The notes under the pieces: generated by a model
The model's database searches: none
The model's input: only the letters and a program-made list of their open reading frames with translations
Told to the model about the DNA's origin: nothing
Part shown: one piece after another, positions 1 to 24,807 of the stretch
Numbering within the stretch: the first letter of the stretch is position 1
How the letters are laid out: the number at the start of each line of letters is the position of its first letter
Program-made: the position numbers and the translations under genes
Virus record (IMG/VR): IMGVR_UViG_3300025889_000892
Location: 1-24,807 of that record
From: a virus
Lineage: Duplodnaviria > Caudoviricetes
Reading direction: 5' to 3' (one strand)
DNA: 24,807 bases

Positions 1-512
1 CTAAATAAAAATTTATCATTATCATCTAATTTATTTTGATCGTTTTCTAAATATAGCCAATCACCAATAATTAATTCATCACATGAATCTATCATATCAA
101 CCTTTATACCTTTAAATGCTCTAGGGTAATTATAAAATGGTAATGATGACGTTATTCTTAATGGGTTACTTTTAAATAAATTATCAAATGATTCATCACC
201 TATGTTTCTTAAAATTTCATTATACTTAGTAATTAAAACAGCTCTTTCACAGTCTATTTTCCCGTGTGTTATATTTTGAAAAATACTTTTTATAGCAATA
301 GATGGCTTTGTTTTTGCTTTTATACCAAAACCATAAGAAACAAAATGTGGTGAATCTATATCTAGTCTTTCCCCTGGATATGGATACCTAAAGTTATTAT
401 TTAAATATGAAAAATTATCTTGAATTAATACAGATTCAAACTCTTGCTCTAATTGCCTTGGTATTGTGCATTTTTTAAATATTTCATTTTTATTTGCTAT
501 TATTTTTTTCAT
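1..512 (-). CDS. Tgl-like (protein-glutamine gamma-glutamyltransferase / transglutaminase-like) protein, runs off the left edge (partial, >170 aa)
   Basis: Hand translation from ATG at 512 is open to position 1: MKKIIANKNEIF...KPSIAIKSIFQNITHGKIDCERAVLITKYNEILRNIGDESFDNLF...GDWLYLENDQNKLDDNDKFLF. It aligns by eye with B. subtilis Tgl as recalled (PSKAIRDIAENGPFYAFECATAIVIIYYLALIDTIGEDKFNASF...GDCLYFKN). Confidence 0.7.
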   Translation of the reverse strand, partial: MKKIIANKNEIFKKCTIPRQLEQEFESVLIQDNFSYLNNNFRYPYPGERLDIDSPHFVSYGFGIKAKTKPSIAIKSIFQNITHGKIDCERAVLITKYNEILRNIGDESFDNLFKSNPLRITSSLPFYNYPRAFKGIKVDMIDSCDELIIGDWLYLENDQNKLDDNDKFLF

Positions 513-518
513 GATTAT

Positions 519-554
519 ATTATGAATCATGAGTTAATAATTGTCAACTATTAA
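519..554 (-). promoter_or_regulatory. sigma70-type promoter with operator-like palindrome; predicted leaderless transcript
   Basis: TTGACA (547-542), 17 nt spacer, CATAAT (524-519); predicted +1 falls on the ATG at 512; -35 lies within TTAATAATTG-T-CAACTATTAA. Confidence 0.7.
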
Positions 555-2005
555 TAACCCATAGCCCCATACTTACGATCATCAATCCATTCAGGTGATT
601 CTATTTCTTGTCGCTCCATTTTAATACATTCATATTTTATTATATCCATAAAGTGATCATCTTTTTTTAATGGTTTGTTAATCATTTCTTTTTTATCTTG
701 CATTTTAGCCGTTGCATAAGTATCCCAACTATATCGACTAAATTCCCAAAGCACCCCAGTTAAGTCATTAAACACATATAACTTAGGTTTTCGTTTAACC
801 TCACCTGATATAGTTTTGACGACTTTGATACGTTTCTTAACAGCATTTATACCCATTGCATTGTCTTTCGCACAAAGTATAGTATCAATACCATTTCTTT
901 GAAATTCCAAGCGAATCGTATGATTGTTTTCTTGATCTTCATCTGGATGTCTAAATATAACATCTGGTTTCTGTGATGATGTATCTATCTGACAAAATAA
1001 AGGCTTTAGACCATCTCTTTTAGTTATAATCATCCTAGCATAATCGGCAATAATCATTGATTCTACAGGTGCTTTAAGTTCTTCAACAACATATATTGTA
1101 TCTTCTTGATGATCATATAAAAATCGACACCAATGATGACAAGTTTTTTCGTGGGGGTCGACGCCCTCATGCAACTCATATCTACCAGGATTATCTTTAA
1201 TCATTCTTTTATAATTAAATCTATCTACCTTATTAATTTCTCCAAATTCTTTATAAACTAACCCTTGTGATAAATGCGGTTTACCTAATACCCGACTTTC
1301 ATATTCATCGGGGTCAACGGTTGTTAAATAATTTTCTTTTGCTTGTTCTGAAATAAAAGGGTTATCAAGTATGCTTAAAACAGTTGTTTCAACTAGCTTG
1401 TTATTTGATTCCCATAAAAAATTGACTAACCTTGTAAACCCACTAAGCGATGTAAATGTAAACATAACAACACCATCTCTATCTGTTGTTCTAGCTAGTG
1501 ATTCTTGGTAAAAGTCCCAGGGACATTCCTCATCTAACCAAATTAAATCAAGATCCATACCTTGAATTGCTTCCCTACCTTGTTGATATGATCTAAATAT
1601 TGATTTAGCACCATTTTTCATTAAAAGAATATCATTATTATAACCTCTAATTGGATTATATTTTCCGTAGTCTACTTCACTTTTTTTAATTAATTTATTT
1701 ATTTTGGCCTGTTGAACTTGTACACTTAATTTATAATCAACTGTTGCGCACATAATTTGTATATTAGGCACTTCTTCAAGAATTTGTGCGACAACACCGG
1801 CACCTAATTCAGTTTTTCCCGATCTGTTACCGCCAAATGTAACAAATATTTTTTTTTCACCGCCATATTTTATGCGATCAATTATAGTATTACGCATCTT
1901 GAATTGTTTTTCATACTTTTCCCATTGCATGAAATCAAGCATGTTTTCATTTCTATATTGTTTATATTTTAATAATTTATTTCTTAAATGTATTAAATTA
2001 TTCAT
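551..2005 (-). CDS. terL: Terminase large subunit
   Basis: Walker A GGNRSGKT, Walker B LIWLDEE, coupling motif FTFTS, C-terminal RNase H-like nuclease (GVDP ... DDHFMD). Confidence 0.95.
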   Translation of the reverse strand: MNNLIHLRNKLLKYKQYRNENMLDFMQWEKYEKQFKMRNTIIDRIKYGGEKKIFVTFGGNRSGKTELGAGVVAQILEEVPNIQIMCATVDYKLSVQVQQAKINKLIKKSEVDYGKYNPIRGYNNDILLMKNGAKSIFRSYQQGREAIQGMDLDLIWLDEECPWDFYQESLARTTDRDGVVMFTFTSLSGFTRLVNFLWESNNKLVETTVLSILDNPFISEQAKENYLTTVDPDEYESRVLGKPHLSQGLVYKEFGEINKVDRFNYKRMIKDNPGRYELHEGVDPHEKTCHHWCRFLYDHQEDTIYVVEELKAPVESMIIADYARMIITKRDGLKPLFCQIDTSSQKPDVIFRHPDEDQENNHTIRLEFQRNGIDTILCAKDNAMGINAVKKRIKVVKTISGEVKRKPKLYVFNDLTGVLWEFSRYSWDTYATAKMQDKKEMINKPLKKDDHFMDIIKYECIKMERQEIESPEWIDDRKYGAMGY

Positions 2006-2008
2006 AGA

Positions 2009-2152
2009 TTATTCAATAATATAAAGAATTATATCTAAAATAATTTTTATTAAAAATAATGAAAGATATATCAAACCAATAGCTATAATAAATCCAAAAA
2101 CTGATTCGAAAAAATATTGGCCCCAATTAAAATCTGCTTGAAAAAAACTCAT
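2009..2152 (-). CDS. Small single-pass membrane protein (47 aa), not in the ORF track
   Basis: MSFFQADFNWGQYFFESVFGFIIAIGLIYLSLFLIKIILDIILYIIE; GGGAG SD upstream; fills the gap between the repeat array and terL. Confidence 0.65.
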   Translation of the reverse strand: MSFFQADFNWGQYFFESVFGFIIAIGLIYLSLFLIKIILDIILYIIE

Positions 2153-2176
2153 CACATACTCCCTATAAGATCCTTA

Positions 2177-3004
2177 TCAATTTTTATATTGTGAAAAAAA
2201 CCCTAAACTTTTTTTAATTCCTTCACTAGCGTATTTAAGTGCATCACCATCCTTTTTCACAGCGGCAAGGACAACATCTGAATTGTTTCTTAGGTCGTCA
2301 CTGGCGTAGTGAAGTGCAAAACCATCTTGTTTCACAGCAGCAAGGACAACCTCTTTATCATTTTTTATCTTATCACTGGCGTATTGAAGTGCCAAACCAC
2401 TCTGATTCACAGCGGCAAGGACAACATCTGAATTGTTTCTTAGGTCGTCACTAGCGTATTGAAGTGCCCAACCATCCTGTTTCACAGCATAAAGTACAAC
2501 ATCTTTATTGTTTTTTAATTCATCACTGGCGAATTGAAGTGCAAAACCACTCTTTTTCACAGCGGCAAGGACAAACTCTTTATCGGTTCTTAGGTCGTCA
2601 CTAGCGTATTGAAGTGTAGAACCATTCTTTTTCACAGCGGCAAGGACAACCTCTTTATCCTTTCTTAGGTCGTCACTTGCGCATTGAAGTGCATATACAT
2701 TCTCTTTCACAGCAGCTAAAACAACTTCTTTATCATTTCTTAGTTCCCAACTAGCCCATTTAAGTACCGAATAATTGCACTCACAGTCTAAAACTTTCTC
2801 ATAATCTAGATTCACAGCTACAAGTACAACCTCTTTATCGTTTTTTAGCTTATCACTAGCGTATTGAAGTGCCCAACCATCCTGTTTCACAGCATAAAGT
2901 ACAACCTCTTTATCGTTTCTTAGTTCGGCACTAGCGTATTCAAGCGCCCAACCATTCTCTTTCACAGCGGCAATTGCTTTTTCTTTATCATCATATATTC
3001 TCAT
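2177..3004 (-). CDS. DUF4116-like helical repeat protein (10 x 25-aa repeats, one with a 10-aa insertion)
   Basis: Repeat consensus NDKEVVLAAVKQNGxALQYASDELK; AGGAG SD in the tail of the upstream gene. Confidence 0.9.
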   Translation of the reverse strand: MRIYDDKEKAIAAVKENGWALEYASAELRNDKEVVLYAVKQDGWALQYASDKLKNDKEVVLVAVNLDYEKVLDCECNYSVLKWASWELRNDKEVVLAAVKENVYALQCASDDLRKDKEVVLAAVKKNGSTLQYASDDLRTDKEFVLAAVKKSGFALQFASDELKNNKDVVLYAVKQDGWALQYASDDLRNNSDVVLAAVNQSGLALQYASDKIKNDKEVVLAAVKQDGFALHYASDDLRNNSDVVLAAVKKDGDALKYASEGIKKSLGFFSQYKN

Positions 3005-3638
3005 TATTAAATCTCCTTAAACTTTCTTGAAGTTCTTCACTAGCGTATTGAAGTGCATCACCATTCTGTTTCACAGCGGCAATGACAAACTCTTTATCGT
3101 TTCTTAGGTCGTCACTGGCGCAATAAAGTGCAGAAGCACGCTCTTTCACAGCGGAAAGGACAAACTCTTTATCGTTTCTTAGGTCGTCACTGGCGCAATA
3201 AAGTGCAGAAGCACGCTCTTTCACAGCGGCAAGGACAACCTCTGGATTGTTTCTTAGGTCGTCACTAGCGAATTGAAGTACCCAGCCATGCTCTTTCACA
3301 GCGGCAAGGACAACCTCTTTATTGTTACTTAGGTCGGCACTGGCGAATTCAAGTGCCCAACCACTCTTTTTCACAGCAGCAAGGATAAACTCTTTATCAT
3401 TTCTTAGTTCATAACTGGCGTATTGAATTGCATCACAATTCTGTTTTACAGCGGCAAGGACAAACTCTTTGTCGTTTCTTAGTTCTTCACTGGCGAATCG
3501 AAGTGCACCACCATACTGATTCACAGCGGCAAGGACAACCTCTTTATTGTTTTTTAGGTCATCACTGGCGTATTGAAGTCTACCACCATCCTCTTTTACA
3601 GCTGCAATTGCTTTTTCTTTATCATTATATATTATCAT
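2991..3638 (-). CDS. DUF4116-like helical repeat protein (8 repeats)
   Basis: Same 25-aa repeat; N-cap MIIYNDKEKAIAAVK, C-cap ESLRRFNNENI. Confidence 0.9.
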   Translation of the reverse strand: MIIYNDKEKAIAAVKEDGGRLQYASDDLKNNKEVVLAAVNQYGGALRFASEELRNDKEFVLAAVKQNCDAIQYASYELRNDKEFILAAVKKSGWALEFASADLSNNKEVVLAAVKEHGWVLQFASDDLRNNPEVVLAAVKERASALYCASDDLRNDKEFVLSAVKERASALYCASDDLRNDKEFVIAAVKQNGDALQYASEELQESLRRFNNENI

Positions 3639-4122
3639 TATTAAATCTCCTTAAACTTTCTTGAAGTTCTTCACTAGCGTATCGAAGTGCCCAACCATTC
3701 TGATTCACAGCGGCAAGGACAACCTCTTTATTGTTTCTTAGGTCGTCACTGGCGTATTGAAGTGCAGAACCACGCTCTTTCACAGCGGCAAGGACAACCT
3801 CTTTATCGTTTCTTAGGTCGTCACTGGCGTATTCAAGTGCAAAACCCTCCTGTTTCACAGCGGCAAGGACAACATCTTTATTGTTTTTTAGTTCATAACT
3901 AGCGCGTTGAAGTGCAAAACCCTCCTGTTTCACAGCGGCAAGGACAACATCTTTATTGTTTTTTAGGTCGTCACTGGCAAAAAAAAGTGCCAAACCATCC
4001 TGTTTCACAGCGGCAAGGACAACCTCTTTGTCGTTTCTTAGTTCATAACTGGCGTATTGAAGTCTACCACCATCCTCTTTTACAGCTGCAATTGCTTTTT
4101 CTTTATCATTATATATTCTCAT
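3625..4122 (-). CDS. DUF4116-like helical repeat protein (6 repeats)
   Basis: Same 25-aa repeat; N-cap MRIYNDKEKAIAAVK, C-cap ESLRRFNNDNI. Confidence 0.9.
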   Translation of the reverse strand: MRIYNDKEKAIAAVKEDGGRLQYASYELRNDKEVVLAAVKQDGLALFFASDDLKNNKDVVLAAVKQEGFALQRASYELKNNKDVVLAAVKQEGFALEYASDDLRNDKEVVLAAVKERGSALQYASDDLRNNKEVVLAAVNQNGWALRYASEELQESLRRFNNDNI

Positions 4123-4606
4123 TATTAAAACTCCTTAAACTTCCTTGAAGTTCTTTACTTGCGCATTGAAGTGCATATACATTCTCTTTTACAGCGGCAA
4201 TGACAACCTCTTTATTGTTTTTTAGTTCTTCACTAACGTAATGAAGTGCAAAACCATTCTCTTTCACAGCGGCAAGGACAACTTCTTTATCATTTTTTAG
4301 CTCATCACTGGCGAATTCAAGTGCCCAACCGTTCTGTTTTACAGCAGCAATGACAACTTCTTTATCATTTTTTAGCTCATCACTGGCGTAGTTAAGTGAC
4401 ATCCAATTCTGTTTCACAGCAGCAAGTACAACCTCTAAATTGTTTCTTAGTTCATCACTGGCGCATTGAAGTGTCCAACCGTTTTCTTTTACAGCAGCAA
4501 GGACAACCTCTTTATCGTTTTTTAGGTCGTCACTAATGTATGGAAGTACCCAAGGATTCTGTTTCACAGCGGCAATTGCTTTTTCTTTATCATCATATAT
4601 TATCAT
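4109..4606 (-). CDS. DUF4116-like helical repeat protein (6 repeats)
   Basis: Same 25-aa repeat; N-cap MIIYDDKEKAIAAVK, C-cap GSLRSFNNENI; ATGA overlap with upstream gene. Confidence 0.9.
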   Translation of the reverse strand: MIIYDDKEKAIAAVKQNPWVLPYISDDLKNDKEVVLAAVKENGWTLQCASDELRNNLEVVLAAVKQNWMSLNYASDELKNDKEVVIAAVKQNGWALEFASDELKNDKEVVLAAVKENGFALHYVSEELKNNKEVVIAAVKENVYALQCASKELQGSLRSFNNENI

Positions 4607-5745
4607 CTGAAAATAAACTCATAATCATCATTAAGGTAGTTAAGAACCTCACGATTTTGTTTCACAAGGGTACGTAAAAAATCTTTATCTTTTTGTAAGA
4701 AATAACATGCGTGTTCAATTGCCTCGGCATTCTGCTTTACAGCAGCGCGTACAAATTGCTTATCGTTATTAAAGCTTGGGGCAAAAAAAAGTGATTTAGC
4801 ATTCTCTTTGACCGCTTCAAATACAAACTTTTTATCTTTTTTTAAATAAGCACTGGCATGTTTAAATGCATAACCATACTTTTTTACAGCAGCAAGCACA
4901 ACATCTTTATCGTTTTTTAATTCATCACTGGCAAATTCAAGAATTGATTTATAGTAAGATTCTATACCATCCATATTTACAGCGACAAGTACAACTTGTT
5001 TATCATTTTTCAGGGAATCACTGGCAAATTCAAGTGCAAAACCATTCTGTTTTACAGCCGCAAGAACAACCTTTTTATCGTTTTGAAAGCTTGGTGCATA
5101 TTCAAGCACCATCCCATTTTTTTTCATAGCTTCAATAACAAATTCTCTATTATTTTTGAGTTCTTCACTGGCATATTGAAATGACTTACTATTTCGATCG
5201 TCACCGACATATTGGTGAATTGCCACACCATGCTTATCAATAGCTGCAAGAACAACTTCTTTATCATTTTTTAACTCATGACTTGCGTATTTAAGATGAT
5301 AACCATTATGTTTCACAGCAGCAAGAACAACCTCTTTATCATTTCTGAATTTAGCACTTGCATATTCAAGTGCCCCACGCTCCTGTTTCACAGCTTCAAG
5401 CACAACCTCTTTCTCATTTTTTAGTTTGAAACCGGTGAATTCAAGTGCCGGACCATAATCTTTGATAGCGGCAAGTACAATTTCTTTATCATTTTTGAAT
5501 TCGTCATAGACGTATTCAAGTACATGACCTGAATCTTTCACAGCGGTAAGTATAAACTCCTTATCGTTTCTTAGTTCTTCACTGGCATATTTAAGTGACC
5601 CAGGGCTTTGTTGTATAGCACTAAGCATAAATTCCTTATTATTGCTTTGTTGCTCAGTGAGGTAATTAAGACGAAAACCATTCTCAAAATCAGGCGATCC
5701 CCATACTTTACCGGCATAAGGATCTGTATAATATTTTGTATTCAT
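4603..5745 (-). CDS. DUF4116-like helical repeat protein (about 13 more divergent repeats, unique N-terminus)
   Basis: Repeats such as NDKEVVLAAVKHNGYHLKYASHELK; two repeats carry insertions. Confidence 0.88.
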   Translation of the reverse strand: MNTKYYTDPYAGKVWGSPDFENGFRLNYLTEQQSNNKEFMLSAIQQSPGSLKYASEELRNDKEFILTAVKDSGHVLEYVYDEFKNDKEIVLAAIKDYGPALEFTGFKLKNEKEVVLEAVKQERGALEYASAKFRNDKEVVLAAVKHNGYHLKYASHELKNDKEVVLAAIDKHGVAIHQYVGDDRNSKSFQYASEELKNNREFVIEAMKKNGMVLEYAPSFQNDKKVVLAAVKQNGFALEFASDSLKNDKQVVLVAVNMDGIESYYKSILEFASDELKNDKDVVLAAVKKYGYAFKHASAYLKKDKKFVFEAVKENAKSLFFAPSFNNDKQFVRAAVKQNAEAIEHACYFLQKDKDFLRTLVKQNREVLNYLNDDYEFIFR

Positions 5746-6161
5746 TATTTTAAATAATCCATTAATTCATTTATTATTTTTTCTGTAGTATGTTGCGTGG
5801 ATGTAGCATATTTTTTTAATGCTGACATTATAATATCTTTATCTTTTCTTAAATCATTTTTTATATATTGAAATGTTGATGGCTTTTTACTTACCGCTGC
5901 TATCACAATATCTTTATCTTTTTTTAGTTCATCACTAACAAAATAAAGACTATGCGGAAATTGATTAACCGCTGCTAGCGCAACGTCTTTATCATTTTTC
6001 AATTCGTCACTAACATATTGAAATACCTTACCGTCTTTTGTAACCGCAGCAATAACAACCTCTTTGTTGTTTTTTATATCATCATTAGCATTTATCAAAT
6101 CTAATGGTTTTTTTTTCACATAGTCTACTATTAATTTTTTATCTAAAGAATTTATAGTCAT
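5745..6161 (-). CDS. DUF4116-like helical repeat protein (about 4-5 divergent repeats), first gene of the array
   Basis: NNKEVVIAAVTKDGKVFQYVSDELK-type repeats; GGAGG SD upstream; TAATG overlap with next gene. Confidence 0.85.
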   Translation of the reverse strand: MTINSLDKKLIVDYVKKKPLDLINANDDIKNNKEVVIAAVTKDGKVFQYVSDELKNDKDVALAAVNQFPHSLYFVSDELKKDKDIVIAAVSKKPSTFQYIKNDLRKDKDIIMSALKKYATSTQHTTEKIINELMDYLK

Positions 6162-6191
6162 ATTATTACCTCCAATTATATTGTATATAAT

Positions 6192-6223
6192 ATAATAACG
6201 TATCTGTTAACAGGTGTCAACTA
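6192..6223 (-). promoter_or_regulatory. sigma70-type promoter for the repeat-protein array (proximal)
   Basis: TTGACA (6220-6215), 17 nt, TATTAT (6197-6192); -35 in TAGTTGACA motif. Confidence 0.7.
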
Positions 6224-6237
6224 ATAATAGACTGTAT

Positions 6238-6303
6238 TGCACCCTCTAGTTAGGTAATAATAATTATGAAAGACTTTTACAAGCTTAATTATTTGAGGGT
6301 GCA
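6238..6303 (-). ncRNA. Candidate structured RNA / leader hairpin of about 66 nt
   Basis: TGCACCCTC/GAGGGTGCA outer stem, AATAATTA/TAATTATT inner stem, CTT-GTAA-AAG GNRA-type apex; begins at the predicted +1 of the promoter at 6309-6337. Confidence 0.4.
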
Positions 6304-6308
6304 TATAT

Positions 6309-6340
6309 ATTTTATTTTATATATTAATAGATGTCAACTA
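6309..6340 (-). promoter_or_regulatory. sigma70-type promoter (distal), upstream of hairpin and repeat array
   Basis: TTGACA (6337-6332), 17 nt, TAAAAT (6314-6309); -35 in TAGTTGACA motif. Confidence 0.72.
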
Positions 6341-6347
6341 ATAATTA

Positions 6348-6401
6348 ACACCTCTTAAAGTTAGAATCGTGGCTAAGGGGAGGCTGAACTAAAAGAGGTG
6401 T
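6348..6401 (-). terminator. Stem-loop just downstream of terS; possible terminator or structured RNA
   Basis: ACACCTCTT (6348-6356) / AAGAGGTGT (6393-6401) plus inner AGTT/AACT; followed by an A/U-rich tract, but large loop and no clean U-run. Confidence 0.4.
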
Positions 6402-6410
6402 ATTAATACA

Positions 6411-6869
6411 CTACATTATTTGTTCAGATTTAATAAGGCTTGCTATCTCTTTCTTTAATGTTTCAGGATCAACATTTCCATCGGTATTAGTTTGCTCAAT
6501 GGTATCCTTCCAACCAAATTGTTTTAATGCAAAAATAGGACCCGCAGCACCGTTGTTTTTATTGAGAGAACGCTCATAACTTGACTCAACAAATGTTCTC
6601 GCTACTTTTAGTAAGTCGGAGAATTCAGGGTATTCCATGTACTCATAAAATTGTGATCTGCCATAAAAACCACAAACCATTGCTAAACCTGTTATTGTAG
6701 GTTTTTCGTTAAATTCTAGGTCCTGAGAACAATGCTCAAAATATTTTATGATCTTTTTCTGAATATCTTTGAATTTAAATTTTTTAGGTTGTCCAGCAGT
6801 TATTGGTAAGTTTTTAGGCTCTTCAATGTCTTTGATATTTTGAATCGCGATCAAATCGGCGTAGTTCAT
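6411..6869 (-). CDS. terS: Terminase small subunit (P22 gp3-like DNA packaging protein)
   Basis: GQPKKF...KYFEHC...KPTITGLAMVCGF..RSQFYEY...EFSDLLKVARTFVE...GPIFALKQFGWKD matches the gp3-type small terminase pattern. Confidence 0.88.
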   Translation of the reverse strand: MNYADLIAIQNIKDIEEPKNLPITAGQPKKFKFKDIQKKIIKYFEHCSQDLEFNEKPTITGLAMVCGFYGRSQFYEYMEYPEFSDLLKVARTFVESSYERSLNKNNGAAGPIFALKQFGWKDTIEQTNTDGNVDPETLKKEIASLIKSEQIM

Positions 6870-6900
6870 GCCTTATACATACCATAAATTTTAAAATGAA

Positions 6901-7113
6901 TCAATCATAACCTTTTCGTCTAATAAAATACGGGCATTCATTATTTTCATTTAAAACATTTTTTACTTTTACATTTCGTTTAGTAAATTCTTGTAAAGTC
7001 ATCCTTCTTTTCATTCCTTCACTAAGCTTATCAAGTGCCAAATCTTTTAGCTCACACTCATTAGTAGGAAAATACATATACACACATAAATCATCACATT
7101 TAGATTTACTCAT
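6901..7113 (-). CDS. Hypothetical protein with four Cys (possible metal binding)
   Basis: 70-aa ORF, TAATG overlap with VRR-NUC gene, GGAGG SD. Confidence 0.6.
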   Translation of the reverse strand: MSKSKCDDLCVYMYFPTNECELKDLALDKLSEGMKRRMTLQEFTKRNVKVKNVLNENNECPYFIRRKGYD

Positions 7114-7400
7114 TAAATACCTCCGATCATAGTTAAAACATCATCAACACTACACGCAACAAAAGACACACCGCCACAATTGTTTAATTTATCCATAAAT
7201 GCTTTTTGTAATTTAGTTACATTATTTTTTTTGTCTGGCCTTTTAACCTCAATACCTAAAAACAAACCTTTATACACACCTACAACATCTGGCACGCCCG
7301 GCGTTGAATACATACCACCATGTGTTTTCCATACATGGCAATCATCCATTTTGTTTAAATGTGAAATTATGTCAGTTACTATGTGTTTTTCTAGCTTCAT
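7113..7400 (-). CDS. VRR-NUC domain nuclease (PD-(D/E)xK; putative Holliday junction resolvase)
   Basis: E near N-terminus, GVPDVVG, LGIEVKRP, TKLQKAFMDKLNNCGG. Confidence 0.9.
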   Translation of the reverse strand: MKLEKHIVTDIISHLNKMDDCHVWKTHGGMYSTPGVPDVVGVYKGLFLGIEVKRPDKKNNVTKLQKAFMDKLNNCGGVSFVACSVDDVLTMIGGI

Positions 7401-7551
7401 ACACGATCACCTTATTTTTACCGATTAATTTATTAAAAAATTTTAAAATTTTATTAGGTTGAGTTCTAACATATTTACAAACTTTACCGTTTTTTGTTTT
7501 AACTACACAAATTTTACCGGGTAATATTGTAACAATTTCATTATATTTCAT
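7372..7551 (-). CDS. Small basic hypothetical protein (59 aa), not in the ORF track
   Basis: MKYNEIVTILPGKICVVKTKNGKVCKYVRTQPNK...; ATGA overlap with stop of 7548..7838; fills the gap. Confidence 0.55.
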   Translation of the reverse strand: MKYNEIVTILPGKICVVKTKNGKVCKYVRTQPNKILKFFNKLIGKNKVIVYEARKTHSN

Positions 7552-7838
7552 TTTCTTAAAAATCCTTTTGGATAATCATTTTTGTATTTTACATATAAAT
7601 CATCCGGTATATTTAATTTTTGTATCCAGACATACTCTTTATCAGAATTCAATCCTAGGTTATTATATCTAGTTTTGGCTAAATTAATTAAATCCTCTAA
7701 ACAAGACCAATATTTTGATAAATTATTATACGTAGGCAATGCGTTCACAGCGGATACGCATAACCTATATTTTTTGTATTCTCTAGATTTAAAAAATGTT
7801 GTCAAAATAATTAATAAGCGACTAACTCGCCTACACAA
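7548..7838 (-). CDS. Hypothetical protein
   Basis: 96-aa ORF co-directional with and overlapping neighbours; start uncertain. Confidence 0.55.
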   Translation of the reverse strand: MCRRVSRLLIILTTFFKSREYKKYRLCVSAVNALPTYNNLSKYWSCLEDLINLAKTRYNNLGLNSDKEYVWIQKLNIPDDLYVKYKNDYPKGFLRK

Positions 7839-8062
7839 TCATATTGATTACCAAACTCATCCATGTCATTTATTTTTGATCCATATTTGTCATAACCCCA
7901 TGACTCTAAATTTTCGTTGATGATCTCATAAATATTTTGATTTGCTTCAGATGTGATCCAATCATCAATGGACTGATAACCATCATTTTTAGCTAAATTA
8001 TCTAAAACACTGATAAAACTATCGTCTACACTAACCTCGATTTTAAATTTTTTCTTGCCCAT
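7811..8062 (-). CDS. Acidic hypothetical protein (possible ribbon-helix-helix-like N-terminus)
   Basis: AAGGAG SD, own promoter; KFKIEVSVDDSFISVLDNLAKNDG strand-helix pattern. Confidence 0.65.
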   Translation of the reverse strand: MGKKKFKIEVSVDDSFISVLDNLAKNDGYQSIDDWITSEANQNIYEIINENLESWGYDKYGSKINDMDEFGNQYDCVGELVAY

Positions 8063-8091
8063 TAATCTACTCCTTTTGTTTTGATGGTTTT

Positions 8092-8123
8092 ATATTACCA
8101 AATGCATTGATAGTTGTCAACTA
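8092..8123 (-). promoter_or_regulatory. sigma70-type promoter with perfect operator-like palindrome
   Basis: TTGACA (8120-8115), 17 nt, TGg-TAATAT (8097-8092); TAGTTG-T-CAACTA at 8111-8123. Confidence 0.72.
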
Positions 8124-8277
8124 CTAATTATGTAGTTAAATTTAATATTCTTACAAAACAGGCCATTGAATCGATATCAGTGTCTCACCATTGGTGTCTA
8201 ATTTAGCTTCAGTTGATAATATTTTAATGGACAGCATTAACTTATCGTTCGTAATAAAAAAATCCCTTAGAGCTAAT

Positions 8278-9045
8278 TTAAATGCCCAATAAGGCTTTTA
8301 TGTCATCAAAATAGGCGTCGGCCTGCTCTTTTGAGCATCGTTCCTGACTTTTAGACTGCCCAATAATCTTATTAAGCTGCAATCGCTTACGCTGATCCCA
8401 TCTTTGCATCACAGTAATCTCATACATCGAAACCGATTCTTTAACCGAATCAATATTCAAATCCTGAACCACTTTGGCTATGTAGCGATTTCTTTTACCA
8501 GGGCTAATACCTTGAGCCTTGGCATAACGCCATAGGGTTTTAAAATCCAAATTCCCAAAAAGACGACGACGACGAGCTGCACCCTCGCGCGCATCTTTTT
8601 TGTAGTCGTCTTTATGAATATTATTTATATTATTACTATAATAAAGATCTGATGGGACTTTGTGTTGGACTTTGTGTTGGACTTTGTGTTGCATCGAAAT
8701 TTTTCGATATAATATTTCATCGTAACCATTAATAGAAATAACAGTAAATCTTTGTGTTACCTTTTGTGTTAGGTTTTGTGTTAGCTCCAAAAATTTGAGG
8801 CTAGTTCTGACGCTTTGTTTTGTAGCGTTTAAATTTTTCATTAAATTTGAGATAGTAGTAACAAAACTTCCCTTTGCTACAGTTATTTTTTTACCATTGA
8901 CAATTTGTTCTGAATCTGCATAATTCGCCATTGATAAACAATACATATAAAGCTTAAAAACTAATGGATTTTTGTTGTTAAATATCATGCTATCGAATAA
9001 AATTCTGTTTAACATTAAAAATCCTTTTGTGTTTTTTTCATTCAT
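8278..9045 (-). CDS. Phage replication initiator / replisome organiser
   Basis: KGFLMLNRILFDS...FKLYMYCLSMANY...KGSFVTTISNLMKNLNATKQSVRTSLKFLE winged-helix pattern; start moved to ATG 9045 (CAGGAG SD) from the ORF-track 9129. Confidence 0.85.
   Translation of the reverse strand: MNEKNTKGFLMLNRILFDSMIFNNKNPLVFKLYMYCLSMANYADSEQIVNGKKITVAKGSFVTTISNLMKNLNATKQSVRTSLKFLELTQNLTQKVTQRFTVISINGYDEILYRKISMQHKVQHKVQHKVPSDLYYSNNINNIHKDDYKKDAREGAARRRRLFGNLDFKTLWRYAKAQGISPGKRNRYIAKVVQDLNIDSVKESVSMYEITVMQRWDQRKRLQLNKIIGQSKSQERCSKEQADAYFDDIKALLGI
8655..8786. repeat. Iteron-like 12-bp direct repeats (probable replication origin) inside the initiator gene
   Basis: GGACTTTGTGTT x3 at 8655-8690 and TTTGTGTTAnnT x3 at 8751-8786, sharing core TTTGTGTT. 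Confidence 0.75.
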
Positions 9046-9114
9046 AAAATACTCCTGTAAATAGATATTGAAATAACAAAGAATATTTGCTAATATATCT
9101 AATGGTTGTTGAAT

Positions 9115-9152
9115 AAAAACCCATCTCATTATCCTGTTAAAGATGGGTTTTT
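9115..9152. terminator. Inverted repeat upstream of the initiator gene (terminator/attenuator-like)
   Basis: AAAAACCCATCT (9115-9126) / AGATGGGTTTTT (9141-9152), T-tracts on both strands. Confidence 0.55.
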
Positions 9153-9198
9153 TTATTTTATAAGTTAGTATTTATCCTCCTTTAGTTTATTGAAATGC

Positions 9199-9238
9199 AA
9201 AAAAAAAGGCAACGAAGATATTAATTCGTTGCCTTTTT
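9199..9238 (-). terminator. Rho-independent terminator (bidirectional shape)
   Basis: AAAAAGGCAACGAA / TTCGTTGCCTTTTT stem, 9-nt U-tract on the minus strand, just downstream of 9276..10010. Confidence 0.85.
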
Positions 9239-9275
9239 CGAGATTTATGCGCTAATAAATATTATCATAATCAAA

Positions 9276-10010
9276 TTATGTATCAAGACCTAAATCTTCC
9301 TTGAGTTCCTGTTCCTGTCTATCTGCTATATCATCTTCAGCCGAATAGATAGAAATGTGAGCATCGGCCATTTTTCTAGCCTCGTATGCCATATCCATTA
9401 CTGACTTATCATTGAATCCCTCATTTAATGTCGCTTTCATCACTTGATATGTATATTTATCATTTGATTCTTTGATGCTGGTTAATTTAAAATTGCGTGC
9501 AAAAATTGGCTCACGATTTACTTTGGCAAATCGTTTTAGGCTAGATGTAATAAATTGACCAGCGGCCCTGGATGTCCCTTTAATAACTAGAATAGTGGGG
9601 ACAATATCCATAGCGTTTGGATTTACTACGTATAAACGTAATCGACGTTTTTTCCACATTTCTTCGTCTGTGAGCCCTTCACCATTGTTCCATACGATAC
9701 CATCTGAACTATATTTGATATTTGTATCGTCATCAAAACATGCCCAATCTGTGACTTTTTTAACTACAATAATATTAGTTTCTGTTCCTAAAACTTGCTG
9801 CGTCGATGTATCGAAAAAGTCACCAACATTTGCAACGCCACTATCAACTTCTGGGCTCATTTTTTGTATCAGCTTTGTGTAACCTAGTGGTACTGTTACA
9901 TCATCTAAATCATCACCACCAATGCCCGCATATTCTTGTGGTATAACAATATTTGCATTTTTAATTTCTAAATCGTTTTGCTCTGATATAATTTCTGTTT
10001 GTTCTGTCAT
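9276..10010 (-). CDS. Putative phage ssDNA-binding / recombination protein
   Basis: DDVTVPLGYTKLIQKMSPEV...GDFFD motif typical of a widespread phage replication-module protein; acidic C-terminal tail. Confidence 0.55.
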   Translation of the reverse strand: MTEQTEIISEQNDLEIKNANIVIPQEYAGIGGDDLDDVTVPLGYTKLIQKMSPEVDSGVANVGDFFDTSTQQVLGTETNIIVVKKVTDWACFDDDTNIKYSSDGIVWNNGEGLTDEEMWKKRRLRLYVVNPNAMDIVPTILVIKGTSRAAGQFITSSLKRFAKVNREPIFARNFKLTSIKESNDKYTYQVMKATLNEGFNDKSVMDMAYEARKMADAHISIYSAEDDIADRQEQELKEDLGLDT

Positions 10011-10022
10011 TTTTTTCTCCTT

Positions 10023-10388
10023 TTATCCTTTTCTAAATGATATTTTTTCGAAACTACTAATCTCAATACCGGGAATTATTTGACCATTATCAATAAGCTC
10101 TTTAAATGAACTTTTCTTTATAGTCTTAGTCAATATGTCATATCGACCCGTGTCATTTATATAGTTATATACCTTATCCCAGTCTGTCACTTTCGGTGCT
10201 ATTTCTTGTTTTATCCAGCATGTAACACCGTTAACCGCTATTTTTTCTAATCCCTCCTTCCCCATTTGGTTTGATATTTCTGTCTCTATAATGTCTAACG
10301 ATTCTTTATGTTTATTAAGTAATTCCATTACACCTTCAATTTTTTGTTTCACTTGCTCACGTTTATCTACTAATTGTTTTAAATTCAT
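10023..10388 (-). CDS. Conserved phage replication-module protein (N-terminal coiled coil, IPGIE C-terminus; Gp157/Gam-like architecture)
   Basis: Coiled coil then KVTDWDKVYNYI...GQIIPGIE pattern. Confidence 0.55.
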   Translation of the reverse strand: MNLKQLVDKREQVKQKIEGVMELLNKHKESLDIIETEISNQMGKEGLEKIAVNGVTCWIKQEIAPKVTDWDKVYNYINDTGRYDILTKTIKKSSFKELIDNGQIIPGIEISSFEKISFRKG

Positions 10389-10556
10389 TTAAAAATACCT
10401 TGCCTTTCTTACTTTATATAAATTAATTCCTAAATTTTGTGTGAAATCATATGGCGCATAATAATTTCTGTTAATTTTATTTAATAATAATTTTTTAATT
10501 ATATAAAACATTGTTCTTTTTTGTTTCATAAAAACTACAGCTGATTGATTTATCAT
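10389..10556 (-). CDS. Small basic hypothetical protein
   Basis: Likely start ATG 10556 (ATGA overlap with upstream stop); abuts next gene. Confidence 0.45.
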   Translation of the reverse strand: MINQSAVVFMKQKRTMFYIIKKLLLNKINRNYYAPYDFTQNLGINLYKVRKARYF

Positions 10557-10741
10557 GGTCTTGGGCTCCCATCTTCTAAACAATGAAATGTCAGATTGTT
10601 ATACTTATATAATAGTTCTTCAACTGTCATCGACTCTAATTCTTGTCTGTATATTACTGTAGCTTTTGATATTAAATCCGGTCTGTCCCAGCAATTTAAT
10701 TCATTAACCATTTCATCTATCATTACTTTTTTTAATTCCAT
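10553..10741 (-). CDS. Hypothetical protein
   Basis: 62-aa ORF with AAGGA SD, tightly packed. Confidence 0.6.
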   Translation of the reverse strand: MELKKVMIDEMVNELNCWDRPDLISKATVIYRQELESMTVEELLYKYNNLTFHCLEDGSPRP

Positions 10742-10745
10742 GTTA

Positions 10746-10952
10746 TTATCCTTTTTTTAATTTATATCGATTGTCGATATACTTTAATTCGTTATCATTT
10801 TTCGAATAGTTACGAGACCAAACACAAACGCAACCAAATTTAGTTACAAAGTAAATTTCGCCTTCATCATCTATTCGTCTAGTTGATGCATTGATCGGGA
10901 AGTCTTTTTCGTCTTCCACCTCAACTGTTATTGTATAATTAATCTTATCCAT
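10746..10952 (-). CDS. Hypothetical protein
   Basis: Strong SD AAGGAGGTGA points to ATG 10952 (MDKINY...), not the GTG at 10961. Confidence 0.65.
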   Translation of the reverse strand: MDKINYTITVEVEDEKDFPINASTRRIDDEGEIYFVTKFGCVCVWSRNYSKNDNELKYIDNRYKLKKG

Positions 10953-11029
10953 AAAAGTCACCTCCTTACTTGCTCTTTCACTTTTGCTACTCGATGCTTC
11001 GTGATGGTTATATTAACCGTATGACATAT

Positions 11030-11061
11030 ATATTAACTAATTTATTGACAAGTGTCAACTA
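11030..11061 (-). promoter_or_regulatory. sigma70-type promoter with TAGTTGACA motif
   Basis: TTGACA (11058-11053), 17 nt, TAATAT (11035-11030); a second TTGACA on the + strand at 11045-11050. Confidence 0.65.
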
Positions 11062-11077
11062 TTAATTTTTATATAAA

Positions 11078-11317
11078 TTATAATTGTGATTTTAGATATT
11101 TAACTAATATTTTGTCACCATCTAATGAGTTACATGGTCCCATAATTTCAATTCTTTTTATTTCATCATCATATTTAATTTTATTTATTTTTTTATTAGA
11201 TTCAATTTTTTCTATTTGTTTACTAAATTCATATTTATTTATTTCTTTACTAAATTCAACTGTTTTAGTGTGAGTGTGAGTGTGAGTGATAGTACATTTA
11301 TGTCTTATAGATATCAT
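11078..11317 (-). CDS. Low-complexity Lys/Ile-rich hypothetical protein
   Basis: Starts 2 nt after helicase stop; THTHTHT and EFSKxIxK repeats. Confidence 0.5.
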   Translation of the reverse strand: MISIRHKCTITHTHTHTKTVEFSKEINKYEFSKQIEKIESNKKINKIKYDDEIKRIEIMGPCNSLDGDKILVKYLKSQL

Positions 11318-11319
11318 TT

Positions 11320-12900
11320 TTAAGCCCTTTCATTTTTTATGTAATTCATAGCATCTTGTGCAGTAAAACTTTTTTCTTTTAAAGATTGATAAACAACTTC
11401 ATCTAAGGTGTTTTTACCTTGCAAATATATATATACACATTTTCCATCATTACTGCCTACTAAACGCCTATTTCGGCCCTTAGCTTGCACGTGATTTATA
11501 TGGCTATAATCAGTTTCATAAAAAATGGCATGCTTTGCATTTGGCAAACTATAACCGATTCCAGTCTGTATCTGACCAATCCAAACACGAGTATCATCAT
11601 TATTAAATTTTTTATAATCGTCTTTATAATCACCGTAATGAACCATACTAGACAATTTCAAATTAGTGCAAAGTGATTGAACTAATTTGATGCTATGCTT
11701 GAATCGACACCATATAATAATTTTACCGTCTATTTCTTGTAATATCTCTGAAAGCAACTGTATTTTTTCATCACCTATAATGTTTATATCGTCACCATTC
11801 TTTATAAATCCACTGCTAATTTGAGTTAACATCATCATTCTTGATAAAACATGGCCGGCTAACTCAATATCCTCACTTTCTTCATTATAATCTAAAATAA
11901 AATCTTTCATTAAAGTATCGTATATTTTTCTACTTTTATTACTTAAATCAAATGTTTTTATTAACTCAAATTCATCTGGTAATTCAATAACGTCATCAAT
12001 ATCATAACTCAATGAATTTAACGACATTAATTTTTTAAATTGTGTTTCATTTTTATAACCTAATAATTGATAATTATTATAGCCGCCATATTCTAAATAT
12101 GAATTTTTAAATGGCGTAAACTTAGTTCCAAAAATATCGGGTGAAATAATCTTATAAGGCATAAATATATCTTCGTAACTATTGGCTATAATAGTACCGC
12201 TCATACCCACCCTATATTCAATGTCTTTAGATATATACAATGCTGCCTTTGAACATTTTGCAGTTCTGCTTTTTAAACGATGACATTCATCAAATACTAT
12301 TAAATCAAAATTCTTTTTTTTGATATCGTCTTTTAATTTATCAAGTATCTCGTAATTTATAATATATATAGATACTTGTTGATTTAATAATTTTTTACGT
12401 TTTTCTAATGAGCCATCAATAATCAATGAGTCAAAATGACTATGTGTTTCTATTTCAAATTGAAAATTTTTCATGATTGCCGATGGGCAAACAACTAATG
12501 TTTTTTTAATTTTATTAGTTTGATTTAAAATAGTAATCGCATCAATAACAGATTTGGATTTCCCAGTCCCAACACCACAAAAGAAAAAACATTTTTTTTT
12601 AGATATTACTAGTTCACGCAGTTTGACTTGGTGATGATATGGCTTTGTTTTGAAACATATATTTTCATCACTAGAAAACACCTTTTCATAATCATCTAAT
12701 AATGAATCGTATTTATTTTTTATGGAATCAGGCATATCGATATTTTTGCCTTTTAATATTTTATACATCGATAACGTGTTTTCTACTTTCCAACATTTAA
12801 GCGATCTATCCCATATAGCACCTAAGTTTTTTGCGTAAAATCGTTCGTTATATGAAGCAAGTAAAATGAAAAAGCTGCCTTTTTCAAGTATAACTTTCAT
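11320..12900 (-). CDS. SNF2-family (SF2) phage helicase
   Basis: KPYHHQ Q-motif, GVGTGKS Walker A, LVVCP, FDECH Walker B, SGT motif III, QAKGRNRR motif VI. Confidence 0.92.
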   Translation of the reverse strand: MKVILEKGSFFILLASYNERFYAKNLGAIWDRSLKCWKVENTLSMYKILKGKNIDMPDSIKNKYDSLLDDYEKVFSSDENICFKTKPYHHQVKLRELVISKKKCFFFCGVGTGKSKSVIDAITILNQTNKIKKTLVVCPSAIMKNFQFEIETHSHFDSLIIDGSLEKRKKLLNQQVSIYIINYEILDKLKDDIKKKNFDLIVFDECHRLKSRTAKCSKAALYISKDIEYRVGMSGTIIANSYEDIFMPYKIISPDIFGTKFTPFKNSYLEYGGYNNYQLLGYKNETQFKKLMSLNSLSYDIDDVIELPDEFELIKTFDLSNKSRKIYDTLMKDFILDYNEESEDIELAGHVLSRMMMLTQISSGFIKNGDDINIIGDEKIQLLSEILQEIDGKIIIWCRFKHSIKLVQSLCTNLKLSSMVHYGDYKDDYKKFNNDDTRVWIGQIQTGIGYSLPNAKHAIFYETDYSHINHVQAKGRNRRLVGSNDGKCVYIYLQGKNTLDEVVYQSLKEKSFTAQDAMNYIKNERA

Positions 12901-13088
12901 TTTTTATTTTTTTTACCAATCTTATATATAATTTTTTTTGTATAACCCGATGTTCTAAGGCGTTTATATAGCCATTCTCTTGATATTTTTAATTCACTTA
13001 TAAATAAGGGTATGCCCTTTTCATTAAGCATTTTTTCAAGTTCTTCATCGCTTATATTATTTAATTTTAATAAATTACTTCTATCCAT
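12897..13088 (-). CDS. Small putative HTH DNA-binding protein (63 aa)
   Basis: FISELKISREWLYKRLR resembles an HTH turn and recognition helix; first gene of the early operon. Confidence 0.55.
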   Translation of the reverse strand: MDRSNLLKLNNISDEELEKMLNEKGIPLFISELKISREWLYKRLRTSGYTKKIIYKIGKKNKK

Positions 13089-13131
13089 TACATATAATTA
13101 TGCAATGGATAGAAATAGTTGTCAACTATTT
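13081..13131 (-). promoter_or_regulatory. Early promoter with two palindromes (operator-like)
   Basis: TTGACA (13125-13120), 17 nt, CATAAT (13102-13097); perfect AAATAGTTG-T-CAACTATTT at 13113-13131; CTATCCATT...AATGGATAG at 13081-13112. Confidence 0.78.
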
Positions 13132-13136
13132 GTTAA

Positions 13137-13592
13137 CTATTTAATAGTGTTTTTTAAATCTGTTAAGATTTGATTTTGTCTTGATAACGCATCAGTATTG
13201 ATTTGACAGAACCTTGTTAAGGTATCATTGATCTGTTTTAAAATCGTATTACTTTCAACGCTATTCATTTTTAAATCCATCATATCATCGACTAATGATG
13301 TTGGGACATAAATTAATTTACGGCCTGTCTTTTCATCAACCACACTATTATCTCGATTTATTTTGTCTGTTTTTTCCTCTATTTTATTCAAGCTTTGAGT
13401 CATCTTCTCAATCCTTTCAATTAATTGTGGTAATTGTGTTTTTAAATAAGTTATTGTTCCCCAATCATTTACGATGGGGCTTGGTCCATTTTGTTTATTA
13501 TTTCTATTTAACCAATCCCAAACAATTTTACCTATTAGACCAACAATACCTATGATAAACGCTGTAACTAATGTTTCACTATTTGCACTCAT
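13137..13592 (-). CDS. Membrane protein with N-terminal TM helix and coiled coil; holin-like by position
   Basis: TLVTAFIIGIVGLIGKIVWDWL hydrophobic helix; last gene after tail fibre. Confidence 0.5.
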   Translation of the reverse strand: MSANSETLVTAFIIGIVGLIGKIVWDWLNRNNKQNGPSPIVNDWGTITYLKTQLPQLIERIEKMTQSLNKIEEKTDKINRDNSVVDEKTGRKLIYVPTSLVDDMMDLKMNSVESNTILKQINDTLTRFCQINTDALSRQNQILTDLKNTIK

Positions 13593-13630
13593 TTTATTTA
13601 ACCCTTTAATATTCTCTTGCCCATTTAATT

Positions 13631-15361
13631 TTATCTAATAAACCATAAATCATATTCTGAATTTATTTCATTCATTTTAATCCATCGTTTATCAACAGTT
13701 TGCCCTTTTTTAATTTGTACTTGACCCATCAAACCTATAATGTTCCATTCTTCACGTTTTTCTCTAGGAACATACTCCTTTTCTTTTGATTCATCATAAT
13801 CAGGGTTTAATTTTCGGTTACCTTCATCATCAAGTATGTATGACCCAAAAATATCTCTGTGGTATTTTCCTTTCCAAACATTCCACTGTGAGTTACCAAC
13901 AATTGTTGAACAACCAAATGGCCTAGTTACACCAATAACATCATCACCTTCTGTTGCTTCTTTTACTTTCCCATTTTCAATAGTTACAGATAAACCTGGT
14001 TCTAATTGTTTTCCTGATACGCTTTCAAAATATTCTGCGTAATCAGCTCCACCACCTGCCCATGTGCCATCTGCAAATGCATTACCATCGCCTCGCAAGT
14101 TAAACTCGATATCAGCAGACGATGAAAGGTTTGACCTTCCAACAAAGAAACTATAAGCAGAGTTAGCCGCCCTGTTTGTGTCCACAAGCATTGCATAGTT
14201 AGCATATGATGCGCCTGTAATTTTGCAATAAATGCCGTTAAATTTACTTCCGTCATCAATAATACTTAATGCCCCGTTTCCAGACGCATCACCAATTTCA
14301 ATATGTCCTGTTCCATCTGGAACCAATACAATATCACCATTAGTATCTGTTGCCGTTATTGAATTACCATTTATATTGATATTATCAACATCTAACGATC
14401 CGGCGGTAAGTGTCGACGTTCCGATATCAATATTACCAAAGCCACTAGTTATGGAACCAGAATTTAATGCCCCTACTGTTGTGAGGCTGGATGTAACAAC
14501 CGCCGATCCAAGCGTTGTAGCATTTAAAACCTCTGTTGAGTCAATATCATAGCCCGCACCGCTTGCAATATTAATTGCTGTCAAAGTGCCAACGCTAGTT
14601 AAACTGGAATTAACAACCCCTGTGCCTAGTGTGGTTGCATTTAATACTTCTATACCATTGATGTCATAACCTGCACCGGCAGCTAAATTTAAAGCTGTCA
14701 AATTACCTACACTAGTTAAACTAGAATTAACAACACCTGTGCCCAATGTAGTGGATGATAATACATCTGTACCATTTATTTGATATTCGGCTCCAGAAAC
14801 AAGATCAAGTTTACCATCTGATTGAAATCGAGCAATTTCGGTTGGTGCTGATCCAGATGCCATACATTTAATTACAAAATCAAAATCCTCACTACCCGCA
14901 GTTACATCTGTTGTCACGGCATCCAATACTATACCGATTTCATTGTTTCCAGCTGATGTCTCAGTTTCAAATTGTATACCAGTTCCTATACCTGTTGCAG
15001 GTGTACCGCTTGTTATATGTGATAACTTGTTATAACTAACAGTATTAGTTAATGCGGTTGTTTGTTGTAATACATTGGCTGATCCATCCCAGTAAATTGC
15101 AGCGTCCTGACCAGCTCCATAAGTAAATGCACCCGCTGTATTGATCGCTGTCCCGTCTAAATTTAAATTATATTTTCCTGTAGTAATAAAATTTTGAGAA
15201 TTATCTATTACTACTGTACCGCCTATCTGCAAGGTTAAAACGTTAACGTCTTTTGTCCCCTGTGATAACGCATCAGTTATATTAGTAATATTTGAATTTA
15301 ATCTAACTGCCGTTATAGTATTTCCTGTTGCCCAAGTGTAGGCCGGTGTAATAAATGCCAT
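13631..15361 (-). CDS. Tail fibre/spike with C-terminal peptidase G2-type intramolecular chaperone
   Basis: Thr/Gly-rich body, three 39-aa repeats (INGxxVLxxTTLGxxVVxSSLTxVG), C-terminal GADYAEYFES...REKREEWNIIGLMGQVQI. Confidence 0.85.
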   Translation of the reverse strand: MAFITPAYTWATGNTITAVRLNSNITNITDALSQGTKDVNVLTLQIGGTVVIDNSQNFITTGKYNLNLDGTAINTAGAFTYGAGQDAAIYWDGSANVLQQTTALTNTVSYNKLSHITSGTPATGIGTGIQFETETSAGNNEIGIVLDAVTTDVTAGSEDFDFVIKCMASGSAPTEIARFQSDGKLDLVSGAEYQINGTDVLSSTTLGTGVVNSSLTSVGNLTALNLAAGAGYDINGIEVLNATTLGTGVVNSSLTSVGTLTAINIASGAGYDIDSTEVLNATTLGSAVVTSSLTTVGALNSGSITSGFGNIDIGTSTLTAGSLDVDNININGNSITATDTNGDIVLVPDGTGHIEIGDASGNGALSIIDDGSKFNGIYCKITGASYANYAMLVDTNRAANSAYSFFVGRSNLSSSADIEFNLRGDGNAFADGTWAGGGADYAEYFESVSGKQLEPGLSVTIENGKVKEATEGDDVIGVTRPFGCSTIVGNSQWNVWKGKYHRDIFGSYILDDEGNRKLNPDYDESKEKEYVPREKREEWNIIGLMGQVQIKKGQTVDKRWIKMNEINSEYDLWFIR

Positions 15362-15362
15362 C

Positions 15363-16946
15363 TTATTGTTCCTCCTCTAATTGATCTTGTATTTCTAATC
15401 CAGTTCTAGCGGGCAATGCTGTGCCTCTTAATAATTTTTTTGGCCTTAACCTTGGTGCGCCTAATCTAATATCAGCCTTTATTGCTCGTTTTTTTATACT
15501 TGGTAATAATTGCCTTGAAACACCAGGTAACTCTCCAATAATAAAATCAGGATTTTGTTTAAAATATCTATTCCAAGCGTGCCAAGCTTTTAATGTTTTT
15601 AAATCATCATTAATTGAAACGGCTATTTTATCTGGGGTTTTGTCCATTAAATTAATAAATTCATCTAATTCTGTTTTTGTTGAAAATAATGATTTACCAA
15701 ATTTTTCACCAGCACCTAATTTTTCAAATTTTTTAATTTGTGATTCAAATTTATCTAGCTTTTCTGCTACACGTAATGCTGTTTCATCATATTCATTAGA
15801 TAATAATCTTAATTGATTACGATAAGATCTTCTAATTTCCATTAATCCTTCATCGGCAACTTTAGGGTTTTTCCAGTTTATTTTATTATCAAGATTTTTC
15901 ATTCGTAATGATAAATCTCCAGCTGTTAATGGTTGTGGATCGTTTAGACGAATTATTTCTTTAGTTAATTGAGCCTTGCTTAAACCTGGTTCAATATTAT
16001 CAACATCTAAAACGTTGCCATCTTTTAAAAATCCTTTTTTATTAAGTGTTTCAGCTATGTCATTACTTAATAATTGAGAATCAATTGGTTGATCTTCTAT
16101 TTTTTTAATAGCTGATTGTAGTTTTAATTGATCTATTTTTTTTAATTTATTAATTTTATCAACCGCTCGTTTTCCAATTTCTTCAGAATAATTTGGATTA
16201 TCCAATTGTGAATCAATCTTTAATTTTTTAATAACAGTTGATTGATCATATAAATCATCTAAAATTGTATTAACTTCGATATCAGATGCGTTTTTTAATA
16301 TTTCTTTTGTTTCAACATCACCTTTTGAAATTATATCTTGAGCTAATTTTTTTTTGTTTTTACTAATTGCGTTAGATGTAGATTTAAATAATGCTTTTCC
16401 CCCAGACTTGGAAATACCACCTAATGCAATAGCATCCATAGTAGATTCAATTGGTGCTTCTTGCCATTTCTGTATTGCAACATCTAAATCAAATCCTCGA
16501 CCAAATTCAAATCCATATGTTCTACCCATATCTGTAAGAATTTCTTTTGCAACCTCAGGTGAATCTTTACTAGCTTGAACAACTTGTTTTATTCGTTTTT
16601 CACTTAAATTCTTTTTTTCTTGAGGTGTTCCAAACTTAAAAGTTACAAAATCTTTCAAAATTGTTCTTCCTGCCTCTGGGACTACTTGTGTAGCAAATGT
16701 TTTAAGCTCACCTAATTCTCTTTTTGCCCCGGTCATAGCCTTTGTTGCAAATTCTCCTATCGTGGGCCTTGTAAATTCTTCTTGTACGTCTAGTCTTTGT
16801 TCAATAGGTTGATCTATTAAAGATTGTATTTCAGGACGAATACCAGTTTTTATTTGTGTCGGTGTTTCAATTATTGCCTCAGATTGACTAGCTCTCTTGG
16901 CATTTGCTTCATCTATTATTTTTTGTATTTCTGGTCTGATTGCCAT
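15363..16946 (-). CDS. Probable internal virion / DNA ejection protein
   Basis: Large helical protein between nozzle and fibre genes, the usual podovirus position. Confidence 0.55.
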   Translation of the reverse strand: MAIRPEIQKIIDEANAKRASQSEAIIETPTQIKTGIRPEIQSLIDQPIEQRLDVQEEFTRPTIGEFATKAMTGAKRELGELKTFATQVVPEAGRTILKDFVTFKFGTPQEKKNLSEKRIKQVVQASKDSPEVAKEILTDMGRTYGFEFGRGFDLDVAIQKWQEAPIESTMDAIALGGISKSGGKALFKSTSNAISKNKKKLAQDIISKGDVETKEILKNASDIEVNTILDDLYDQSTVIKKLKIDSQLDNPNYSEEIGKRAVDKINKLKKIDQLKLQSAIKKIEDQPIDSQLLSNDIAETLNKKGFLKDGNVLDVDNIEPGLSKAQLTKEIIRLNDPQPLTAGDLSLRMKNLDNKINWKNPKVADEGLMEIRRSYRNQLRLLSNEYDETALRVAEKLDKFESQIKKFEKLGAGEKFGKSLFSTKTELDEFINLMDKTPDKIAVSINDDLKTLKAWHAWNRYFKQNPDFIIGELPGVSRQLLPSIKKRAIKADIRLGAPRLRPKKLLRGTALPARTGLEIQDQLEEEQ

Positions 16947-18118
16947 TAGAAACCACCTACTTCTGGTAAAAGACCTGCTTTTGTTAATGCTTGTTTTTCT
17001 TCTTGGGTCAAATCTTTTATTAGAATGCCTCCTATTTTTCTTTCATTTTGTTCTTTTTTTGTTTTTTCTTCTAATTCTTTTTGTCTTTTTTTCTGTATCA
17101 AAGGTCTATCCGATTTTAATACTATATTTTTATAATTTAATCCTAATCTATCAGATAAATTTTTATATTCATCTGAAGTTTGATCAAACTGCTCTTTTCT
17201 AGTATTAAAAAGCCTTGATGATCTATTTAAGAAATCATTTCTTTGTTGAGATGATAATCTTTCACCAGATAAAACTCTATTAAATTGAGCCCTAACTCTT
17301 TCAGGAACACCGGCGGCATTTTGAGCTGTAGCAAATTCTGTTTCCCTTACTACTGATCCTGGATCAAGAATTTTCATGTAATTAAAAATTAATGCTAAAT
17401 CACCCGCTGCACTTGGATCTTCGCCGGAAGCTTGAACTCTTGCAAATGAATCTCTAACATCTCTAAAATCTTTAGTTAAATTTTGAAATTCTTTTCGAAT
17501 AGTAGTTTCTGCATTCATTTTTTCTTTAGCTGTTAAAGAGGACGCCCCTGTTTTTTTAGATATTACTGAAAAATCTCCAGTTTGTTTGAATTTCTCAGCT
17601 TCTTCAGGTGTTGCAATTCCTTTTTCAATTAATCCTTGTGCTATTTTTGTATTAGATTCTATTTTTTTTGTTTCAAACTCTTGTTGTTTTAAATTTAATT
17701 CTTGTTGTTTTTGTTGTTGAATTAATCTTTTTTGTTGTTGAATTTGAGCTCCAGTTTGTAATGCTTGAGTTGCTATATCAGCACCGGTAGTAACCCCTGG
17801 TTGCCTAACCGCTCCGCTTAATTGACCCCCTACAGCTTGACCAAGCCCAGCGCCTAAAGCTGCACCTTCTAAACGTTGACCCTTACCTGCCATCAATGCA
17901 CCTGCACCAGCCCCTAGCAAAGCACCCAACGTTTCACCGGTTTCACGACGGCCTCTAGCGGCTGCCTTTACTGCTTCAACTTGTGCTTTAGCTTGCTCAT
18001 TCATTACTTGACGCAATTGTTGTGCTTCTTGTGCTCTAACTGCTAAAACATCTCCCAATCCTAAGTTTTGTATAGTTGATTGTGTGAGTAACTCTTGTAA
18101 CCTAGCCATAACGGCCAC
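16946..18118 (-). CDS. Probable internal virion / DNA transfer protein
   Basis: Gly/Ala-rich hydrophobic hairpin, Gln-rich coil, and AAGDLALIFNYMKILDPGSVVRETEF block familiar from podophage virion proteins. Confidence 0.65.
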   Translation of the reverse strand: MAVMARLQELLTQSTIQNLGLGDVLAVRAQEAQQLRQVMNEQAKAQVEAVKAAARGRRETGETLGALLGAGAGALMAGKGQRLEGAALGAGLGQAVGGQLSGAVRQPGVTTGADIATQALQTGAQIQQQKRLIQQQKQQELNLKQQEFETKKIESNTKIAQGLIEKGIATPEEAEKFKQTGDFSVISKKTGASSLTAKEKMNAETTIRKEFQNLTKDFRDVRDSFARVQASGEDPSAAGDLALIFNYMKILDPGSVVRETEFATAQNAAGVPERVRAQFNRVLSGERLSSQQRNDFLNRSSRLFNTRKEQFDQTSDEYKNLSDRLGLNYKNIVLKSDRPLIQKKRQKELEEKTKKEQNERKIGGILIKDLTQEEKQALTKAGLLPEVGGF

Positions 18119-18566
18119 CTCCTATTAGTTGTTGTCCTAATGCTACCTGTGATGGTGACTGTTGGAATGGATTTATGGCTTGAGAACCTAAACTTGGTAT
18201 TGTAGTTTGTGGAGGTGCAGAAAATCCGTAACTAGATAACTGAGCACCAAGTGTCGTCATTGTTTGAAGATCTTGAGCCATTGGCGTTGTTCCAACTTGA
18301 GGATTGACACCTGATAAAGCGCCTCCAGCAGTTCCGCCTAACTGACTACCCATTACAGCACCTTGAGGACCCCCGACTACAAATCCACCAATTGCTCCTG
18401 CTATAGTTCCCAAAGTTTGAAATAATCCTCTCTTTCTTCTTGCTGATCCTATTTTTTGTGCAGCTTGTACTTGTCCCCGACCCTGTACTCGTGCCGCCTC
18501 TAAAGCAGCCCCTAAATGAGCTGGTAATGGTGTATTACTTCCAGTTTTAGGCATTCCAGATGGCAT
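18102..18566 (-). CDS. Probable small ejection/pilot protein (glycine-zipper)
   Basis: GTIAGAIGGFVVGGPQGAVMGSQLGGTAGG glycine zipper. Confidence 0.6.
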   Translation of the reverse strand: MPSGMPKTGSNTPLPAHLGAALEAARVQGRGQVQAAQKIGSARRKRGLFQTLGTIAGAIGGFVVGGPQGAVMGSQLGGTAGGALSGVNPQVGTTPMAQDLQTMTTLGAQLSSYGFSAPPQTTIPSLGSQAINPFQQSPSQVALGQQLIGGGRYG

Positions 18567-19884
18567 TTTGCTTCACTCCTCTTTTCATATCTTTTATTAC
18601 ATGCTTTATACGTAAACTTAATACTGTTGGTAGTTTTTTCCATGTTTCACGTCTTAACATAATTTTAAGAGTTCCAATTGATCGACCTATTAAATCAACT
18701 TCATAAAAAGAATGTTGAAATGGATCAATTGAATTATCTTCACGACCGAACATTTTATACATCCATTCACAAAAACCCATGTATGCTAAATCACCGGTTC
18801 TAATATCTTTTTTGTCATAATAATCCAAAACTTTTGGAACAATATTTGCCACTGTATACCATTTAAAGCCTTTACTATTTGCAACTTTTGCAATTTTATT
18901 TGCATTTTTCATATACCAGTGTACAAAATCACCACGTGTGAACATGCCTTTTATTACACCATTTGTAAGCTTCCATAGTTGTCTACGGCTTATAAGGTCT
19001 CGTGCAAAGAATTCCATACAAAAATGTGATTTTTTACCACCACCCGATTGTGCTTCCGCTGCTTGAACTTGTGATTGCGCTTGAATTCTTGCTAATTCTA
19101 ATTGAAATCTTTGATTTGCTTCTGGGTCCATAATATATTGGCTTGGATCTCTTAAAACAGCGGCTAACTGGCCTTGTCCGATTGCGCTTCTTAATCTACT
19201 AAAATCTTCTGCCGATAATCCCGACGCCATTGCCACACGTTGTAAATCAACATCGTCTTGTGGTGTTAATACAATGCCTTGACCGAAAATTCTTTCAATT
19301 GCCTGTAATGCTTCGCCTTGGTTTTTAATGTTTCCACTTATAACTAATTCTACTAGCTGATCATTTCTGACATCTTGTCGTCTTATGTCTTCACGGCTTG
19401 CTTGAAATTGTTGTTGCTGTTGTTGTATTACTTGATTATAATCCCTAGCTCTTTGTGCTTCTTGCGCTGTAAACTCTCTGCCCAATCCAGCCTGCTCAGC
19501 TGTGAACTGTCGCCCTAAGCCTGCTTGCTCAGCTTGAAACTCTCTTGCCCTTGCAGATTCACTAGTTTGAAATGCTTGTTGCATTGCTTGCTGTCCAAGT
19601 TGTGCACCTAACCCGCTTGCTATTTGTCCCTCAACTCTTTGTTGTTCTTTAAATATATCTCCTAATCGTTGTTGACCGACCCCGCCAAATTGTATACCTC
19701 TTTGTGCCAACTGTTCGGTTGTTGCCCCTAATCTTTCTTGGAATTCTTGTCGCAATGGACTAACCGCAGATTCAAAAGCTTGTTGCGCCACTTGCTGTTG
19801 TGTTTGTGGCAAAGTTAGTGTTTGTTGTGCAGCTTGTTGTTGTGTTGGTGGGGGTGGTGCAATTTGATTTAATTTTTGTGTCAT
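18547..19884 (-). CDS. Probable ejection protein, Gln-rich with 11-aa repeats and a distinct basic C-terminal domain
   Basis: EQLAQRGIQFGG motif; REFQAEQAGLG / RQFTAEQAGLG repeats; GGAGG SD; follows nozzle gene. Confidence 0.6.
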   Translation of the reverse strand: MTQKLNQIAPPPPTQQQAAQQTLTLPQTQQQVAQQAFESAVSPLRQEFQERLGATTEQLAQRGIQFGGVGQQRLGDIFKEQQRVEGQIASGLGAQLGQQAMQQAFQTSESARAREFQAEQAGLGRQFTAEQAGLGREFTAQEAQRARDYNQVIQQQQQQFQASREDIRRQDVRNDQLVELVISGNIKNQGEALQAIERIFGQGIVLTPQDDVDLQRVAMASGLSAEDFSRLRSAIGQGQLAAVLRDPSQYIMDPEANQRFQLELARIQAQSQVQAAEAQSGGGKKSHFCMEFFARDLISRRQLWKLTNGVIKGMFTRGDFVHWYMKNANKIAKVANSKGFKWYTVANIVPKVLDYYDKKDIRTGDLAYMGFCEWMYKMFGREDNSIDPFQHSFYEVDLIGRSIGTLKIMLRRETWKKLPTVLSLRIKHVIKDMKRGVKQNAIWNA

Positions 19885-19896
19885 ACTATTAACCTC

Positions 19897-21465
19897 CTAA
19901 TGGCTTCTTACTGGTCTAAAATAAAATATTATTTTTAATATTCTTGTAAATTCATTAGCGTTACTGTTCGACATTTCAGCTCTGAATTTATTACCTCTTA
20001 AATTTGCTCGGAATTTATAAGACCCGACAGTTAAACTACCGACAAGATCTGTCCCAACAATAGCTGTACCCACTGTTGAAGCAGAAAATTGTGATGTTTG
20101 ATAAAATGTACCTAAACCTTGACTTGGTATAACATTTCCATACTCATAAGCATTAAATATTAAATTTATGCTCCAGTTTTCTGTTTCTCCCACAAAATAA
20201 ATTCTATTTACCTTGCTGTATGTCGCTTCATCTCCAATGGGATACCAACCTAAAATGGCCTTACTTTTTATTGCGCCACCATTATCATTTTTAATAGTCT
20301 CATTCATTGTCTCATGAGTTTCACCATTTGGACCTTTAACAGCATACAATTTAATTCTGTCATTATCTTTTTGTGTAGTGAAATAATCATAATTAAACCC
20401 AGTAAATGTCCCCCAAAATGGTTGAGGTTGTTGTATTTGTGGCTGTTGTATAAACTTTGCTACATCCGCAAAATAAGTTAAATCATTATAATTACTAGTT
20501 GAGTTATTTACACTTTGAAAAGATAATATATATAAATCATTAAATACTATTGCTTGTGCATTGCTAATGTCTTTTTTTTCTATTAATAAATCTAAATCGT
20601 TTTGTATGTCTTCTGATACAATCGGACTACCTGATCCACCAAGTGTATATTCTCCACTAGAATAAGATATATTTGGAGATAACAATCTTATAAAATTATC
20701 CGTTGATAAATAAAAAATACCTGCTTTTGTTCTTCTAATTGAATCAGGGCTTAATGATCCCGTTAGTGCGTCCGTTCTTAAAATAACCCAGTTTAGTTTT
20801 GGTACTGGTGAATCTGCATTGGGCAAAATATAAACACCATACTGTTTAAAAATAAAAAGTGCGTCGCCCCATACTTCTAAGCCAGTAATAACGCCATCTT
20901 TACCAGGTGCTATGTCTATAGTATTAGATGCTGTATTCCAAGTGTCAAAACCTAAAACTTCAGTAAAAAATAATGTGTTATCATCGGCTGCAAAAAGTCT
21001 ATTTTTATGAAACTCTATATACTTGCATGTCGTAGGACTGTTTGCAACAGAGCTACCTGTAGGCGTTATGCCGCTTACTTTTGTTACTAAATTACTTCCA
21101 TTAACGCCATATAAAGCGATAGACGAACCTTTTCCAGATTGAGCCCATCTCATTTTTTGATTTGATGTTAAAGTTAATGATAATGAATTCCAACCAGAAT
21201 TATAATAATAAGCGTCTGTCCCTTGATTCGTAATTAAAAACTCTTGTCCGTTTTGGTTTGTGTAATTAGCTAAACTATATAATTTATTACCTACACTTGG
21301 TGCATTAGTTAATTTGGCCCCACCACCACGTTCTTCTAAACCACCATTAGTCATGTATAAATAGTTTTCATTCAAAGATAATTGACCGGGTAGTAATGAT
21401 AATTCATCACGATTAGTGTTCATACCTAAAAATCTATTTATTGTTACACTTTGAAAACTACCCAT
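19897..21465 (-). CDS. Tail nozzle / stabilisation protein (P22 gp10 / T7 gp12-like beta-propeller)
   Basis: FLGMN start, NGGLEERGG, FHKNRLF, ITGLEVWGDALFIFK beta-rich repeats; follows adaptor gene. Confidence 0.75.
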   Translation of the reverse strand: MGSFQSVTINRFLGMNTNRDELSLLPGQLSLNENYLYMTNGGLEERGGGAKLTNAPSVGNKLYSLANYTNQNGQEFLITNQGTDAYYYNSGWNSLSLTLTSNQKMRWAQSGKGSSIALYGVNGSNLVTKVSGITPTGSSVANSPTTCKYIEFHKNRLFAADDNTLFFTEVLGFDTWNTASNTIDIAPGKDGVITGLEVWGDALFIFKQYGVYILPNADSPVPKLNWVILRTDALTGSLSPDSIRRTKAGIFYLSTDNFIRLLSPNISYSSGEYTLGGSGSPIVSEDIQNDLDLLIEKKDISNAQAIVFNDLYILSFQSVNNSTSNYNDLTYFADVAKFIQQPQIQQPQPFWGTFTGFNYDYFTTQKDNDRIKLYAVKGPNGETHETMNETIKNDNGGAIKSKAILGWYPIGDEATYSKVNRIYFVGETENWSINLIFNAYEYGNVIPSQGLGTFYQTSQFSASTVGTAIVGTDLVGSLTVGSYKFRANLRGNKFRAEMSNSNANEFTRILKIIFYFRPVRSH

Positions 21466-21467
21466 AA

Positions 21468-22187
21468 TTACCCCTGAAAAAATACATTTGGATTACTGAT
21501 TGTATTATTACCTGTTCCTGTAAATGTATAAGGATCAAGTTGTATTGTTTGTGAATCATTTGTTAATAAAGACAACCTCAAATTAGATCTTTCTTGTTGA
21601 GCTAATAATTGATAGTTTTGTAAATTTTGTATATCGTCGTCTTTTTGATAAAACAAAATACAAGATTCATACACAATCAATAAGTCATAATCTTGTGGCA
21701 GCTCTGTAACATCCGTATCATTAGTTAATGTGCTTGGAACTTTCCATCCTAATATTTCTATAGCGTTAGCTTCTGTTCTGCCAAAATGTTTACTAAATAC
21801 TAAGTCTGTACCTTGAACATCATAAAATTCAGGTGTCCCAGTATTTTCTGTATTAAAAAAAGAATTAGGCGATACTAAGCTAATTATTTGATCAAGTGGC
21901 TTTTGTATCATTTCAAATCTAGTTCCAGACGTTGCTTTGTAATAAACAGCGTTAGGTATTAACATATTTGCAGGAACTGCAACTGTGTTAGTTGATACTG
22001 TAATATTTGATTTTACAGGTGACGATGTATAAAGCTCTCTAGGTTTATCTAACCTTGTTATTTTTCTGATAGAATTATTTATATATTTATTTAATACTGT
22101 GCTGCTTGGGTTTGTGGCTGCAGAGGATGTACCAAAATCTAATTGGTCATCCAATAACCCCCTAATAGTTGATAATGTCGAACCCAT
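21468..22187 (-). CDS. Head-tail adaptor / tail tubular protein A-like
   Basis: TLSTIRGLL...LNKYINNSIRKI helical N-terminus, GTPEFY, LPQDYDLLIVY pattern; position before nozzle. Confidence 0.7.
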   Translation of the reverse strand: MGSTLSTIRGLLDDQLDFGTSSAATNPSSTVLNKYINNSIRKITRLDKPRELYTSSPVKSNITVSTNTVAVPANMLIPNAVYYKATSGTRFEMIQKPLDQIISLVSPNSFFNTENTGTPEFYDVQGTDLVFSKHFGRTEANAIEILGWKVPSTLTNDTDVTELPQDYDLLIVYESCILFYQKDDDIQNLQNYQLLAQQERSNLRLSLLTNDSQTIQLDPYTFTGTGNNTISNPNVFFQG

Positions 22188-22429
22188 TACAAATCAACTC
22201 CCAATTCTTTGCAAATATCTTCTATTTCTTTTTTATGACATTGTGTTGATTGATATTCTTTTTTTAAATCATTTAATTTGAATTCATTTAAAATTATTTC
22301 TTTAGTATCATCTCCAATTTTTTCAATCTTAATTAACGAAATTAAATCACCATTAATTAATACTTTATTTTCCATAGTAACGTTATTTTGTGGGTTTTTA
22401 TGTTTTATTATTTTACTAATTAACTCCAT
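22187..22429 (-). CDS. Hypothetical protein
   Basis: AAGGAG SD; TAATG overlap with adaptor. Confidence 0.6.
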   Translation of the reverse strand: MELISKIIKHKNPQNNVTMENKVLINGDLISLIKIEKIGDDTKEIILNEFKLNDLKKEYQSTQCHKKEIEDICKELGVDL

Positions 22430-22444
22430 GTTTACTCCTTTTTG

Positions 22445-22684
22445 TTAACTAACACCAATTACATTAGACAAAGGCACATAATTATTTTCAAAATCTATTT
22501 GATCATTACTTCCATTTTTGACTATTAAACAAGTCATTTCAACATTATAAATATTCATTCTTAAAAAATATCTATCATAATTTTTACACTGACATGTCGA
22601 TACATAATGTTGTTCAGTTTTATAATAACAATTGTTATTTTTTATGAGTCCCTTATATGATTCCCATTCTAATTTCATTTTCAT
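22445..22684 (-). CDS. Hypothetical protein
   Basis: Likely start ATG 22684 (TAATG overlap with upstream stop); DFENNY motif. Confidence 0.55.
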   Translation of the reverse strand: MKMKLEWESYKGLIKNNNCYYKTEQHYVSTCQCKNYDRYFLRMNIYNVEMTCLIVKNGSNDQIDFENNYVPLSNVIGVS

Positions 22685-23193
22685 TATACTAATACCCCCA
22701 CCCATGAACCAAATGATCTATGAGTACCACCAGTAAGTTGTTCTATCCTCATTCTTATTGCTGCGGTACCATCTCCTGTATATTGTTGAGTTATTTGATT
22801 TTGTCTTGAGTTTCCGTCGACTATTATTTCGCCGTCCGGAACAACCGACATTCCCGTGCCAGTTCCATTTGGGTCACTAAATATGACTCCATCGATACCC
22901 GCACCGGTATTTTCAACACCAAAAGTAACACTACGAATTTCTAACGTTTTACCCGTTGGAATAACATAAACGTCATCCGTTGTACCACTAAAATTTCCTC
23001 TTAAAACTCTTGATACAAGCGTTTCGCCTGGGGCAGCCGGCGGTGTTTCAGAAGAAACGAGTAAACGTCCACTGCTTGTAATTTCTACAAAATGTCCATG
23101 CACATCTGTTATTTTTGATTCTACAGGCAGTCTATTATCATCTGTAAATGGTAATACTTGATCTATCCTGGAATTGTTAAGATTAAATGTCAT
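22684..23193 (-). CDS. Probable minor virion protein (beta-sandwich)
   Basis: Gly/Thr/Val-rich, YVIPTGKTLEI motif, in the structural module. Confidence 0.55.
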   Translation of the reverse strand: MTFNLNNSRIDQVLPFTDDNRLPVESKITDVHGHFVEITSSGRLLVSSETPPAAPGETLVSRVLRGNFSGTTDDVYVIPTGKTLEIRSVTFGVENTGAGIDGVIFSDPNGTGTGMSVVPDGEIIVDGNSRQNQITQQYTGDGTAAIRMRIEQLTGGTHRSFGSWVGVLV

Positions 23194-23504
23194 ACTACAA
23201 ATAACCTATACGCTGAATCAGCAATCCAAGTAAATTTTATACTGTGAATACTAAGTGCTCTTAAATTAAATATTTCATTTTTTTTTAAAATAATATCATT
23301 TAAAAATGTATTGCCATCCTCACTAATATTAATTTGTATATTTCCTAAACCATCATTTATGATATGCCCGTCTATTCCATTTCTTAATAATGTAGAATTA
23401 ATATTAAAGGTCACCGGACTATCACCAGAAACAAAGCTAGTATCAGTTGTACTGAAATAATTTGTTTTTGGAGTATCATACTGACTTTGATTAATTATTG
23501 TCAT
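23190..23504 (-). CDS. Probable minor virion protein (small beta-sandwich)
   Basis: IINDG..NIQINISEDG..F pattern; ATGA overlap with next gene. Confidence 0.5.
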   Translation of the reverse strand: MTIINQSQYDTPKTNYFSTTDTSFVSGDSPVTFNINSTLLRNGIDGHIINDGLGNIQINISEDGNTFLNDIILKKNEIFNLRALSIHSIKFTWIADSAYRLFVV

Positions 23505-23543
23505 TTTATATTTTTTCCAGACATATTATTTCCTTATATAAAC

Positions 23544-23599
23544 AAAAAGAGCCAACAATTTTAAACCGGTCGAATTCGACCCCTTTAATTGTTAGCTCT
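23544..23599 (-). terminator. Long hairpin with U-tract (terminator-like)
   Basis: Minus strand AGAGCTAACAATT...GGTCGA-AT-TCGACC...AATTGTTGGCTCT then TTTTGTTT. Confidence 0.65.
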
Positions 23600-23667
23600 C
23601 CAAAAAGGTTTAAAGCATATTTATAATGTTATTTACATAATACAGAAATAGAAAAAAAAGTCAATAT

Positions 23668-23913
23668 TTAAATGAAAATAGCGTATAATAGCATAAAAAA
23701 ACTATGGCCTGCAATTGTCGCAAAATAATCATTAAACTCCATAGTATGTTTATCTGAGTTACATCCATCATACAATTCTTTTCCAAATGCTATAATATGA
23801 ACTAAAAGACTACCTAGAAAAAGATCATATAAACAAGCAAACGAAATTATAAACCCCCCAATACAATGTTTTTTCTTGTCTTCTTGTAAAGTATCAAAAA
23901 ATTTCTTAATCAT
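23668..23913 (-). CDS. Small membrane protein (DK-x-H ... KE-x-x-D ... D motif, YfiM/VanZ-like)
   Basis: DKKKHCIGGFIIS, GKELYD, DYFATIAG with hydrophobic helices. Confidence 0.6.
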   Translation of the reverse strand: MIKKFFDTLQEDKKKHCIGGFIISFACLYDLFLGSLLVHIIAFGKELYDGCNSDKHTMEFNDYFATIAGHSFFMLLYAIFI

Positions 23914-24807
23914 GTTGTATTCCTTTTTTTAATGCTTCGAGAAAATCTAATAATTTAATTGTTTCGTGTTTTAAATTATAATTTCTTAACATTTCTTTTT
24001 TAATTTTTTTGCGTTCCTTATCATCTTGCCTAGTTATTTTTCTAAGTTTATTTAATATAGAATTAGCAAACAAAGTAGGATCGTTTTCAGATAGCGTAAT
24101 ATCACCTTTTGTATTTTTATATGGCTCAACATTTGACGCAACTAATGGAACACCAATACTTGCCATTTCTAAATATTTTACATTAGATTTACATCGATTA
24201 AATTCACTATCACGCAATGGTGCTATTGCAATATCTAGACACAAATCAGCTAAATGTTGTGGGTATTTTGATATATGCCAGTCAACACGCTTAAAATCGA
24301 TTAATGGATGGTCCTCTAACCAAATTGGTTTAAATCCACCATATCTGATAATAAACTCAAAATCATCTTGTGTATCAAGTATTGGTTTTAAACCTCTATA
24401 GACAATTCTTAAATCTTCGTCATGGCTAGCACCGCCAACATAACCTATTCTAAATCTATTACAAGAATGCTTTTTCAATTTTGGGTTCCATGTATTTGTA
24501 TCGATGCAATTAGGCGCTACATAAACAGGCTTATCACCAATAATATGCTTAATTGAATTAGCTAAATATTCAGTTGAGCATATTACCGCATCACTTCTAT
24601 ATAAATGTTCTGCGGCCCACATATGATGCTCTTTCCATGGCAAATGACTAGATAATGGTACTTCACCTATAGAATCGTCTATTTCAGCTACTATTTTTAC
24701 ATTTGGATAATCTTTCTTTAGTTCGGATATTAAAGCTAGTGCTTCTTTGTTTTGTATTCGTTGAAATATAATAATATCAAAAAACTTAAAAGCAGAATAA
24801 AGCTTTT
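23906..24807 (-). CDS. GT-B (family 4-like) glycosyltransferase, 5'-partial
   Basis: Frame is open to the right edge (DIIIFQR...KIVAEIDD), then RIGYVGGASH, DIAIAPL, FNRCKSNVKYLEMASIGVPLVAS. Confidence 0.9.
   Translation of the reverse strand, partial: KLYSAFKFFDIIIFQRIQNKEALALISELKKDYPNVKIVAEIDDSIGEVPLSSHLPWKEHHMWAAEHLYRSDAVICSTEYLANSIKHIIGDKPVYVAPNCIDTNTWNPKLKKHSCNRFRIGYVGGASHDEDLRIVYRGLKPILDTQDDFEFIIRYGGFKPIWLEDHPLIDFKRVDWHISKYPQHLADLCLDIAIAPLRDSEFNRCKSNVKYLEMASIGVPLVASNVEPYKNTKGDITLSENDPTLFANSILNKLRKITRQDDKERKKIKKEMLRNYNLKHETIKLLDFLEALKKGIQHD

What the first reader, a model, noticed from the sequence alone, without database searches (positions are those of the whole stretch)
2177..6161. 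Six-gene repertoire of 25-aa repeat proteins with fixed scaffold and hypervariable positions
Seen: over 45 repeats. In the four downstream genes the scaffold N[DN]KEVVLAAVK-xxxx-AL-xx-ASD[DE]L[KR] is nearly fixed, while the 4 residues after AVK/AVN (ENGW, QDGW, ENVY, KNGS, KSGF, QSGL, KDGD, EDGG, QYGG, QNCD, EHGW, ERAS, QEGF, QNWM, QNPW) and the 2 after L (QY, EY, RF, EF, YC, HY, FF, QR, NY, QC) vary widely in chemistry. Knowledge: this scaffold/variable-surface design underlies ankyrin, LRR, TALE and PPR binders; DUF4116 has no established function. Inference: a phage-encoded modular binder library, either protein binders (anti-defence or host takeover) or a one-repeat-one-base nucleic-acid code. 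This is the best candidate for an undescribed system in the window.
Basis: partly seen in the sequence, partly recalled or inferred. Interest (0 to 1): 0.85.

Follow-up and report, generated by a model that had tools for sequence, protein, structure and literature searches.

The report
Phage cassette of diversifying DUF4116 solenoids
A small uncultured aquatic phage has inserted six chained genes for helical repeat proteins of a known but unstudied family (DUF4116) between its two DNA-packaging genes; a few positions per repeat change as fast as or faster than silent DNA, so the proteins likely form a shuffled set of binders for host proteins, whose targets are unknown.

Summary
Observation confirmed: six overlapping minus-strand genes, 46 units of 25 aa, all Pfam DUF4116, between small and large terminase of a phage of about 36 kb; 0 of 33 relative loci carry them. 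The truly variable positions are 13, 15 and 18, not six, and they are the family-wide ones. The model is a three-helix solenoid with 15/18/19 on helix 2. New here: the units recombine; codon models show positive selection (LR 35.5, above all 59 neutral-plus-conversion simulations); position 15 outruns synonymous divergence in 28 of 29 other recently homogenised arrays; contigs from other runs differ in g6 by 21 of 360 nt against 7 of 2931 elsewhere, mostly at positions 12-19, and one likely has an extra unit. The signal is moderate: close-pair pN/pS is about 1.1-2, and not above 1 in a second phage lineage. A nucleic-acid code is unlikely (acidic proteins, 6-10 units, about 16 states at position 15). 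Host, targets and expression are unknown. Tandem DUF4116 sets recur in other phages, and this scan noted them before on other DNA. New variant of a known kind.

The parts
5745..6161 (-). g1, 138 aa, 4 divergent DUF4116 units; first gene of the cassette; pI 8.9
4603..5745 (-). g2, 380 aa, 12 anchored units, two with insertions (+13, +6 aa) and two of 24 aa; unique 34-aa N-terminus; overlaps g1 by 1 nt
4109..4606 (-). g3, 165 aa, 6 units, shared N-cap and C-cap; overlaps g2 by 4 nt; pI 4.8
3625..4122 (-). g4, 165 aa, 6 units; overlaps g3 by 14 nt; pI 5.1
2991..3638 (-). g5, 215 aa, 8 units; overlaps g4 by 14 nt; modelled as a three-helix-per-unit solenoid; pI 4.9
2177..3004 (-). g6, 275 aa, 10 units, unit 3 with a 10-aa insertion; overlaps g5 by 14 nt; differs between populations; pI 5.1
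6192..6220 (-). sigma-70-like promoter candidate TTGACA-17-TATTAT (11 of 12) directly before g1
   Evidence: its AGTTGACA core occurs 6 times in the window, all on the minus strand, 0.88 expected
6309..6337 (-). second sigma-70-like promoter candidate TTGACA-17-TAAAAT (11 of 12)
6169..6173 (-). Shine-Dalgarno GGAGG, 7 nt before the g1 start
   Evidence: sequence
4131..4135 (-). AGGAG inside the C-cap codons of g3, 8 nt before the g4 start
   Evidence: sequence
3647..3651 (-). AGGAG inside the C-cap codons of g4, 8 nt before the g5 start
   Evidence: sequence
3013..3017 (-). AGGAG inside the C-cap codons of g5, 8 nt before the g6 start
   Evidence: sequence
6411..6869 (-). terminase small subunit (upstream flank; context)
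   Evidence: PF16677, phrog_606
551..2005 (-). terminase large subunit (downstream flank; context)
   Evidence: PF03237, phrog_2

Best explanation
The six genes are an inserted accessory cassette of DUF4116 repeat genes whose 75-bp units recombine, and they likely encode a set of free helical solenoids predicted to bind different proteins of the infected bacterium through positions 13, 15, 18 and 19. Shown: insertion between TerS and TerL, absent from relatives; gene overlap with a ribosome-binding motif built into each C-cap of g3-g5; mosaic units; purifying selection on the scaffold and faster-than-silent change at position 15 (18 and 19 less firmly). Inferred: transcription as one unit from the sigma-70-like promoters before g1, hence early; duplication of one capped gene into g3-g6 by unequal crossing-over, each copy arriving already coupled; conversion homogenises the scaffold while selection keeps or renews the variable residues; with no catalytic domain or signal peptide, each protein would act by binding and blocking or sequestering its target, most plausibly a fast-changing host defence or regulatory protein.
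For: Insertion: 0 of 33 relative loci with sequence upstream of TerL (TerL 45-66% identical; redundant; 5 more of 38 begin inside or at TerL) hold a DUF4116 unit. Cassette is 11% of a 35,977-bp circle. Coupling and promoters. Fold: pLDDT 96.7, pTM 0.89, helices at unit positions 3-12, 14-19, 22-25; 15, 18, 19, 22 follow i, i+3, i+4, i+7 spacing (inference from DSSP). Recombination: 56 of 171 biallelic site pairs fail the four-gamete test, rising from 0.13 within 15 nt to 0.53 at 60 nt or more. Selection: M2a vs M1a LR 25.7, omega 3.9, sites 15/18/19 at posterior 0.99 or more; on a FastTree tree LR 35.5 against a maximum of 26.1 in 59 simulations without positive selection but with conversion; codon 15 taken a priori P 0-0.03. 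Other arrays: pN15 above the array's own pS in 28 of 29 arrays below 60% of synonymous saturation, pN18 in 22, flanking synonymous sites in 13. Populations: run X11 has 21 differences in 360 nt of g6 against 7 in 2931 nt of its other listed pieces; of 19 listed, 15 are non-synonymous and 8 of 11 residue changes lie at 12-19 (P 0.007). Protein binding: F-box, ankyrin, TPR/SH3 and kinase-like fusions in relatives; 16 of 29 residues at position 15 are aromatic.
Against: No target, host or expression shown. Taken post hoc, the most variable codons are not beyond a fully neutral conversion model (P 0.05-0.52 for the top codon, 0.27-0.95 for the top three). The nominal M2a test is unreliable here: 26 of 59 null runs passed LR 6, and the null is my own simple model. 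Among close unit pairs the excess is modest: position 15 at 1.54 (CI 1.17-1.99) in genomes and 2.0 (1.3-2.9) in other viruses at 12 nt or fewer, CI including 1 at 8 nt or fewer, and 0.53-0.78 in the second phage lineage. Near-identical contigs L001-L003 differ in g1-g6 by 3, 0 and 10 SNPs, none at positions 13, 15, 18 or 19 of a g3-g6 unit. In the 98% strain L049, g1, g2 and part of g3 have pN/pS 0.56, below 1. Population variants come from short unitigs that could be paralogues or a related phage.
Confidence: 0.5

Rival explanations
1. Binders aimed at a eukaryote: the phage infects a protist- or animal-associated bacterium, and the proteins act on the eukaryotic cell, like sponge-phage ankyrin proteins or the phage WO eukaryotic association module.
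For: Many of the 78 best genome loci are Chlamydiae, Rickettsiales, Legionellales and similar; close homologues in Naegleria and other protists; the nearest folds are giant-virus proteins, some with F-box or kinase; another phage has a DUF4116-ankyrin fusion near its terminase (L010).
Against: No signal peptide, N-terminal effector leader or F-box in any of the six; the same hit list also holds Clostridia, Bacilli, Bacteroidia and Pelagibacteraceae; cultured phages of Fusobacterium and Pseudoalteromonas carry DUF4116-like genes.
Confidence: 0.2
2. Drift or dosage: one useful binder (or a nearly neutral gene) was amplified by repeat slippage; positions 13/15/18 merely tolerate change and all paralogues do the same job.
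For: The variable positions are the same across 725 family units; post hoc neutral simulations fit; close-pair ratios are near 1 in several sets; no listed variant at these positions among near-identical contigs.
Against: A neutral site should exceed its array's pS about half the time, yet position 15 does so in 28 of 29 arrays while flanking silent sites do in 13 of 29; observed LR exceeds all 59 nulls; all six frames are intact in every full copy seen, and a 36-kb genome spends 11% on them.
Confidence: 0.2
3. A TALE- or PPR-like code: each unit reads one base of DNA or RNA through positions 13/15/18.
For: Homogenised scaffold with retained variable codons is what TALE arrays show (recalled); conserved K at 3, 11 and K/R at 25; aromatic residues at 15 and 19 could stack on bases.
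Against: g3-g6 are acidic (pI 4.8-5.1, net -4 to -9); 6-10 units would read too few bases for genome specificity; position 15 has 4.04 bits across the family, about 16 effective states against four bases; no nuclease, helix-turn-helix or RNA-binding Pfam domain among 60 long relatives at E 1e-5 (top five families shown).
Confidence: 0.07
4. Accessory factors of packaging or of the virion, given the place between the terminase genes.
For: Position between TerS and TerL.
Against: Absent from relatives with 45-66% TerL identity; the same gap holds an unrelated two-gene insert in L008/L009; in a second lineage the genes lie among replication genes.
Confidence: 0.03

Closest known systems
Pfam DUF4116 (PF13475); PHROG 31839
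   Same: Same 25-aa unit, same conserved and variable positions, alpha-solenoid model (also predicted in PMC8078820, passages read).
   Different: Here six short, domain-free, coupled paralogues in a 36-kb phage; in cellular genomes 62 of 78 loci had a single gene, often long or fused. No function found in print in my searches.
High-internal-conservation repeats of fungal NLRs (HNWD WD40 domains; PMC13449251, passages read)
   Same: Near-identical repeats with a few hypervariable positions under diversifying selection, gain and loss of repeats, exchange between paralogues.
   Different: Different fold (WD40 against alpha-solenoid); no NACHT/NB-ARC or effector domain here; virus side rather than host side; internal identity lower (72-86% nt); selection weaker.
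Phage ankyrin accessory proteins (ANKp, 10.1101/608950, abstract and outline read; phage WO eukaryotic association module, PMC5062602, search listing only)
   Same: Phage-borne eukaryote-like repeat proteins as accessory genes.
   Different: Not ankyrin repeats; no secretion signal seen; no eukaryotic association shown; multi-paralogue recombining cassette.
TALE and PPR nucleic-acid readers (features recalled)
   Same: Fixed helical scaffold with a few variable residues per repeat.
   Different: 25 aa, not 33-35; acidic; short arrays; wide residue alphabet.
Diversity-generating retroelements (features recalled)
   Same: Phage-encoded variable binding surface.
   Different: No reverse transcriptase among the ORFs scanned; variation is not adenine-specific; diversification is by unit recombination.

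Membership tests
DUF4116 (PF13475) | Score above the Pfam gathering cut-off | tested here: met
   184-519 bits against 24.9 for all six
DUF4116 (PF13475) | 25-aa period with the family's conservation profile | tested here: met
   41 of 46 units are 25 aa; entropy profile rho 0.69 against 725 family units
DUF4116 (PF13475) | Alpha-solenoid fold like other members | tested here: met
   Model pLDDT 96.7; of 29 BFVD matches at E 0.001 or better most are labelled DUF4116
Phage moron (accessory insertion) | Inserted between genes adjacent in relatives | tested here: met
   0 of 33 relative loci with sequence upstream of TerL hold a unit
Phage moron (accessory insertion) | Own promoter and terminator | tested here: inconclusive
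   Two 11/12 sigma-70-like sites before g1; no terminator-like site after g6; consensus matches only
High-internal-conservation diversifying repeats | Repeats within and between paralogues highly alike, with recombination | tested here: met
   pS 0.27, 40% of saturation; four-gamete failures rise with distance
High-internal-conservation diversifying repeats | Positive selection at a few positions | tested here: met
   LR above 59 of 59 nulls; a priori codon 15 P 0-0.03, post hoc not significant; moderate
High-internal-conservation diversifying repeats | Repeat-number polymorphism between strains | tested here: inconclusive
   One unitig of run X15 reads as one extra 75-nt unit; L018 against L030 in a second lineage, 301 against 379 aa; full contigs of this phage all have the same count
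High-internal-conservation diversifying repeats | Variable residues set ligand specificity | not testable with these tools
   needs binding assays
TALE / PPR | 33-35-aa repeat matching the family profile | tested here: not met
   25-aa period; no TAL or PPR family among Pfam hits at E 0.01
TALE / PPR | Sequence-specific nucleic-acid binding | not testable with these tools
   indirect only: acidic pI
Ankyrin / armadillo | 33-aa or about 42-aa repeat matching the family profile | tested here: not met
   25-aa period; no such Pfam hit
Ankyrin / armadillo | Fold superposes on solved members | tested here: inconclusive
   best Z 5.8, rmsd 8.6 over 214 residues; Foldseek none at E 0.001
Diversity-generating retroelement | Reverse transcriptase in the element | tested here: inconclusive
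   none among 35 window ORFs and 12 plus-strand ORFs of L154; small ORFs and L154's reverse strand not scanned; trans action not excluded
Diversity-generating retroelement | Variation confined to template adenines | tested here: not met
   codon 15 varies among T/G/A, G/T/A/C and G/T, while adenines such as 12.2 are invariant in 29 of 29

The most novel reading that the evidence does not exclude
Small phages maintain a recombination-driven, selected library of programmable solenoid binders: DUF4116 is a natural DARPin-like scaffold with a specificity stripe at positions 13/15/18/19, units are swapped between coupled paralogues to make new inhibitors of host defence proteins, and the design arose separately in at least two unrelated aquatic phage lineages.
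Probability: 0.3. Interest if true: 0.8.

Novelty: new variant of a known kind. Interest (0 to 1): 0.5.

Why it matters
DUF4116 is a large family (bacteria, protists, giant viruses, phages) with no function found in the papers searched. This locus gives it a testable handle: small, soluble, domain-free paralogues, a defined set of candidate specificity positions, and natural alleles that differ there. If they bind distinct host proteins, it would show a phage-side counterpart of the shuffled-repeat receptors of fungal immunity and offer a compact 25-aa binder scaffold. If not, it is an ordinary tandem amplification of a known repeat.

Tried and rejected
Host search: no TerL relative confirmed in genome contigs; portal not found at E 1e-20 in 146, 301 and 301 genomes drawn around three DUF4116-rich bacteria (no positive control, shows nothing); cultured phages give TerL matches of only 21-27% among the 25 listed. 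Host unknown. Expression: no RNA holder listed. Solved structures: no sequence match (best E 0.28), no Foldseek match at E 0.001, best VIA-align Z 5.8; this does not show the fold is new. ESM Atlas without PF13475 gave only 0.78-0.79 hits to unnamed clusters. The nominal P of the M2a test (2.6e-6) was dropped in favour of the simulation-calibrated comparison. Regional mutation hotspot at codon 15: silent sites in codons 14, 16, 17 are below the array mean in the window (0.10 against 0.27). Short plus-strand ORFs over the array are frame shadows of the repeats (not tested further). Assembly artefact rejected. No complex prediction was sent, because no partner is claimed. Literature: 'DUF4116' 4 papers, 3 listed; 'PF13475' 2; 'DUF 4116', 'IPR025197', 'function 4116' 0; a five-term search on phage paralogous solenoids gave 7, none on this by title or abstract start. 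Supplements were not opened and subscription papers are not covered.
Full report
Observation. The window is part of a tailed phage: TerL 551-2005, TerS 6411-6869, SNF2 helicase, VRR-NUC, SU10-type adaptor and tail genes, nearly all on the minus strand. Contig L154 overlaps both window ends by 127 identical bases, giving a circle of 35,977 bp with SU10-type portal, glycosyltransferases and a methyltransferase. Between TerS and TerL lie six ORFs, g1 to g6, all DUF4116 far above the cut-off. I anchored 46 units, 41 of exactly 25 aa. In the 29 regular units of g3-g6, all distinct, the variable positions are 15, 18 and 13; position 12 has three residues, 14 is mostly Gly and 19 mostly Tyr/Phe/Cys.

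Anatomy. The genes overlap by 1, 4, 14, 14 and 14 nt. g3-g6 share an N-cap; g3-g5 share a C-cap whose codons hold AGGAG 8 nt before the next start, so a duplicated gene would arrive translationally coupled (inference). Two TTGACA-17 promoter candidates precede g1; promoter-like sites overall are not above shuffles (13 against 17.7), but their AGTTGACA core occurs six times in the window, all on the coding strand, against 0.88 expected. Among 38 relative loci with TerL 45-66% identical, 33 show sequence upstream of TerL and none holds a DUF4116 unit; many of these loci are redundant. The cassette is therefore a lineage-specific insertion taking 11% of the genome. g3-g6 are acidic, g2 neutral, g1 basic; none shows a signal peptide or other domain.

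Structure. AlphaFold2 on g5 with a 124-row alignment gives pLDDT 96.7 and three helices per unit at positions 3-12, 14-19 and 22-25. Position 13 is the turn; 15, 18, 19 and 22 have the spacing of one helix face. That is inferred from DSSP; I could not measure exposure. No solved structure matches well. Predicted viral structures that match are mostly giant-virus DUF4116 proteins, some named F-box or kinase. PMC8078820 (passages read) also models DUF4116 as an alpha-solenoid.

Is the variation special? The entropy profile follows that of 725 units from 120 homologues (rho 0.69) and the within-protein profile of 14 homologues (rho 0.78); position 15 is the family's most variable, 4.04 bits. So the pattern belongs to the family. 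The question is whether it is tolerated or selected. In the window pS is 0.27; pN is 0.59, 0.43 and 0.42 at 15, 13 and 18, and 0.16 outside positions 12-15 and 18-19. Units are mosaics: four-gamete failures rise with distance. A site model gives LR 25.7 with omega 3.9 at 15, 18, 19, but conversion inflates this test: 26 of 59 simulations without positive selection passed the nominal cut-off. With the same pipeline the real data give 35.5, above all 59 (maximum 26.1). A tree-free test is mixed: the top codon chosen afterwards is not significant (P 0.05-0.52), codon 15 chosen beforehand from the family is (P 0-0.03). Of 78 non-redundant other arrays with 10 or more units, 71 had enough flanking sequence to set a saturation ceiling; in the 29 below 60% of it, pN15 exceeds the array's pS in 28, pN18 in 22, pN13 in 19, and silent sites flanking codon 15 in 13. 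These arrays are not all independent, since several belong to one phage lineage. Close unit pairs give smaller numbers: 1.5 for positions 15 and 18 in genomes, 2.0 for 15 in other viruses, but 0.5-0.8 for 15 in the second phage lineage. Reading: real but moderate selection for change, or for keeping each unit's residue while the scaffold is homogenised. Either way the identity of residue 15 (and likely 18) matters.

Populations. Near-identical contigs differ little (0-19 SNPs). The 98% strain L049 covers only g1, g2 and 77 codons of g3: 17 non-synonymous to 8 synonymous changes against 28 to 77 in 12 other genes (a thirteenth left out as misaligned at an indel; P 0.0003), pN/pS 0.56, with 5 of 17 at positions 13 or 18. 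Four more distant runs were laid on the cassette and four on g6 (two runs in common). TerS, g1 and g2 are covered by long, close pieces (for example 8 differences in 2337 nt), g3-g6 by short, more divergent ones. In X11 a 360-nt piece spanning g6's unique insertion has 21 differences against 7 in 2931 nt elsewhere; of the 19 listed, 15 are non-synonymous and 8 of 11 residue changes lie at 12-19, including W15K, whose two base changes are also listed in X13, X14 and a minor X3 contig. Joints in X14 and X15 read, by hand, as a last unit with NHPY at 12-15, and in X15 as one extra 75-nt unit. X3 matches the window. These are unitigs and could come from paralogues or a sister phage.

Elsewhere. 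A scan of viral contigs gave 62 new loci, 38 with two or more DUF4116 genes, against 16 of 78 genome loci (flanks 8 and 6 kb, redundancy not removed). One unrelated lineage (about 45% GC, PolA-like, primase-like and SNF2-like genes by inspection) carries 2-6 genes per locus with its own caps and overlaps, and a gene of 301 aa in L018 has 379 aa in L030. Only 3 of 50,697 GenBank phage records matched g6. Among 60 long relatives the partner domains with a distinct match were PPDK_N (5), ankyrin, F-box, TPR/Sel1/SH3, GT2 and Imm11 (1 each); none was a nuclease or nucleic-acid-binding domain.

Mechanism. Most likely the cassette is transcribed early as one unit, the free solenoids bind host proteins through the helix-2 stripe and act by occlusion, and recombination among 75-bp units plus selection renews specificities. 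Insertion, coupling motifs, mosaicism and the selection pattern are shown; expression, exposure, protein ligand and target class are inferred. Rivals are a eukaryote-directed role (0.2), drift or dosage (0.2), a nucleic-acid code (0.07) and a packaging role (0.03). The host could not be found.

Comparison and novelty. It is a member of DUF4116. It evolves like the high-internal-conservation WD40 repeats of fungal NLRs (PMC13449251, passages read) without being one. It is not a TALE, PPR, ankyrin or DGR by the features tested. The four DUF4116/PF13475 papers I opened (PMC8078820, 10.1101/2022.04.12.488082, PMC13119156, 10.1101/2022.05.19.492674; passages only) give no tested function and no phage array; supplements were not read. 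Earlier notes of this scan describe tandem DUF4116 or DUF4116-like sets in other phages and a gut bacterium; they are unchecked AI notes, and none lies on look-alike DNA. What this locus adds is the selection and population evidence. Verdict: new variant of a known kind, interest 0.5.

Noticed in passing
window 3-530 (complete as L001 6193-6939): Transglutaminase-like gene (PF20085 TGL, 43.5 bits over cut-off 23.7) inserted between TerL and portal with its own TTGACA-17-CATAAT site at 549-519; found only in copies of this phage among the loci searched. A second accessory insertion.
   Followed up: partly
window 542, 6215, 6332, 8115, 11053, 13120 (minus strand): Six exact AGTTGACA sites before genes, 0.88 expected; likely the phage's conserved promoter core, possibly also a repressor site.
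   Followed up: partly
L008 8764-9228, L009 855-1259: In a relative the TerS-TerL gap holds a small HTH-like ORF and a truncated ORF; L009 has an extra inserted stretch there that truncates it further. The gap looks like an insertion hotspot.
   Followed up: no
L015, L018, L023-L027, L030, L035-L047, L054, L057, L059, L066, L067: A second, unrelated phage lineage (mostly about 45% GC) with 2-6 capped, often overlapping DUF4116 genes per locus among replication genes, mosaic between contigs.
   Followed up: partly
L078 2419-7311, L082, L102 (two genes), L124: Large proteins joining a PPDK_N/PEP-utiliser kinase-like module to 8-20 DUF4116 units in gammaproteobacteria, one of them Ca. Endonucleobacter.
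   Followed up: no
L010 238-1017 and 5128-5733: Phage with a DUF4116-ankyrin-like fusion and a separate ankyrin-like gene near its terminase genes.
   Followed up: no
L154 6235-11424 and window 23906-24805: Cluster of glycosyltransferases, a short UDP-glucose dehydrogenase-like ORF and a methyltransferase after the capsid gene; possible virion or DNA modification module.
   Followed up: no
G002 (genome of L092): 73 DUF4116 matches, the listed ones mostly in about nine open frames of 1100-1460 aa, in a chlamydial symbiont of a social amoeba.
   Followed up: no
window 11143-11259 and 8655-8691: Short tandem arrays (period 27 and 12) inside ORFs 11078-11317 and 8278-9129; L049 lacks 6 nt in the first ORF.
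   Followed up: no
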